64,000 bases of DNA from an uncultured Clostridia bacterium (GTDB lineage: Bacteria > Bacillota > Clostridia > Oscillospirales > SIG627): NCBI GenBank assembly GCA_946645685.1, contig CAMPCJ010000001.1:1167-65166 (forward strand), written 5' to 3'. The notes beneath the pieces were generated by a model. That model was not told the origin of the DNA and did no database searches. It saw nothing but the letters and a program-made list of their open reading frames with translations. Below, piece by piece: positions 1 to 64,000 of the stretch. Each line of letters begins with the position of its first letter. Position 1 is the first letter of the stretch. A program made the translations under genes and the position numbers.

Positions 1-521
1 TCGCGTTCGACACCGGATTTATCCGGGTCGCTCACAGCGCCCACGCCATCTGCCTTGCCTCGGCAAAATTCGTTTCCGGCTTCAGCTACGACCATCTGGG
101 CATCCGGAGAACGGCGACCATCAGTTATTTGATCGCCGCGGGGTCTATGTTTATCCTGGGCTTGGTGCAGCCCGGTTCGTACGTTCTCGCGTTCATATAT
201 GAAGTCATCGTATCCTTTGCCATGCCCCTGGAAACCGTCATTCCCCTTTTGATGGTGTCTGACCTTTTCGGGGAAAAGGATTACGCCAAGATCCTGGGGA
301 TCAACAGTGCCGTCATTTACCTCGGCTTCGCGGTGGGGACCCCGGTCATCAATCTGGTCTTTGATAAGGTGGGCACGTATCGCCCCGCTCTCTTCGTGGT
401 TTCCGGCTTGATGGCGGTCATTATGATCCTGACCCAGTTCATCTGCCGCACCGGCGAAAAGGTGAAACGGGACGTGATCGCCCGGGAAGCGGGAAAAGAA
501 ACGGCGGCTGCCGGCACTTGA
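1..521 (+). CDS. MFS-type transporter, C-terminal fragment (5' end outside window)
   Basis: Frame-3 reading frame is open from the window edge to TGA 519-521. The sequence is rich in hydrophobic helices (GLVQPGSYVLAFIYEVIVSFAMPLETVIPLLMVSDLFG, ALFVVSGLMAVIMILTQF), typical of the last helices of an MFS permease. Confidence 0.5.
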   Translation, partial: AFDTGFIRVAHSAHAICLASAKFVSGFSYDHLGIRRTATISYLIAAGSMFILGLVQPGSYVLAFIYEVIVSFAMPLETVIPLLMVSDLFGEKDYAKILGINSAVIYLGFAVGTPVINLVFDKVGTYRPALFVVSGLMAVIMILTQFICRTGEKVKRDVIAREAGKETAAAGT

Positions 522-527
522 TCGCGC

Positions 528-563
528 AAAAAAAGAAGAAGTCGGAGGACTTCTTCTTTTTTT
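528..563. terminator. bidirectional rho-independent terminator between the MFS gene and metK
   Basis: A-run, then a 10-bp perfect stem agaagaagtc/gacttcttct with loop ggag, then a T-run. It sits between convergent genes. Confidence 0.75.
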
Positions 564-571
564 GCACCGTC

Positions 572-1705
572 TTAAAGGACTTTTTTCAGTTTTTCCGCCA
601 GATCCGTTTTCTCCCAGGGAGCGTTCAGATCGTCCCGCCCCATGTGCCCGTAGGAGGCGAAGGGCGTGTAGATGGGGCGCCGCAGATCCAGAGAAGCAAT
701 GATGCCTTTGGGAGTGAGATCCACCGTTTCCCTCAAAAGAGAAGCGATCTTATCGTCAGCGATCTTCCCGGTGCCGAAGGTATCTACCAAAACGGAGGTG
801 GGCTCCGCCACGCCGATGGCGTAGGAAAGCTGTACTTCACACTTCCGTGCAAGACCGGCCGCCACCACGTTTTTGGCAAGGTAGCGCGCCATATAGGAGG
901 CGCTGCGATCCACCTTGGTGGGATCCTTGCCGGAGAAGGCGCCGCCGCCGTGCCGGGCGTAACCGCCGTAGGTATCCACAATGATCTTCCGCCCGGTCAA
1001 ACCGCTGTCCCCCTGAGGGCCGCCCACCACGAATCTGCCGGTGGGATTGACCAGGATCTTGGTGTCTTCGTCCATCAGAGCGGGGTCGATCACTTCGCGG
1101 ATGACTTTGTGGATCACGTCGTAGCGGATGGCGGTCTGTTCCGCCATTTCTCCGTGCTGGGTGGAGACCACAACGGTGTCTACCCGGGCGGGTACGCCGT
1201 CCCGGTATTCCACGGTGACCTGGGTCTTTCCGTCGGGACGCAGGTAGGGCAGGGTGCCGTCTTTCCGCACCTGCGCCAGCCGCCGCGCCAGCTTGTGAGC
1301 CAGGTAAATGGGCAGAGGCATCAGGTTTTCCGTTTCATCGCAAGCGTAGCCGAACATCAACCCCTGATCGCCGGCGCCGTCCACGTCAACCCCCCGGGCA
1401 ATGTCCGGGCTTTGAGTATGAATGGAGTTGATCACGGCGCAGGTGTCGCAGTCAAAGCCGTATTTGGCACGGTCATAACCCACCTTCCGCACGGTTTCCC
1501 GGGCGATGGCTTGATAGTCCACGTGGGCGGTGGTGGTGATCTCCCCCATAATGAGAATGAGACCGGTGGTCACCGCTGTTTCACAGGCGACCCGGGCGGT
1601 GGGGTCCTGTTCCAGGATCGCGTCCAGAATGGCGTCCGAGATCTGGTCGCAGATCTTATCGGGATGCCCCTCCGTGACGGATTCCGAAGTAAAGAAGCGT
1701 TTCAT
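572..1705 (-). CDS. metK: S-adenosylmethionine synthetase
   Basis: Hallmark MetK sequences: [29 protein letters not shown] and [16 protein letters not shown]. Start set at ATG 1705 (AAAGGA 7 nt upstream) rather than the longest-ORF Met at 1789. Confidence 0.95.
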
Positions 1706-1867
1706 AGATCGATCCTTTGCGTTTTCCGGCGGAATTCCGCCTGTCTTTTTTATCGAAGACATTTTATCACACTTTTTTCCATAAAGCAAATATTTCTCAA
1801 CATTTTTTCGCGTTTTGACCGCAGGGAAAACAATTTGTGAAACTCCACAAAAAAGACGGGATCAAAC

Positions 1868-1896
1868 TTGACTACATTATGGGAATATGATATAAT
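1868..1896 (+). promoter_or_regulatory. sigma-A type promoter for the MinD-like gene
   Basis: TTGACT (1868-1873), 17-nt spacer, TATAAT (1891-1896), with TGn extended -10. Confidence 0.6.
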
Positions 1897-1932
1897 AAAC
1901 CGATTATAAAAATGGGGAGAAAGGAGCGCGGC

Positions 1933-2721
1933 GTGGGGAAGATCATCATCACCACTTCATTGAAGGGCGGCGTGGGGAAAACGGTGTTTTCCGCAAGCCT
2001 TGCCTATACGCTTTCCAGCCGGGGGAAACGCGTTTTGGCGGTGGATATGGATCTCGGCACCGGCGGGCTGGATATCGCGCTGGGCAGGGAAAACGACGTC
2101 GCCGCGACGTTGCTTGACCTTTTGACGGGGTCGTTTGATCCCGACCGGGCGCTTGTCGCCGGGGACGACGGCGTTTACTTCCTGGCGGCTCCCGTTTTCT
2201 TCAACCCCGCCTCCCTGCAGGAGGTCACGCAGGAATCCTTTGACCGGGTCCTTGCCACCCTGAAAGAACAGTTCGACTACGTCGTGTTCGATATGCCCGC
2301 AGGCGGCGGCGCCGCTTTTCCTTTGGTGGAAAACTCATCCCTTGCGGATCTGTACGTTTTGGTCACCACGGCGGCGCCCACAGCCGTTCGTGCCGCGGAA
2401 CGGTGTGCCATGCGTTTGGCGGAGCCGGAAAAGGCGAAGCTTCTTTTGAACTGCTACCGTCTTTCGAAACCGGCGGATAACACCTTCGGCATCGTGGAGG
2501 TGATCCGGCGCGCGTCCGTTCCCATTTTAGGCGTCGTTCCCTTTGACAGCGGCGCGGAAAAAGCGCTCGCGAAGGGGATCCCCCTCGCCGCGGACAGAAA
2601 AAGCATCGCGGGACGGGCGGTGGGAAACGTGGCGGGACGGATCGAAGAAGAATCCATTCCCCTGTTCGACGGGGTCATGAATCGATCTCGGCGGGGTAAA
2701 TTCTACGGTTTGGAAAACTGA
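1933..2721 (+). CDS. MinD/ParA-family P-loop ATPase (orphan, no minC/minE neighbours)
   Basis: Deviant Walker A in ITTSLKGGVGKTVFSA and a DYVVFDMPAG Walker-B-like segment. The layout is MinD-like overall. Start set at GTG 1933 (AAAGGAG 7 nt upstream), because ATG 1912 lies about 15 nt after the -10 box and has no RBS. Confidence 0.8.
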   Translation: MGKIIITTSLKGGVGKTVFSASLAYTLSSRGKRVLAVDMDLGTGGLDIALGRENDVAATLLDLLTGSFDPDRALVAGDDGVYFLAAPVFFNPASLQEVTQESFDRVLATLKEQFDYVVFDMPAGGGAAFPLVENSSLADLYVLVTTAAPTAVRAAERCAMRLAEPEKAKLLLNCYRLSKPADNTFGIVEVIRRASVPILGVVPFDSGAEKALAKGIPLAADRKSIAGRAVGNVAGRIEEESIPLFDGVMNRSRRGKFYGLEN

Positions 2722-2756
2722 CTCTCCCTTTATCTTTTTTTACGGAGGAAATCTAT

Positions 2757-3152
2757 ATGCAGATCGCTTTGATTGCGCAGGACGATAAAAAGGAATTGAT
2801 GGCGCAGCTTTGCATTGCCTATTGCGGCATTTTGTCCAAGCACACCCTTTGCGCCACCGCCACCACCGGGCGGATCGTCGCGGACGCCACCGGTCTGGAC
2901 GTGGAACTGCTTTTGTCCGGTGAGCACGGGGGCATCCAGCAGATCGCCCAGCGCATTCAATACGGGGAAGTGGACGTGCTTTTGTACTTCCGCTCCACGG
3001 TAACGGATGAGAATTATGACGTGGTCGCTCATAACCTGACCCGTCTTTGCGACGTATATAATCTGCCCATCGCCACAAACCTCGCCACGGCGGAGACCAT
3101 CATTCTCGCCCTGGATCGCGGGGATCTGGATTGGCGGGAGAATATGCGTTAA
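2757..3152 (+). CDS. methylglyoxal-synthase-like (MGS fold) protein with substituted catalytic residues
   Basis: Collinear with MgsA over its full length (MQIALIAQDDKK..., ATATTG, SGEHGGIQQ, LCDVYNLPIATNLATAE). The residues aligning with the catalytic His/Asp positions are Gln8, Ile60, Ser80, Tyr87 and Val90. Confidence 0.75.
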   Translation: MQIALIAQDDKKELMAQLCIAYCGILSKHTLCATATTGRIVADATGLDVELLLSGEHGGIQQIAQRIQYGEVDVLLYFRSTVTDENYDVVAHNLTRLCDVYNLPIATNLATAETIILALDRGDLDWRENMR

Positions 3153-3175
3153 AACACAAAGCAGAGGAAGTCGAT

Positions 3176-4951
3176 ATGTACAGAACAAAGTATTGCGCGG
3201 AGTTTTCCGCGGAGAACGTCGGAGAGCGGGTCAGCGTTTGCGGCTGGGTCCAGAAGCAGCGTGATCTGGGCTCTCTGATTTTCATTGACCTGCGGGACCG
3301 CACCGGCGTCGTCCAGCTTGCGTTTGACGAGGCCACGGAAAAGGAACTGTTTCATCTTGCCTTCGGCGTTCGCGCCGAAACGGTGTTGACTGCGACCGGC
3401 GTTGTGCGCCCTCGGGGCGCGGGCGCGGTGAATCCCAACCTTCCCACCGGGGAGATCGAGATCGCCGTGGAGAAAATGGAAGTCCTCTCCCGGGCGGATA
3501 CACCGCCCTTCGAGGTATTGTCCGCTCCCGACGTGCGGGACGACGTGAAATTGAAATATCGCTATTTGCACCTGCGCCATCCGGATCTGCAGCGGAATAT
3601 CCTCTTCCGTCACAAGTTGGCGGTGGCGGCGCGGGATTATTATGACCGGGAAGGCTTTTTGGAGATCGAAACCCCCATCCTGATCAAGTCTACCCCCGAG
3701 GGCGCGCGGGACTATCTGGTGCCCAGCCGGGTGCATCCCGGTTCCTTCTACGCCCTGCCTCAATCGCCTCAGTTGTATAAACAGCTTTTGATGGTGTCCG
3801 GCTTTGACCGCTATATGCAGATCGCCCGGTGCTTCCGGGATGAGGATCTGCGGGCGGATCGTCAGCCGGAATTTACCCAGCTGGATCTGGAAATGTCCTT
3901 TGTGGATGAAGACGACGTTATGGCGGTGAACGAGGGCTTTTTGAAGCGGATCTTCAAGGAGTTTCTGGGAAAGGATATTTCTCTGCCGCTCCGTCGGATG
4001 ACCTGGCGGGAAGCGATGGAAAAATACGGCTCCGATAAGCCCGATCTTCGCTTTGGGATGGAGCTTTGCGATCTGTCCGACCTGGTGCGTGACTGCGGCT
4101 TCGGTGTATTCGCCGGTGCGGTTCAGGCGGGCGGAAGCGTTCGCGGCTTGAATCTGAAGGGGGCGGCGGATAAGCTTTCCCGCAAAGAGATCGATAAATT
4201 GACGGATTTTGTCAAGACCTATCGCGCCCGGGGACTTGCCTGGCTGAAGGGTGGGGAAGAAGAGACTTCTTCTTTCGCCAAGTTCCTGACAGCCGAGGAA
4301 ACGCAGCGCATCAAGGATCGCCTGGGCTTTGAGAAGGGCGACGTGCTCTTCCTGGTCGCGGACGGGAAAAACAACGTGGTGTTGGAGTCCCTGGGCGCCC
4401 TGCGGTGCCGTTTGGGCGAGCAGTTCCACTTATACGAAAAAGGGCAGTTCGCCCTGCTTTGGGTCACGGACTTTCCCATGTTTGAGTGGGATGAGGAAAA
4501 CGGGCGCTACAAGGCGATGCACCATCCCTTCACCATGCCGAAAGACGAAGACCTGCCCCTTTTGGATACGGACCCCGCCCGGGTGCGTGCCAAGGCGTAC
4601 GACATTGTCATTAACGGCACGGAAGCCGGCGGCGGCAGCGTCCGGATCCACCGGAGCGACGTACAGCAGAAGATCTTTGACGTCATCGGAATGACCCGGG
4701 AGGAAGCGAACGAAAAATTCGGCTTTCTGCTGGAAGCGTTCCGCTACGGGGTGCCGCCCCACGCGGGTATGGCGTTCGGCTTCGACCGGCTGGTCAGCCT
4801 TCTGCTGGAACTGCCCGGTATCCGGGACGTGATCGCCTTCCCGAAGGTGCAGAACGCCTGTGAATTGATGACGGATTGCCCCGCGCCCGTTCCGCAAAGC
4901 GCGCTGGACGACTTGTCCATTGCCGTGACCGCGACGGAGACGGAAGAATAA
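3176..4951 (+). CDS. aspS: aspartate--tRNA ligase
   Basis: Motifs: SLIFIDLRDRTG, QSPQLYKQLLM, FRDEDLRADRQPEFTQLD (class II motif 2), GGGSVRIH, GMAFGFDRL (motif 3). Start set at ATG 3176 with AGAGGAAG upstream. Confidence 0.95.
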   Translation: MYRTKYCAEFSAENVGERVSVCGWVQKQRDLGSLIFIDLRDRTGVVQLAFDEATEKELFHLAFGVRAETVLTATGVVRPRGAGAVNPNLPTGEIEIAVEKMEVLSRADTPPFEVLSAPDVRDDVKLKYRYLHLRHPDLQRNILFRHKLAVAARDYYDREGFLEIETPILIKSTPEGARDYLVPSRVHPGSFYALPQSPQLYKQLLMVSGFDRYMQIARCFRDEDLRADRQPEFTQLDLEMSFVDEDDVMAVNEGFLKRIFKEFLGKDISLPLRRMTWREAMEKYGSDKPDLRFGMELCDLSDLVRDCGFGVFAGAVQAGGSVRGLNLKGAADKLSRKEIDKLTDFVKTYRARGLAWLKGGEEETSSFAKFLTAEETQRIKDRLGFEKGDVLFLVADGKNNVVLESLGALRCRLGEQFHLYEKGQFALLWVTDFPMFEWDEENGRYKAMHHPFTMPKDEDLPLLDTDPARVRAKAYDIVINGTEAGGGSVRIHRSDVQQKIFDVIGMTREEANEKFGFLLEAFRYGVPPHAGMAFGFDRLVSLLLELPGIRDVIAFPKVQNACELMTDCPAPVPQSALDDLSIAVTATETEE

Positions 4952-4981
4952 CGGAAGTTTTTTGAAAGGAAACCCGAAAGC

Positions 4982-5962
4982 ATGATCGAGATCAGAGGGA
5001 TCACCAAGCGTTACGGCGATAAATACGCCGCGAAAAACGTCACCTTTACGGTGAATGCGGGTGAGATCATGGGTTTTTTGGGGCCGAACGGCGCCGGAAA
5101 ATCCACCACGATGAATATTTTGACCGGCTATCTCTCCGCCACATCCGGTACCGCCCGGATCGACGGGATCGACATTTTGCAGGATCCCATCGCCGCGAAA
5201 GCCAAGATCGGTTTTCTCCCGGAACAGCCGCCGCTGTATCCGGATCTGACGGTGAAGGAGTATCTGAATTTTGTTTATGACCTGAAAAAGTGCAAGCTGG
5301 ACCGGAAAAAGCACCTGGAAGAGATCTGCCGGGTGGTGGAGATCAGCGACGTGTACAACCGGGTCATACGCAACCTGTCCAAGGGGTATCGTCAACGCGT
5401 GGGCATTGCCCAGGCGCTGGTGGGAAATCCCCCGGTGCTGATCTTCGACGAGCCCACCGTGGGGCTGGATCCCAAGCAGATCATCGACATACGCAATCTG
5501 ATCAAGGATCTGGGCAAGGAGCATACGGTCATTCTCTCCACGCATATCCTCCCTGAGGTGCAAGCCATCTGCGACCGCATCGTGGTCATCAACAAAGGGG
5601 AGATCGTGGCGGACGAAAAGACCGAGAATATCGCCCGCGCCGTGGAAGGCAAGCGCCGTATGACGTACAACGTGTGCGGCCCGAAGGACGAGGTTTTGAA
5701 GCTGATCCGTTCCATTCCCGGCGTGACCTACGCGGAGATCATCGGAAACCGGGAGCTGGACAGCACCGCCTTTTTGGTGGAGTCCGACGACAAGATCGAC
5801 ATCAGAAAGCCGCTCTTCTTCGCCCTGGCGGATAAGCGCTGGCCGCTGATCGGTATGGACGTGATGGGCATGGATCTGGAAGACGTGTTCCTGGCGCTCG
5901 TGGATCAGAAAAACAGGAAAGAGGAAGCCCGCAAGGGCGGCCGGAAAGGGGAGAAGAAATAA
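4982..5962 (+). CDS. ABC transporter ATP-binding protein (GldA-like, ABC-2 subfamily)
   Basis: Walker A GPNGAGKST, signature LSKGYRQRV, Walker B VLIFDEPTVGLD. First gene of a four-gene cassette. Confidence 0.9.
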   Translation: MIEIRGITKRYGDKYAAKNVTFTVNAGEIMGFLGPNGAGKSTTMNILTGYLSATSGTARIDGIDILQDPIAAKAKIGFLPEQPPLYPDLTVKEYLNFVYDLKKCKLDRKKHLEEICRVVEISDVYNRVIRNLSKGYRQRVGIAQALVGNPPVLIFDEPTVGLDPKQIIDIRNLIKDLGKEHTVILSTHILPEVQAICDRIVVINKGEIVADEKTENIARAVEGKRRMTYNVCGPKDEVLKLIRSIPGVTYAEIIGNRELDSTAFLVESDDKIDIRKPLFFALADKRWPLIGMDVMGMDLEDVFLALVDQKNRKEEARKGGRKGEKK

Positions 5963-6669
5963 TGCTTGCCGTTTATAAAAAAGAACTGCGTTCTTATTTC
6001 GTCGGACCCATCGGCTACATCTACGTGGCGCTGTATTTGTTGGTCTCCTCTCTCATTTTCACCTATACCACCCTGTACGCGGGGACCTGCAGCGTCACCA
6101 CCTACTATACCTTCATCCTGTATCTTTTCGCCATCCTGATCCCGCTTCTCACTATGCGGATGCTCAGCGAGGAGAAGAAGAGCCGCACGGAGCAGATCCT
6201 GCTTACCGCTCCCGTCAGCTTGACGAGTGTCGTCACCGCCAAGTTCCTGGCGGCGTTCACGCTCTTTGCCGGCACGCTTCTGGTGTCCTGCCTCCACTTC
6301 ATCACCTTTTTCGCCCTGGACGGCACGCCCAACGTGGCGATCATGGTCAGCACCACCTTCGGCATCATCCTCATCGGCGCCGCCTTCGTTGCCATCGGCA
6401 TTTTCGTTTCCGCCTGTACGGAAAATCAGCTGGTAGCGGCGCTGGTGACCATCGTTGCCATTGCGTCTACGCTGGTGCTGAACGTACTGTCCGGCTACGT
6501 GACCTTCACCCCCTTGCGCGTGGTCATGCGGTGGCTGTCCGTTTTCGACCGGTTTTATGCCTTTACCTACGGATATTTCGACTTCGTGGCGCTCCTGTAC
6601 TACGTGAGCATCACGGTGATCTTCCTGTTCCTTACCGTGCGTGTTCTGGAAAAACGCCGTTGGGAATGA
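5962..6669 (+). CDS. ABC-2 type permease (GldF-like)
   Basis: About six hydrophobic helices. TAATG 1-nt overlap with the upstream ATPase gene. Confidence 0.8.
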   Translation: MLAVYKKELRSYFVGPIGYIYVALYLLVSSLIFTYTTLYAGTCSVTTYYTFILYLFAILIPLLTMRMLSEEKKSRTEQILLTAPVSLTSVVTAKFLAAFTLFAGTLLVSCLHFITFFALDGTPNVAIMVSTTFGIILIGAAFVAIGIFVSACTENQLVAALVTIVAIASTLVLNVLSGYVTFTPLRVVMRWLSVFDRFYAFTYGYFDFVALLYYVSITVIFLFLTVRVLEKRRWE

Positions 6670-6700
6670 TCCGGAGTAAAGAAAGATAAAGGTGTCTATT

Positions 6701-8401
6701 ATGGATAAGAATAAGCAGACGAAGAAAGGCAAGTTTTTTGCCTCCCGGCGGTTCCGGTACGGCGCCGTCGCCACCGTATTCGTAGTGGTGTTCATTGCGG
6801 CGGTGATCCTGTTGAACGTGATCGTTTCCGCCATCGACTCGAAGTACAGCCTGTATATCGATTTGACCCAGGATCAGGTCTTTACCATCCGGGAAGAAAA
6901 CATCCCCGCCATCCGGCAGCTGCTGGACGATTTCAAGGCGAGCGAAAAGATGGGCGGACGGGACTTTACCATTACCATCACCTTCCTGCAGGCGCGGGAC
7001 AAGCTGGTTTCCAATCAGCAGAGCAACTGGGTCTTGAACCTGGCGGACAGCTACGCGGAGGCTTTTCCGGAGATCCGCGTGGAATGCAAGGAAGACCTGC
7101 TGACCCATCCGGACAATTATGAGAAATACACACGCCTGGGCTATACCATCAATTCTTCCACGATCCTTGTAACATGTTCCGAGGGCGGCTATGACGTCTT
7201 TTCTCTGGATTCCTGCATGGTGTACGACGAAGCGGGTGAAAACCTGTGGGCGTTCAAGGGTGAAATGCAGTTCAACAAGGCCATTCAAAAGGTCACGGCT
7301 CAGGTGGAGCCGGTGGCGGCGTTTACCGTCGGGCATAATGAGAGCGAGCCTGCCAGTTTTCAGGAAGTTTTGAAGGACAGCGGCTTCAGCTCCGAAAAGG
7401 TGGATCTTACCAAGCTTGCCCGCCTTGCCAACGAACTGAAGGACGCCGGCAAGAGCGACTCCGAGCGCGCCGCCATACGCAGCGAGATCGAAAACAATCT
7501 CGGTAAAGTGGTGGAGGTGGAGGACGACCGCCGCAGCGACGTGCAGGAAAGCACGAAGAAATCCGAGACGGTGGGCATTTCCGACAGCGTCAAGCTTCTG
7601 GTCATCTGCAATCCGCAGACGGACTTTTTGACCTCGGATGACAGCGAGGAGCTGGTTACGGAGTACAGCTTGCTTTCCGATTATCTCAATGAATACCGCT
7701 CCGTGCTTTTGATCGCTTCTCCCGGTATGCCCGCGTTCCCCGTTCTGGACGAATTGCTTGCGGATTGGGGGATGGAAGTGGTGCGGAACGAAGTGGTCGT
7801 GGATCCCGTTTCTCACGTTCCCGGGGACGACACGATGCTTTACGTGGAGTATCCCGCGGCGACGGCGGAACAAGAGAGAGTCGCGGCGAGCATCACCGGC
7901 TCTCTGACGGCGCAATCCAATCCCCCCCATTCCATTTCCTACCGCTCCGCTCCCATTGTGATCCTCTCCCCCGGCGACGGTGAAACGACGGGTACGGAAG
8001 CCGTTCTCACCAGCTCCGTCAATTCCTACGTGGAAGTGAATACGGGAGACGGCGTGGAGCGGGAGTCCGGTCCCTTCAATCTGATGGTCGTTTCCACCCG
8101 CTATACCGTCCGGAACAACGTGAATACCCTCGGTCACATTCTGGTCATCGGGTCGGATAGCTTTACCGAAACCAACACCTACGAAAGCAAATACGGCAAC
8201 ACCGCCATTGTGTATAACATCATCCGTCTGCTTTCCCGGGAGACCATCCCCATGGAAACGGACTACAAGGTGTTGGAGGATTACGCCATCACCATGAAGA
8301 GCGGCGACGTTTACACCTACGGCATCATTACGGTCATTGTGATCCCGCTTGTGATCTTCGGCTTCGGGATCGCGGTGTATCTGAAGCGTAAGCACCTGTA
8401 A
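6701..8401 (+). CDS. GldG-like ABC-transporter auxiliary protein
   Basis: N-terminal TM (AVATVFVVVFIAAVILLNVIV), a large extracytoplasmic region, and a C-terminal TM (GIITVIVIPLVIFGFGIAVYL), matching the GldG/ABC_transp_aux architecture. ATG 6701 is preferred over GTG 6692 on RBS spacing. Confidence 0.7.
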   Translation: MDKNKQTKKGKFFASRRFRYGAVATVFVVVFIAAVILLNVIVSAIDSKYSLYIDLTQDQVFTIREENIPAIRQLLDDFKASEKMGGRDFTITITFLQARDKLVSNQQSNWVLNLADSYAEAFPEIRVECKEDLLTHPDNYEKYTRLGYTINSSTILVTCSEGGYDVFSLDSCMVYDEAGENLWAFKGEMQFNKAIQKVTAQVEPVAAFTVGHNESEPASFQEVLKDSGFSSEKVDLTKLARLANELKDAGKSDSERAAIRSEIENNLGKVVEVEDDRRSDVQESTKKSETVGISDSVKLLVICNPQTDFLTSDDSEELVTEYSLLSDYLNEYRSVLLIASPGMPAFPVLDELLADWGMEVVRNEVVVDPVSHVPGDDTMLYVEYPAATAEQERVAASITGSLTAQSNPPHSISYRSAPIVILSPGDGETTGTEAVLTSSVNSYVEVNTGDGVERESGPFNLMVVSTRYTVRNNVNTLGHILVIGSDSFTETNTYESKYGNTAIVYNIIRLLSRETIPMETDYKVLEDYAITMKSGDVYTYGIITVIVIPLVIFGFGIAVYLKRKHL

Positions 8402-8416
8402 GGAGAGACAGATCCT

Positions 8417-10123
8417 ATGCAAAAGAAACAAAAAGACGTTACGACGGCGGCGTCTGAAGAAAAAAGCGGGAATGAGAAAAGAAAATTCCGCTTGTCGGAT
8501 CTTTGGACCAACAAGCGCCTGCGCGCGATCACCCTTTCCCTGGCGGTGGTGATCCTGGCAGGGATCACGTATCTCGTTCTGGCTTTGACGGTCTTAAAGC
8601 CCGCCTCTCAAGAGGAATTGCCCACCGTCGGACCCCACGGGGAAACGATGGTCAACGGCAAGCCCTTCGTGGTGGAGCCCATTACATCCAGCCAGATCAC
8701 CTCTATCCGGGTGGATAACGCCTTCGGCGGCTTCTACTATTACCGGGTGCAGGGGGACGATCCCGACGACGTGGCTTTCTACTTTGAGGGCGCGGAGAAT
8801 ATGCTTTACGACCAGACCAGCGACTGGATGCAGTCGGATTACAGCGACCTGACGGATCTGCTCGCCAGCGTGTCCATGATCGACGGCTTGTACGGCATTT
8901 CCCGGTATATGTTGGCTACCACGGAAGTGGAGGGCTATGACGCGAACAACCTGGCTCCCTACGGTCTTGAGGGCGACGGTCAGGCAAAACTCACCGTTAC
9001 CTATGAGGACGAAAACGGCGCGGAGCATACCAACGTGGTGAGATTTGGCTATCAGACGGTGTCCGGAGACAGTTACTACGTGATGCCGGAGGGCAGAGAC
9101 GCTCTGTACGTGGTGGCGGATACTACCATTTCCCGCTGCATTTTTACCAATCTGGAAAGCTATTTCACACCTTTGGTAGCGCTGCCGGTCTCCAGCCAGG
9201 AATATGGGAACGTCCTGGAATTGAGCATCGACAAGAATGAAAAGCCCTTTTTCGCCATGCGGATGCTCAGCGAAGAGGAAATGACCGATTCCGGCGATCT
9301 GTTCACGCACATTCTGACCTACCCCAACGAGTATTATCCTTCGGCGGAGAATATGGAAACGGTGCTGAACAAGTTTATGAATTTCAGCGGCACTTCCGTG
9401 GTCGCGTACAACATCAGCATCATGGACGACGAAGAAGATCCTGCCCGGGCGCGGGAATTTGTGGAGCTGATGAAAAAGTACAGCCTGGTGGATGAAAACA
9501 ACCACTGGTACCACACCCTGCGATACAAGTATCAAAGCACCGGGGAGACGGAACTGTATATCAGCCGCAAGATCGAAGTTGTCGGCGCGGAGGGGATGGA
9601 TCCCGTCTATCTCTATTATGTGTACAGCCCTTCCTTTGACGTCATCGTGGAATTCAAGGCGGAGGATCTGCCCTGGCTGGAGTGGGATACGTTGATGTTT
9701 ATGGACAACCACGCGTTCCTGACGCCCATTGACACCGTATCGAGCATCACCATGGCGTGGGGCGATACGGAAGCGCGTTTCGACCTCACCGGCACGGAGA
9801 GCGATCTGGTCGTTACGTCTCCTAACGTGAAGGACATCCATACCGATAATTTCCGCCAGTTGTATAAGGCGATCCTCTTCACCACGATGGAGGGAGAGGC
9901 GGAAGCGACGGACGATGGATCTCTGCTGCTGACGTTGACCATCCATCTGCGAAACGGCGACAAGCACGTGTACCGCTACTACGGGATGACCGCCCGCAAG
10001 GCGTATTACACCCTGGACGGCTCCGGCGAGTTTTACATCAACCGGGACTACGTCAAACAAATGATCTCCGCCTGCACCGGCATCCTCAACGGAGAGACCA
10101 TTTCCGTGGATCGGAGAGATTGA
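8417..10123 (+). CDS. membrane-anchored protein, DUF4340-like (fourth gene of the Gld-like cassette)
   Basis: AAGGAG RBS, a single N-terminal TM (AITLSLAVVILAGITYLVLAL), then about 500 aa predicted to be extracytoplasmic. The family name is assigned from gene position and memory, not from an HMM. Confidence 0.55.
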   Translation: MQKKQKDVTTAASEEKSGNEKRKFRLSDLWTNKRLRAITLSLAVVILAGITYLVLALTVLKPASQEELPTVGPHGETMVNGKPFVVEPITSSQITSIRVDNAFGGFYYYRVQGDDPDDVAFYFEGAENMLYDQTSDWMQSDYSDLTDLLASVSMIDGLYGISRYMLATTEVEGYDANNLAPYGLEGDGQAKLTVTYEDENGAEHTNVVRFGYQTVSGDSYYVMPEGRDALYVVADTTISRCIFTNLESYFTPLVALPVSSQEYGNVLELSIDKNEKPFFAMRMLSEEEMTDSGDLFTHILTYPNEYYPSAENMETVLNKFMNFSGTSVVAYNISIMDDEEDPARAREFVELMKKYSLVDENNHWYHTLRYKYQSTGETELYISRKIEVVGAEGMDPVYLYYVYSPSFDVIVEFKAEDLPWLEWDTLMFMDNHAFLTPIDTVSSITMAWGDTEARFDLTGTESDLVVTSPNVKDIHTDNFRQLYKAILFTTMEGEAEATDDGSLLLTLTIHLRNGDKHVYRYYGMTARKAYYTLDGSGEFYINRDYVKQMISACTGILNGETISVDRRD

Positions 10124-10134
10124 TCGAAGCAAAA

Positions 10135-10171
10135 GAAAAACCGCCCTGCGTATCAGGCAGGGCGGTTTTTC
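10135..10171 (+). terminator. rho-independent terminator after the Gld-like cassette
   Basis: Stem ccgccctgc/gcagggcgg followed by TTTTT. Confidence 0.8.
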
Positions 10172-10240
10172 TCGTCAAACGGCGGGGAGAGGAGGCGGGG
10201 TATCCCCGGGAATACCGGATTGAAAGCCCCCGGAGTAAGG

Positions 10241-10280
10241 AAAAGCCTCATGCAAGCATTGGCTTGTATGAGGCTTTGAC
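10241..10280 (-). terminator. rho-independent terminator after ftsH
   Basis: 13-bp stem gcctcat(g/a)caagc (one G-U pair), 13 nt past the ftsH stop. On the minus strand it is followed by TTTTCCTT. Confidence 0.7.
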
Positions 10281-10292
10281 TTTTGACAAGCT

Positions 10293-12272
10293 TTAAGAAT
10301 CTTTCTTGTCCTCGGCGGCGGCTTTTTCCGCCTCCCGGGCAAGCTTTTCCGCGAGGGTAGCCGCTTTTTCGGCGTCATCCTCCCGCTTGCGGGCGTTTTC
10401 ATCGATGCTCTTGCGGAGCTTTTCGTCCCGGATCCTGGCGATATCGTCCATGGTAGCGCCGTCCTGCATCGCCGCGGCGAACTGCTCTTCGTCCATCACT
10501 TCGTTGTCTATCAGGTACTTGGCTACGAAGTGGAGCTTGTCCATGTGTTCCTTGAGTATTTCGACTGCTTTATCATAAGCGTCGGAAATAATGCGCAGCG
10601 TTTCTTCGTCGATCTCCGCGGCGATCTTCTCCGAATAGTTGGGCGTGCTGCTGAAATCGCGTCCCAGGAAGACTTCGCCGTGACCCGTGCCGTAAACCAC
10701 AGGGCCAAGCTTTTCGCTCATGCCGTATTGGGTGACCATATTCCGCGCGATTTCCGTTGCCCGCTGAATATCGTTGGACGCGCCGGTGGAAATGTCGTCC
10801 AGGATCAGTTTTTCCGCAACTCTGCCGCCCAGCAGGGAAACGATCTCTTCTTCCATTTCCCGTTTAGACTGGTAGCTCTTGTCCTCGCTGGGGAGGGAAA
10901 GGGTGTAGCCGCCCGCGCGGCCCGCGGGAATGATGGAGATCTGATGCACCTTGTCCTGGGTGGGCAGGAAATGGGTGATGACGGCGTGACCCGCTTCGTG
11001 ATACGCCGTTAGTTTCTTATCCTTTTCGGTGACCACCTTGCTCTTCTTCTGAGGCCCGACGAGCACCTTGATGGTGGCTTCCTCCAGCTCGGTGGTGCCA
11101 ATGAGTTTTTTGCCTTTTCTGGCGGACAGAAGCGCCGCTTCGTTCAAAAGGTTGGCAAGATCCGCGCCGGTAAAGCCGGGGGTGCCTTTGGCAAGGGTGG
11201 CGAAATCCACGTCCGCCTCAAAGGGCTTGCCTTTGGCGTGTACACGCAGGATCGCTTCCCGCCCCTTGATGTCCGGATAATTCACGGTGACCTGCCGATC
11301 GAAGCGGCCGGGGCGGAGCAGAGCGGGATCCAGGATGTCCGGCCGGTTGGTCGCCGCCATAACGATGACGCCCTCGTTGGAGCCGAAACCGTCCATTTCC
11401 ACCAGGAGCTGATTCAGAGTCTGCTCCCGTTCGTCGTGACCGCCGCCAAGACCTGCGCCTCTGTGACGGCCTACCGCGTCGATCTCATCAATGAAAACGA
11501 TGCTGGGCGCGTTCTTCTTGGCGTTTTCAAACAGGTCGCGAACGCGGCTGGCGCCGACGCCCACGTACATTTCCACAAAATCCGAGCCGGAAATGGAGTA
11601 GAAAGGAACGTCCGCCTCCCCGGCGACCGCCTTGGCAAGCAGGGTCTTACCGGTGCCGGGCGGTCCGATGAGCAGTACGCCGTGGGGGATCTTGGCGCCC
11701 AATTCTTTGTACCGGGCGGGATTCTTCAAAAACTCCACGATCTCGGCAAGTTCTTCTTTCTCTTCATCCGCGCCGGCAACGTCGGAAAAGAAAACTTTTT
11801 TCTTTTCCTCAGCGCCCAGCTTTGCTCTGGCTTTGCCGAAGGAATTGATCCGGCTGCCCTTGCCGCCGTTCGCCTGATTCATTGCGTAGATGAAAAGCCC
11901 TACCATCACGCCGATAATGAGCAGATAAGGCAAAAAGCTCACCCACCAGGGGTAATTCACTGGCGCCTTGTAGGTGTATTTGGTATCCAGATTCTTGTTT
12001 TCGTCCACGTATTTCTGGATCTCCTCCCGGAAAGAGGAGATGTTTTGCAGATCGTGACGGTATTCTTTGTTCTCCGTGGATTTGATGAGCAAAACGCCGC
12101 CGGCGTCCACCGTAAAGGTTTTGACCTCATCATTCTTGAACATCTCGATCACTTCGCCGTAGGTCAGGTTCTTCTGGGTGGAAGAAGTGTTCAGCAGAAA
12201 ACTCACGATCCCGACCACGACCAGGATCAGAATGGCGTAAAAAACGAAAACGCGAAAATTGTTTCTTTTCAT
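10293..12272 (-). CDS. ftsH: ATP-dependent zinc metalloprotease FtsH
   Basis: Two N-terminal TM helices, Walker [14 protein letters not shown], zinc motif HEAGHA, and the conserved tilS-hpt-ftsH gene order. Confidence 0.97.
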
Positions 12273-12282
12273 GCAGTGCTCC

Positions 12283-12858
12283 TTATGATTCGTAAATGGA
12301 ACGCTTTAGAATGCCGATGTAGGGAAGATTGCGATAGACTTCGTTGTAGTCCAGACCGTAGCCGACCAGGAATTCATCTTCCACGTCGTATCCCTTGAAG
12401 TCGGTTTTGATATCCACCACCCGCCGCGCGGGCTTGTCCAGCATGGTGCAGATCTTGACGGAGTTGGCGCCGCTGGCGGCAAAATACTCCGTGAGTTTTT
12501 TCAGCGTGCGCCCGCTGTCCAGAATGTCCTCTACCAGAATGACGTCCGCGCCGCCCACCAGCTTCTTGTCCAGCTCCATGTTGATCTGGACTCTCCCGCA
12601 GGATTCGGTGCCGGAGCCGTAGCTGGAGGCTTGAAGGAAGAGAACTTCCACAGGCAAATTGATTTGGCGCATCAGATCGGACAGAAAGATCACGGATCCT
12701 TTCAGCACGCCGATGAGAATGAGCCGACGCTCCTTGATGCTTTCCCGATACGCGTCGGAGATCTCTTTTCCCAGGCGGGCGACCATTTTTTCAATGGCGT
12801 CCCGGTCAAACATAACGCTTTCCAGATCTTTTTCCATTTCCTTGAAATCCGGGTTCAT
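12283..12858 (-). CDS. hpt: hypoxanthine phosphoribosyltransferase
   Basis: PRPP-binding motif [13 protein letters not shown] and a GYGLDY segment. Confidence 0.93.
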
Positions 12859-14273
12859 GATGGCAAACCGTCCTTCTTGTTTTTTTCATTCGGGCTGAAA
12901 CGGAGCTGCATCGTAAAAACAAAAGAAGCTTCGGGATCCCTGGCGCGATCGGAAAGACCCAGGCGCGGGACCCAAAAAACGCCGCTCTCGTCACAGATCA
13001 CCGGGAGACGTTTCCTTTCGTCAGCTGAAACGCCCGCGTCACACAGCGCTTTTTTCACGCTCTTTGACATACCGTTCATCCGGATCCGATCTCCGGGTGA
13101 GAGCCCTCTTACACAAAGTTCACCCTTTATTCTATCGGAAGCGGCTTGAATAATCAAGTGATTTTTGTGAATATTTCGGACTTTTCCCCGGGCGGGGGCA
13201 GACCGTGTCAAAACCGCGCCGATTTCCGGAATGGCTGTGTCCCCGATCTGTAAGATATGTCGATACGGGACTGTGGATACCGGATGGGGCGTTTTTCCGA
13301 ACGAGAGGGAATCTTTCTCCCGGAAAAATGAAAAACCGTTTGCGATCTCGATTATTTTGCCCATCCCGGCGCTCTTTAATAACGAAAGGATCGCCTCGAA
13401 CCGTTCAAAGGGAACGGATAGTCCTTTTGTTTTTGCCATCCGGCGCAATATCTCATAAAGCAGAGGACGATCCGCTTCGTCCGCCGCAAGGAGGACGGCG
13501 TCCCGGAAACGCACACGGGCGCTTTTCGGATCGTTGCCCGTTTCCTTTTCCCACTGATCCGCCGCTTTCCGGATCAGGGCGTTTTGGGAAAAAGCGATCC
13601 CGGCAAAGCGTGCCAGAGCGGCACCGGCGCCCGGAACGGCTTTTTCCAAAGCGGGAAGAACCTCCCGGCGCAGGCGGTTGCGGGTATAGGCAAGATCGGC
13701 GTTGCTGCTGTCCGTGATGAACGGCAGCTTTTTTTCCTCAAGGTACGCCGCCAGTGTTTTGGCGGTGAAGGGAAGCAGGGGGCGGATCAGATCCCGCGAG
13801 ACGGGCGAAATGCCCGCCGCGCCGGCGAAGCCCGTTCCCCGCGCCAGGTGAAACAAAACCGTTTCCGCCTGATCGTCGGCGGTATGCGCCGTGGCGATGA
13901 AGCGACAGCCTCGCTCTTTTGCGACTTCCCGCAGCAGGCGGTAACGCTCCGTTCTGGCGCCTTCTTCCAGACCGACGCCTTCCTTCTCGCAAAAAGCGGG
14001 TACGTCCGCGCGCCGTACAGAAAAGGGAATGCCGCGCTCCTCACAGAAGGCGCGGCAAAAAGCCTCGTCCCGATCCGCCTCGTCTCCGCGGATCATGTGA
14101 TTGACGTGGCAGGCGGCAAGGGTGATGCCCGCCTCGTCCCTCACTTCCAGAAGCAGCCCCGTCAGCGCCACGGAATCCTTTCCGCCGGAAAAGGCGATCA
14201 GGATCCCGTCGCCGGGTCTCAAATCTGCCAGAGACGACAGGTGTTTCCGGAAGGCGGCAGTCAAGGATGCCAT
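12855..14273 (-). CDS. tilS: tRNA(Ile)-lysidine synthase
   Basis: PP-loop motif IAFSGGKDS. 4-nt ATGA overlap with hpt. Confidence 0.93.
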   Translation of the reverse strand: MASLTAAFRKHLSSLADLRPGDGILIAFSGGKDSVALTGLLLEVRDEAGITLAACHVNHMIRGDEADRDEAFCRAFCEERGIPFSVRRADVPAFCEKEGVGLEEGARTERYRLLREVAKERGCRFIATAHTADDQAETVLFHLARGTGFAGAAGISPVSRDLIRPLLPFTAKTLAAYLEEKKLPFITDSSNADLAYTRNRLRREVLPALEKAVPGAGAALARFAGIAFSQNALIRKAADQWEKETGNDPKSARVRFRDAVLLAADEADRPLLYEILRRMAKTKGLSVPFERFEAILSLLKSAGMGKIIEIANGFSFFREKDSLSFGKTPHPVSTVPYRHILQIGDTAIPEIGAVLTRSAPARGKVRNIHKNHLIIQAASDRIKGELCVRGLSPGDRIRMNGMSKSVKKALCDAGVSADERKRLPVICDESGVFWVPRLGLSDRARDPEASFVFTMQLRFSPNEKNKKDGLPS

Positions 14274-14277
14274 AGCC

Positions 14278-15684
14278 TCAGGCTTCCTCTCCCTCGTAGC
14301 GAGCCTCTACCGTCAGGAAACGGGTATACCGCTCGTCGAAGATCATCTTTACGTTGCGGGTGCTGCCGTGGCGGTTTTTGGCGATGATACATTCCGCGGA
14401 GTTATCGTCCTGCTTGTTGGCAAGATCGTAGTACTTTTCCCGGTGAAGGAACATGACCACGTCCGCGTCCTGCTCAATGGCGCCGGAATCACGCAGATCG
14501 GTCAGCTGAGGCCGCTTGTCCTTGCGATCCTGAGAAATACGGGAAAGCTGGGAGCAGCAGAGGATGGGCACGCCTAACTCCTTTGCCATGATCTTCATGT
14601 TCCGGGTGATGTCCGCCACTTCCAGGACACGGTTGTCCTTATACCGGTTGGAGTTCATCAATTGGAGATAGTCGATGATCACAAGCCCCAGATTTTTGAT
14701 GCGAAGGAGTTTGGATCGCATATCGCCCACCGTCATACCGTTGGACTCGTCAATGTAGATCTGCGTTTCGGAGAGGGCGACGGCGGCGGCGCTCAGCTTG
14801 CTGTAATCCTCATCCTCCAGATCCCCTTCCCGAAGCTTCTTGCTGTCGATGTGCCCTTCGGCGGAGAGCATACGGGATACCAATTCCGTTTTCGTCATTT
14901 CCAGAGAAAAGATAGCGACAGCCTTGTCCGGGCGGTGCTTGGCGACCTCCGCGGCGATGTTCAGAACGAAGCTGGTCTTACCCATACCGGGACGGGCGCC
15001 CACCAAAATGAAATCGCCGGGATTCATACCCGCCAGCGTCCAGTCGATCTCGCTGAAATAGGTCTGGATGCTGGAAGAATGCTCTTTGTTTTCCCGTTTG
15101 TCCTTCAGTTCCTTGTAAAATTGGGGGATGATCTCGGAGATCTTGGAAAAATCGTGGGTCGTTTCTCTGCGGGTCAGATCAAAGATGCGCTGTTCCGCGT
15201 TCTGCAGGATCTCCTGCACGTCGCCTTCGTGACCGTAGGCGCTTCGCATGATCTCCTCGGAGGCAAAGATCAACTGCCGCAGCAGGCTCTTTTCCTTCAC
15301 AACAGCGGCGTAATCCGTGATGTTGGTCACGCCGGGGACGTTTTCCGCGAGCTGGCGGATGTACGCCGTGCCGGATTCCTCCGTGTAGACGCCGTCCTTC
15401 ACCAGAAGGGTGAGCAGCGTCACCACGTCGATCCCTTTTCCCTGAGAGAACAGATCTACCAGCGCGCTGAAGATCCTGCCGTGCTTTTCAATATAAAAGT
15501 CACCGCTGGTCACCAACTGCGTCACGTCGCCGATCCGCTCACTGTCCAGGATCATGGCGCCCAGAAGCGCCTGTTCGTTTTCCACGGAGTAGGGAAGCTG
15601 CATCCCCAACGTGGAGCCGACTTGCGCCACTACCTGCTGCTGCAGTTCCGTTTCCCGGAGGGATCCTCTCACTTCGTCAGCCAC
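14278..15684 (-). CDS. dnaB: replicative DNA helicase
   Basis: N-terminal ENEQALLGAMILD and Walker A GARPGMGKTSF, in a RecA-like C-terminal domain. Start set at GTG 15684, preceded by GGAGG (GGAGGCATAACGTG); the rplI stop lies inside this spacer. Confidence 0.95.
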   Translation of the reverse strand: MADEVRGSLRETELQQQVVAQVGSTLGMQLPYSVENEQALLGAMILDSERIGDVTQLVTSGDFYIEKHGRIFSALVDLFSQGKGIDVVTLLTLLVKDGVYTEESGTAYIRQLAENVPGVTNITDYAAVVKEKSLLRQLIFASEEIMRSAYGHEGDVQEILQNAEQRIFDLTRRETTHDFSKISEIIPQFYKELKDKRENKEHSSSIQTYFSEIDWTLAGMNPGDFILVGARPGMGKTSFVLNIAAEVAKHRPDKAVAIFSLEMTKTELVSRMLSAEGHIDSKKLREGDLEDEDYSKLSAAAVALSETQIYIDESNGMTVGDMRSKLLRIKNLGLVIIDYLQLMNSNRYKDNRVLEVADITRNMKIMAKELGVPILCCSQLSRISQDRKDKRPQLTDLRDSGAIEQDADVVMFLHREKYYDLANKQDDNSAECIIAKNRHGSTRNVKMIFDERYTRFLTVEARYEGEEA

Positions 15685-15685
15685 G

Positions 15686-16129
15686 TTATGCCTCCACAAC
15701 GACTTTCAGCTTGGCGCTGATGCCGGCATACAATTTTACGGTCGCCGTATAGGTGCCGAAGTTTTTGACGCTTTCCATTTCGATCTTCCGCTTATCGATC
15801 TTTACGCCGTGTTCCGTTTCAAGCAGTTCGGAGATATGGGCGTTGGTCACGGAGCCGTAGATCTTGCCTTCCTCGGCACCCGCGGCTGCTTTTGCGTGGA
15901 CGGTCATGCTTTCCAGCTTCGCTTTCAACGCTTCCGCTTCCTCCCGTTCCACCTTGTCCCGGTACGCTTTGGAGGAGATCTGGTTTTTCAGTTCGTTTTC
16001 CGCCTTGGCGTCCGCCTGCCCGGCAATGCCCTTGGGCAGAAGAAAGTTCCGGGCGTACCCGTCGGAGACCGTCACGATCTCACCGGTCTTGCCCAGTCCC
16101 TTAAAATCCTTTTTCAAAACAACTTTCAT
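15686..16129 (-). CDS. rplI: 50S ribosomal protein L9
   Basis: [34 protein letters not shown]. The second ATG (16129) was chosen because it is 8 nt from AAGGAGG. Confidence 0.95.
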
Positions 16130-16142
16130 TGTCATTTCCTCC

Positions 16143-18158
16143 TTATTTTTCGTTCAAATATTGATCCACGACTTCTTTCAGCTGCACAAAGGCTTCTTTG
16201 ATGTCGGTGTCTTTCATTTGGGCGCCCGCCATATCGAAGTGTCCGCCGCCGTTCAATCGCTCGGTGATCAGCTGCACGTTAACTTTGCCGCCGGAACGGG
16301 CGGAGATGTGGACGGTGTTCCCGATGCGGCACAGAACGAAGGACGCCAAAACCCCTTCCAGGGTCAGAAGCCTGTCTGCCGCCTTGGACGCGGCGATCTT
16401 ATCCTCCGCCGTGGCGTCCGTATCCAAAAAGGAAAAGGCGATCACGTCCCGGTAAATGAAGGCGTTGGCTTCAAAGCGGACTTCCCGCTTGAAATCGTTC
16501 AAGTCGGAACGGAAGAGCATTTGCGCTTCCGCGGGATTTGCGCCGCAGCTTCTCAAGTACAGCGCGGCGGCGAAGGTGCGGGGGCCGGTATTGTTGGCAA
16601 ACTGCTTGGTATCCAGGATCATACCGGCGAAGAGAAGCTCCGCTTCTTCCTTCAAAAGTTTTCCCTGGGGCAGCGCCAGCTCCAGCATTTCGCTCACCAG
16701 CTCGCTGGCGCTGGAGGCGTTGGGTTCTATATAGGTGATCACCGGCTTGTTGGTGAATTCAGCCGTCTGCCGGTGGTGATCCACGATGATCACGTCCTTG
16801 ATGTTTTCGTAAAGCTCGGGAGCCTCAAACTGCATCACGTTGTTGACGTCCGTAATGATGAGCAGTGTGGAGGAGGTGATCAGATCCTGTGCCGATACGC
16901 CGTCGATAAACAGATCCCGGTATTCCGGCAGACCTTCCAGCTTCTTGAAAATGCCTTTCAGATTGGGGTCGCTCACGTTTACGACTACGTTTACACGGCT
17001 GCAGTACTCCATGGCAAAACGCGCCATACCCACGCAAGATCCGATCGAGTCGTGATCGGCAAAGCGATGCCCCATGATCAGAACGTTGGACGCGCCCCTG
17101 AGGGCGGAAACGATCCCCGCGGATACGATCCGGGAGCGGATCCGGTCGCGCTTCTGCACGGTTTTGGTGCGGCCGCCGTAATATTCCGTCGCGTTGCCCC
17201 GGCGTTTGATCACAGCCTGGTCGCCGCCCCGCTGGAGAGCCAGATCCAGCGCCTGGAAGGCGATGACTTCTTTTTCGCTCATACTTCCGTCGGTGGCGGC
17301 AATACCGATGGATACGGTGACGGGAATTTCAGAACTGTCCTTGGAAAGCTCCCGTACCTGATCCAGAATGTCAAATTTTTTCTCGGTGCATTCGTTGAGA
17401 TGCTTCTCTTCCATCACCAGGATAAAGCGGTCGTTTTCCACTTCCCGCAGAATGGCGCCCATACTATTCGCCCATTCTTTCAACAAAATGGCAATCTTGG
17501 CGGTAACGGTGCGGTAGTTTGACTGAGAGATACCGGCGATCTCGGAATAACTGTCCACGGCGGCGTATGCCACCACCGGATTTTTGTTTGCCAGCTCCTC
17601 TTTCAGTTCTAATAGCCGGTCAATGGATTGCCAGACGGTGATCACGCACAATTTATCCCCGGTGTAGATGCGGTAGGGAAGAAGCTCAAACTGCTTGCCG
17701 CCGATCTTGCCGTTGATGGGGCGGGTGTGCAGGTCTTCCTCCGCTTCCTCCGTAAGGCGCCTCAGGGAGATCTTTGTTTCCGAGATCTCGTTGATGTTCC
17801 GGTCATACAAATTGTCCTGGGTGGGCAGGATCGTCTGAAAGGAGCGGTTGTACCACAAAATCTCGCCTTTTTCTCCCAGAATGAGGCAGGGCAGGGAAAA
17901 GTCCATAAGAAAGTCCAGCGTCACACCCCCCAGGATATTCAGCTGTTCTTCCCGTGCCGCCCGCCGCTTGTTGGAAAGCGTTCCGTAGATCCACAAAAGG
18001 GCGAGCTCCGCCAGAAGGGCGCCGATGGCGACGGGCAGAGGCAGAAAAGACGCCGTCAGAATGCTCAGCGCCCCCGCGCTGCCCAGCAGCGCCAGAGAAG
18101 ACACCACCAAGATCAAAAAGGGCTTGAGCTTGGCAAATGCGCCGTATTTCCGTTTCAT
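16143..18158 (-). CDS. gdpP: GdpP/YybT-type DHH-DHHA1 phosphodiesterase (c-di-AMP phosphodiesterase family)
   Basis: Two N-terminal TM helices, a central PAS/degenerate-GGDEF-like region, IIVDHHR (DHH) and LNGGGH (DHHA1) motifs. Conserved position upstream of rplI-dnaB. Confidence 0.9.
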
Positions 18159-18198
18159 ATCCGTCCCTTTCCCGCGTCTGCGTTAGTCTATTCATTTT

Positions 18199-18226
18199 AT
18201 TATAGCACAAGCCTTTGTTCTTGTAA
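18199..18226 (-). promoter_or_regulatory. putative promoter of the gdpP-rplI-dnaB unit
   Basis: Minus strand: TTACAA (18226-18221), 16-nt spacer, TGcTATAAT (-10 at 18204-18199). Confidence 0.5.
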
Positions 18227-18228
18227 AG

Positions 18229-18274
18229 AAAAAACGGAGCCGATTTCCTCTCGATTTCGGGAGAATCGGCTCCG
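18229..18274 (-). terminator. rho-independent terminator after the parC-like gene
   Basis: Minus strand: stem cggagccgatt...aatcggctccg followed by TTTTTT. Confidence 0.8.
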
Positions 18275-18282
18275 ATGTTGCT

Positions 18283-20478
18283 TTATTCTTTTTCCAGGGC
18301 GGGATTCCACACAATGCCCGGCGTGGGAATGCGGGGTTTCTTATAAACCGCGAAATCCGGATCGCCCGCCGCCACCTCCCGGCAGAGGCGCACGCCGTCG
18401 TTTTTCTTTAAGGCGACGATCTGGGCGCCGAAGCTGGTGCGCGTGGCTTTTTCCGGGAAAACGCTGGTGCGGATCACCGCCGCCTTGCCGGCTTTGGTGC
18501 AGATGAGGATCTCCTTGATCTCACCCGGCTCCAGCGCAAACATGGCGGAAACGGGGGAGGCGGTGTTAAAGGCGTTGGCGAGCTTCTTCCGGGCGGATTT
18601 CGTTTCGTAAACACTCAGGGGGAAGACCACGCCTTTCCCGCTTTCAAAAACGATGGCGAGCCGTCCCTTGTACCCGTCGGAAGGGCAGGCGTAAACGACC
18701 TTTTCCTCTTTGTCCATTCCGAGTTTGGCTGGGATGTAATCGCCCATTTCCGAAGCCTTCGTTACGGTAAAATCGCCGAATTTGGCTTTATACACCTGCC
18801 CCCGGTCCGTAAAGAACAGGAACTCTTCCCGGGAACCGCACTCCCGATCGAAAACGACCCGGTCGTTTTCCTTGAGCTTGTGCTCCGCCGCGACCATCAG
18901 GGATTTCAGCGGGATGTTCTTGAAATACCCGTCCCGGGTGATGACCGCCTGCGCCCGGTATTCCGGCTCTTCTTCTATGGGCATTTCGGCGCTTTTCTCG
19001 AATTGATACTCGATCTTGGTCTTTCGCTCCTGCCCGTATTTCTTCTTGATGTCTTCCAGCTGCTTGGCAATGTATTTGTTCATTTTCCGCGGGCTGGCGA
19101 TCAGAGCGTCCAGCTCCCGGATCTCTTTTTCCAGTCTTTCTTTTTCGCTCACCCGATCCAGGATGTATTCCCGATTCAAGTGGCGCAGCCGGATCTCGCA
19201 AATGTAGTTCGCCTGCGTCTCGTCGATGAAAAAGCCGTTCATCAAGTTGGGCACCACGTCTTTTTCACTTTCCGTTTTGCGGATGATGGCGATGGCTTTG
19301 TCGATGTCCACCAGGATCTTTTCCAGACCGTACAGCAAATGGAGTTTATCTTCTTTTTGAGATTTTTCGTGGAAGAATTCCCGCTTCAGGCATTCGCAGC
19401 GGAAGGCGTGCCACTCCGTCAGCATTTCCCGAACGCCCATCTGATGCGGGGAACCGGCGATGAGAACGTTGAAATTGCAGGGAAAACGGCATTCCAGATC
19501 CGTCGTTCGCAAAAGCTTTTTCATCACCTTGTCCGGATCGGAGCCGCGCTTCAAGTCGATCGTCAGCTTCAAGCCGTCCAGGTCGATCTCGTCCCGCACG
19601 TCGTTGATCTCCCGCAGTTTCCCTTCTTTGATCAGCTGAATGATCTTGTCAATGATCTGATCCACCGTGGTGTTATAAGGGATCTCGGTGATCACGATGC
19701 GGTTTTCCTTGGGGATGGTGTGCCAAACGGCGCGGAGGGTAAAGCCGCCCTTGCCCGTTTCATAGATCTGCCGGATCTCCTCCGGGTCGTAGAGCAGGGT
19801 ACCGCCGGTGGAGAAATCCGGCGCTTTCAGGATCTTGTACAGATCCGCTTCTTCATCCTCCATCAGAGCGATGGCGGCGTCGCAGGTCTCGTTGAGGTTG
19901 AAGGAACAGATGGAGCTGGCAAGTCCCACGGCGATGCCCGTGTTGGGACATACCATAACGTTGGGGAAGGAAGTGGGCAAAAGAGTCGGCTCCTTCATGG
20001 TGGCGTCGTAGTTGTCGATCATGTCCACCGCGTCTTTGTCGATACCGCCGAACAGCTCCGCGCAGATGGGCGCCAGCTTTACTTCCGTGTATCGGGACGC
20101 CGCGTACGCCATTTTGGAATACTGCTTGCCGAAGGTGCCCTTGGAGTCCACAAAGGGATGCAGCAGGGCTTCGTTGCCCCGGGTGAGGCGCACCATGGTC
20201 TCATAGATGGCGGCGTCACCGTGGGGATTCAGCCGCATCGTCTGCCCGACCACGTTGGCGCTCTTGGTGCGCGCGCCGGTGAGCAGACCCATTTTATACA
20301 TGGTGTAAAGGAGTTTTCGATGACTGGGCTTCATGCCGTCGATCTCCGGGATAGCGCGGGAGATGATGGAACTCATCGCATAGGGCATGTAGTTTTCCCG
20401 CAGGGTATCGGTGATGAGCTGATCCTGGATGACGGCGGGTTTCGTCGTCTTTTCCTTCGCTGCAGCTTTTCTTGCCAT
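18283..20478 (-). CDS. parC: type IIA topoisomerase subunit A (ParC/GyrA family)
   Basis: RAIPEIDGMKPSHRKLLY, catalytic-Tyr context AASRYTEVKL, HPHGD-like NPHGDAAIYE. At 731 aa it is shorter than a typical GyrA. No B-subunit gene lies next to it. Confidence 0.85.
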   Translation of the reverse strand: MARKAAAKEKTTKPAVIQDQLITDTLRENYMPYAMSSIISRAIPEIDGMKPSHRKLLYTMYKMGLLTGARTKSANVVGQTMRLNPHGDAAIYETMVRLTRGNEALLHPFVDSKGTFGKQYSKMAYAASRYTEVKLAPICAELFGGIDKDAVDMIDNYDATMKEPTLLPTSFPNVMVCPNTGIAVGLASSICSFNLNETCDAAIALMEDEEADLYKILKAPDFSTGGTLLYDPEEIRQIYETGKGGFTLRAVWHTIPKENRIVITEIPYNTTVDQIIDKIIQLIKEGKLREINDVRDEIDLDGLKLTIDLKRGSDPDKVMKKLLRTTDLECRFPCNFNVLIAGSPHQMGVREMLTEWHAFRCECLKREFFHEKSQKEDKLHLLYGLEKILVDIDKAIAIIRKTESEKDVVPNLMNGFFIDETQANYICEIRLRHLNREYILDRVSEKERLEKEIRELDALIASPRKMNKYIAKQLEDIKKKYGQERKTKIEYQFEKSAEMPIEEEPEYRAQAVITRDGYFKNIPLKSLMVAAEHKLKENDRVVFDRECGSREEFLFFTDRGQVYKAKFGDFTVTKASEMGDYIPAKLGMDKEEKVVYACPSDGYKGRLAIVFESGKGVVFPLSVYETKSARKKLANAFNTASPVSAMFALEPGEIKEILICTKAGKAAVIRTSVFPEKATRTSFGAQIVALKKNDGVRLCREVAAGDPDFAVYKKPRIPTPGIVWNPALEKE

Positions 20479-20498
20479 GTTTTGACCTTCCTTGTCTC

Positions 20499-21851
20499 TT
20501 ATTCTTCGCCCGCGTCCGCGCGCTTTTCGGTGCGGTATTTTGCCAGGGCGCCCCGGGTCTTTTCATCGCAGATCACCTCGGCGTAAACGCCGTCGGCGCC
20601 GTACAGGACTTTTTTGACGTTGCAGGTTTTGTAGAGAGGGGAGAGCAGTCCCGCTTCGTTGTGGGGAAACAGGAAAGCGACCTCTTTCTTTTGCTCGGAC
20701 AGGATCTGCTCCACCCGTTCCGTCAGCTCGGCGAGCCCGGCCTTTTGGGAAGCGGAAATGCAGACCGCGTCCCGTCCCTCCGGAAGAGCGTCCCGGTTGA
20801 AGCGGCTCTCCGGCAGATCCGTTTTATTCAGCACATACAAAAACGGGGCGGGCGTCATATCGTTTTTCTCAAACAGGGAATACAGGATGGACTCCGTGAC
20901 CCGGAGCTTTTGCAGGAATTTGGCGTCGGAAGCGTCCAGCACCAAAAGGATGAGATCGCTGTAGACCACCTCGTCCAGGGTGGAACGGAACGCTTCCACC
21001 AGGTGGTGAGGCAAACGGTTGATAAAGCCTACCGTATCCGTCAGAAGCACTTCCCCCGCCTGCGGCAGTTTCCACCGCCGCGTTACGGGATCCAGGGTGG
21101 CAAACAGCTTGTCCTCCGCCAAAACGCTCTCGTCGCATAAAGCGTTGAGAAGGGTGGACTTTCCCGCGTTGGTATAGCCCGCCAGGGAGATCCGGAAAAC
21201 GCCGCTTTTTTCCCGGCTCTTCCGCATCGTTTTTCGTTTCTTGGAAAGCTCCGCAAGCTCCCTTTCCAGAGAATGGATCTTTTCCTTGGCACGGCGCCGG
21301 TCGATCTCCAGCTTGGATTCACCGGGACCCCGGGTGCCGATCCCGCCGCCCAGGCGGGAAAGGTCTTTCCCTTGCCCCGTCAGACGGGGCAGGGTGTATT
21401 TCATATTGGCAATGGCGACCTGCAGAATGCCCTCCGCGGATCTGGCGCGTCCGGCAAAAATATCCAAAATCAGCATGGTACGGTCGATGACCCGCACCCC
21501 GTCCAGAGCGTCTTCGATGTTCCGGATCTGAGAAGGCGTCAGTTCACAATCGAACACCACAAGATCGATGCGAACGCTCCGGCAAACCTGCGCCAGCTCG
21601 GCGAGCTTGCCCCTCCCGATACAGGTGGCGTGATCCGGTGCCTGCCGGCTCTGGATCATCCTGCCGAAAGAGATGCCCCCGGCGGTGTTCAAAAGCTCTT
21701 CCAACTCGTTCAGGGAAGAGACGGGATCCATTTCGTCCCCGTCGTCCATGGCGACGCTGACCAGGATCGCCCGCTCCGGGATCTCCTCTCCGGGCAGACC
21801 GGCGGAAGCCTTTTCGCCGGCGGCGGGCCGGGTATCCAGTTGATCAGTCAA
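20499..21851 (-). CDS. hflX: GTPase HflX
   Basis: G1 GYTNAGKST, G3 DTVGF, G4 NKTD. Start uncertain: TTG 21851 (AAGGA 7 nt upstream) is preferred because the longest-ORF TTG 21884 lies inside the rpmE terminator stem. Confidence 0.88.
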   Translation of the reverse strand: MTDQLDTRPAAGEKASAGLPGEEIPERAILVSVAMDDGDEMDPVSSLNELEELLNTAGGISFGRMIQSRQAPDHATCIGRGKLAELAQVCRSVRIDLVVFDCELTPSQIRNIEDALDGVRVIDRTMLILDIFAGRARSAEGILQVAIANMKYTLPRLTGQGKDLSRLGGGIGTRGPGESKLEIDRRRAKEKIHSLERELAELSKKRKTMRKSREKSGVFRISLAGYTNAGKSTLLNALCDESVLAEDKLFATLDPVTRRWKLPQAGEVLLTDTVGFINRLPHHLVEAFRSTLDEVVYSDLILLVLDASDAKFLQKLRVTESILYSLFEKNDMTPAPFLYVLNKTDLPESRFNRDALPEGRDAVCISASQKAGLAELTERVEQILSEQKKEVAFLFPHNEAGLLSPLYKTCNVKKVLYGADGVYAEVICDEKTRGALAKYRTEKRADAGEE

Positions 21852-21874
21852 ACGGTTTTCCTTTCTTTTTTTAC

Positions 21875-21911
21875 AAAAGAACAAGCGGCTACACCGTGGT
21901 GCCGCCGCTTG
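21875..21911 (-). terminator. probable terminator after rpmE
   Basis: Minus strand: stem aagcggc...gccgctt followed by GTTCTTTTGT. Confidence 0.5.
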
Positions 21912-21932
21912 ACGCCTTTCACTTCGCTTTCG

Positions 21933-22130
21933 TTATCTGCCGAACTTCTTATTGAACTTGTCAACGCGACCGCCGGCATCGACAAACTTCTGCTTGCCGG
22001 TGTAGAACGGGTGGCACTTCGCACAGATATCAACGTGAATATTCTCTTTGGTGGAGCGGGTGGGATACTCCGCGCCACAGGCGCAAACGATCACGGTATC
22101 TTTGTAAGCGGGATGAAGTCCTTCTTTCAT
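21933..22130 (-). CDS. rpmE: 50S ribosomal protein L31 (zinc-ribbon type)
   Basis: [22 protein letters not shown]...[13 protein letters not shown], with CxC...CxxC retained. Start set at the internal ATG 22130. Confidence 0.93.
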
Positions 22131-22254
22131 TTCATTCACCTTTTCTCTTGTATATTGCCATTGAAACAGGGCCGGAAAACAGGCCCCTCTCAACGCGATT
22201 GCACTATATGGTAACACAGCGAAAGCGAAAAATCAAGAGGAAAATGATTTTTTT

Positions 22255-23004
22255 TCAATTTTTTTGTTCCGTCCCGCCGGCAAGGGCTTCCAAAACGCCC
22301 CGGGATAAAACGTATCCCAGCTTGTTTTGGTACGTTTCATCCGAGAGAAGAGCCGCCTCGTCCCGGTTGGAAAGAAAGCCGCACTCCACCAAAACAGCCG
22401 TGTTCTCGATCCGATCCAGAACAAAGATGGAACTGCCCGCCGCTTTGACCTCCCGGCGGTTGTCCGGCTGTAGATGCTCTCTGACCAGATTTTGCAGCGT
22501 TTGAGCCAGGACCCGTCCGCCCGTGTTGTCCCGGGCGTAAAACACCTGAAGACCGCTGTACTGCTCCTGGGGCAGGGTATTCATATGGATGCTGACGAAA
22601 AGGGCGTCTGGATTGGCTTGGGCGATCCCGACCCGTCCCATCAGATCTCCCTGCTTTTTGGTAGAACTGTCCGGATAAGTGAGCATCACGTCGTCCGTGC
22701 GCGTGTACAGGACTCGCACGCCCGCTTCTTCCAGGAACGCGCCGAGGGCTTTTGCCACCCGCAGATTGAGATCCTTTTCCGCTGTTCCGGAAGGGGACAG
22801 CGCCCCCGGATCCGCACCCCCGTGCCCGGGATCGATGATCACCTGCGGCGGCAAAGGGATCGCGCTGACCTGCCCGGCAGCGGAACGACTGTCCAGGCGG
22901 GCGAAAGCACCGTGCAAAACAAGGATCAGAGCCGCAAGCGCCGCGATCAAAAGTAAAAACCGCATCAGAAAAGAGAACGTTTCTTTTCCGCTCATTTCCA
23001 TCAC
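22255..23004 (-). CDS. cwlD: N-acetylmuramoyl-L-alanine amidase, CwlD-like (spore cortex)
   Basis: N-terminal TM. Amidase_3 motifs IIDPGHGGADPG, AEKDLNL and SIHMNT. Confidence 0.8.
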   Translation of the reverse strand: MMEMSGKETFSFLMRFLLLIAALAALILVLHGAFARLDSRSAAGQVSAIPLPPQVIIDPGHGGADPGALSPSGTAEKDLNLRVAKALGAFLEEAGVRVLYTRTDDVMLTYPDSSTKKQGDLMGRVGIAQANPDALFVSIHMNTLPQEQYSGLQVFYARDNTGGRVLAQTLQNLVREHLQPDNRREVKAAGSSIFVLDRIENTAVLVECGFLSNRDEAALLSDETYQNKLGYVLSRGVLEALAGGTEQKN

Positions 23005-23050
23005 CCCGGTGCCATCCTACGCGGCGGAACGGGTGATTATGACGGTCGCG

Positions 23051-23632
23051 TCAGTTTTCCCCGCCGCTTTCCCGCTTTGCTTTTTTCTGTTTGCCGTCGC
23101 TTTTAAAGCGATACCAGCCGAAAGCGTAGCCCAGCGTACCGGCGATCCAGCCCGGCAGGAAAGCGGCGGGGAAGAGCAGCGCCCGGGCGTTGATACTCTC
23201 GGATGCCGCTTCTTTTACGGGGCAAAGCCAACTGTATATGCCCTGATACACGCCCTGCTGCAGCAGGTTGTTGAGCAGATACGGCGCGTAGGATGCGCTG
23301 TAACTGCCGTCCGCCCGGCAGGGGGGCTGAACGGCGCCCCAAAGAGACAGGACGATCATGGGGATAAATCCCGCCAGGATGGGGAGCGCGCCGATCCACG
23401 GGCTGCTCTTGATCTTGTGTCCCAGCGCGTATTCGCACTCCTTGGAGCCGGCTTGCATACTTTGGGAAAAGAAAATGTAAAGATAAAAAGCGATCACCAT
23501 CACCTGACCGATGACGATCAGAGCCGTGTTGCTTTGGGTAGCGGTATACATCATGATCCCGAAGAAGCTCATAACCAGCTGATAAAGAAAGGTCTTCAGT
23601 ATCAGAGAGCGGGAGCGTGCCGTCTGCGCCAT
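23051..23632 (-). CDS. hypothetical polytopic membrane protein
   Basis: GGAGGA RBS, 4-5 hydrophobic helices, lysine-rich C-terminus. I recognise no family. Confidence 0.6.
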   Translation of the reverse strand: MAQTARSRSLILKTFLYQLVMSFFGIMMYTATQSNTALIVIGQVMVIAFYLYIFFSQSMQAGSKECEYALGHKIKSSPWIGALPILAGFIPMIVLSLWGAVQPPCRADGSYSASYAPYLLNNLLQQGVYQGIYSWLCPVKEAASESINARALLFPAAFLPGWIAGTLGYAFGWYRFKSDGKQKKAKRESGGEN

Positions 23633-23763
23633 AATGATTCCTCCGAAAAGAACGTTTAATTGGATACCGCTATTGTATACCCGCCGCTGTTCGGGCGCAA
23701 GAGCAAATTGTAAAAAAACGGTTGAAACGCTTTGTTTTTCCGCCGATTATTTCCGAAAAAACA

Positions 23764-23792
23764 TTGACAAGAAAGGCGTCCCATGGTATACT
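23764..23792 (+). promoter_or_regulatory. near-consensus sigma-A promoter of surface-protein paralog 1
   Basis: TTGACA (23764-23769), 17-nt spacer, TGgTATACT (-10 at 23787-23792). Confidence 0.7.
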
Positions 23793-23860
23793 GACTCTGG
23801 ATATTGGGTGCATTGTGCCCATCGCATTTCCGAGTTTTGATCTCATCCAAGGAGCGAAAC

Positions 23861-25375
23861 ATGAAAAAGATCCTTTGCATTCTTTTGACCGTGATCATGG
23901 TCGCGTCTTTGTTTGCGGTGCCCGCGAACGCCAGGGGGTATACCCTTTCCGTTCCCAAAACCGTCAACGCCCACAACCTCAACTCCTACGGCTTGAAGAC
24001 GCTGAACGTGTATGAAACGGCGACGGAGCCTACCATTGACGGCAGGATCGGGGAAGGGGAATATCCCGGACCCAACGGCGGTATGGCGGACAGCGTGTCC
24101 GTCGCCGGCGCTTCCAACGACGGCTATTACAATCACGGGCTGTGGATGTCCAGCCATTCCGCCGGCAACCAGAACGGGTATTCCGGCAACCTGGACTTTA
24201 CCGGCTACACGTCCCCCAACGACGTGCCGCACGCGGTGGAGACCTATTTGACCTATGACAGCTCCTATCTGTACTTTGCCATCGTGTACCGCCACATTCC
24301 CGCGCAGTTCGCGGCGAAGGTGAGCGGCAGGAACGCCAGCCTTGTTTTTGACACCCGCGCCGGTTTTATGCAGAGCAGCAATCCGGTGGAGGCGCACAGC
24401 TCCGTTGCCATGAACCGCTTCAACGTCACCGCTTCCTCCGCTCTGTCCGCTTCCAACAACGCGGGGGATAAGGGAGCGGCTGTGAATACCGCTTATGTGT
24501 ACAACGCGTCTGCTTCCACCAAATTCGGCAGGCAGATCCGGCAGATCCTGAACGGGAAGGATACCACCCACTACATCAGCTATTACGTGGATCCCCAAGG
24601 GACCGCCTGGGGCAGCACCGCCGGGACTTCCGACGCTTATAAGAGGGTGGAGAATACCTGCTATCACATCGACGTGCTGGACGATTCCTTTGTAGATGAA
24701 AAGGGCGTTACCCGCGCCTATTGGGACTTGACCTTTGAAGGCCGTCAGCCTTTGGGCGACATTCTCCGTATCAGCGACGTGGAGTATGAAGACGGCACGC
24801 CCATCGATTATATGCCCGAATGGGGCACCTGGGGCACCTGCCTCCGGTACTACTCCTCCGCCCGGGTGAAGAGCACGGCGCCCAACGGCACGGAAGTGGT
24901 CCTGGCGTACGACGAAGCCATCATGGCGCAAACGATGCTTCCCGCTTCCGGGATGGCTTACACCGGCGTGAACAGCCGCGTGGGCAAATACGAGTTCCAC
25001 AACACGGTACAGTCCGCGTTTGCCTCCGCGTCCGGCACTTCCGTGACGTCCGGCTTCTCTTATCTGGCAAACCCCGTTCACTTTCTCGGCTTTTACGACG
25101 ACGGCGGTTTTGATATGGACGCGTTCTACGGCAGCGGGACCGGCAGCGCCGTTTCCATCGCCACTTCCACCACGCGCGCTACCCGCCGTAAAAATCCCGC
25201 TTTGCAGGAGTTTGACGGTTCCGTTTCCCGCGTGATCGGGGTTGCTTCCCGTGCTTCCACCAACACCGGTGATCACGCCGGTCTCACCATTGCCCTGACG
25301 GTTGTTATGGTCGTCTGTGCCGGCGGCGCTGTGGCGGCGATCCTCCTGGGCAAAAAACGGAAGTCCAACCGGTAA
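23861..25375 (+). CDS. secreted, C-terminally anchored surface protein, paralog 1 of 3
   Basis: AAGGAG RBS and signal peptide MKKILCILLTVIMVASLFAVPANA. Shared opening motif ATEPTIDGRIGEGEYPG. C-terminus ASTNTGDHAG, a 22-aa hydrophobic helix, then KKRKSNR. Confidence 0.85.
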   Translation: MKKILCILLTVIMVASLFAVPANARGYTLSVPKTVNAHNLNSYGLKTLNVYETATEPTIDGRIGEGEYPGPNGGMADSVSVAGASNDGYYNHGLWMSSHSAGNQNGYSGNLDFTGYTSPNDVPHAVETYLTYDSSYLYFAIVYRHIPAQFAAKVSGRNASLVFDTRAGFMQSSNPVEAHSSVAMNRFNVTASSALSASNNAGDKGAAVNTAYVYNASASTKFGRQIRQILNGKDTTHYISYYVDPQGTAWGSTAGTSDAYKRVENTCYHIDVLDDSFVDEKGVTRAYWDLTFEGRQPLGDILRISDVEYEDGTPIDYMPEWGTWGTCLRYYSSARVKSTAPNGTEVVLAYDEAIMAQTMLPASGMAYTGVNSRVGKYEFHNTVQSAFASASGTSVTSGFSYLANPVHFLGFYDDGGFDMDAFYGSGTGSAVSIATSTTRATRRKNPALQEFDGSVSRVIGVASRASTNTGDHAGLTIALTVVMVVCAGGAVAAILLGKKRKSNR

Positions 25376-25395
25376 CACAAGAATAAAAGACAGAG

Positions 25396-25426
25396 AAAAG
25401 CGGTTCGCGCTACGGACCGCTTTTTC
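25396..25426 (+). terminator. rho-independent terminator after paralog 1
   Basis: Stem gcggttc/ggaccgc (one G-U pair), loop gcgctac, then TTTTT. Confidence 0.65.
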
Positions 25427-25452
25427 TGCGGAAAGGGGTCGATATTTGCCGA

Positions 25453-26865
25453 ATGAGAAAGCACGTCGTAACGTCTTTTTTGATCTTCGTTCTTTTGGTG
25501 AGCATGGTCTTTTCCGGTGTACAGGCGCACGCTGCGTCGATCTCTTCCCGGGACCTTTCCGCTTTGGGCGTCTATGCCGTTCAGGCGGGCAGAGCGAAGA
25601 GCGCGCCGTCTGTCGACGGGGTCGTTTCCGCAGGAGAATACCCTTATCTGCGCACCGTCTCCGCCGGGGACGGGTTGCATCTTGCCAACGAAATTACCGG
25701 GGAAGAGCTGACGGATCACGTGAAAGAGCATTTCTCCTTTGATTTCAATAGCACCCGCTTGTCTTACGGCGTAACTTTTGACGATGCGAAAGCATATTGC
25801 TTTATGCGTGTTTTTGCCGTGGACACCGTTTTGACGGAAGCTTATCACGCGGGCTTCGGTAACGCCGTCGCCGCGGTCTTTTCTCTGGGGCTGGCGCAGG
25901 ACGAGGATCTTGTTTTGTATACGTCCGCCTGGGAGAACACCGCCTTTATCCGAAACGGCAGCTGCGTTGCCGTCACCGGTCAGATCGGTCGGGCGGGGTC
26001 GTACTTTGAAAGGTATTATTGCTCCTGGCGCCCGGTGAATACGCCCGGTTTTACCGATGGCGACGGCTTTCTGTGGGACGGGAACGGATACAAACAGTAC
26101 ACCGGCGTCACGCAAAGAGAAAGGGACGGCGGCAGGGAATTGACGGTGGAATGCGCCATTCCGCTCTCGGAGCTTTTGCTTACCGTTCCCGCCGATCAGC
26201 GTGAGGCGGTGGCGAAGGCTCTGAAAGACGGAACGGGACCCGTATACGGTTGCTTTTCCGCCGGGATCATTCTGCCCGGCGGTGGAAACCTTGACACCGC
26301 CATTCTCGGTACGTACCGGGGATCAAGAGATCTGGACGCGGGAGGAAACCTGCCTCCTTTGCTGCCGGCGCCGCTCTATTGGACAAGCACGCCGCCCGCC
26401 GCTTCCGTCACACTGCCGAAGGCTGCCCCGGAAGGAGAGAGCGGCTCGGATCCCGCCCCGCAGCCCGGCGCGGAGAGCGCGCCCGGCGCAACAGAGTCGG
26501 GAGCATCCTTCGGCTTGCTGCCGTTCTCGGATCCGGGCGCAGCAGACGGGGCTGAGGAAACGGACGGTGACGGCGCTTTGGACGACGGAGATTTGGAAGG
26601 ACTCGTGCCGTCGGACGAGGGCTCGGAACAGGTGAAATACGGAGAGACAAAATCTGAGTTATCTCCCTGGCTCGGCTTGATATCCAGCATTTTTCTTACC
26701 GTGGGCACAATTTTTGTTTTTCTTACCATCCGCGCTATGGACAAGCGGGATCAACATATCCGGGAAGCGGAAGAAAAGAAAGTGGCTGATCGAAGAAGCA
26801 AACGAAAGGAGCAAGAGGGTCTGCAGCGGGACAGAAGCAGATCCCGCCCCCGCAGAAGACGGTAA
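25453..26865 (+). CDS. secreted, C-terminally anchored surface protein, paralog 2 of 3
   Basis: Signal peptide MRKHVVTSFLIFVLLVSMVFSGVQAHA and shared motif AKSAPSVDGVVSAGEYPY. A Pro/Glu/Asp/Gly-rich linker, a TM (WLGLISSIFLTVGTIFVFLTI), then a long basic tail ending RSRSRPRRRR. Confidence 0.8.
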   Translation: MRKHVVTSFLIFVLLVSMVFSGVQAHAASISSRDLSALGVYAVQAGRAKSAPSVDGVVSAGEYPYLRTVSAGDGLHLANEITGEELTDHVKEHFSFDFNSTRLSYGVTFDDAKAYCFMRVFAVDTVLTEAYHAGFGNAVAAVFSLGLAQDEDLVLYTSAWENTAFIRNGSCVAVTGQIGRAGSYFERYYCSWRPVNTPGFTDGDGFLWDGNGYKQYTGVTQRERDGGRELTVECAIPLSELLLTVPADQREAVAKALKDGTGPVYGCFSAGIILPGGGNLDTAILGTYRGSRDLDAGGNLPPLLPAPLYWTSTPPAASVTLPKAAPEGESGSDPAPQPGAESAPGATESGASFGLLPFSDPGAADGAEETDGDGALDDGDLEGLVPSDEGSEQVKYGETKSELSPWLGLISSIFLTVGTIFVFLTIRAMDKRDQHIREAEEKKVADRRSKRKEQEGLQRDRSRSRPRRRR

Positions 26866-26904
26866 AAATCGACTTGGTTTCTTGCTTTTTCCACACATTT
26901 TTTC

Positions 26905-26933
26905 TTGACATACCATAGATGAAATGGTATAAT
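26905..26933 (+). promoter_or_regulatory. consensus sigma-A promoter of surface-protein paralog 3
   Basis: TTGACA (26905-26910), 17-nt spacer, TGgTATAAT (-10 at 26928-26933). Confidence 0.75.
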
Positions 26934-26978
26934 TCTTTAAGAACTATGGGAAGTTTTGTCCTATAAGGAGTTTGCATT

Positions 26979-28505
26979 ATGAAGAAGATCGTGAGTTTTC
27001 TCGTCGCGCTGACGCTGCTCGCCTCCGGGGCGTGCCTTTCCGTGTATGCGGATATGGTGGACGGGACCTCTTCCGCTTTCATTCAGAATACTACCGACGC
27101 CCGGGATCTCCAGGCGTACGGTTTGCATACCTTCGCTTCGTTTAAAGCGGCGACCACGCCCTCCGTGGATGGCGCCGTCAATACCGGGGAGTATCCCGGC
27201 GTTTCCGACGTGGCGAAACCGGGCGACGGTCTGTGGCTCACCGGCAACGACGGTTCCGCTGACAACGCCGGCAAGGTGGACGGACTGGACGAGGTGGTTC
27301 TGGAGACGTATCTGGCGTATGACGACACTTACGCTTACATCGCCGAAAAGGTAACGTCTTCCGTTCCTCTTCCTTCCACGGTCTCCGCTTGGGTCCGGTA
27401 CGGACTCAATCAGTCCAAGCTGATCCCGGAAGCCTACTCCCACGCGGAGAATAAGTATAAGATCACCTCCTCCAACGTGATCTCCATTGACTCCAGTAAC
27501 GCCAACGCCAAGTCCCGCACGTATCTGAACGGATTGGGAAATCTTTCCAGAGAGAACATGAAATATTTCGACGGCACCACCGAATGGAAGGCCTCTACCT
27601 ATAAGTCTGCCGAAAACGCCGCTTTCACTCGGGACGGGGACACGTTCATTTTTGAATACCGTCTCCCTCTTGCCGACATCGCGTATTCCGCTTTCGGTGA
27701 GTTCAGCCAGGCAAAGACGGCGGAATTGATCGCGTCCGGTCAGTTCTTCGGGTCTTACAGCTTCTCCTTTACCATCGGCGGATCCAATTATTATCTTTCC
27801 ACCGCCATCCCCGGCAACGCCAAAGCGGACGCGTTCTCCGGCGATGATTCCAAGACCTGGACCGAGGCTCTGCAAGAGTATTATACCGACGCCGACGGCA
27901 ACAATTTTGAGCAGAAGTACCTGCCTTCCCCCGTTTGGCATTTTCCCACCAGTGATCCTTCTTCCGCGGTGATCCCCGCAGGAAGCAGCTTCCGGAACGG
28001 CGGCAGCGGTATCTACGGCTTCGATAACGTGCCCTCCGTTTTCCGCATGGTCAACAGCGAAGGGCAGTACAAAAAGGGCGATTACAACAGGTATTACACC
28101 TTTACGCTTTTGGCGGCGGGTACGGAAAATACGGATCCTTACGTGGGCGACACCCGCACCATCCCCGTCACCTATCGCGTGCGGAGCGGATACAATACCA
28201 AGCTTCAAGGCACCTTTGCCAATTTCAACGAAGGCAGCTTTGACGCCTCTAAGCTTCCCTCCGGCCTTTACACGCTGGTCGTTACCTTTACAACGCAGGA
28301 GTGGGATGGAACGCAGTGGGTCGATACCGGCGTGACCCGCAATTTTGCCCGGAATATCACCATTGCCGGCTCTGCCCGCGCCGCTTCCGCGTCCTCTCAG
28401 ACGGGGGACGCCGTGATCTTCATCATTTCCGGTATCCTTGTCGCCGCCGCCGCGGTGACCGGAGCCGTCCTCCTTTCCAAGAAGCGGAGAAAGATTTCCT
28501 TTTGA
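26979..28505 (+). CDS. secreted, C-terminally anchored surface protein, paralog 3 of 3
   Basis: AAGGAG RBS and signal peptide MKKIVSFLVALTLLASGACLSVYA. Shared motif AATTPSVDGAVNTGEYPG. C-terminus ASSQTGDAV, a hydrophobic helix, then KKRRKISF. Confidence 0.85.
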   Translation: MKKIVSFLVALTLLASGACLSVYADMVDGTSSAFIQNTTDARDLQAYGLHTFASFKAATTPSVDGAVNTGEYPGVSDVAKPGDGLWLTGNDGSADNAGKVDGLDEVVLETYLAYDDTYAYIAEKVTSSVPLPSTVSAWVRYGLNQSKLIPEAYSHAENKYKITSSNVISIDSSNANAKSRTYLNGLGNLSRENMKYFDGTTEWKASTYKSAENAAFTRDGDTFIFEYRLPLADIAYSAFGEFSQAKTAELIASGQFFGSYSFSFTIGGSNYYLSTAIPGNAKADAFSGDDSKTWTEALQEYYTDADGNNFEQKYLPSPVWHFPTSDPSSAVIPAGSSFRNGGSGIYGFDNVPSVFRMVNSEGQYKKGDYNRYYTFTLLAAGTENTDPYVGDTRTIPVTYRVRSGYNTKLQGTFANFNEGSFDASKLPSGLYTLVVTFTTQEWDGTQWVDTGVTRNFARNITIAGSARAASASSQTGDAVIFIISGILVAAAAVTGAVLLSKKRRKISF

Positions 28506-28511
28506 CCGATG

Positions 28512-28542
28512 AACACTGCATCTTTTTGATGCAGTGTTTTTC
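28512..28542 (+). terminator. rho-independent terminator after paralog 3
   Basis: 11-bp perfect stem aacactgcatc/gatgcagtgtt, loop ttttt, then a T-run. Confidence 0.85.
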
Positions 28543-28609
28543 ATAAGGGTTGCCCGGCTCATGCACCGGGTGCCTGACGGTAGCCTTACAAAATCAAAGG
28601 AGCAAAACT

Positions 28610-29239
28610 ATGGAAAACGTAACCGTATTTGACCATCCCCTGATCCATCATAAAATGGCGATCCTGCGCGATAAAAACACCAGCTCGAAGCAGTTCCGTG
28701 AGTTGGTGGGCGAAATCGCGACCTTGATGGCGTACGAAGCTTTGCGCGATCTGCCTTTGAAGGACGTGGAGATCGAGACGCCCATTGCCAAATGCACCGC
28801 TAAGATGATTTCGGGCAAGAAGCTTGCGATCGTTCCCATCCTCCGCGCCGGACTCGGTATGGTGGACGGGCTTCTCACGCTGGTGCCCTCCGCAAGAGTC
28901 GGTCATATCGGTTTGTATCGGGATCACGAGACGCTGGAACCCCATGAATACTACTGCAAACTGCCGGAGGACGTGGATAAGCGGGAAGTCATTCTGCTGG
29001 ATCCCATGTGCGCCACCGGCGGCTCCGCTTCCGCGGCGATCGAGTTCATCAAAAAGCGCGGCTGTAAGAACATTAAATTTATGTGCATCATCGCCGCCCC
29101 CGTCGGTCTGGAGCGCGTTCAGAAGGATCATCCCGACATCAAGGTCTACTGTGCCTGCGTGGATGAAAAACTCAATGAGATCGGTTATATCGTTCCCGGT
29201 CTGGGCGACGCCGGCGACCGCATCTTCGGTACCAAGTAA
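28610..29239 (+). CDS. upp: uracil phosphoribosyltransferase
   Basis: [28 protein letters not shown] motif [13 protein letters not shown]-terminal [13 protein letters not shown]. Start set at the internal ATG 28610 after AAAGGAG. Confidence 0.95.
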
Positions 29240-29248
29240 TAAAGAAAC

Positions 29249-29293
29249 AAAAAAGAAGCGCGGAAAGAATTTCTTTCCGCGCTTCTTTTTTTT
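29249..29293. terminator. bidirectional terminator between upp and the mscS-like gene
   Basis: A-run, 13-bp stem gaagcgcggaaag/ctttccgcgcttc, T-run. Sits between convergent genes. Confidence 0.85.
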
Positions 29294-29306
29294 GTAAAGC
29301 TTTCCG

Positions 29307-30110
29307 TTAAGAATGCATGTGAACGTCCATTTGGGGATAGGGAACTTCGATGTCCAGCTTTTCAAAAGCCAGTTTGACCTTTTCCAGAAGGTCGAAGCGA
29401 ACGTCCCAATAGTTTTCTTTTTTCGTCCAGGCACGCAGGGTGATGATCAGGGAAGAAGCGTCGCGATCCGTCATTCTCGCAAAAGGCGCCGGATCCTTCA
29501 GCACCATTTTGTTTTGATCCGCCACCAGGAGAAGGATCTTTTTGACCCGGTCGACGTCCGCGTTTGCGCTGACGTTGAAGTCCAGATCCACCCGTCTGTT
29601 TTCCTCGGAGGAGAAATTGACCACCGTGGCGTTGGAAAGTGATCCGTTGGGCATCACCACATCCCGGTTGTCTACCGTGGTGAGGACGGTGTACAGGATG
29701 GAGATGCTCTTGACGGTGCCGCTCTTGTCGCCAACTTCAATGTAATCGCCCACCCGGAAGGGATGGCAAAGCAGGATGAGGATGCCGCCGGCAAAGTTTG
29801 CAAGACTTCCCTGAAGAGCCAGACCGATGGCAACGCCGCAGGAGCCGAGCAGGGTCACGATACCGGTCATGTTCACACCCAGCGTGGCAATGGCGGTCAT
29901 AATGAGGATCACTTTGAGAATAAAACTAATGGTGGAGATGAGGAAGCTCCGGGCGGTTGCTTCCATCTTTCCGAAGAGTTTTCCCTTGCGGAACAGCCTT
30001 TCCGCAAATTTGATCAGGTACCATCCGATCACGATGATCGCCAGCGCGCCCAAAAGGCGCAGTCCGCCGCTCACCAGGTGCGGCATCAGATTTTTCAAGA
30101 ATTCCGTCAT
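29307..30110 (-). CDS. small-conductance mechanosensitive channel (MscS family)
   Basis: Three N-terminal TM helices, then the pore-helix/beta-domain junction LANFAGGILILLCHPFRVGDYIEV typical of MscS. Confidence 0.85.
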   Translation of the reverse strand: MTEFLKNLMPHLVSGGLRLLGALAIIVIGWYLIKFAERLFRKGKLFGKMEATARSFLISTISFILKVILIMTAIATLGVNMTGIVTLLGSCGVAIGLALQGSLANFAGGILILLCHPFRVGDYIEVGDKSGTVKSISILYTVLTTVDNRDVVMPNGSLSNATVVNFSSEENRRVDLDFNVSANADVDRVKKILLLVADQNKMVLKDPAPFARMTDRDASSLIITLRAWTKKENYWDVRFDLLEKVKLAFEKLDIEVPYPQMDVHMHS

Positions 30111-30127
30111 GTTTTCATTCCTTTCTT

Positions 30128-32137
30128 TCAGTTCAGGTGATAACTCTTTTCATAGGGTGCCAATTCCTCCGGGGAAGCGCTTTCCACAAAGGCGCGGGCG
30201 GCGCGGCCCGCTCTTTGAAACAGCGGCATTGTCAGGATCTCCGGGTCCCAAAGTCCGTCAAATCCCGTCTGCCGGGTACCGAAGAAGGCGCCCGGTCCCC
30301 GGTGTTCCAGATCGAAATTTGCCAGCTCAAATCCGTCTTGACAGGAGCAGAGCTTTTGCAAGCGTTCCCGGACGGTCTTGGAGGAAGCGGAGGAAACCAG
30401 GATGCAGGTGGAAGCGATCTTGCCCCGACCCACTCTGCCCCGGAGCTGGTGCAGTTGAGATAAACCGAAGCGCTCCGCGTTCACGATCACCATCGTCGTG
30501 GCGTTGGGGACGTCCACGCCCACTTCGATCACGGTGGTGGAAACCAGGATTTTCGTTTCGCCCGCCTTAAAGCGCGCCATGATCTCGTCTTTTTCCGCGG
30601 GCTTCATTTTTCCGTGAAGCAGGGCAGAAGAAACGTGCGGCAGATGCTTTTGAACGGCTTCCCATTCCTCCTTGGCGGATTGGAGGGGACTTGTGTCTTC
30701 TTCATCTTCGATCAAAGGACAGACCACGTAAGCCTGTTCCCCCGCCTCCACCTTTTCCCGGAGAAAGTTGTAGATCCGCTCTTTTTTGTCCTCCCCCACG
30801 TAGAAGGTTTGAATGGGGATCCTGCCCGGCGGCATTTCATCCAGCACGCTGATGCGGCTTCCGGCGTAGAGAAACATGGCAAGTGTGCGGGGAATGGGCG
30901 TTGCGCTCATCACGAGGGAGTGAAAGGCGCCGCCCTTTTCGTTCAGCCGGTCGCGCTGCCGAACGCCGAAGCGATGCTGCTCGTCGATCACCGTTAAAGC
31001 CACGTTTTCGCACAGGGCGCTGTCCTCGAACAACGCGTGCGTACCCACCAGAATATAGGGCTCTTTCCGGGTGGTCTTCTCATAGAGCGCCTCTCGCTCC
31101 TTTTTGGTGGTGGAACCGGTGAGCAGATACAGGGGAAGCCCCGTTCCCTCAAACAATCGGGAAAGCCCCGCATAGTGCTGACGCGCCAGGATCTCGGTGG
31201 GCGCCATGATCAGTGTGCTTTTCCCGTTTACCCCGCAAAGGAAAGCCGCGGCGGCGGCAACAACGGTTTTTCCGCTGCCTACGTCTCCCTGCAAAAGCCG
31301 GTTCATAGGGGGAACTTCCTCTTTGCCGCACATATCATCCCAGATCTCGCCGATGACCTTTTCCTGCGCGCCGGTCAAGCGGTAGGGAAGGCGAGAGGTA
31401 AAGGACGCAAGCTTCGGCGCAGTCATACCGGGCACTTTTATATCCACGGTTTGCCGGTTGAACAGAGCCGCCTGAACGGAAAACCGGAACAGCCGATCAA
31501 AAGCCAGGCGCTCCCGCGCTTTTTCCAGCGCCGCCAAACTTTCCGGCCGGTGCATACTGTAAAGGGCGTGCGCCAGGTTGGGCAGGTCTTCCGCCGCACG
31601 CACCCGTTCCGGAAGCGGATCGGCGATCTGAGGCAGACACGGCAGCAGGGCGGCGTCGATCCATTTGGACAGGGCTTTGCCGGATAGCCCCGGAAGCGGC
31701 GCGTATACCGGTAAAAGGGCGTCCGGGTCAGGTCTTTCCGTCTGCCGCTCCGGTGAAAAGAGATACAGTTTTCCTTTTTTCTCCCGCAGAGCGCCGAAGA
31801 AGAAAAAAACGTCCCCTTTCCGGATCTGTCCCTTTAAGTAGGGCTGATGGAAGTACAGTACGGTCACACGCGTTCCGGCGTCGTCTTGGGCGGTGAATTT
31901 GAAAGCCCGCCTGCCGCCCGGATAGAAGGAAACCGTCGGCTCCGCGGCAACGGTCAATTCATAGCAGGCTTCTATGCCCACCCGTTCCGGATCAAGGGGA
32001 AAGACCGTTCCGCTCCGCCAGCTTCTCGGTAAGGTAAAGATCAGATCGGAAAGGGTCGCGATCCCGGCTTTTTTCAGCGTGTCCCTGCGGGCGTCGCCGA
32101 CGCCTTTCAGTACTTCAACGCCGTCATTTGGTTTCAT
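30128..32137 (-). CDS. recG: ATP-dependent DNA helicase RecG
   Basis: Walker A GDVGSGKT, Walker B VIDEQHRFG, QLRGRVGRG (motif VI), N-terminal wedge-domain region. Start ATG 32137 overlaps the upstream stop (ATGA). Confidence 0.93.
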   Translation of the reverse strand: MKPNDGVEVLKGVGDARRDTLKKAGIATLSDLIFTLPRSWRSGTVFPLDPERVGIEACYELTVAAEPTVSFYPGGRRAFKFTAQDDAGTRVTVLYFHQPYLKGQIRKGDVFFFFGALREKKGKLYLFSPERQTERPDPDALLPVYAPLPGLSGKALSKWIDAALLPCLPQIADPLPERVRAAEDLPNLAHALYSMHRPESLAALEKARERLAFDRLFRFSVQAALFNRQTVDIKVPGMTAPKLASFTSRLPYRLTGAQEKVIGEIWDDMCGKEEVPPMNRLLQGDVGSGKTVVAAAAAFLCGVNGKSTLIMAPTEILARQHYAGLSRLFEGTGLPLYLLTGSTTKKEREALYEKTTRKEPYILVGTHALFEDSALCENVALTVIDEQHRFGVRQRDRLNEKGGAFHSLVMSATPIPRTLAMFLYAGSRISVLDEMPPGRIPIQTFYVGEDKKERIYNFLREKVEAGEQAYVVCPLIEDEEDTSPLQSAKEEWEAVQKHLPHVSSALLHGKMKPAEKDEIMARFKAGETKILVSTTVIEVGVDVPNATTMVIVNAERFGLSQLHQLRGRVGRGKIASTCILVSSASSKTVRERLQKLCSCQDGFELANFDLEHRGPGAFFGTRQTGFDGLWDPEILTMPLFQRAGRAARAFVESASPEELAPYEKSYHLN

Positions 32138-34299
32138 ACGGCAAGGATATTCGCCGAGCCCTCGCAAAGAGAGACGATCTCCCGGGACGCGGTGGACAGA
32201 ATAAACTGTCCGCAGCACTCCGAAAGGATGCCGATCAGTCGGCGGATCTCCTCAACGCCGCAAGCGGAAAAGGGATCGTCAAAAATCATCGGCAGATCGT
32301 TTTTATTGAGCAGCTCGGCAAGCCCCAGGCGAAACGCGAACAGGCCGGTTTCCGTCAGCTGCCCGCCTCCCAGGGAAAGGACCGGCAAAACCGAGTCGTG
32401 ATCTTTGTAACACAGTTCAAAATGATCGTCGAACAGGAAGGATTCGCCGTCTTTCAAAAGGAAAGACAGACGGCGGTTGATCCCGAGGGTGAGCGCCTCT
32501 TTCAAACCGGATTCGAAGCGGCGTTTGTTAGCGGCAGCCAAAGCCAGATCCATCTTTGCCACCTCGTACAAATGCTGCTCCTGCCGGACGGCGTCCGCCA
32601 GGGCGGCTTCCTTTTCCGAAAGCTCGTCCGTATCACGGATCTCCTCCCGAAGTCGGGTCAGCTCCTGCTCCACGGTGTCCCGGCGCTGGATCAGCGCCGC
32701 CGTTTGTTTCGTCAAGAACGTCAGCTCTTTCTCAAGCGCGTCGAATTCCGGGCTGACTTCCAGGGATTCCCGCCCCACGTCTTTGGAAAGGCGGGTCAGG
32801 TATTCCGACCAGTCGTCCCGGATGCGGTCTTCCAGGTCGAATACGTTTTCGTTGGAAGCGACGATCTCGTCGCACGCCGCCAAAAGGTCTTCCTCTTGTT
32901 CGTGACCCAGCGCATGGAGCTTGCGGTCAATGCGCGCGCGGACTTCATCGGCGACTTGCTGTTTTTCAGCGCATTTTCTCTCGGCGACGGCAAGGGCGTC
33001 CCGGTACATTTGAGAGGTTTTCGCGTGGGCGTCGATCTTTTCCCGGAAGGAAAGAAAGTCGTCCAGATCCGACCGTCCGTTTTCCTCCAGGATACGGCGG
33101 ATGGCAAGGGTGTTGAGCCGCCCCGCCGCAAAAAGAGCGGCGCCTGAAAGGGCGAGGGCGCCGACGACGGCAAGACTCTGCGCCCAGCTGAAGTTCAGGA
33201 AAAACAGCACGGCGCCCAAAATGACGCCCAGGGCGATGAGTACGACACTGATCACTTGTACGATCGTCCGCTTTTTCTTTTCACGGCGGATGCGCTCCCA
33301 TTGGGCGTCATAGTGCTCCGCGCTTTCCCGCCCGGTGAACAGAGATTCGTGATATTCCAGCGTTTCCTGGGCGGTGGAAAGGTTGTTCCGCGCTTCGCCC
33401 AATTCCGTCAGTGCCAGGCTGAACCGGTTATAATCCCGTTTCAATTCGTCCGTTTCCGCGCGGTTCAGGATGCCGACCTTGTTGGATAATTCGTACTTGA
33501 TCTCCCGCAGTTTTTTTTCTTTCTCCTGGATCTCCCGCTTGAATTCCGCGGCGTTCTCCTTGTTGCGGCTGAGATTCAGATCGTCTTCATAATTTGCCAT
33601 GTCCGCTTTGATGAGGACGCATCTCTTTTCGTTTTCATCCAGACGTGTGCTGATCTCGCTCAGAACGGCTTCATTATGATGGATCTGTTCGATTTGAGCG
33701 GGGCGCTGACGAAGGGCTTCCCGCAGCTTCTCCAGCTCTTGATCCTTGCGATCCAGCGTGCCGGTGCCCTCCTCGTTGGAAAAACTCTCCGCTTTCGTTT
33801 TCAAGCTGAGGTAATCCCGATAGATGTTTTCGGTTTCCGGACGAAAAGAGGCGATCTGATCCAAAATGGAAATATCCGGGCGGAACACCGGCGCTTCATA
33901 GCGCGCTTGCCGAAAGTATGCGATCACGTCGAAGGCGGCTTGATCCAACCCGGTAAGATATTGCCCGGGGGTCAGATCCGTGACAACGTCTTCCTTGGTC
34001 ACGGCGTTGGTAAAGGAAAGGGACTCTCGGTCCTCTTCCAGACTGCGTTGAATGCGGTACAGCTCCTCCCCGCGACGGAAAAGAAGCGTGCCCAGGGCGT
34101 CCTCCGTGGCTCCCACGGGGAAGGAAACGGCTTCGGCGCCGTACAGGGCAAAACGAATGAATTCGCAGATGCTGGTTTTGCCGCTGCGATATTCACCGAA
34201 TAAGACGTTGGCGCCCTCGCCTGGCTCCAACACCAGATCTCTTATTTTTTTAAATCGACATATCTCGATCCGCTCAATGGCGTATCTCGCTTCTTTCAT
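32134..34299 (-). CDS. SMC/Rad50/SbcC-like ABC-type ATPase with two central TM helices (YhaN-like)
   Basis: N-terminal head IERIEICRFKKIRDLVLEPGEGANVLFGEYRSGKTS (Walker A). Long heptad-like charged arms interrupted by VQVISVVLIALGVILGAVLFFL and AVVGALALSGAALFAAG. C-terminal head has LSLGGGQ (signature) and PMIFDDPF (Walker B). Confidence 0.7.
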   Translation of the reverse strand: MKEARYAIERIEICRFKKIRDLVLEPGEGANVLFGEYRSGKTSICEFIRFALYGAEAVSFPVGATEDALGTLLFRRGEELYRIQRSLEEDRESLSFTNAVTKEDVVTDLTPGQYLTGLDQAAFDVIAYFRQARYEAPVFRPDISILDQIASFRPETENIYRDYLSLKTKAESFSNEEGTGTLDRKDQELEKLREALRQRPAQIEQIHHNEAVLSEISTRLDENEKRCVLIKADMANYEDDLNLSRNKENAAEFKREIQEKEKKLREIKYELSNKVGILNRAETDELKRDYNRFSLALTELGEARNNLSTAQETLEYHESLFTGRESAEHYDAQWERIRREKKKRTIVQVISVVLIALGVILGAVLFFLNFSWAQSLAVVGALALSGAALFAAGRLNTLAIRRILEENGRSDLDDFLSFREKIDAHAKTSQMYRDALAVAERKCAEKQQVADEVRARIDRKLHALGHEQEEDLLAACDEIVASNENVFDLEDRIRDDWSEYLTRLSKDVGRESLEVSPEFDALEKELTFLTKQTAALIQRRDTVEQELTRLREEIRDTDELSEKEAALADAVRQEQHLYEVAKMDLALAAANKRRFESGLKEALTLGINRRLSFLLKDGESFLFDDHFELCYKDHDSVLPVLSLGGGQLTETGLFAFRLGLAELLNKNDLPMIFDDPFSACGVEEIRRLIGILSECCGQFILSTASREIVSLCEGSANILAV

Positions 34300-34323
34300 G
34301 CCGCGTACCTACCCAAAATGATA

Positions 34324-34346
34324 TTCACCTTATATTATAAGGTGAA
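34324..34346. promoter_or_regulatory. perfect 23-bp palindrome overlapping the -10 box (candidate operator)
   Basis: TTCACCTTATA-T-TATAAGGTGAA: 11-bp arms with no mismatch. Confidence 0.55.
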
Positions 34347-34362
34347 AAGGGAGTCAAGTCAA
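34334..34362 (-). promoter_or_regulatory. consensus sigma-A promoter of the SMC-like ATPase-recG unit
   Basis: Minus strand: TTGACT (34362-34357), 17-nt spacer, TATAAT (34339-34334). Confidence 0.65.
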
Positions 34363-34397
34363 TTCTTTTTTGTCATCCCGCCATCTTTTCTGCCGGA

Positions 34398-34431
34398 ACG
34401 GGAAAGAGGAGCAGTCCGAAGACTGCTCCTC
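34398..34431 (-). terminator. probable terminator after the deacetylase pair
   Basis: 11-bp perfect stem gaggagcagtc/gactgctcctc with a 4-nt loop. Only a weak U-tract (TTTCC) follows on the minus strand. Confidence 0.55.
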
Positions 34432-34435
34432 ATCG

Positions 34436-35122
34436 TCACGGTCCCAAAAGCTCGGAAACGGTGACGAACTGGTATCCCTCTTCCTTCAGGCGCGGAAGCA
34501 GGATCCGCAGGGCGTCCGGCGTGGAGAGCCGCTTGTCTCCCAGGTCGTGAAAGAGAATGATCTCACCCGCCGCCGCGCCGTTTTCCACCTGGCGAATGAT
34601 CTTCTGAGCGGATACCATGGTCCAGTCTCTGGTGTCCACCGACCACAGCACGCAGGTGTAACCCATTCCTTCCACTTGAGAGATCGTCTCCGTGGAGAAA
34701 TATCCGCCCGGCGGGCGAAAGACCACCGGCTTTTCGCCGCAGATCTCGGTGAGGATCTCCTCGGTTTTCCCCACTTCCTCCCTGATCTCATCGGCGCTCA
34801 TTTTGGTCAGATACCGATGGGACCAGGTGTGATTGCCGATCTCATGCCCGGCGTCGTGGATCTCCCGGATGCGATCCGGATGCGCCCGGGCGTTCTCCCC
34901 GATGACAAAGAAAGTGGCTTTGGCGTCGTTCTCCGCCAGGATCTGCAGGATCTCCCGGGTCTTTTCTTCACTGGGCCCGTCGTCAAAGGTGATGGCGATC
35001 CGGCGTTCTTCCGTGGATGCCCGGCGCACCGGCTCCCCGTGAACGACCATCCCGCCGCCCGCCAGGGACATCGCCGTCAGCGTCAGGAGAAATCGGGAGG
35101 CAAAATGCTTTAAGCGTCCCAT
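34436..35122 (-). CDS. polysaccharide deacetylase (NodB family)
   Basis: IAITFDDGPS, HEIGNHTWSH, and an N-terminal hydrophobic signal/anchor. Start ATG 35122 is preceded by GGAGGAATT and overlaps the upstream gene by 13 nt. Confidence 0.85.
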   Translation of the reverse strand: MGRLKHFASRFLLTLTAMSLAGGGMVVHGEPVRRASTEERRIAITFDDGPSEEKTREILQILAENDAKATFFVIGENARAHPDRIREIHDAGHEIGNHTWSHRYLTKMSADEIREEVGKTEEILTEICGEKPVVFRPPGGYFSTETISQVEGMGYTCVLWSVDTRDWTMVSAQKIIRQVENGAAAGEIILFHDLGDKRLSTPDALRILLPRLKEEGYQFVTVSELLGP

Positions 35123-35856
35123 AATTCCTCCAGTGTCCCGAAGCGGTAGCCCGCTTCCTTCATATCGGTGATGAATTGTCCCAGGATCGCCGCGTTGGTA
35201 GCGCTGGTGGGATGGAGCAATATCACGGCGCCGTTGTGGACGCGGCTCTCCAGTTTCTGAAGCGCCGCGTCGGGCGCGGGCTGTTTGTCGTTGTCCCAAT
35301 CCGCGTATGCCAGCGACCAGAATACCGTTTTGTACCCCGATTCGGCGACCGTCTGCAGAGAAGCGTCGTCATAAGCGCCCTCCGGCGGACGGAAGAAAGG
35401 AGCCATCGTCTCGCCGGTGAGCGTTTTGTATTCCTCCGCCACGCCGTTAAGCTCCAGCGCGATCTCGTCCTTGGTCAGCGTGTTGATCGGCGGGTGGGTG
35501 GAGGTGTGGTTGCAGATCAGATTCCCGTTTGCTTTTAACCGCAAGACAAGTTCCGGTTCCGCTTTCACAAAATGCTGCAAAACAAAGAAAGCGCCGGTGA
35601 CGTCGTTTTCCGCCAGCACGTCGGCGATCTTTGCCACGTTCCCGTTTTCATACCCCGCGTCAAAGGTCAGATACAGCACCTTTTCGTCCTTGCCGATCCC
35701 CTTTGCCACGGTTTCGTCAACAGGGGGAAGTCCGGGTCGTTCGTTTTGACCCTTGGATGAAAAATACCAGTTTTTCCGCTCCGCCGCCCGGGCTGTACCG
35801 GAGAACAGCAAAAGGGCGCAGAGGGAAATAGAAAGAAGTTTTTTGATTGTTTTCAT
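35110..35856 (-). CDS. pdaA: polysaccharide deacetylase, PdaA-like (delta-lactam-biosynthetic type)
   Basis: Signal peptide MKTIKKLLSISLCALLLFSGTARA. LYLTFDAGYENGN and CNHTSTH motifs characteristic of PdaA. The start is somewhat uncertain because the RBS is weak. Confidence 0.75.
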   Translation of the reverse strand: MKTIKKLLSISLCALLLFSGTARAAERKNWYFSSKGQNERPGLPPVDETVAKGIGKDEKVLYLTFDAGYENGNVAKIADVLAENDVTGAFFVLQHFVKAEPELVLRLKANGNLICNHTSTHPPINTLTKDEIALELNGVAEEYKTLTGETMAPFFRPPEGAYDDASLQTVAESGYKTVFWSLAYADWDNDKQPAPDAALQKLESRVHNGAVILLHPTSATNAAILGQFITDMKEAGYRFGTLEELWDA

Positions 35857-35907
35857 GATTTTTCCGATTGTTTCGCCTCCTTTCTCTGTTATTTTTGCGT
35901 TTCCGGG

Positions 35908-35949
35908 AAAAAATATGACCGGCAAGTTCTGTCTTGCCGGTCAAAAAAA
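35908..35949 (-). terminator. rho-independent terminator after the udg gene (palindromic, A/T-flanked)
   Basis: 10-bp stem gaccggcaag/cttgccggtc flanked by an A-run and a T-run. Confidence 0.75.
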
Positions 35950-35960
35950 TGAAAAACAAA

Positions 35961-36521
35961 TCAGAGGGCGAGCATGGCTTCCCGGATCTTTTTAAAGTCC
36001 AGAAGCATTTCCTCTTTTTTGCGTGGATCCCGGAGCAGCGCCGCCGGGTGGTACACAGCCATGATCTTCACGCCGCCGTTTTCAAACCATTGTCCGTGCT
36101 GTTTGGTAATGCGGAAATCGGGTGAAATAATGCGCATGGCGCTGATGCGGCCTAGGCACACGATGATTTTCGGTTGGAGGATCGCCAGCTGCTCCCTGAG
36201 ATAGGGGATGCACGCCTCTTCCTCTGCCGGCAGAGGATCCCGGTTGTGAGGCGGACGGCATTTTAAGATGTTGGCGATATAGTAGTCGTCTTCTCCGATC
36301 TCGGCATACGCCAGGTATCGATCCAGCAGTTTGCCCGCCGCCCCCACAAAGGGCAGACCGGTCTTATCCTCATTTTCCCCCGGGGCTTCTCCGATGAACA
36401 GCAGGGAAGCGTTTTCACTTCCTCTTCCGAAGACCACGTTGGTCCTGGTCTGACACAACGCGCACTTTTCGCACGCTGCGCACGTTTTTGCCAGCGCGTC
36501 AAGCGCTTGAGTTTTTTCCAT
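35961..36521 (-). CDS. uracil-DNA glycosylase, family 4
   Basis: Cys cluster [26 protein letters not shown]. Confidence 0.88.
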
Positions 36522-36530
36522 ACGCTCTCC

Positions 36531-36974
36531 TTAAATGATCCGTTTGCACCGCTCCTTCAGCATTCCGTCGCGAACGATACAGGGTGCGGCAAATTCAATC
36601 AGCACCGACCTTGCTTCCGCCGGAAAATGAGCCAGATAAAAGCCTTTTCCGTCCAGGCGGCGGTACAGGGCGGCGCCCATTTTTTTCACCAGTGGAAAGA
36701 CGGCGAGCATTTCATCCGTTCCGGATAAAAAGAATCCGTTTTTCTCCGGGGCGATCTGTATGACGACGCCGCTTTTACCCGGGAAAATCTCTGCAAACAG
36801 TTCTCCGTCAGGCAGCTCCCCCCGGTGTTGTATCTCCGTGATCAGGGCGGTAAGTTTCCTTTTCGTATCGGCGTCAAAGCGGATCAATCCGTCCCTGGAA
36901 ATACCCCGATCCATCAATTCCCGTTCTTTTAAGCGCAAGCGGATCTTCCCGTCGCGCCAACTGTATCGTTCCAT
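36531..36974 (-). CDS. mecA: MecA-like Clp adaptor protein (short form)
   Basis: N-terminal MERYSWRDGKIRLRLKERELMDRGI and C-terminal half ...ALYRRLDGKGFYLAHFP...VLIEFAAP...LKERCKRII follow the MecA/YpbH pattern. At 147 aa it is shorter than Bacillus MecA. Start ATG 36974 follows AGGGGA. Confidence 0.55.
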   Translation of the reverse strand: MERYSWRDGKIRLRLKERELMDRGISRDGLIRFDADTKRKLTALITEIQHRGELPDGELFAEIFPGKSGVVIQIAPEKNGFFLSGTDEMLAVFPLVKKMGAALYRRLDGKGFYLAHFPAEARSVLIEFAAPCIVRDGMLKERCKRII

Positions 36975-37135
36975 ACGCTTTCCCCTTTTTTCTCCATTAT
37001 AAGAAACAGAGCGGTGTTTTTCCATAGGGAAAGAGAGGGAGAGGGGGAAAGATCTGTCATCTATTACCTTATCACGGATGGATCGAAAACGCAAGGATAA
37101 TCTTGCCGTTTGCCCCGAAACTTTCCGCCAATCTC

Positions 37136-37164
37136 TTGCATTCTCCCGGGTGATGATATATAAT
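37136..37164 (+). promoter_or_regulatory. sigma-A promoter of the ABC / small-protein / ABC cassette
   Basis: TTGCAT (37136-37141), 17-nt spacer, TATAAT (37159-37164). Confidence 0.6.
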
Positions 37165-37186
37165 AATCAAGTAACATAAGAAACCG

Positions 37187-39496
37187 ATGGATCGTAATAT
37201 GAGAAAGATGCCTGAAGCCATCCGGGACAAGTTCCTGGAAAAGGGAATCAAAATCGAATCGGCGCTTGCCGTCTTCAAGACCGACAGTACGGAAGACCGG
37301 GTCCCGTGCGATGCCTATTCCGTGGTTACGGAAGAGGGGATCGCGACCCTCTTTTGCCTTGTGGCTTTGGAGAAGCGGCACGGCGCTTTTTTTGCGCGCC
37401 GCCGTCCCCCGAAACGGAAGATCGAGGTTCTGGATTTTTCCTTTACCTCCCTTGAAAAGGTGACGGAGATCCGCTGTGAAGAATTGATCTCCGGCGTTCG
37501 TCTGGTGGCAAGGGAAGAGAACAGAGATCTGCCGCTCCTCTATGCCACCAACCACTGTTCCAGGGCTTTGTTTGAGTTCTGCGAGTCCTTTGCCGAATAC
37601 CGTAAAACAGGTGTTTTCCCGACGCCAAAGGACGGCGGCAGAGGTAAGTGTCCCCGCTGCGGCAGACCCTATCCCGACCCGGACAGGGAAGTGTGCCCTC
37701 ATTGCAGCCGCAACATCAGCCTTTTGACGAAGCTGCTGCCCTTCATGAAACGGTATCGTGTGCAGATCTTTCTGGTGATGCTCACGGTGATCCTCACCGC
37801 CGGAATGGACGTTTTGGCGCCTTATCTTTCCGGCAAGGTTTTGTATGACGACGTTTTGACGCCGGGCGGAGGATGGTACGGAAGGATCCTGTTTTTGGTC
37901 CTGGTGGTGGCGGGAGCCAATTTGATGGCGGCGTTTTCGGATATGATCAACGCTCTGGTGGTTGCCAAAGTGTCCGCTTTTGTTTCCTACGATTTGAAGA
38001 AGACCATTTTTTCCGCCTTTGAACGGCTTTCCTACGGCTTTTTCACCTCCCGGCACACCGGCAAGCTTCTGACTCAGATCAATACCGACGCGGAAACGCT
38101 CTACACCTTTTTCTGCGACGGCTTGCCCTTCTTCCTCACCAACGCCCTTCAGCTGGCGGGCGTTTCCGTGGTGATGTTCATTACCCAGCCCGTTCTCACC
38201 CTGGTGGTCTTCGTGCCGCTTCCCGTGGTGTTTTTGGGATACCTTTTCGCCATGCGCCGCTTGAAGAAACTCCACGCGGAAAACTACAACATTCACTCCC
38301 GTTTCACGTCCATCGTTTCGGACGTTTTGGGCGGGATGCGCGTGGTCAAGGCGTTTTCCCGGGAAAAGGAAGAGGTGAAGCGCTTTGACGGCGCCGCCCG
38401 GGACATGTCCGCTTCCAACGTGCGCATCGCCAATTCGTCCCGCACGATCATGCCCGCCCTCAATCTCTGGGTGCGGCTCACCTCCTACGTTGTCTGGGGC
38501 GTGGGCGGCTATTTTGTGATCCGGGGCGCCGCGCAAGCCGGCACAGGGATCAGTTACGGTACCCTGATGCTCTTTATCTCCTATCTGTCTCTGATTTACG
38601 GCCCCATGAATTTCTTCGCGGATTTCTTCGCGGATCTGGCGTCCTCTCTCAACGCCCTGCAAAGACTGTTTGAGATCGTGGAGACAGAACCGGACGTCAA
38701 GGAAAAGGAAAACGCGGTGACGTTGGAAAAAGTTCGGGGGGAGTTGGTTTTTGACCACGTTTCTTTCTCCTATCTGCCCGGCAAAAAGACCATCAAGGAC
38801 GTTTCTTTTCGGGTCCCCGCGGGGGAAACGCTGGGGATCGTGGGTCATACCGGCGCGGGAAAGAGTACCCTGGCGAACCTTTTGACCAGGCTCTATGATG
38901 TGGAGTCCGGATCCATTTCCCTGGACGGGGTGGATCTGAGGGATCTGTCCTTCAAGACCCTGAGAAGCAGTGTTGCCATCGTGTCTCAGGAGACCTATCT
39001 TTTTCGGGGCAGTCTGATGGAGAATATCCGCTACGCCAAGCCGGAAGCCACGGAAGAGGAAGTCATCGCGGCGTCCCGGGCGGCGGGGTGCCACGATTTC
39101 ATTATGACGTTTCCCGATGGTTATGACACGATGGTGGGGTACGATAAGAAACTTCTTTCCGGCGGCGAGATGCAGCGGATCTCCATTGCCCGGGCGATCC
39201 TGAAGGATCCGCCCATCCTCATTCTGGATGAAGCCACCAGCGCCATGGATACCAAAACGGAGCGGCGGATCCAGGCGTCGCTGGCGGCGATCACCCGCGG
39301 TCGGACTACGATTTCCATCGCTCACCGTCTTTCCACCCTGCGGGACGCGGATCACCTTCTTGTAATGGAGGACGGTAAAGTGGTGGAGGAGGGGACCCAG
39401 GAAGAACTGCTGGAAAGGAAAGACGGCGTATACGCCACCCTGTACCGTCTTCAGCTGGAAGCGATGAAAAACATCGGGATCGAGGAGACCATATGA
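37187..39496 (+). CDS. ABC exporter half-transporter (TMD-NBD) with N-terminal cytoplasmic domain and zinc ribbon
   Basis: About 190 aa of N-terminal extension ending CPRCGRPYPDPDREVCPHC (37649-37705). Then six TM helices, Walker A GHTGAGKST, LSGGEMQR, ILILDEATSAMD, SIAHRLST. The exact start is ambiguous (ATG 37187, 37199 or 37208; none has a strong RBS). Confidence 0.88.
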   Translation: MDRNMRKMPEAIRDKFLEKGIKIESALAVFKTDSTEDRVPCDAYSVVTEEGIATLFCLVALEKRHGAFFARRRPPKRKIEVLDFSFTSLEKVTEIRCEELISGVRLVAREENRDLPLLYATNHCSRALFEFCESFAEYRKTGVFPTPKDGGRGKCPRCGRPYPDPDREVCPHCSRNISLLTKLLPFMKRYRVQIFLVMLTVILTAGMDVLAPYLSGKVLYDDVLTPGGGWYGRILFLVLVVAGANLMAAFSDMINALVVAKVSAFVSYDLKKTIFSAFERLSYGFFTSRHTGKLLTQINTDAETLYTFFCDGLPFFLTNALQLAGVSVVMFITQPVLTLVVFVPLPVVFLGYLFAMRRLKKLHAENYNIHSRFTSIVSDVLGGMRVVKAFSREKEEVKRFDGAARDMSASNVRIANSSRTIMPALNLWVRLTSYVVWGVGGYFVIRGAAQAGTGISYGTLMLFISYLSLIYGPMNFFADFFADLASSLNALQRLFEIVETEPDVKEKENAVTLEKVRGELVFDHVSFSYLPGKKTIKDVSFRVPAGETLGIVGHTGAGKSTLANLLTRLYDVESGSISLDGVDLRDLSFKTLRSSVAIVSQETYLFRGSLMENIRYAKPEATEEEVIAASRAAGCHDFIMTFPDGYDTMVGYDKKLLSGGEMQRISIARAILKDPPILILDEATSAMDTKTERRIQASLAAITRGRTTISIAHRLSTLRDADHLLVMEDGKVVEEGTQEELLERKDGVYATLYRLQLEAMKNIGIEETI

Positions 39497-40014
39497 ACAG
39501 TACCTTAAACGAGATGGATAAACACCCTCGGGAACGCCTTCTTACCGGAGAGAACTGCCGGTTTTACAAAACGCGGGAAGGTCTGCTCGCGGCGGCGCTT
39601 TCTGACGGATCTTACGAAGGCAGAGCTTTTCTCTCCCTGGCGTTTCCCTTTCAGCTCACGGAAGAATACATTGCGCTGCAGGACGAGGACAAAGAAGAGA
39701 TCGGAATGATCCGGCGCTTGTCCGACCTTGCGGAAGCGGATCGGGAATTGGTGCGGGAGGAACTGAAGATCAAGTATTTCACGCCCAAGATCCGAAAGAT
39801 CCTGTCCTTGACGGAGCGCTTCGGCACGACCCGCTGGACGGTGGAGACCGACAGGGGCAAGCAGTTTTTCGTGGTGAAGGATACCTATAAAAGCCTGATC
39901 CGGGTCAGTGCCGACCGTCTGTTCGTCTGCGATCTGGACGGATGCCGGTATGAGATAGAGAGCTTGAAAGCGCTGGATCGGAAAAGCTTTTCCAAAATAG
40001 AACTATACGTGTGA
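39493..40014 (+). CDS. small soluble ABC-associated protein (DUF1854-like)
   Basis: 173 aa with no TM helix. ATGA overlap with the upstream ABC gene, and the downstream ABC gene starts 11 nt after its stop. The family name is recalled from the ABC-flanked context and the FP...EIG.IRRL...YF.P.I motif pattern, not verified by HMM. Confidence 0.55.
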   Translation: MNSTLNEMDKHPRERLLTGENCRFYKTREGLLAAALSDGSYEGRAFLSLAFPFQLTEEYIALQDEDKEEIGMIRRLSDLAEADRELVREELKIKYFTPKIRKILSLTERFGTTRWTVETDRGKQFFVVKDTYKSLIRVSADRLFVCDLDGCRYEIESLKALDRKSFSKIELYV

Positions 40015-40024
40015 GGAGCCAGAC

Positions 40025-42253
40025 GTGAAGCCCGAACGGATCGATGTGAAAAAACTGAAAAGAGAAGGCGCTTTTGAAGAAAAAGCGGTCTTCTCCTTTG
40101 CCGTTCACATGGATCGGGACGGCGCCCTGGCGGACGGGGAGATCCTGTTTACCCCCACCCGTCTCATCCTGTGGATGGATGAGGACGATCAGCCGGATCT
40201 CATCGTTCCTCTTTCGCAGATCCGTTCCGCCGCTTACCGCCCCTACACCGGATCCTGCTGTGTGGAGATCGAGGGAGAGGACGGATGGCGCGTTTTCTGC
40301 CGTTCCACTGCCTCCGATAAGCAAAATCTGTCTCAGCTTGCCCGGATCCTGAAGGAAGTGGCGGACGGGGCGCTTGCCCCGGAACAAGCGAGCTTTACGG
40401 AGAAGCGTACGGTTTGTCCCACTTGTCTGAGACCGCTGCCGCCGGGCAGCGACGTTTGCCCCCGCTGTACCAATAAGAAAGGTACGCCCCGCCGTTTGTG
40501 GCAGCTGATGAAGCCCTCTTTGAAGTGGATCCTCCTTTCCATGGCCTTGTTCGGCGTCACCACCGCTCTGAATCTGGTTCTGCCCAGGATCCAGCAGATC
40601 CTGGTGGATCGCTTTATTAAGACGGAAGATCCGTCCGAAGCCCTGAAGCATATCTCCACCATGGTGACCATCATTCTGACTATGGTGGGCATCCGCGTTG
40701 CCGATACGCTTTTCACCTCCCTGCGCGGATTGGTACTGGTGCGGGTCGCCAATCGGGTCCTGGTGAAAATGCGGCAGATGATCTATCACCGGATCCATCA
40801 GCTTTCCGTGGCGGAGGTTTCCAGCCGTACCGCCGGGGAATTGATCAACCGCGTCTCCCGGGACACCTCCACCGTGGCGACCGCCCTTTCCCGGGAGTTT
40901 CCCCATTTGCTGGAGGAGATCCTCATCATCGGTACCATCAGCGTGATCCTCTTTGCGACCTCCTGGAAGCTTGCCCTGTTCATTTTGCTTCCCGTGCCCC
41001 TGGTGGTTCTGATGTTCCGGATCATCTGGCGGAAAACCCACCTGCTCTACCACCGTCAGTGGGTGGAGAACGCCAACGTGAATACCGTTCTCTACGACAT
41101 TTTCCAGGGTGTGCGCGTGGTGAAGGTTTACGGGACGGAAAAACGGGAAGTGGAGAAATTTGACGCCGCCGCCCGTATCACGCGGGATATCTCGTACCGC
41201 AACGAAAAGGCTTGGGCGAAAATGATGCCGTTTTCCGGTTTTGTTTTGAAGATCGGCAGTTTTATTCTTCTGTATTTCGTGGGCAATCAGATCCTGCAGG
41301 GCAATATGACGCTGGGTCAGTTGACCATGTTCACCTCCTACGTTTCTCTCATTTACGCGCCCGTCCGCTGGATCTCCCATTTTCCGCGGATCTTCCAGCG
41401 TTTCGTCACCGCTTCCTCCAAAGTTTTTGAGATCATTGACGAGGAGCCGGATGTGAAGGATAAGCCGGACGCGCTGTCCTTCCCGATGAAGGGGCAAGTG
41501 GACATCAAGCACGTTTATTTCGGCTACGATGAAAGCGAGAACGTTCTGGAAGACGTTTCCGTCTCCGTTTCTCCCGGCGAAATGCTGGGCATCGTGGGAC
41601 GTTCCGGCGTCGGGAAATCCACGCTGATGAACCTTGTTATGCGGTTGTACGACGTGGAGCGGGGAAGCATAGAGATCGACGGGGTGGACGTGCGGGACAT
41701 CAGTCAGCATTCTCTTCGCTCTCAGATCGGCGTTGTTTTGCAGGAGAGCTTCCTTTTTTCCGGCACCATCTTTGACAACATCGCCTACGCCAAGCCCGAC
41801 GCCACGCTGGACGAGGTGGTATCTGCCGCGCGGAAGGCGGCGGCGCATTCGTTTATTATGAAGTTGCCGGACGGTTATAACACCTACGTAGGGGAACGGG
41901 GATACACCCTCTCCGGGGGCGAGAGACAGCGGCTTGCCATTGCCCGGGCGATCCTGCACGATCCGCGCATTCTTCTGTTGGACGAAGCGACCAGTTCCCT
42001 GGATACCGAAACGGAACGGGAGGTGCAGGAGGCGCTGAAAAACCTGTGCCGAGATCGCACCACCATCGCCATCGCGCACCGGCTTTCCACCCTGCGCAAC
42101 GCTACCAAACTCCTGGTTTTGGACAAAAAACGGGTGGCGGAGATCGGCACGCACGAAGAGCTTATGGAAAAGGGTGGGATCTATCATTCCCTTGTCCTGG
42201 CTCAGCGGGATCTGGGGAGAGTGAAGAAAACGGATGAAGAGACGGACGAATAA
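40025..42253 (+). CDS. ABC exporter half-transporter (TMD-NBD) with N-terminal PH-like domain and zinc ribbon
   Basis: GTG start after GAGGAG. About 165 aa of N-terminal extension ending CPTCLRPLPPGSDVCPRC (40415-40468). Then six TM helices, Walker A GRSGVGKST, LSGGERQR, ILLLDEATSSLD, AIAHRLST. Confidence 0.88.
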   Translation: MKPERIDVKKLKREGAFEEKAVFSFAVHMDRDGALADGEILFTPTRLILWMDEDDQPDLIVPLSQIRSAAYRPYTGSCCVEIEGEDGWRVFCRSTASDKQNLSQLARILKEVADGALAPEQASFTEKRTVCPTCLRPLPPGSDVCPRCTNKKGTPRRLWQLMKPSLKWILLSMALFGVTTALNLVLPRIQQILVDRFIKTEDPSEALKHISTMVTIILTMVGIRVADTLFTSLRGLVLVRVANRVLVKMRQMIYHRIHQLSVAEVSSRTAGELINRVSRDTSTVATALSREFPHLLEEILIIGTISVILFATSWKLALFILLPVPLVVLMFRIIWRKTHLLYHRQWVENANVNTVLYDIFQGVRVVKVYGTEKREVEKFDAAARITRDISYRNEKAWAKMMPFSGFVLKIGSFILLYFVGNQILQGNMTLGQLTMFTSYVSLIYAPVRWISHFPRIFQRFVTASSKVFEIIDEEPDVKDKPDALSFPMKGQVDIKHVYFGYDESENVLEDVSVSVSPGEMLGIVGRSGVGKSTLMNLVMRLYDVERGSIEIDGVDVRDISQHSLRSQIGVVLQESFLFSGTIFDNIAYAKPDATLDEVVSAARKAAAHSFIMKLPDGYNTYVGERGYTLSGGERQRLAIARAILHDPRILLLDEATSSLDTETEREVQEALKNLCRDRTTIAIAHRLSTLRNATKLLVLDKKRVAEIGTHEELMEKGGIYHSLVLAQRDLGRVKKTDEETDE

Positions 42254-42257
42254 CAAA

Positions 42258-42286
42258 TTGACAAAGCTTTTCGCAGGGGATATAAT
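42258..42286 (+). promoter_or_regulatory. perfect-consensus sigma-A promoter of glyQS
   Basis: TTGACA (42258-42263), 17-nt spacer, TATAAT (42281-42286). Confidence 0.7.
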
Positions 42287-42340
42287 AATAACCATCATTT
42301 TATCGGCAATAAACGGGCGTTTGCCCCGAAAGGAACGACT

Positions 42341-43744
42341 ATGAAGAATACAGAAAAAACCATGGAAAAGATCGTCGCGCTGTGCAAGGGGAGAGGCTTT
42401 ATTTTCCCCGGTTCCGAGATCTACGGCGGTCTTGCCAATACCTGGGACTACGGCCCTCTGGGGGTGGAGCTGAAAAACAACGTCAAACGCGCCTGGTGGC
42501 AAAAGTTCGTACAGCAAAATCCCTACAACGTAGGGCTGGACGCCGCCATTCTGATGAATCCTCAAACCTGGGTGGCGAGCGGACACCTGGCGGGCTTTTC
42601 CGATCCTTTGATGGACTGTCGGGAATGCCACGAGCGCTTCCGCGCGGATAAACTCATTGAAGACTGGTGCGGGGAAAACGCCGTTTCGCTTCCCAAGCCC
42701 ATCGACGCGTTTACCCAGCAGGAGATGAAGGACTTCGTGGAAGAGAAAAACATTCCCTGTCCCACCTGCGGCAAGCATAACTTTACCGATATCCGTCAGT
42801 TCAATCTGATGTTCAAGACCTTCCAGGGCGTTACCGAAGACGCCAAGAACACCGTGTATCTCCGTCCGGAAACGGCGCAGGGCATTTTTACCAACTTCGT
42901 GAACGTGCAGCGCACCACCCGGAAAAAGATCCCCTTCGGCATCGGACAGATCGGTAAATCCTTCCGGAATGAGATCACGCCCGGCAACTTCATTTTCCGC
43001 GTGCGGGAATTTGAGCAGATGGAACTGGAATTCTTCTGCAAGCCCGGCACGGATCTGGAGTGGTTTGATTACTGGCGCACCTTCTGCCACAACTGGCTGC
43101 TTGCCATCGGCTTGAAGGATGAGAATCTGCGCCTGCGGGATCACGATCCGGAAGAGCTCGTCTTCTATTCCAAAGCCACAACGGACTTTGAATTCCTGTT
43201 CCCCTTCGGTTGGGGCGAGCTGTGGGGCGTGGCGGATCGCACCGATTACGACCTGACCCAGCATCAGAACACCTCCGGCAAGGATCTGACCTACTTCGAT
43301 CAGGAAACGAACGAGCATTATATCCCCTACGTTATCGAGCCCAGCCTCGGCGTGGAGCGCAGTGTGCTCGCGCTGATCTGCGACGCGTACGACGAGGAAG
43401 TGGTGGATGCGGAAAAGAATGACGTTCGCACCGTGATGCGCTTCCATCCCGCTCTGGCGCCGGTAAAAGCGGCGATCCTGCCTCTTTCCAAGAAGCTGGG
43501 GGATCAGGCGCAGAAGCTTTACGAAGAGTTGTCCGCGGCGTTTGTGACCGAATATGACGAAAGCGGCTCCATCGGCAAGCGCTACCGCCGCCAGGACGAG
43601 ATCGGCACGCCCTTCTGCGTGACCTACGATTTTGACACGGAGAACGACGGCTGCGTGACCGTCCGCGACCGCGACAGTATGACCCAGGAGCGCATTCCCC
43701 TCACGCAAGTAAAAGCGTACATTGAGGCCCGCATCAAACTGTAA
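42341..43744 (+). CDS. glyQS: glycine--tRNA ligase (dimeric GlyQS type)
   Basis: [59 protein letters not shown] (motif 2), and a C-terminal anticodon-binding domain. Confidence 0.95.
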
Positions 43745-43755
43745 GGAGAGACAAG

Positions 43756-44895
43756 ATGAATCCCATCACCGAAAAACAAGAGAAGTTTATTCAGGAAAAC
43801 ATCGGCTTTTTTACGGAAAAGCTGCTGGAACTGGCGCAGATCCCCGCGCCCTCTAATCACGAGGAAAAGAGAGCCGCCTGGATCAAGGCGCTTCTGGAAT
43901 CCTTCGGCTGTGAAGGCGTCTATACAGATGAAGCTTTGAACGTCGTGTATCCTTACAACTGCGAGGGAGCGGATGAGATCTACGTGTTGTCCGCCCATAC
44001 CGACGTCGTGTTTCCCGATACCCAGCCCCTGCCCCTGGTGAAGGACGGCGACATCATCCGTTGCCCCGGCATCGGTGACGACACCGCCAACGCGATGGCG
44101 GTCATCACCATGGCAAAATATATGGCGGAGAATAAGCCTGCCGTCAAGCGCGGCATCATTTTTTCCCTGGTTTCCGGCGAAGAGGGATTGGGCAACCTGA
44201 AAGGGACCCGGAAGCTGATGGAGACCTGGGGTGAAAAGGTGAAAGGATTTGTAACGCTGGACACCGCTTACGGCGGGATGGTCAACGGCGCCGTCGGCTC
44301 TACCCGGTACGAGATCACCGTCACCGAGCAGGGCGGTCACTCCTTCGGGAATTTCGGCCGTCCCAACGCCATTGCGGAATTGGCGCAGATCATTACCGAA
44401 TTGTTCTTGATCCGGGTGCCGGTGAAGGAAGGGACGAAGACCACCTTTAACGTAGGCACCATCACCGGGGGCACGTCCGTGAACACCATTCCGCAAACCG
44501 CCACCTGCCTGTATGAGTACCGTTCCGATGATCTGGCTTGCCTCACCTATATGAAGAGCTGCTTTGAAGCGGTGATCGCCAAGGCCGCCGCCCTGTACGG
44601 CAAGGTGGACGTAAAGGTGGTGGGTGAACGCCCCTGTGCCAATGTCTGCGGCGAAAAGCAGGACGCGTGGATCAAGATGCTCCTGGATGCCCAGAACGTC
44701 TACGCCGACCGGGAGATCGTCCCCCGCCACTCCTCTACGGACTGCAATATCCCGCTGTCCCTGGGCATTCCCTCCGGCAGTGTGGGCACCTTTGTTTGCA
44801 GCGGCGCCCATACCCGTCAGGAGTGGCTGGATACGACCAGCATCCCCCGGGCGCTTCACACCGTTATGTGCCTTTTGAATTCCTGGCTTGCCTGA
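43756..44895 (+). CDS. M20-family metallopeptidase (PepT-like)
   Basis: LSAHTDVV, GIGDDTAN and SGEEGLGN metal-ligand motifs. AAGGAG RBS. Confidence 0.8.
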   Translation: MNPITEKQEKFIQENIGFFTEKLLELAQIPAPSNHEEKRAAWIKALLESFGCEGVYTDEALNVVYPYNCEGADEIYVLSAHTDVVFPDTQPLPLVKDGDIIRCPGIGDDTANAMAVITMAKYMAENKPAVKRGIIFSLVSGEEGLGNLKGTRKLMETWGEKVKGFVTLDTAYGGMVNGAVGSTRYEITVTEQGGHSFGNFGRPNAIAELAQIITELFLIRVPVKEGTKTTFNVGTITGGTSVNTIPQTATCLYEYRSDDLACLTYMKSCFEAVIAKAAALYGKVDVKVVGERPCANVCGEKQDAWIKMLLDAQNVYADREIVPRHSSTDCNIPLSLGIPSGSVGTFVCSGAHTRQEWLDTTSIPRALHTVMCLLNSWLA

Positions 44896-44976
44896 AGAGC
44901 GTTCGAAATTCCAACCGCTTCGGCATTGCCGGGTATTATGCGAAAAGAGTTCTTACAAATCAAGTGCGATCCCGAG

Positions 44977-45053
44977 AAGAGCTGGAGAGAGATCTCCGGC
45001 TCTTTCGCTTTCCGGCGGCCCGTTCGGGGCGCTTGTTGCTTTTTTCGATTTTT
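44977..45053 (+). terminator. tandem hairpins downstream of the M20 peptidase gene; the second is followed by a T-tract
   Basis: Hairpin 1: aagagctggaga/tctccggctctt, 12 bp with one G-U pair, loop gaga (44977-45004). Hairpin 2: gcggccc/ggggcgc with one mismatch (45015-45032), followed by TTGTTGCTTTTTTCGATTTTT. Confidence 0.5.
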
Positions 45054-45187
45054 AACTTTTTGTGAGAAGGAAAGAGCCGTCACAGTTTCTTGGCTCGATT
45101 GTCAAATGATCGCGCCATCCTTTGTGCAAAATGCCAGCTATAAGGAACTTTTATAGGAAAATAAGTGTACAAATTCATAAAAAAGGC

Positions 45188-45216
45188 TTGCAAAAAGGAC
45201 TGAAATAGCGTATAGT
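45188..45216 (+). promoter_or_regulatory. sigma-A promoter of hppA
   Basis: TTGCAA (45188-45193), 17-nt spacer, TATAGT (45211-45216), with an AT-rich region upstream. Confidence 0.6.
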
Positions 45217-45286
45217 CACTGTATCCCCAAATGACATCGATGGAAAGGCATATTTGCATAAAACGACCCGAAAGGAGACCTGTTCT

Positions 45287-47389
45287 TTGGATCAATTATT
45301 TTGGATCGGATTTGTGGGCGCGGCGCTCGCGCTCTTTTTTGCTCTCATGAAACGCAACAAGGTGATGAAGTTTTCCGAGGGCAACGAAAAAATGAAAAAG
45401 CTTGCCGCCGCCATCCGGGAAGGGGCAAACGCTTATTTGAAGTCTCAGTATACCATTGTGAGCATTGTGTTCGCTGTGGTCTTTGTCATCCTTCTGCTGA
45501 TCGCGTTCCTTTCTCACGGGTCCCTTCTGTCCCGTGTGACGCCCTTCGCTTTTCTGACGGGCGGGATGTGGTCTATGCTCGCCGGTTTTATCGGGATGCG
45601 TATCGCCACCAATTCCAACGCCCGCACCGCCAACGCCGCGCATGAATCGCTGGATCGCGGCTTGAACGTGGCGTTTTCCGCCGGTTCCGTTATGGGCTTT
45701 ACCGTGGTAGGTCTGGGCATCCTGGACGTGACGGCGTGGTTTTTCATCCTGCGCTTCGGATTGGGGATCGACGATCCTGCGCAGTTGGGAAACATCATGG
45801 TCATGAACGGCATGGGGGCGTCCTTTATGGCGCTGTTTGCCCGTGTGGGCGGAGGCATTTATACCAAGGCTGCCGACGTGGGCGCCGACCTGGTCGGAAA
45901 AGTGGAGCAGGGGATCCCCGAGGATGACCCCCGCAACCCCGCCACCATCGCGGACAACGTGGGTGACAACGTGGGCGACGTGGCTGGTATGGGCGCCGAT
46001 CTCTACGAGTCTTACGTGGGCTCCATTCTCGCCACCTTCGCGCTTTCTTCCGTGGCGGGATACGGCTGGGAGGGTATGTTCCTTCCCATGGCGCTCGCCG
46101 TAAGCGGGATCCTGTGCAGCCTCATCGGGTCGCTTTTGGTGCGTACCAAAGAAAACGCCACGCAGCGCAATCTTTTGACCAGTCTGCGCACCGGCACCTA
46201 TACGGCGGCGATCCTCAGCGCTGTCGCGGCGGCGCCCTTGTGCTGGCTGATCATCGGCAAGATCGGGCGGCATACCGTGCGCTGCTGGGGCATTTACATT
46301 GCCATTCTGGCAGGACTTCTGGGCGGAACGCTCATCGGGTACTTTACCGAGTATTACACCTCCGACAACTATAAGCCCACCCGGAAGCTGGCGGCGTCGT
46401 CCGAGACCGGCCCCGCCACCGTGATCATCGGGGGCGTGGCGCTGGGCATCCGCTCCACCATGTCTTCCATTCTCATCGTTTGCGGGGCGATCATCGTCAG
46501 CTTCTTCGCCGCGGGCGGTATTAACGATTTCAAGCAGGGACTTTACGGGATCGGCATTGCCGGCGTGGGGATGCTCTCCACATTGGGCATTACACTCGCC
46601 ACGGACGCCTACGGACCCGTGGCGGACAACGCCGGCGGTATCGCCGAAATGGCGGGGCTTCCGGAGGAGGTGCGCAACCGTACCGACGCGCTGGATTCCC
46701 TGGGCAACACCACCGCCGCCACCGGCAAGGGCTTTGCCATCGGCTCCGCGTCGCTCACGTCTCTGGCGTTGATCTTTTCGTTTACCAGCATCGTACAGAG
46801 CAAGACCACGGAGCATTTGCTCTTTGAACTAATCAACCCCAACGTTTTGGTCGGGCTCTTCATCGGCGCCATGCTCACCTTCGTTTTTTCCGCGCTAACC
46901 ATGTCTGCCGTGCAGACCGCCGCTCAATCCGTGGTACGGGAAGTGCGCCGTCAGTTCAAGGAGATCAAGGGCATCATGGAATACAAAGCGGATCCCATGT
47001 ATTCCCGGTGCGTTGCGCTGTGCACCAAAGGGGCGCTTCATGAAATGATCGCCCCGGCGCTCCTCGCCCTGCTTGTGCCTCTTGTCACCGGCGTGATATT
47101 GGGACCCACCGGCGTGGTAGGTCTTTTGGGCGGCGTCTCCGTGACCGGCTTCGCCATGGCGGTGTTTATGTCCAACGCCGGCGGCGCCTGGGACAACGCG
47201 AAGAAGTATATTGAAAGCGGGCACCACGGCGGGAAAGGCAGCGAACAGCACAAAGCCGCCGTTGTGGGAGACACCGTCGGCGATCCTTTCAAGGATACCT
47301 CGGGACCTTCTCTCAACATTTTGATCAAGCTTTGTTCCACGGTCGCCATCATCCTCTCCGGCGTGTTCGTCTCCTTCCACCTTCTGTGA
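45287..47389 (+). CDS. hppA: membrane-bound ion-translocating pyrophosphatase, K+-dependent subtype by motif
   Basis: About 16 TM helices; DNVGDNVGD and GGAWDNAKK motifs. [10 protein letters not shown] has Ala rather than Lys at the K+-dependence determinant. Start set at TTG 45287, 8 nt after AAAGGAG. Confidence 0.92.
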
Positions 47390-47403
47390 CAAAAGTTTTT
47401 CTC

Positions 47404-47433
47404 ATCGGCGCCCTTTCGGGGCGCCGATTTTTA
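47404..47433 (+). terminator. rho-independent terminator after hppA
   Basis: Stem atcggcgccc/gggcgccgat followed by TTTTT. Confidence 0.85.
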
Positions 47434-47453
47434 TAGAAAAACGGAAAAGCCCT

Positions 47454-47482
47454 TTACTTTTCCGCTCAGGGTATGATACAAT
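47454..47482 (+). promoter_or_regulatory. putative promoter of the NlpC/P60-like gene
   Basis: TTACTT, 17-nt spacer, TGaTACAAT. Confidence 0.45.
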
Positions 47483-47542
47483 AAGGTGAATACAAAAGCG
47501 ACGGGGCGCTTTTACGACCGTCGCGTGAAAAGAGGGAGCCTT

Positions 47543-48313
47543 ATGAGTAACAAGCGCAAACTTCGCCCTCGCGGTGTTGTCATTCTGGTTTGTTTCTTTG
47601 CTTTGATCTGCGTGATCGTAGGTTTGATCATCGGAAAGCTGGTGGCGAATAACGATCAGAACGGGGGGAAGGCGCCGGAGCAAGCCACGCCTGCCGCCTC
47701 TACGCCTGCTCCTTCTTCCAAGCCTTCTCCCGCCTCCCCCGATCAGACGGCGACCGCCGAAACGAAAGAGACCGCGGAGACGGAAACCAAAGAGCCTGCC
47801 GAGACCAAACAACCGGTGGAGACCAAAGAGCCTGCCGAGACCAAAGAACCCGTCGAGACGAAAGAGCCGGTCGAAACGCAGGAGAAGCCCGCTGCGGATC
47901 CCGCTTCCGTGCCGTCGGAGCAAGCTCCTTCGAAAGTGGCGTCCGCTGTGGTGGATCTGGCGAAGAGCCTCCTCGGGAAGCCCTGGCGGAGCGGCGGAAA
48001 GGGTCCCAACAGCTTCGATAATACCGGTCTCGTTTCCTATGTTTTCGCGCAAAACGGCGTAAAGGACAAGCTTGTTTCCACCGCTGATATGAAGAAAGCG
48101 GGGAAAGAGGTCTCCCGGGATCAGCTCAAGCCCGGCGACCTTGTCATCTTTACCAACGAGCCGCAGGATAGAGGAGAGTTTGTGGGTATTTACATCGGCA
48201 ACGATGAGTTCATCGCCAGCTTCCACCAGACCAAGCCCGTGAGCATCGCCACCATGAAAGCGGGCAGCTACTGGGGCACCCACTTCATCACTGCCCGCCG
48301 CCTGGCGGACTGA
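47543..48313 (+). CDS. membrane-anchored NlpC/P60-domain protein with substituted catalytic triad
   Basis: AGAGGGAG RBS, N-terminal TM, a repeat linker, and a C-terminal NlpC/P60 fold (GKPWRSGGKGPNSFDNTGLVSYV ... GDLVIF ... EFVGIYIGNDEFIAS). Asn, Phe and Ser occupy the Cys, His and His positions. Confidence 0.75.
   Translation: MSNKRKLRPRGVVILVCFFALICVIVGLIIGKLVANNDQNGGKAPEQATPAASTPAPSSKPSPASPDQTATAETKETAETETKEPAETKQPVETKEPAETKEPVETKEPVETQEKPAADPASVPSEQAPSKVASAVVDLAKSLLGKPWRSGGKGPNSFDNTGLVSYVFAQNGVKDKLVSTADMKKAGKEVSRDQLKPGDLVIFTNEPQDRGEFVGIYIGNDEFIASFHQTKPVSIATMKAGSYWGTHFITARRLAD
47756..47890 (+). repeat. in-frame 18-nt tandem repeat encoding about 7 copies of [AV]-E-T-K-[EQ]-[PT]
   Basis: Translates to AETKETAETETKEPAETKQPVETKEPAETKEPVETKEPVETQEKP. 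The DNA units (gagaccaaagagcctgcc and variants) are visibly periodic. Confidence 0.85.
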
Positions 48314-48324
48314 GTGTCCTTTCA

Positions 48325-48372
48325 ACGACAAAAAAAGATCCAAGCGAAAAGCTTGGATCTTTTTTTGTCGTT
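48325..48372. terminator. bidirectional terminator between the NlpC/P60-like gene and fba
   Basis: Extended palindrome acgacaaaaaaagatccaagc-gaaaa-gcttggatctttttttgtcgt. Confidence 0.85.
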
Positions 48373-48376
48373 ATGT

Positions 48377-49345
48377 TCAGGCCTTGCCGGCGCAGCCCAG
48401 AACGTCCACCAGCTTGTGGCGAACCAGTTCCTTGATGTTGGCGCGGGCGGGCTTCAGGTATTCGCGAGGATCGAACTTGTCGGGATGCTCGTCAAAGAAG
48501 CTGCGGATGGTACCGGTCATGGCAAGACGAAGATCGGAGTCGATATTGATCTTGCACACGGCGGAACGGGCGGCTTCACGGAGCTGTTCTTCGGGAATGC
48601 CGACGGCGTCGGGCATCTTTCCGCCGTGATCGTTGATCATCTTCACATATTCCTGAGGAACGGAAGAGGAGCCGTGGAGCACGATGGGGAAGCCGGGCAG
48701 TCTCTTTTCACATTCGTGCAGAACGTCGAAACGCAGGGGTGGGGGAACCAGAATGCCCTTTTCGTTCCGGGTGCACTGGGCGGCGGTGAACTTGTAGGCG
48801 CCGTGGCTGGTGCCGATGGCGATGGCAAGGGAGTCGCAGCCGGTGCGGGAGACGAATTCTTCTACTTCTTCGGGATGGGTATAAGACGCGTCGCCGGCGG
48901 CGACCTTCACTTCGTCCTCGATCCCGGCGAGGGTCCCCAATTCCGCTTCCACGACAACGCCGTGGGCGTGGGCGTATTCAACGACCTTCTTGGTGATCTC
49001 CACGTTCTCGTCAAAGGGACGGGAAGAGGCGTCGATCATAACGGAGGTGAAACCGCCGTCGATGCAGGACTTACAGGTCTCAAAATCGGGGCCGTGATCC
49101 AGGTGCAGGGCGATGGGAAGATCGGGATTGCACAGGATGGCGGCTTCCACCAACTTCACAAGGTAATTGTGGTTGGCGTAGGCGCGGGCGCCCTTGGAAA
49201 CCTGGAGGATAACAGGGGCGTTCTCTTCGGCGCAAGCCTCGGTGATGCCCTGGACGATCTCCATGTTGTTCACGTTGAAGGCGCCGATGGCGTATCCGCC
49301 GTTGTATGCCTTTTTGAACATTTCGGTAGTTGTGACTAATGGCAT
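48377..49345 (-). CDS. fba: class II fructose-1,6-bisphosphate aldolase
   Basis: ALHLDHG and GTSHGAYKF motifs. N-terminus MPLVTTTEMFKKAYNGGYAIGAFNVNNME. Confidence 0.95.
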   Translation of the reverse strand: MPLVTTTEMFKKAYNGGYAIGAFNVNNMEIVQGITEACAEENAPVILQVSKGARAYANHNYLVKLVEAAILCNPDLPIALHLDHGPDFETCKSCIDGGFTSVMIDASSRPFDENVEITKKVVEYAHAHGVVVEAELGTLAGIEDEVKVAAGDASYTHPEEVEEFVSRTGCDSLAIAIGTSHGAYKFTAAQCTRNEKGILVPPPLRFDVLHECEKRLPGFPIVLHGSSSVPQEYVKMINDHGGKMPDAVGIPEEQLREAARSAVCKINIDSDLRLAMTGTIRSFFDEHPDKFDPREYLKPARANIKELVRHKLVDVLGCAGKA

Positions 49346-49393
49346 AGTTCTTTACTCCTTTTTCCGTATTTACTTTACTTGGAAAGCAGGATA

Positions 49394-49422
49394 ATTTTAG
49401 CACGGGCTTATTTTTCTGTCAA
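49394..49422 (-). promoter_or_regulatory. sigma-A promoter of fba
   Basis: Minus strand: TTGACA (49422-49417), 17-nt spacer, TGcTAAAAT (-10 at 49399-49394). Confidence 0.65.
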
Positions 49423-49501
49423 GGTATAGCGGGAAAGATTTCAACTGTTTTTCGACTGCCGAAAAAGAGCGGGCAAACGAATAAAATCAAGCCGTTTTTG
49501 A

Positions 49502-49530
49502 TTGACTTTGACGTCGTATTATGATAGAAT
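49502..49530 (+). promoter_or_regulatory. sigma-A promoter of ruvCAB
   Basis: TTGACT (49502-49507), 17-nt spacer, TGaTAGAAT (-10 at 49525-49530). Confidence 0.6.
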
Positions 49531-49593
49531 ATATTGATTTTATATACACAAGGGTGATTTCCGGCTTCAAGAAGCGAAAAAGAGGTGAGGCAC

Positions 49594-50124
49594 ATGGTCA
49601 TTTTGGGCATCGATCCCGGCATAGCCACCACCGGCTACGGGGTGTGCGCGTATGACAACGTGCATTTTCACTATCGTGACTGCGGCGTCATTGAAACGGC
49701 AAAGGGGCAACGGGTGGAGGTACGGCTGAAGCACGTTTACGACTCTGTTTGTCACCTGATCGAGACGTATCAGCCGGACGCTCTTGCCATTGAAGAGTTG
49801 TTTTATTACAACAACCAAAAGACCGTGATCAACGTGGCGCAGGCGCGGGGCGTAGTCCTGCTGGCGGCGGAGCAGCATCATCTGCCCATTTCGGAATATA
49901 CCCCTTTGCAGGTGAAGCAGGCGGTGGTTGGCTACGGCAGGGCGGAGAAGCGGCAGGTGCAGGAAATGGTGCGCATCATCTTTCGTCTCCCGGGGATCCC
50001 GAGGCCGGACGACGCGGCGGACGCCCTTGCCATCGCGGTGTGCCACGGGTACCGCTCCGCGTCCCGTATCGCCGTGGCGCAGATGAAGAATCTCGCCGAT
50101 TCCAAAAAAACCGGAGGCAATTAA
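49594..50124 (+). CDS. ruvC: crossover junction endodeoxyribonuclease RuvC
   Basis: Catalytic acidic residues in ILGIDPG, AIEELF and DDAADALAIAVCH. Start ATG 49594 follows AGAGGTGA. Confidence 0.9.
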   Translation: MVILGIDPGIATTGYGVCAYDNVHFHYRDCGVIETAKGQRVEVRLKHVYDSVCHLIETYQPDALAIEELFYYNNQKTVINVAQARGVVLLAAEQHHLPISEYTPLQVKQAVVGYGRAEKRQVQEMVRIIFRLPGIPRPDDAADALAIAVCHGYRSASRIAVAQMKNLADSKKTGGN

Positions 50125-50745
50125 ATGTTTGATTATTTAACCGGCACCGTTGCCCGACTGGGTCAAAACGTGTGCGTGCTGGATACCCGCGGCATCGGAT
50201 GGAGCTTGATCATCAGCGACAAAAGCGCCGGTCACATCGCCCGACAGAAGGAGAAGGAGATCCGGGTCTACACCTATCTGAACTGCGGCTCCGGCGATCG
50301 CGCCGTGATGGAGCTGTACGGCTTTTATCAGCAGGAAGAGCGGGATATGTTCAACCGGCTCATCGGTGTTTCCGGCATCGGCCCGAAAGCGGCGATCGCC
50401 ATTCTGTCCGCGCTGGACGCCCGGGATCTGGCGATGTGTATCCTCTCCGGAGATGCAAAATCCATTGCCCGCGCCCAGGGCGTCGGATTGAAAACGGCGC
50501 AAAAGATCATCCTGGAATTGAAGGATAAAGTGAGCCGGGACGCCACGTCATCCTCCGCCGTTTCCGATCCCGGGGAGGCGGGCGCCCCCGCCGGTATGAC
50601 GACGGAAGCGGTGAACGCCCTGGTGGTCCTCGGATACCCCGTCCCCGTGGCGGCGGCCGCCGTGCGGAGGGCGCAGGGAGAAGCGAAGGATCTGGAGGAC
50701 TTGATCCGTTTGGCTTTGAAGAGCATGAACAGTGAGGAAAAGTAA
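50125..50745 (+). CDS. ruvA: Holliday junction DNA helicase subunit RuvA
   Basis: MFDYLTGTV... OB-fold N-terminus and HhH motifs ([33 protein letters not shown]). Confidence 0.92.
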
Positions 50746-50746
50746 C

Positions 50747-51832
50747 GTGGAACAACAGTTTGAGTCGGATTATGAAAACCGCATCGTAAGCGCCCGCTTT
50801 ACGCCGATGGACGCGGAGACGGAGGGCGGCGAAGAAAACTCCCTGCGTCCCCAGACTTTGGAGGATTATGTGGGCCAGGAAAAGACCAAGGACAACCTGC
50901 GGGTCTTCATCCAGGCCGCTAAAATGCGGGGCGAGGCGCTGGATCACATCCTTTTGTACGGACCTCCCGGCTTGGGTAAGACCACGCTCTCCCACATCAT
51001 CGCCAACGAACTGGGAGTCAATATCCGCATCACCTCCGGTCCGGCTATCGAAAAGCCCGGCGATCTCGCCGCCATCCTTTCCGGCCTGTCCGCCGGCGAC
51101 GTTCTCTTTATCGACGAGATCCACCGCCTTTCCCGCGCGGTAGAGGAGATCCTCTATCCCGCCATGGAGGATTTTGCGCTGGACATCATCATGGGTCAGG
51201 GACCCGCTGCCCGGAGCATCCGTATCCCCCTGGAGAAATTTACGCTCATCGGCGCGACGACCCGGGCGGGATCCCTTTCCAGCCCCCTTCGCGATCGCTT
51301 CGGTATGCTGATGCGCCTGGAGTTGTATACGGTGGAGGAGCTGGGGCGCATCGTCACGCGATCCGCCGGGATCCTGGGGATCCCCGTGGAAGAGGACGGC
51401 GCTTTGGAGATCGCTTCCCGCAGTCGGGGCACCCCCCGTATCGCCAACCGTCTTTTGAAACGGGTGCGGGATTTTGCGCTGGTGCGCGGGGACGGGGTCA
51501 TCACCGTCGATATTGCCCGCCACGCGCTGGAAAAGCTGGAGATTGACGAATTGGGACTTGATAAGATCGACCGGAAGCTTCTTTCCGCCATCATCAAGAG
51601 CTTTTCCGGAGGACCCGTCGGCTTGGAGACCCTTTCCGCCACCATTGGCGAGGAAGCCGTCACCATCGAAGACGTTTACGAGCCTTATCTAATGCAGATC
51701 GGCTTTTTGTCCCGCACGCCCCGGGGGCGCTGCGCCACACCCCTCGCCTACGAGCATCTGGGCGTGGCGTTTCAACCGGCGGCAGACGCTCAGCTTTCCT
51801 TTGACGACGTGAACGGCGGAGGGGAAGACTGA
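50747..51832 (+). CDS. ruvB: Holliday junction DNA helicase subunit RuvB
   Basis: [12 protein letters not shown], Walker [11 protein letters not shown], Walker [10 protein letters not shown]. Start set at GTG 50747 (GAGGA 8 nt upstream); GTG 50732 is the alternative. Confidence 0.93.
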
Positions 51833-52704
51833 TGTGGTGCGCCGCGGATACCGGAGACTATGAACTGTTAGACGCCTCCGACGGGGAAAGACTGGAGAAA
51901 TGGGGCACGTTTACGCTTGTCCGTCCGGATCCTCAGGTCATCTGGCACGGTCTTCGCCGTCATGCAGCCTGGAGCAAGGCGGACGCGTCTTACAGGCGCT
52001 CCTCCTCCGGCGGCGGCGCCTGGAGCGAAAACCGTCTGCCGCCGTCCTGGCGCTGCCGGATCGGTTCCTATGCGTTTCACATTCGCCCCATGGGCTTTAA
52101 GCACACCGGCGTTTTTCCGGAGCAGGCGGTCAATTGGGCTTGGATGGACGATCTGATCCGCCGCCGCAAGGCAAGGGGCACAGACGTGCGCGTTTTGAAT
52201 TTGTTTGCTTATACCGGCGGCGCCACCGTGGCGTGCGCCAAAGCCGGCGCTTCCGTCGTCCACGTGGACGCGGCGAAAAATATGGTCGCCCTCGCCCGGG
52301 AAAACATGGCGCTGAACGGATTGGAAAACGCTCCCTGCCGCTACATTGTGGACGACTGCCTGAAATTTGTCCGCAGAGAACTGCGCCGCGGCAATCGCTA
52401 CGAAGGCATCGTGATGGATCCTCCCTCCTACGGCCGCGGCCCGAAGGGAGAGACCTGGCGCCTGGAAGACAACATCCACGAATTGGTGAAAGAAGCGGCG
52501 CAGCTGCTTTCCGAGGATCCCCTGTTTTTCCTGATCAATTCTTATACCACCGGCCTCTCCGCCGGAGCCGTGGCGTACCTCGCCAAGGAAGAAGTCGCGT
52601 CCGGGCGCTCGGGAACGCTCACCTCCGACGAGGTGGGACTTATGGTGCGGCAAACCGGTATGCCCGTACCCTGCGGCAGCGCCGTCCGATGGGAAAAGGA
52701 GTAA
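51832..52704 (+). CDS. class I SAM-dependent methyltransferase (RlmI/YwbD-like catalytic domain)
   Basis: [28 protein letters not shown] (SAM-binding) and MDPPSYGRG motifs. TGATG overlap with ruvB. Confidence 0.75.
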
Positions 52705-52708
52705 AGCC

Positions 52709-53584
52709 TTGCAAAAAGAAGCCATTATCACTTGTACGGATCTCACCTTTCGTTATGACACGGATCAACCCGCCGCCCGCCCGGCGGTGGATGGTGTTTC
52801 CCTGACCGTCCGAAGAGGCGAATTCCTGGTGGTTCTGGGTCGGAACGGCAGCGGAAAATCCACTCTTGCCAAACTGATGAACGGCATTCTCCTTCCCGTG
52901 GAAGGGACCGTTCTGGTGGGCGATATGGATACTGCGGATGAAAAATATCTCATCCCCATTCGCCGGAAGGTGGGAATGGTGTTTCAGAATCCCGATAACC
53001 AGTTGGTCTCCAACGTGGTGGAGGAGGACGTGGCGTTCGGCCCGGAAAACCTGGGCGTCCCGCCCGCCGAGATCCGCCGCCGTGTGGACGAAGCGCTTCA
53101 GACCGTTGGGATGAGTGAATACGCTCACCACGCGCCACACAAGCTTTCCGGCGGTCAGAAGCAGCGCGTCGCCATTGCCGGCGTTCTGGCGATGAAGCCC
53201 GACTGTCTGATCCTGGATGAAGCCACCGCCATGCTGGATCCCCGCGGCAGGCAGGAAATCATGGAAACCATCACCACGCTGAACAAAAAGCACGGGATCA
53301 CCGTCGTTCTGATCACACACCATATGGAAGAAGCCATCGCGGCGGATCGTGTGGTGGTCATGGAAAAAGGACGTGTGACGGAGGAGGGGACTCCCCGGGA
53401 GATCTTCTCCCACGTGGAAAAGATGAAGCGGGCGGGGCTCGGCGTTCCCCAGGTCACGGAGTTGATCCACGAACTGTCCTGGGACGGGTCACTGAGCGGG
53501 CGTTATTCGTTTCCCTCCGGCATTCTGACCGAAGCGGAAGCGGCGGAATTTTTCACAGAGCTTTTGGAAAAGAATCATGGCTGA
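52709..53584 (+). CDS. ecfA: energy-coupling factor transporter ATPase (EcfA1)
   Basis: Walker [37 protein letters not shown] start after AAAAGGAG. Conserved ecfA-ecfA'-ecfT-truA gene order. Confidence 0.92.
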
Positions 53585-54443
53585 AATCAGATTAGAAGAC
53601 GTTTCCTACCTGTACGGCGCGGACACGCCCTTTGCCACAGCCGCCCTTTCCCACGTGAGTTTGACTTTGGGGGAGGATCGCACCATTGGTGTGATCGGGC
53701 ACACGGGCAGCGGAAAATCCACCCTGGCGCAGCTTTTGAACGGCATCCTCCGCCCTACCCGGGGCAGAGTGCTTTTGGACGGGAAGGATATTTTCGCGGA
53801 TCCGAAGAAAATCGGCGCGATCCGCTTTCGCGTCGGGTTGGTTTTTCAGTATCCGGAGTATCAGCTCTTTGAAGAGACCGCACGGCGGGACATTGCCTTC
53901 GGTCCCCGCAATATGGGAAAAAGCGATGATGAAATTGCCGCTCTGGTGGAAGAAGCGGCGCGCTTTACCGGGCTGGATGAAAAACTGCTGGAGCGCTCTC
54001 CCTTCGAATTGTCCGGGGGACAAAAACGCCGGGTCGCCATCGCGGGCGTTCTGGCGATGGATCCGGAGGTTTTGATCCTGGACGAGCCCGCCGCCGGACT
54101 GGATCCCGCCGGAAAGCAGGAGATCCTGACTCGCCTGCGGGCGTATCAGCGGGAGAAGAAAAAAACCATGATCCTGATCTCCCACAGTATGGAGGATATG
54201 GCGGTCTTTGCCGATGAGATCGTGGTGATGAAACACGGCACCGTTTTTTGTCACGATACGACGGACGGCGTTTTCAGCGATCCCGAACGCGTGCGGGAAG
54301 CGGGGCTTGAGCTGCCCCAGATCACCCGTTTGATGATGGCGCTTGCCGCCAAAGGTGTTCCCGTAGACACCGGCATCCATACCGTCAAAGCGGCAAAGGC
54401 GTGTTTATCCGCCCTTTTAAAAGGGGGTGACGCGCCGTGCTGA
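53577..54443 (+). CDS. ecfA: energy-coupling factor transporter ATPase (EcfA2)
   Basis: Walker [34 protein letters not shown]. 8-nt overlap with ecfA1. Confidence 0.92.
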
Positions 54444-55264
54444 AGGACATTACCTTAGGGCAGTATTTCCCCGGCTCGTCGCCTCTTCACCGGTTGGATC
54501 CCCGTTTGAAGCTTGTTTTGATGATCGCCTTCGTGGTTTTGATCTTTTTTGCCAAGACGCTTCTTTCCTTTGCCTATCTGGTGGTTCTGATGGCGGGTCT
54601 CACCGCCCTGTCCGGCATCCGCGTCAAGGCGATCCTGAAAGGGTTGAAGCCCGTGATCTTTATCGCCGTCTTCACCGCCGTGATCAATCTGTTCTGGACG
54701 ACCGGGGAGGTGCCCCTGGTGAGCTTTTGGCGCATCAACATCTATCCGGAGGGGATCTGGCGCGCCGTCTATTTGATCATCCGCATCATGGCGCTGGTGA
54801 CGGGAACGAGCCTGCTCCTCACCTACACCACCACCCCTATGGATATGACGGACGCGTTGGAAGCGCTGCTTTCTCCGCTGAAAAAGATCCGGGTGCCGGT
54901 GCACGAATTCGCTATGATGATGACGCTGGCGCTGCGCTTTGTTCCCACCCTGATCGAGGAAACGGAAAAGATCATCAACGCGCAAAAGGCGCGGGGCGCC
55001 GATTTTGAAAGCGGCAACCTCCTGCGCAGAGCCAAGGCGCTGATCCCCATTCTGGTGCCGCTCTTTGTATCTTCGTTCAGCCGCGCTTCGGAGCTTGCCA
55101 CCGCCATGGAATGCCGCTGTTACACCGGCGGAGAGGGTAGGACGAGAATGAAGCAGCTGCGTCTTACCGGCAAGGACTGGGTGATCTTTCTGATCCTGTT
55201 GTCCCTGTTCGCCGCCATCGTTCTGATCAACTTTATTCCCTTTCCCTGGGGGACGGTCCTGTGA
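54437..55264 (+). CDS. ecfT: energy-coupling factor transporter transmembrane protein EcfT
   Basis: CbiQ/EcfT-like polytopic protein with the conserved ARG coupling-helix motifs (AQKARGADF). GTG start overlaps ecfA2. Confidence 0.88.
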   Translation: MLKDITLGQYFPGSSPLHRLDPRLKLVLMIAFVVLIFFAKTLLSFAYLVVLMAGLTALSGIRVKAILKGLKPVIFIAVFTAVINLFWTTGEVPLVSFWRINIYPEGIWRAVYLIIRIMALVTGTSLLLTYTTTPMDMTDALEALLSPLKKIRVPVHEFAMMMTLALRFVPTLIEETEKIINAQKARGADFESGNLLRRAKALIPILVPLFVSSFSRASELATAMECRCYTGGEGRTRMKQLRLTGKDWVIFLILLSLFAAIVLINFIPFPWGTVL

Positions 55265-56004
55265 GTCGCTATCTTTTGGAACTGTCGTTCCTGGGAACGG
55301 GCTATCACGGCTGGCAGATCCAGGATAACGCCGTCACCGTTCAGGAAAAAGTGGAGAAGGCGCTGGGCGAGCTTTTTCGGGAAAAGATCGTCGTCCACAG
55401 CTGCAGCCGCACGGACGCGGGCGTTCACGCCCGGCAGTTCTTCTGCCACTTTGACGCGGCGTATCCCTTTCCGACGGATCGTTTGCCTTACGCGCTGACC
55501 ACCCATTTGCCGCCGGATATCCGCCCCCTTTCCGCCCGGATCGTTCCGGACGGCTTTCACGCCCGTTACGATTGCCGGGGCAAAGAATATCGCTATGTGA
55601 TCGATAACAGCGTGATCGGCGACCCCTTCCTGCTGGATCGGGCGTGGCATTATCCCTTTCCTCTGGATGAAAAGGAATTGGATCAAACGGCGAAGGTATT
55701 TCTCGGTACGCATGATTTCGCCGCTTTCCGGGCGCAGGGTTCCCATGTGAAGAGTACGGTGCGTACCATGACCCGTTCCGACGTGGAGCGTGCCGGCGAC
55801 CGGGTGATCTTCACCGTGGCGGGGGACGGCTTTTTATACAATATGGTGCGGATCATGCTGGGCACCCTCATCGCGCATCAGAGAAAGAAGCTGGATCGGG
55901 AGCCTGCGGATATTTTTGAAACCGGCGACCGGACCCTGGCGGGGTTTACCGTTCCCCCCCAGGGACTGTATCTGGAAAAAGTTTTTTACGATCCGTTTGA
56001 ATGA
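55261..56004 (+). CDS. truA: tRNA pseudouridine(38-40) synthase TruA
   Basis: YLLELSFLGTGYHGWQIQ and catalytic Asp in SRTDAGVHA. GTG start overlaps the ecfT stop. Confidence 0.93.
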   Translation: MSRYLLELSFLGTGYHGWQIQDNAVTVQEKVEKALGELFREKIVVHSCSRTDAGVHARQFFCHFDAAYPFPTDRLPYALTTHLPPDIRPLSARIVPDGFHARYDCRGKEYRYVIDNSVIGDPFLLDRAWHYPFPLDEKELDQTAKVFLGTHDFAAFRAQGSHVKSTVRTMTRSDVERAGDRVIFTVAGDGFLYNMVRIMLGTLIAHQRKKLDREPADIFETGDRTLAGFTVPPQGLYLEKVFYDPFE

Positions 56005-56033
56005 CGGGCATTGCCGGAGAAAGGAGGAAAAAA

Positions 56034-57185
56034 ATGGCAGAAACATCGGTCAAAAAGACCAACGCTCTCGTGAAGAAATATCGCTTGTATAAGTATATAA
56101 CCCTGGGCGTCCTCGTGCTGTTCCTCCTTTCCGGGCTGATCTTGTTTCAAAAGGATATCACCCTGGAAAACCTGCGTCATATGGTCAAGAACGTCAATTA
56201 TATCACCGCCGGCGCCGGGGACGGATCCACCATCATGTACGACGCGGATACAGAGAACGTATATACCTCCTTCCGCGGTGACCTCGCCGTTGTCAATCAC
56301 GGCGGGATGGCACTCTATGACCGGGCGGGAAACGCCATTCTGACGGATTCCTTCAATATGACCAGCCCTGTTTCGGAGGCGGGAGAAAAGTTTTTGATCG
56401 TTTACGATCTGGGTGGGTATAATCTGAAAGTGTATAATTCCTTTTCACTTCTGCACGAGGAAACGTACGATTACCCCATCCAGTCGGTATCCGTTAACGC
56501 CGCGGGCTACTACTGCGTCGCGACCGCTCAGCGTTCCTACCACGCCGCCGTTGTCGTGTATAACGATGATTTCAAAGAGGTCTTTCGTTGGCTCAGCGCG
56601 GAAAAATTTGTCACGGACTGCGTGCTGACGGATACGGAGGCGCTGTTCATCACCACCATCCGCGTGGAGGAAGGCGATCTGGTGGGGGAAGTGGTAGAGT
56701 TGAAGGTGGGGAGAGACGAGGTCGTTTCATCCTATGAATTGGCGGACGAGATGCCTGTGGATATCGCGTGGACGCGCCGGGGCGTTTTGTACCTGACGGA
56801 TTCCTCGCTGCGGTTTCTGAAAGACGGCGTGGAGCAGAACGCCACGACCTTTTCCAATCGCTCCCTGGAGAAAGCCGTTATGGGCACCTCGCTCTGTGTA
56901 GCGGCACAAAACGAACTTTCCGTTGGCGTTTCCGTTAAACTTCGTTTGTTTGATCGGGAAGGGCGGGAGATCGTTTCCCGGGACTTTTCCGCGCAGATCC
57001 AGGATCTGGAAGTGTACGAGAACCAGGTGTTTATATTAACCTACAACCATTTGTACCGTCTGTCTGCGGACGGGGCTTGGTCGGAATTCGATATCGACGG
57101 GGATTATTCCGCCCTTGCCATCTTAGGGCAGGATACCGTGGCGTTGTGTTCGGACGCGAAAGCGGAGATCAAGGTCCTGTCGTGA
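56034..57185 (+). CDS. hypothetical membrane-anchored protein (single N-terminal TM, beta-rich ectodomain)
   Basis: Strong RBS (AAAGGAGGAAAAAAATG) and TM helix ITLGVLVLFLLSGLILF. I cannot confirm any family. Confidence 0.6.
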   Translation: MAETSVKKTNALVKKYRLYKYITLGVLVLFLLSGLILFQKDITLENLRHMVKNVNYITAGAGDGSTIMYDADTENVYTSFRGDLAVVNHGGMALYDRAGNAILTDSFNMTSPVSEAGEKFLIVYDLGGYNLKVYNSFSLLHEETYDYPIQSVSVNAAGYYCVATAQRSYHAAVVVYNDDFKEVFRWLSAEKFVTDCVLTDTEALFITTIRVEEGDLVGEVVELKVGRDEVVSSYELADEMPVDIAWTRRGVLYLTDSSLRFLKDGVEQNATTFSNRSLEKAVMGTSLCVAAQNELSVGVSVKLRLFDREGREIVSRDFSAQIQDLEVYENQVFILTYNHLYRLSADGAWSEFDIDGDYSALAILGQDTVALCSDAKAEIKVLS

Positions 57186-57197
57186 TCGGAGTGTTTT

Positions 57198-57899
57198 ATG
57201 ACCTATCTCTTGTTTGATCTGGTAGCTCTCGCCATTATCGTCTGCTGTGCGGCGATCGGCTATTCCAGAGGATTTATCAAAACGTTTTTCGGCCTGTTCG
57301 GCTTTGTTATAGCCATCGTTCTTGCTTTGCTTCTGGCGGCGCCGCTGGCGGAGTTCCTCCGGGAAAAACTCATTGAGCCGGCGTTGTCATCCCTCTTTCT
57401 GGACAAGCTTTCCAAGGAGACGATGCAAAGCCCCGCGGAAGTGGACTTTTCCGCGTTGCCCGCCGGGGCGCTGGCGTTGTTTTCCCGCTTCGGGATCTCG
57501 CCGGAGGCTTTGGCGAACCGCATTTTGGAAGCCGGAACGAATATGGGACAGGAGTTGGCGCGCTCGCTTGCGGAAGCGGCTGTATCCCGCGCCGCCGTGA
57601 CCCTGTCTCACGCAGTCGCTTTCATATCCGTATTCGTTCTTTCCTCCGTTGTCATCAAGATCCTGACCCGCGTTCTGGATCTGGTGGCAAAGGTTCCCGG
57701 CCTCCATTTCTCAAACCGTGTTTTCGGGCTCCTGGCGGGGATCGGGGAAGGGCTGGCGCTGGCGTACGTGTACGCCCACGTCCTCGCTCTGCTTCAGCCG
57801 ACCATGCAGGGCTCCGACATCGCCTGGCTCAATCATTTTTCCGTTGAAAGCACCTACCTTGTCCGCTTTTTGTCCGGGGTCCGCCCGGGTGCATCATAA
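57198..57899 (+). CDS. cvpA: CvpA-family membrane protein
   Basis: N-terminus DLVALAIIVCCAAIGYSRGFIKTFFGLFGFVIAIVLALLLA, typical of CvpA; four TM helices. Confidence 0.7.
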   Translation: MTYLLFDLVALAIIVCCAAIGYSRGFIKTFFGLFGFVIAIVLALLLAAPLAEFLREKLIEPALSSLFLDKLSKETMQSPAEVDFSALPAGALALFSRFGISPEALANRILEAGTNMGQELARSLAEAAVSRAAVTLSHAVAFISVFVLSSVVIKILTRVLDLVAKVPGLHFSNRVFGLLAGIGEGLALAYVYAHVLALLQPTMQGSDIAWLNHFSVESTYLVRFLSGVRPGAS

Positions 57900-57916
57900 C
57901 GTTAAAGAGGTTTTAC

Positions 57917-58534
57917 ATGGCAGTATTTAAAAAAGAACAGATCCCCAATTACATTTCTATTTTTCGCATCATCTTGATCCCGCTCTACGTGTTGTTCTTT
58001 TTTGGGATCATCCCGTCGTTTGACAGCCTGATCTCGTCCGGCATCATCTTCTTTGTGGCTGGCGTCAGCGACCTGGTGGACGGGTATCTTGCCCGAAAGA
58101 ACAACTGGATCACGGATCTGGGAAAGTTGCTCGATCCCTTCGCGGACAAGATGATGGAGCTGACCATCAACATCTGCATGGCGATCCGTTTTCAGGGGGC
58201 GTTCATCATTCTCGCCGGCTTTACCATTCTGAAGGAAGCCGTGATGATCGTGGGCGCATACATCATTTTGAAGCACGGAAAGATCGCCGTCTCCAGCGTT
58301 TGGTACGGCAAGGCGGCTACCTTCGCGTGGTTTTTGACCGTTTTCTCCGTGAGTTTTATCCCGGCGGCGGCGCCGCTGCGGCAATATTTTTGCGCCGTTC
58401 TCATCGGATTTATGATCTTTGCCTTCGTTATGTACGTCATCCATTTCAAGGATGCCATCGCCAAGACCTGGGCAGAGCTTCACAAAGATAAAGAAACGAA
58501 TGCCTCGCAGGAAGAGGCGGAGGAAATCGAATGA
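57917..58534 (+). CDS. pgsA: CDP-diacylglycerol--glycerol-3-phosphate 3-phosphatidyltransferase
   Basis: CDP-alcohol phosphatidyltransferase motif SDLVDGYLARKNNWITDLGKLLDPFADK. Confidence 0.88.
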   Translation: MAVFKKEQIPNYISIFRIILIPLYVLFFFGIIPSFDSLISSGIIFFVAGVSDLVDGYLARKNNWITDLGKLLDPFADKMMELTINICMAIRFQGAFIILAGFTILKEAVMIVGAYIILKHGKIAVSSVWYGKAATFAWFLTVFSVSFIPAAAPLRQYFCAVLIGFMIFAFVMYVIHFKDAIAKTWAELHKDKETNASQEEAEEIE

Positions 58535-60810
58535 AATTGTGTTCCCGTTGCAACAAGCGTCCTGCCGTGATCTATATCAACAAGATCCAGGGGGACAAAG
58601 TATCTACCGAGGGCTTGTGTATGCACTGCGCCCGCGAAATGAAGATCAAGCCTTTCAGTGACTATATGGATCAGATGGGCATCAAGGACGACGATATGGA
58701 CGTTCTGGAAGAACAGATGGGTCATATGATGGAGGGGGTCGAGCCCGGTGAGGGCGGAATGCCTACCTTCGATCTGAAAAATCTGTTCGGCGGCAATATC
58801 GAACCCACCGAAGCGGAAAACGACGCGGTGGAGAAAGAGGACGCTTCCGAAGATCAAAAGGAAGAGGGCGAAAAGAAGAAAAAGAAAAAGCACGGCAAGA
58901 TGCTGGACACCTATTGTCTGGATCTGACCGGGCGCGCCTCGGAAGGCAAGCTGGACCGGGTGATCGGGCGTGAAGCGGAGCTGGATCGGGTGATCCAGAT
59001 CCTTTGCCGCCGTCAAAAGAACAATCCCTGTCTCATCGGTGAGCCGGGTGTGGGCAAGACCGCCATCGCGGAAGCGCTGGCGTCCCGCATCGCGGAGAAA
59101 AAAGTACCTTACCGGCTTCTGAACAAAGAGGTCTTCCTGCTGGATCTTACGGGACTCGTGGCGGGCACGCATTTCCGCGGGCAGTTTGAAGGACGAGTCA
59201 AGAGCCTGGTGGAAGAGATCAAAAAACTGGGCAACGTGATCCTGGTCATCGATGAGGTGCATACCATCGTGGGCGCCGGGGATTCCGAAGGAGGCATGAG
59301 CGCCGCCAATATTTTAAAGCCCGCCCTTTCCCGGGGTGAGATCCAGCTCATCGGCGCCACCACACTGGCGGAATATAGGAAGTACATCGAAAAGGACCAG
59401 GCGCTGGAGCGCCGCTTCCAGCCGGTCATGGTGGAGGAGCCCAGCGTAGAGAAGACCGTGGAGATCCTGAAGGGCGTTAAGAAATACTACGAGACCTACC
59501 ACGGCTTGCGGGTGCCGGATCGTATCCTGCGCACTACCGTGCTTCTGTCCGAGCGGTATATCACCGACCGTTTTTTGCCGGATAAAGCCATTGATATTCT
59601 GGATGAGGCCTGCGCCAAAAAGAATATCGACAGCGACGTGATCAACCGTCTGGACGCCTTGAAGGATGAAATGGAACGGGAAAAGAAGGAGCGGGAGGAG
59701 CTGGAGGCAAAGTCCGACCCGGACGACGCCACCTACGCCCGTATGGCGGAGCTGAAGGTCAGCGAAGCCCGGCAGGCGGAAGAGTTTGAAAGCCTGTCCC
59801 GCCGCCGGGACGGGATCGAGATCACCGTGGAGGACGTTGCCCGGGTCATCGAATCCTGGACGGGCATTCCCGCTTCCAGTATTTCCGAAAATGAATTTGA
59901 AAAGATCGCCGGATTGGAAGAGGAATTGAAGCGGCACATTATCGGGCAGGATAAGGCGGTGAGCGCCGTTTGCCGTGCCATCAAGCGCCACAGAGCCGGG
60001 ATCTATATAAAGAAAAAGCCCGCAAGCTTTATCTTTGCGGGACCCACCGGCGTGGGGAAAACCGAGCTTGTCAAGCAGCTGGCGATGCAGCTCTTCGATA
60101 AGCCCGAGTCTTTGATCCGGCTGGATATGTCCGAGTTTATGGAGAAGCACTCCGTCTCCCGGATCATCGGCTCTCCTCCCGGATACGTGGGCTATGACGA
60201 CGCGGGGCAGTTGACGGAAAAGATCCGCCGCAAGCCTTATTCCGTGGTGCTGTTCGACGAGATCGAAAAGGCGCACCCCGACGTTTTGAACATCCTTTTG
60301 CAGATCCTGGACGAGGGAAGGATCACGGACGCTCACGGCAAGGAAGTCAATTTTGAGAACACTGTGATCATTATGACGACCAACGCCGGCGCCAACGCGG
60401 GAAGCGTTGTTTCCGGCTTTGGCGAGAGCGGTGTGGAAACGGAAGAGAAGCGGACGATGAAAGGGCTGGAAAGTTTTCTCCGTCCCGAATTCATCAACCG
60501 CGTGGATGAGATCATCACCTTCTCCCACCTCACCCGGGAGGATTTCCGGGGGATCGCTCTTTTGCGCTTGAACGATTTGAAACAGAGTATGGAAGAGAAG
60601 GGGATGGAGCTTCGCTTTGACGACAAGGTGGTCGTTTTCGTGGCGGAGAAGTCCTACAGTGAAAAATACGGCGCGCGGAACATGGCGCGGTTTTTGCAGA
60701 CCGAAGCGGAAGACCGCATCGCCCAATGCGTTATCGATCACTATTTGGAGAAGCCCTCCGCCATACGTCTTTCCGTCAAAGACGACCATTTGGAAGCGAT
60801 TCCGGAGTAA
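58531..60810 (+). CDS. clpE: two-AAA+ Clp/Hsp100 ATPase with N-terminal zinc ribbon (ClpE-like)
   Basis: N-terminus MKLCSRCNKRPAVIYINKIQGDKVSTEGLCMHCAREM (CxxC...CxxC) in place of a Clp_N repeat. D1 GEPGVGKTAIAEAL, D2 GPTGVGKTELVKQLA, a short coiled-coil M-region, and VSGFGE as a possible ClpP-docking loop. ATGA overlap with pgsA. Confidence 0.85.
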   Translation: MKLCSRCNKRPAVIYINKIQGDKVSTEGLCMHCAREMKIKPFSDYMDQMGIKDDDMDVLEEQMGHMMEGVEPGEGGMPTFDLKNLFGGNIEPTEAENDAVEKEDASEDQKEEGEKKKKKKHGKMLDTYCLDLTGRASEGKLDRVIGREAELDRVIQILCRRQKNNPCLIGEPGVGKTAIAEALASRIAEKKVPYRLLNKEVFLLDLTGLVAGTHFRGQFEGRVKSLVEEIKKLGNVILVIDEVHTIVGAGDSEGGMSAANILKPALSRGEIQLIGATTLAEYRKYIEKDQALERRFQPVMVEEPSVEKTVEILKGVKKYYETYHGLRVPDRILRTTVLLSERYITDRFLPDKAIDILDEACAKKNIDSDVINRLDALKDEMEREKKEREELEAKSDPDDATYARMAELKVSEARQAEEFESLSRRRDGIEITVEDVARVIESWTGIPASSISENEFEKIAGLEEELKRHIIGQDKAVSAVCRAIKRHRAGIYIKKKPASFIFAGPTGVGKTELVKQLAMQLFDKPESLIRLDMSEFMEKHSVSRIIGSPPGYVGYDDAGQLTEKIRRKPYSVVLFDEIEKAHPDVLNILLQILDEGRITDAHGKEVNFENTVIIMTTNAGANAGSVVSGFGESGVETEEKRTMKGLESFLRPEFINRVDEIITFSHLTREDFRGIALLRLNDLKQSMEEKGMELRFDDKVVVFVAEKSYSEKYGARNMARFLQTEAEDRIAQCVIDHYLEKPSAIRLSVKDDHLEAIPE

Positions 60811-60815
60811 GCGGA

Positions 60816-63776
60816 ATGAATCTGCTTGAAGTCGATCTGGAGAAGCTGATCAGCATCCTGGGCACGGATATCCGTCTCGGGCTCACCGGAGAGCAGGTCC
60901 TTCGCAACCGACGGGAATTCGGGGAGAACGAGCTTGTGAAAAAGAGGCATACCGCCTCCTCTCTTGCCGGGAAAATCTTCGGCGACGTGATGATGATCAT
61001 TTTCCTGGTGACAGGCTTGTTTGATTATCTCACCCATCACAACGCCGTTTCCTCGATCTGCGTGATCTTCGCCTCTCTGTTATACGCGGCGCTGGTGTTT
61101 GGCTCCTTTGCCTATATCCGGGGCGTGGAGGCGCGCATCCTGCCCTATGCGGGCGGGAAAGTACACGTGCGCCGGAACGGGCGGATCGTTTCCGTCTTGC
61201 GGAGCGAACTGGTGCCGGGGGATATCCTGATCCTGGAAAAGGGGGACGTGATCCCCTGCGACGGCGTCGTACTGGCGGAAAAGGATCTGTTCGTTTTGGA
61301 AGCGAGCGGGAAGCACACCCTTACCCCGTCTGTCAAACACAGCCACAGCCTGGTCAGCGCCGATGACAACGGCGTTTATCGGGATTGTCTCGTCTACGCC
61401 GGCAGCGTGGTGCTGGCAGGAGGCGCCCGCGTGTTCGTTTGTAACACCGGGGAGAATATCGTGGGTTTGGATAATCGCTCCGTCGCCCGCCAGGCGGGGG
61501 AGGAGAGCCGGATCTTCAAGCTGGTGATGAGCCTAAAAAAAGAGATCATGCTGATTTGGGTCTTCGCCTGCTTTATCATCTTTGCCTGGGGCGTCTTTCG
61601 CGGGCAGGACGTTTTCTCCATCTTTTATTACGGCGTTGCGATGGTGGTGGCGGCGTTCCCGTCCTCCGTGGAGTATTTCTGCTCCCTTTCCGGTGCCTAT
61701 ATGAGGGATCGCCTGTTCCGCGCCGGCGCCATCCTGCGGGATCCTTCCGCCGTCGACCGGATGTGCGACGTCAACCGCGTTTTTGTCCATTCGGCGGATT
61801 TTCTGTTTCACGATAAGCCTCTTGCCGCAACGTACTTCATCGGGGATAAGGAGTATGATTTCCGGGCGGATCACGTTCCCGCCAAGCCCCTTTTGGAAGA
61901 TATGCTGCTTTCGGAAATGTCCCCGGCGTATCTGAACGATCCCAGACACAAGGATGAAAAGAACACCGAAAACGTCATCCTGTCAGCCGCCGCTCGCTGC
62001 GGTTTGCAGAAGCGCCGGCTGGAACGGGATTATCTGCACATCAAGCGTGTGGATCCGGACGGGTATCAAAAACTGTCCCGGGTCCTGGTCATGCGCTCTG
62101 AGCGATACCGGCTGATCGTCCGGGGGGATCCCCGGAGCGTTTTGGCGCTCTGCACCTCGTACCGGAGCGGGCCGGATGATCTTCCTTTGACGGAAGGGAT
62201 GACGCTCTCCATACGCGCCGCCTTTCGCCGGCTTGCCGGGAACTGTGAGCGATTTGTGGCAGTGGCGGAGCTTTCGCTTTCATCTCCTCCCGAGGGAGAT
62301 CTGATCGAATGCTGTAAGAATATGACCTATATGGGCGTTTTGGGTTTGTCCACCCCGGTCAGCGCCTCCGCGTCAGAAGCCATCAACGGCTGCGCCAAGG
62401 CGGGCATCCATACCTACCTGCTCACAGATGATTATCCCGAAACGGTCGAGTCACTTGCCAAAAGCGTGTCCATCATCCGGGAGGGAGATTATCCGGGCGC
62501 TCTGCGGTACGAGAGTTTTCTCCGGATGGATCACGGCGTCTTTGTGGCGGATGTGGAGCAGTATAAAGCCTTCTGCCGCTTCCCCGCGGAAGAAAAACGG
62601 AACGTCATTAGCTGCCATAAGAAAAACGGGAACGTGACCCTGTCTTTGACCGATACCTCGCGGGATATCCTGCCTCAGATGGAGGCGGACGTTTCCGTGG
62701 CGTCTCTGGGGGAGAGAAGTCCGGCGCTTCGCCTGAACGCGGACGTTTTGACCCGGGATAAGGATTTTGACCTGGTGCCGCTTTGCATTCGATGGTCGCG
62801 GCTGTTATATCAGAACGTGGTGCATATTCTGCAATTTCTGATCCTTTTGCAGGTATCCTTGTTCTTTTCAGTCTTTCTCAGCTTGGCGTTGAACAGGGAC
62901 ACGGTACTGCCTCTTCCCGCCATGCTTTTGGCGGGGCTCGGCGCGGCGCTGCCCTGTGTGTTCAACATCTACCACCGCCGGCCGGGTCCGGGAATGCCCC
63001 GGAAGGTGGGCGTTTTGAAAAACAGGATCAATTCTCTGCAGCTTCTGATCATCATGCCCGCCCTGGCGGGCTTGATGGGCGCGGCGGTAATGACCCTTTC
63101 CCGGCAGATCACGCTTTTTTCTTCCGGGAGCAGTGACGCGGCGGGAGGCGCCGCTCTGTTGACCTTCGTCTTTTCCGCCTGGTTTGCGTCTCTTTCCTTG
63201 AAAACGGAAGGAAATGTTTTCAGACATCTGCATCAGATCGGGAAAACGGGGCTCGTCACGCTTTTGGGAACGATCCTTGCAGCCGCCCTCGCGGTCTTCT
63301 CCCCCTTTGCCGCTTTGTATAATCCCTCCTATGAAGAATTCGGGTCGGGGCTTACCTTTGCCACCGTTTTTCTTGCGATCCTTCTTTCCCTGTTCCCGAT
63401 GCTGATCATGGAGTTTATGAAGTACCTGAAGCGGGATCGCCGTCGCGGCGCGAACCGCAAAAAACGAGAGAAAAAAGAAGCCGCCTTTTTCAAAAAGCTT
63501 GCGGACAAGCTGGCGAAGCGTAAAAAAACGCTTGCATCGGAAGAAAAGGAAAGCGCCGCTGAGGAGATCCGTCTCCCCGAAGAGCCGGAGGAAACGCCTC
63601 TCCCCGAAGAGGTGGAGGAGCCGGCGGCGGAAGAAACAACCGTTGAAAATGATCTCAAGGAATTGCTTGCGATCATTCAAAAAACGGATGATCCGGGAGC
63701 GGGCGAACCGAATGAGTCGGAAGAGCCCGCGGAAGCGGATGATCCGGAACGATCAGAAAGGAGTGAAGAAACATGA
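60816..63776 (+). CDS. P-type ATPase homolog (P2-like architecture) lacking the catalytic signature motifs
   Basis: Cation_ATPase_N-like start (LGLTGEQVLRNRREFGENEL), ELVPGDILILEKGDVIPCDG, 10-TM layout, RGDPRSVL (KGAPE-like). However, DKTGT is replaced by HSADF (61788-61805), TGES by GKHT, PEGL by PSSV, TGD by TDD, and GDGVND by TDTSRD. A roughly 150-aa Lys/Glu/Pro-rich C-terminal tail follows. Confidence 0.8.
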   Translation: MNLLEVDLEKLISILGTDIRLGLTGEQVLRNRREFGENELVKKRHTASSLAGKIFGDVMMIIFLVTGLFDYLTHHNAVSSICVIFASLLYAALVFGSFAYIRGVEARILPYAGGKVHVRRNGRIVSVLRSELVPGDILILEKGDVIPCDGVVLAEKDLFVLEASGKHTLTPSVKHSHSLVSADDNGVYRDCLVYAGSVVLAGGARVFVCNTGENIVGLDNRSVARQAGEESRIFKLVMSLKKEIMLIWVFACFIIFAWGVFRGQDVFSIFYYGVAMVVAAFPSSVEYFCSLSGAYMRDRLFRAGAILRDPSAVDRMCDVNRVFVHSADFLFHDKPLAATYFIGDKEYDFRADHVPAKPLLEDMLLSEMSPAYLNDPRHKDEKNTENVILSAAARCGLQKRRLERDYLHIKRVDPDGYQKLSRVLVMRSERYRLIVRGDPRSVLALCTSYRSGPDDLPLTEGMTLSIRAAFRRLAGNCERFVAVAELSLSSPPEGDLIECCKNMTYMGVLGLSTPVSASASEAINGCAKAGIHTYLLTDDYPETVESLAKSVSIIREGDYPGALRYESFLRMDHGVFVADVEQYKAFCRFPAEEKRNVISCHKKNGNVTLSLTDTSRDILPQMEADVSVASLGERSPALRLNADVLTRDKDFDLVPLCIRWSRLLYQNVVHILQFLILLQVSLFFSVFLSLALNRDTVLPLPAMLLAGLGAALPCVFNIYHRRPGPGMPRKVGVLKNRINSLQLLIIMPALAGLMGAAVMTLSRQITLFSSGSSDAAGGAALLTFVFSAWFASLSLKTEGNVFRHLHQIGKTGLVTLLGTILAAALAVFSPFAALYNPSYEEFGSGLTFATVFLAILLSLFPMLIMEFMKYLKRDRRRGANRKKREKKEAAFFKKLADKLAKRKKTLASEEKESAAEEIRLPEEPEETPLPEEVEEPAAEETTVENDLKELLAIIQKTDDPGAGEPNESEEPAEADDPERSERSEET

Positions 63777-63976
63777 TCGTTACAAAAGACACCATTATCG
63801 GAGAAGTGCTGGACGCAGACGTGGAGACCGCGCCTTACTTCCTGGAGATCGGGATGCACTGCCTGGGCTGTCCCGCGTCCCGGGGCGAGTCCATCGAGGC
63901 GGCTTGCGCCGTCCACGGCACCGATCCCGCTCAGCTCGTCGAGAAGCTCAATGCCCACTTCGCCGACAAGGCGTAA
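63773..63976 (+). CDS. DUF1858-like small redox-disulfide protein (hybrid-cluster-protein-associated type)
   Basis: 67 aa with ...APYFLEIGMHCLGCPASRGESIEAACAVHG... (CxxC). AAAGGAG RBS. ATGA overlap with the upstream ATPase-like gene. Confidence 0.7.
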   Translation: MIVTKDTIIGEVLDADVETAPYFLEIGMHCLGCPASRGESIEAACAVHGTDPAQLVEKLNAHFADKA

Positions 63977-64000
63977 GACGGCGAGCCTCCCGGAGCGGCT

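Follow-up and report, generated by a model that had tools for sequence, protein, structure and literature searches.

A catalytically dead homologue of P2-type cation pumps, probably maintained by selection in uncultured gut Clostridia

Background

What remains for a protein to do when it is built like a calcium pump and the residues by which such pumps work have been replaced? The question is raised by a gene on the forward strand (60816..63776) of the window, the whole 64-kb stretch of clostridial DNA analysed here. Its open reading frame, its Pfam and NCBIfam matches, its best PDB match, an AF2 model and a Foldseek search all identify the 986-aa product as a degenerate P2-type ATPase homologue, which we call the pseudo-pump. 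The initial annotation held that such a protein could not run the E1P/E2P cycle and was a candidate pseudo-enzyme. We consider it likely that this is a catalytically dead paralogue of P2A-type cation pumps (LMCA1/SPCA/PMR1-like), maintained by selection for a non-catalytic membrane role that possibly involves ClpE.

Results

The gene and its junctions

The pseudo-pump start codon (ATG 60816) stands 8 nt behind a GGAG ribosome-binding site (60804..60807, forward strand) that lies within the last codons of the preceding ClpE-like gene, as read from the sequence. An ATG at 60726 was rejected as start because an invariant M-N-L-L-E opens all 54 family sequences. The upstream gene ends with TAA at 60808-60810, which leaves the 5-nt gap first reported; likewise, reading the sequence confirms that the pseudo-pump stop overlaps the start of a DUF1858 gene in ATGA (63773-63776), an arrangement that varies across the family and is not conserved.

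The upstream gene (58531..60810, forward strand) encodes a ClpE-like double-AAA+ unfoldase of 759 aa (AAA_2, AAA, AAA_lid_9 and ClpB_D2-small in Pfam). Its sequence starts with a zinc ribbon of the form CxxC...CxxC and includes VSGF, which resembles a ClpP loop; likeness to B. subtilis ClpE suggests that it may be a ClpE rather than a ClpC. The downstream gene (63773..63976, forward strand) has its own AAAGGAG ribosome-binding site (63757-63763, forward strand) and encodes a 67-aa mini-protein with a CLGC motif. Its assignment to DUF1858 is secured by PF08984 (9e-20, 70.9 bits, cut-off 32.2) and by the 'redox disulfide' model TIGR03980 (3e-25, 87.9 bits, cut-off 44.95), and its nearest solved structure is 2k53 (1.2e-21). 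The proposed cvpA-pgsA-clpE-like-X-DUF1858 transcription unit is consistent with the tight junctions, with the synteny kept among relatives and with a search for internal promoters or terminators in the unit, which gave no convincing one.

Fold

Pfam finds E1-E2_ATPase (4e-21) and, at the start of the protein, Cation_ATPase_N (4e-9), as had been proposed; Cation_ATPase_C and Cation_ATPase score under the cut-off. The hydrolase domain PF00702 is found in every canonical ATPase match and gives no match in the 986-aa protein or in any of 55 family clusters. With 92.8 bits the protein is above the subfamily cut-off of TIGR01494 (62.3), but it misses all the NCBIfam equivalog cut-offs about 5-fold or more: 134.6 versus 798.3 bits for TIGR01522 (PMR1-type; E 2.8e-39), 95.7 versus 703.4 for TIGR01116 (SERCA-type) and 104.8 versus 507.05 for TIGR01517 (PMCA-type). 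The best PDB sequence match is Listeria LMCA1 (6zhf, E 6.5e-33), and SPCA1 is matched as well. The AF2 model (pLDDT 83, pTM 0.77) has 10 TM helices, and Foldseek aligns it with SPCA1, LMCA1, Na,K-ATPase and SERCA at E values of about 1e-42 to 1e-38 (TM 0.62 versus SPCA1 in the CaE1 state). By homology and fold, with A, P and N domains and a 10-helix M domain, the pseudo-pump belongs to the P-type ATPase superfamily, and both the P2-type architecture throughout its length and the 10-TM layout described at the outset are upheld.

Catalytic motifs and cation site

Motifs were called from alignments with LMCA1 (6zhf; HMMER) and with 13 canonical P2 ATPases (MAFFT). At the former phosphorylation site (aa 324-330, 61785..61805, forward strand, as all features below) both alignments place VFVHSADFLF opposite ICSDKTGTLT, with His325 facing the phospho-Asp, and so confirm that VHSADFL stands in place of DKTGT. 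The acceptor position is N, H or D in the family, and also E, P, G or S across the degenerate clade; some members keep the Asp (VFVDSADYL in P0003, VAVDSSRY in P0049), and there the K-T-G-T that should follow it is absent. No DKTG occurs in the protein or anywhere in the 64-kb window, nor is there a DKT elsewhere in the P domain, which disposes of one objection foreseen in the initial annotation.

The A (actuator) domain (aa 113-231, 61152..61508) contains ELVPGDILILEKGDVIPCDG and the former TGES loop and, with 3.0 bits per column, is among the most conserved regions; its Cys148, Cys191 and Cys209 do not vary within the family and are specific to it. The loop itself, SGKHT (aa 164-168, 61305-61319), lacks the catalytic Glu and aligns ambiguously as SGKH, KHTL or TLTP; most of the family has TGRR at this position. 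As no alignment of the pseudo-pump puts a Glu at the catalytic position, the loss originally reported as TGES to GKHT is real, although the exact equivalent residues are not fixed by so ambiguous a loop. In the N domain RGDPR replaces KGAPE (aa 436-440, 62121..62135), 90% of the family having Arg in place of Lys515 and all members Gly437; at the adenine/phosphate contacts (F487 and R560 equivalents) conservation is poor. TGD has become TDD (aa 537-539, 62424..62432), a Gly-to-Asp change common to the degenerate groups, and GDGVND has become TDTSRD (aa 612-617, 62649..62666), with loss of the Mg2+-coordinating equivalents of Asp703 and Asp707. In all, K352, T353, G354, T355, the TGES Glu, D703 and D707 are lost; the equivalents of K684 (K594) and of D627 are largely kept.

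The membrane domain tells the same story. PSSV stands for PEGL in M4 (aa 282-285, 61659..61670), where the model retains the helix break at 281-283 and the cation-site E309 is Ser in the query and Asp in most of the family. In M5-M6 (aa 653-720, 62772..62975; helices 653-693 and 700-719 in the model) QVSL replaces NxxE and G-L-G-A replaces NxxTD, which amounts to N768 to Q (Q679), E771 to L, N796 to G, T799 to G and D800 to A. The alignments thus bear out the PSSV, TDD, TDTSRD and RGDPR readings of the initial annotation, and of the marks of a functional P-type ATPase (the DKTGT Asp, the TGES Glu, TGD/GDGxND with PF00702, and the M4/M5/M6 residues) the pseudo-pump has none. Loss of DKTGT, the TGES Glu, TGD/GDGVND and the M4/M5/M6 residues leaves no Post-Albers cycle and no canonical Ca2+ occlusion, and judging from its sequence the protein is very probably neither a pump nor an ATPase.

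Conservation and selection

The family comprises about 55 homologue clusters (26-99% identity), all from metagenomes or MAGs, with intact ORFs of 855-1001 aa and common substitutions; its named members are annotated as "cation-transporting P-type ATPase". The gene occurs in eight GTDB species; each full-length copy is intact and free of frameshifts, and three loci are cut by contig ends. Selection is purifying, with no sign of relaxation in orthologues: dN/dS of the pseudo-pump is 0.063 in the sole unsaturated pair (dS 0.54), where the neighbouring genes give 0.034 (Clp), 0.076 (PgsA) and 0.047 (CvpA). Between the window and L001 the values are 0.19 for the pseudo-pump and 0.18 for CvpA, and in all pairs but the unsaturated one the pseudo-pump ranges over 0.07-0.22, similar to neighbouring genes.

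The protein evolves fast (24-61% identity where the adjoining Clp has 59-92%), yet apparently under purifying selection, and dozens of residues are invariant and specific to the family. Constraint is strongest in the N-terminus and the A and P domains (about 3.0 bits per column), lower in the N domain (2.4) and in M7-M10 (2.2). The C-terminal tail (aa 871-986, 63426..63773), basic and then acidic, Pro-rich and largely disordered according to model and alignment (pLDDT below 50 for 912-945 and 956-986), is lineage-specific, being confined to the window, P0001, P0002 and P0003; it is poorly conserved (0.66 bits per column) and measures about 116 aa, shorter than the roughly 150 aa of the Lys/Glu/Pro-rich tail first described. 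Family-wide substitutions, intact reading frames and purifying dN/dS support the initial view of a pseudo-enzyme: the pseudo-pump combines enzyme homology with catalytic residues lost across orthologues and with purifying selection, and we have little doubt that it is functional and maintained by selection.

Deep groups

A profile search recovered three further deeply diverged degenerate groups, four in total. They are monophyletic in 100/100 neighbour-joining bootstraps, and in 99/100 when canon-conserved columns are left out, a support that could be inflated by long-branch attraction; the change of TGD to xDD and of the M6 Asn to Gly are derived states common to the degenerate groups. Five loci recovered for the three further groups show the same chromosomal position, with a ClpE-like AAA+ gene directly upstream in all three that have readable upstream sequence. 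One clade and the same locus in four groups suggest that the loss is probably ancient and that the dead protein has been maintained. Catalysis was probably lost a single time, at an early point in the history of a clade of uncultured gut and anaerobe Clostridia, and the protein would then have been kept for long at one position, DUF5711-cvpA-(pgsA)-clpE-[pseudo-pump]-(DUF1858).

Gene neighbours

The ClpE-like gene is a more constant neighbour of the pseudo-pump than DUF1858. It lies directly upstream in 17 of the 18 informative loci, across the four deep groups, one family member (L003) having no Clp upstream. The ClpE stop and the pseudo-pump start overlap, abut or lie at most 5 nt apart in six of seven loci with called boundaries or read sequence (the window, L001, L002, L004, L005 and L006, the seventh being L003); gaps are wider in other groups (36 nt in L172, 72 nt in L175, 420 nt in L176). 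Conversely, 17 full-length ClpE orthologues of other Clostridia (L091-L107, 48-62% identity) have no pseudo-pump downstream in the available sequence, which indicates that ClpE does not need it. Moreover, the string ecfA-ecfT-truA-DUF5711-cvpA-pgsA-clpE is conserved in these lineages and holds functionally unrelated genes, and the adjacency may reflect phylogenetic inertia of a conserved gene string.

Of 20 pseudo-pump loci, 18 have DUF1858 as the next gene downstream, versus 0 of 70 canonical ATPase loci, and in group 2 (24% identical) the two genes overlap by 14 nt. The coupling suggested by the initial annotation thus holds as adjacency but not as specificity: DUF1858 mini-proteins form more than 7,700 clusters, a far wider spread than that of the pseudo-pump, in Ruminococcus and its relatives there is a DUF1858-trmK-NIF3 block that includes no ATPase, and DUF1858 is absent beside the homologues of groups 3 and 4, that is, in two of the four degenerate groups.

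Discussion

We propose that the pseudo-pump has a non-enzymatic function in the membrane: its conserved cytoplasmic headpiece, most constrained in the N-terminus, A and P domains, would offer a surface for docking or regulation. The partner that we prefer is the ClpE-type AAA+ unfoldase, encoded directly upstream and presumably translationally coupled; one conceivable task of the pseudo-pump is to tether ClpE(-ClpP) to the membrane or to regulate it there. That the two proteins work together is a tentative suggestion, more easily wrong than right, and a joint function with DUF1858 is still more doubtful.

The headpiece could instead serve another membrane protein, with the pseudo-pump as regulatory or structural subunit, e.g. 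in a heterodimer with an active P-type ATPase paralogue or with another transporter. Many pseudoenzymes regulate their active relatives, some P-type ATPases oligomerise (MgtA dimer structures are among the Foldseek matches), the conserved headpiece and M3-M5 would suit such contacts, and L003 does without a Clp neighbour; but the surroundings of about 20 loci, and the window, contain no gene for an active P-type ATPase, and we hold this to be unlikely. A thiol- or redox-responsive membrane module, in which the DUF1858 CxxC protein reads or sets headpiece cysteines, would account for the downstream gene found in 18 of 20 loci, group 2 included, and beside no canonical ATPase, for its ATGA overlap in the window, for the invariant A-domain cysteines and for the 'redox disulfide domain' of TIGR03980. 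The cysteine trio is missing from group 2, however, and the breadth of DUF1858, its ATPase-free block and its absence beside groups 3 and 4 also make this idea rather improbable.

A P-type TM domain deprived of energy input might also act as a passive conduit, either an ungated ion channel or a lipid scramblase or groove, for which the palytoxin-opened Na,K-ATPase and the lipid groove of P4-ATPases are parallels. Small or hydrophobic residues (G, A, L) have taken the place of the charged ones of the cation site, P-(D/S)-S-(I/V) in M4 presumably has a superficial likeness to the PISL of P4-ATPases, and membrane and lipid genes are neighbours (pgsA and cvpA; GDPD and mscL in L172). This is nevertheless very unlikely, for conservation is among the lowest in the TM helices, notably M7-M10, and the strongest constraint falls on cytoplasmic domains that a passive pore does not need. 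Scarcely to be expected is an ATPase or transporter still active by non-canonical chemistry: the acceptor Asp of P0003 and P0049, the largely kept K594 and D627 equivalent and the TIGR01494 score would speak for it, but the residue at the acceptor position is free to vary (N, H, D, E, P, G, S), the other motif residues are lost, the adenine/phosphate contacts are poorly conserved and the cation site is gone. In characterised P-type ATPases D351N or D351E abolishes activity (see also PMC13466520). As for a decaying pseudogene, the relic of a Ca2+-ATPase, its fast evolution relative to Clp is what one would predict, but we give the idea practically no credence in view of intact ORFs in about 55 clusters and three deep groups, low dN/dS, dozens of family-specific invariant residues and a confidently predicted fold.

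Comparison with known systems

A literature search found no published description of a bacterial pseudo-P-type ATPase. The selected, non-catalytic pump paralogue that we favour shares fold, domain order and 10 TM helices with LMCA1 (6zhf, 6zhh), human SPCA1 (8iwp, 7yai) and the PMR1 type, and A-domain structural residues with P2A Ca2+-ATPases in general (VPGD, GD.VP.D, E162, K174, TG). Unlike these, it is without the catalytic motifs, PF00702 and the cation-site residues E309/N768/E771/N796/T799/D800, and in the window's sub-clade it carries the extra disordered tail.

Among described proteins, the nearest parallel to a P-type ATPase fold that is maintained and possibly non-catalytic is found in the alveolate P4-ATPase-guanylate cyclase chimeras (Cryptosporidium, Plasmodium GC-beta, gregarines, Tetrahymena), whose P4 module has lost the DKTGT Asp and/or the A-domain Glu but is retained and seems to be needed (PMC13466520). 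Those proteins are eukaryotic, of the P4 lineage and cyclase-fused, and their degeneration is partial and lineage-specific, whereas the pseudo-pump is bacterial, P2-derived and stand-alone, and has lost the transport site too. In bacteria, one P-type-homologous half of FUPA24 (mycobacterial CtpH/CtpI-type) is said, reportedly by Chan et al. 2010, to be function-less. In FUPA24 the degenerate half shares one polypeptide with a working ATPase half, whereas degeneration of the pseudo-pump extends over an entire stand-alone protein, which makes up a conserved clade of its own. PMC3573892 mentions TCDB family 3.A.3.24.

Like the pseudo-pump, pseudokinases, pseudophosphatases and iRhoms combine homology to enzymes and loss of catalytic residues with purifying selection. 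Retention of pseudoenzymes implies a scaffolding or regulatory role. The pseudo-pump would add a bacterial example, a dead calcium-pump look-alike probably kept intact in uncultured gut Clostridia for a job other than pumping.

Loss of the catalytic motifs

The pseudo-pump, a protein of 986 aa encoded by an open reading frame at 60816-63776 (+), is a member of the P-type ATPase superfamily in both homology and fold, and it fails all tests that would make it a functional P-type ATPase or one of the P2 equivalogs. Pfam recognises E1-E2_ATPase (4e-21) and Cation_ATPase_N (4e-9), gives scores below cut-off to Cation_ATPase_C and Cation_ATPase, and finds no PF00702 hydrolase domain. The nearest NCBIfam model, that of PMR1-type Ca2+-ATPases, scores 134.6 bits against a cut-off of 798.3, and the only one passed is the broad subfamily model TIGR01494 (92.8 bits versus 62.3). 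By sequence, the closest solved structures are LMCA1 of Listeria (6zhf, E 6.5e-33) and human SPCA1.

The motifs were read from two alignments, one made against LMCA1 by HMMER and the other with 13 canonical P2 ATPases by MAFFT, and the substitutions proposed in the initial annotation are seen there: ICSDKTGTLT has become VFVHSADFLF, with His325 (window protein numbering) opposite the phosphorylated aspartate, PEGL has become PSSV, KGAPE RGDPR, TGD TDD and GDGVND TDTSRD. The TGES loop aligns ambiguously, and the glutamate of the catalytic position is absent in every alignment. A DKT triplet elsewhere in the P domain was looked for and is absent from both the protein and the window. Beyond what had been listed before, the M5/M6 cation site is also lost (N768 to Q, E771 to L, N796 to G, T799 to G and D800 to A, in canonical pump numbering). 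The C-terminal tail is shorter than had been thought, at 116 aa instead of roughly 150.

An upstream ATG at 60726 was rejected as start codon because the MNLLE N-terminus is invariant in all members of the family. This pentapeptide (60816-60830) is retained though identity within the family falls to 26%; it could be a recognition tag, or reflect a constraint from translational coupling to clpE.

A rare family maintained by selection

A search of 5.8 billion proteins recovered about 55 clusters of homologues (P0001-P0055), from 99% down to 26% identity, separated from canonical ATPases by a sharp fall in score from 270 to 171 bits. PF00702 is found in none of these clusters and in all the canonical ATPases next in score. 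The catalytic substitutions turn out to be common to the whole family, with the consensus TGRR for TGES, P(D/S)(S/A)(I/V/M)E for PEGL, (N/H/D)S(S/A)(D/E)Y for DKTGT, RG(N/D/E)P for KGAPE, LLTDDYPET for TGD and LT(G/D)G.YD.LPQMESD(I/V)S for GDGVND. Conversely, several positions are invariant in the family only and absent in canonical pumps, among them MNLLE, Cys148, Tyr188, Cys191, Cys209, Asn210, Asn220, Trp248 and Asp314. The three cysteines lie in the A domain (61257-61259, 61386-61388 and 61440-61442), where canonical pumps have Ala, Asn and Thr/Ala, and are mostly missing in the second of the groups described below; together they might make up a site for a metal or a disulfide.

Only 8 of 185,579 GTDB species representatives carry the family, all of them metagenome-assembled genomes (MAGs) named 'Eubacteriales bacterium' or 'Clostridia bacterium', several from ruminant rectum or rumen. 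DKTG is present at 70 of the 71 other loci retained from this search. The exception (L036, 3584-6469), from an Anaerolineales MAG, is a 962-aa P-type ATPase reading frame without a DKTG or TGES string that keeps GDGxND; it falls outside the Clostridia clade.

The protein is clearly under purifying selection. Synonymous sites are saturated in most pairs, and the one clean pair (loci L006 and L012, dS 0.54) gives a dN/dS of 0.063 for the pseudo-pump, beside 0.034 for Clp, 0.076 for PgsA and 0.047 for CvpA. When the window is compared with locus L001, the pseudo-pump has a value of 0.19 and CvpA one of 0.18. The pseudo-pump evolves fast, at a pace comparable to that of CvpA and DUF5711, membrane proteins encoded nearby. 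Inside the family, the most constrained parts are the N-terminal segment, the A domain and the P domain (about 3.0 bits per column), and the least constrained are M7-M10 (2.2), the N domain (2.4) and the tail (0.7).

An AlphaFold2 model built from a 68-sequence alignment (mean pLDDT 83, pTM 0.77) predicts an intact fold, with ten transmembrane helices, A, P and N domains and the helix break of M4, disorder being confined to the far C-terminus. Foldseek against the PDB returned exclusively P2 ATPases as top matches (SPCA1, LMCA1, Na,K-ATPase and SERCA, E 1e-42 to 1e-38), the highest TM-score being 0.62 (SPCA1, CaE1 state).

A deeper degenerate clade

In a profile search of 1.84 billion representatives at 50% identity, about 11 representatives of this family (group 1) score at or above 510 bits, and further degenerate groups score directly beneath them. 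Canonical motifs are missing in 45 of the 147 best representatives, 35 of which are fully degenerate. In group 2 ICSDKTGTLT reads VMCDK.TAFP, in group 3 PKEG or PTRD replaces the canonical motif, and group 4 consists of P0322 and P0325. Groups 2-4 (loci L171-L176; proteins P0249-P0256, P0258, P0309, P0317, P0322, P0325 and others) are about 20-24% identical to the window protein. A search seeded with them added some 50 clusters, of which the named ones are all from MAGs and are called 'cation-transporting P-type ATPase' or 'hypothetical protein'.

The four groups form one clade in 100 of 100 neighbour-joining bootstraps, and in 99 of 100 once the columns conserved in canonical pumps are removed, with long-branch attraction as a caveat. 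They have derived states in common, such as TGD to xDD and M6 Asn796 to Gly, and the five recovered loci of groups 2-4 occupy the same chromosomal position as the query family, with a ClpE-like gene upstream in all three that have readable upstream sequence. The group 2 locus L172 reads ecfA-ecfA-ecfT-truA-DUF5711-cvpA-Clp-[X]-DUF1858-GDPD-mscL, X being the pseudo-pump; in L175 (group 3) the C-terminus of Clp lies directly 5' of X; L176 (group 4) reads ecfT-truA-DUF5711-cvpA-pgsA-Clp-[X]. Between the window and L172, EcfT is 57% identical, Clp 59%, TruA 49% and the pseudo-pump 24%. This common clade, the shared derived states, the common locus and the flanking identities together indicate that the four groups are positional orthologues of a single ancient dead pump. 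The finding thus exceeds the first report: it concerns one ancient conserved clade, not a single odd gene.

Other P-type ATPases, in alignment A3, are partly degenerate (P0260, P0261, P0283, P0292, P0294, P0298, P0300, P0305, P0347 and P0352). Some keep DKTGT while GDGVND has become GESVDD, GNGVGD or GETVDD, and others have GKTET or DTTGT for DKTGT; they could be intermediates or independent losses of catalysis.

Genomic context

A ClpE-like gene (58531-60810, +, 759 aa) lies directly 5' of the pseudo-pump in 17 of 18 informative loci (the exception being L003). In the window the junctions are as first described, with the Clp stop TAA at 60808-60810 followed by a 5-nt gap, AAAGGAG at 63757-63763 and the ATGA overlap with the DUF1858 gene at 63773-63776; a GGAG stands at 60804-60807, near the pseudo-pump start. 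Clp stop and pseudo-pump start overlap, abut or are at most 5 nt apart in the window and in L001, L002, L004, L005 and L006, with wider gaps in the other groups (36 nt in L172, 72 nt in L175 and 420 nt in L176). Features of the ClpE-like unfoldase are a CxxC...CxxC zinc ribbon at the N-terminus, a VSGF loop and a long linker (aa ~95-122), acidic and then Lys-rich. Its ATG overlaps the pgsA stop (ATGA, 58531-58534), and intergenic gaps along cvpA-pgsA-clpE-X-DUF1858 are at most 17 nt in the window.

The idea that ClpE needs the pseudo-pump was rejected: in the downstream sequence available, none of 17 full-length ClpE orthologues (L091-L107, 48-62% identity) is followed by one. Some of these loci, from other Clostridia, retain cvpA or pgsA upstream. 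The pseudo-pump is therefore an addition to an older cvpA-pgsA-clpE string, with ClpE independent of it.

The DUF5711 gene (PF18975; 56001-57185 in the window, with equivalents in L001-L176), whose product of about 390 aa has a TM segment at its N-terminus, always stands just before cvpA in the conserved string; this product evolves as fast as the pseudo-pump (25% identity, window versus L172). In L176 a Y1 transposase-like gene (1361-1801; IS200-type, a faint match) is inserted between truA and DUF5711.

No CtsR heat-shock operator was found close to the clpE cluster. The operator-like pattern GGTCAAANNNGGTCAAA, with up to 3 mismatches, matches 16 times in the window against 6.5 expected, two overlapping matches lying at 20471-20497 (-), and all 16 carry 3 mismatches. 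Internal promoters or terminators within the cluster do not rise above shuffled expectation. With no CtsR box, promoter or terminator standing out, the cluster is consistent with one long housekeeping transcript. Rfam gives no match at gathering score over the whole window (1-64000), so that neither tRNA nor rRNA, nor any riboswitch or leader, was detected, which is unusual for 64 kb.

What the pseudo-pump might do

The data establish a P2A-derived protein with its fold preserved in the model, without phosphorylation chemistry or cation site, and maintained by selection over a deep clade. By P-type ATPase enzymology, an active pump can dispense with none of the phospho-Asp, the Glu of TGES and the Mg2+ ligands, and because all have been lost we infer that the pseudo-pump neither pumps nor hydrolyses ATP; some residual activity is very improbable. 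Retained nucleotide binding was considered and is not supported: the equivalents of F487 and R560 are poorly conserved in the family, so this capacity has probably gone as well. That the gene is simply decaying is a negligible prospect given the intact reading frames, the dN/dS of the unsaturated pair and the family-specific invariants, which, with the family-wide substitutions, sustain the initial interpretation of a maintained pseudo-enzyme. The protein as a passive conduit we regard as improbable. Constraint is concentrated on the N-terminal segment, the A domain and the P domain, which suggests that the headpiece is a binding or conformational module.

Whatever such a module binds, function here is inferential. 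We tentatively prefer a mechanism in which the protein cooperates, as a scaffold or regulator in the membrane, with the ClpE unfoldase to which it is translationally coupled. Partnership with another membrane protein is rather unlikely. A thiol module linked to the DUF1858 mini-protein (63773-63976, +, 67 aa with CLGC; closest solved structure 2k53) is unlikely too. The adjacency first noted for DUF1858 is real, the gene being the immediate 3' neighbour at 18 of 20 loci (in L172 the two genes overlap by 14 nt) and lying within 4 kb of none of 70 canonical ATPase loci; group 2 retains it in a downstream setting that differs. As a dedicated partner it is weakened, not rejected, for it does not flank groups 3 and 4, numbers over 7,700 clusters (more than 100 times the spread of the pseudo-pump) and occurs in an ATPase-free DUF1858-trmK-NIF3 block in Ruminococcus and relatives. 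This block is conserved in L087, L088 (8001-9778), L089 and L090, from Ruminococcus and other Oscillospiraceae-like genomes, and L087 and L088 encode TrmK and NIF3 as a single fused protein of 481 aa. The linkage to ClpE is at least as strong as that to DUF1858.

Extended to the whole clade, the preferred scaffold idea would make these proteins ancient bacterial pseudo-P-type ATPases re-used as a membrane-embedded partner of a ClpE(-ClpP) machine, a doubtful proposal in this stronger form. Having given up motor and ion site, the pump fold would serve the AAA+ unfoldase as a membrane anchor, or would present membrane or envelope substrates to it, with DUF1858 as a possible thiol-based accessory in part of the clade.

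Annotation and known systems

Where members bear an NCBI name (P0021, P0254, P0392, P0397, P0433 and P0251), it is 'cation-transporting P-type ATPase' or 'hypothetical protein'. The pass of the TIGR01494 cut-off probably drives the ATPase name, and systematic misannotation of degenerate proteins is likely. Because of such names, cation pumps would be over-counted in metabolic and transporter inventories of gut Clostridia MAGs; a dedicated profile would be the remedy.

Few membrane enzymes are as well understood as the P-type ATPases, whose signature motifs are taken to be universal. A bacterial lineage of stand-alone proteins, maintained by selection, in which the fold is complete and phosphorylation chemistry, dephosphorylation loop and ion site have all disappeared would point to a second, non-pumping life for this fold, as pseudokinases do for kinases. 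It opens the question of what an A/P/N headpiece and a ten-helix bundle can do without ATP turnover, in a testable system of at least 35 representative clusters at 50% identity, with one conserved locus and a constant AAA+ neighbour.

Our literature search for bacterial pseudo or inactive P-type ATPases gave nothing relevant, and no stand-alone bacterial clade of this kind is described in the part of the literature covered. One near analogue is provided by the FUPA24 fusions, in which one half is reported to be non-functional. Among described systems the closest parallel lies in the alveolate guanylate-cyclase chimeras, whose P4-ATPase modules are partly degenerate (PMC13466520). The partnership with ClpE(-ClpP) that we propose would resemble the logic of the P5A dislocases, with the difference that the energy source would be outsourced.
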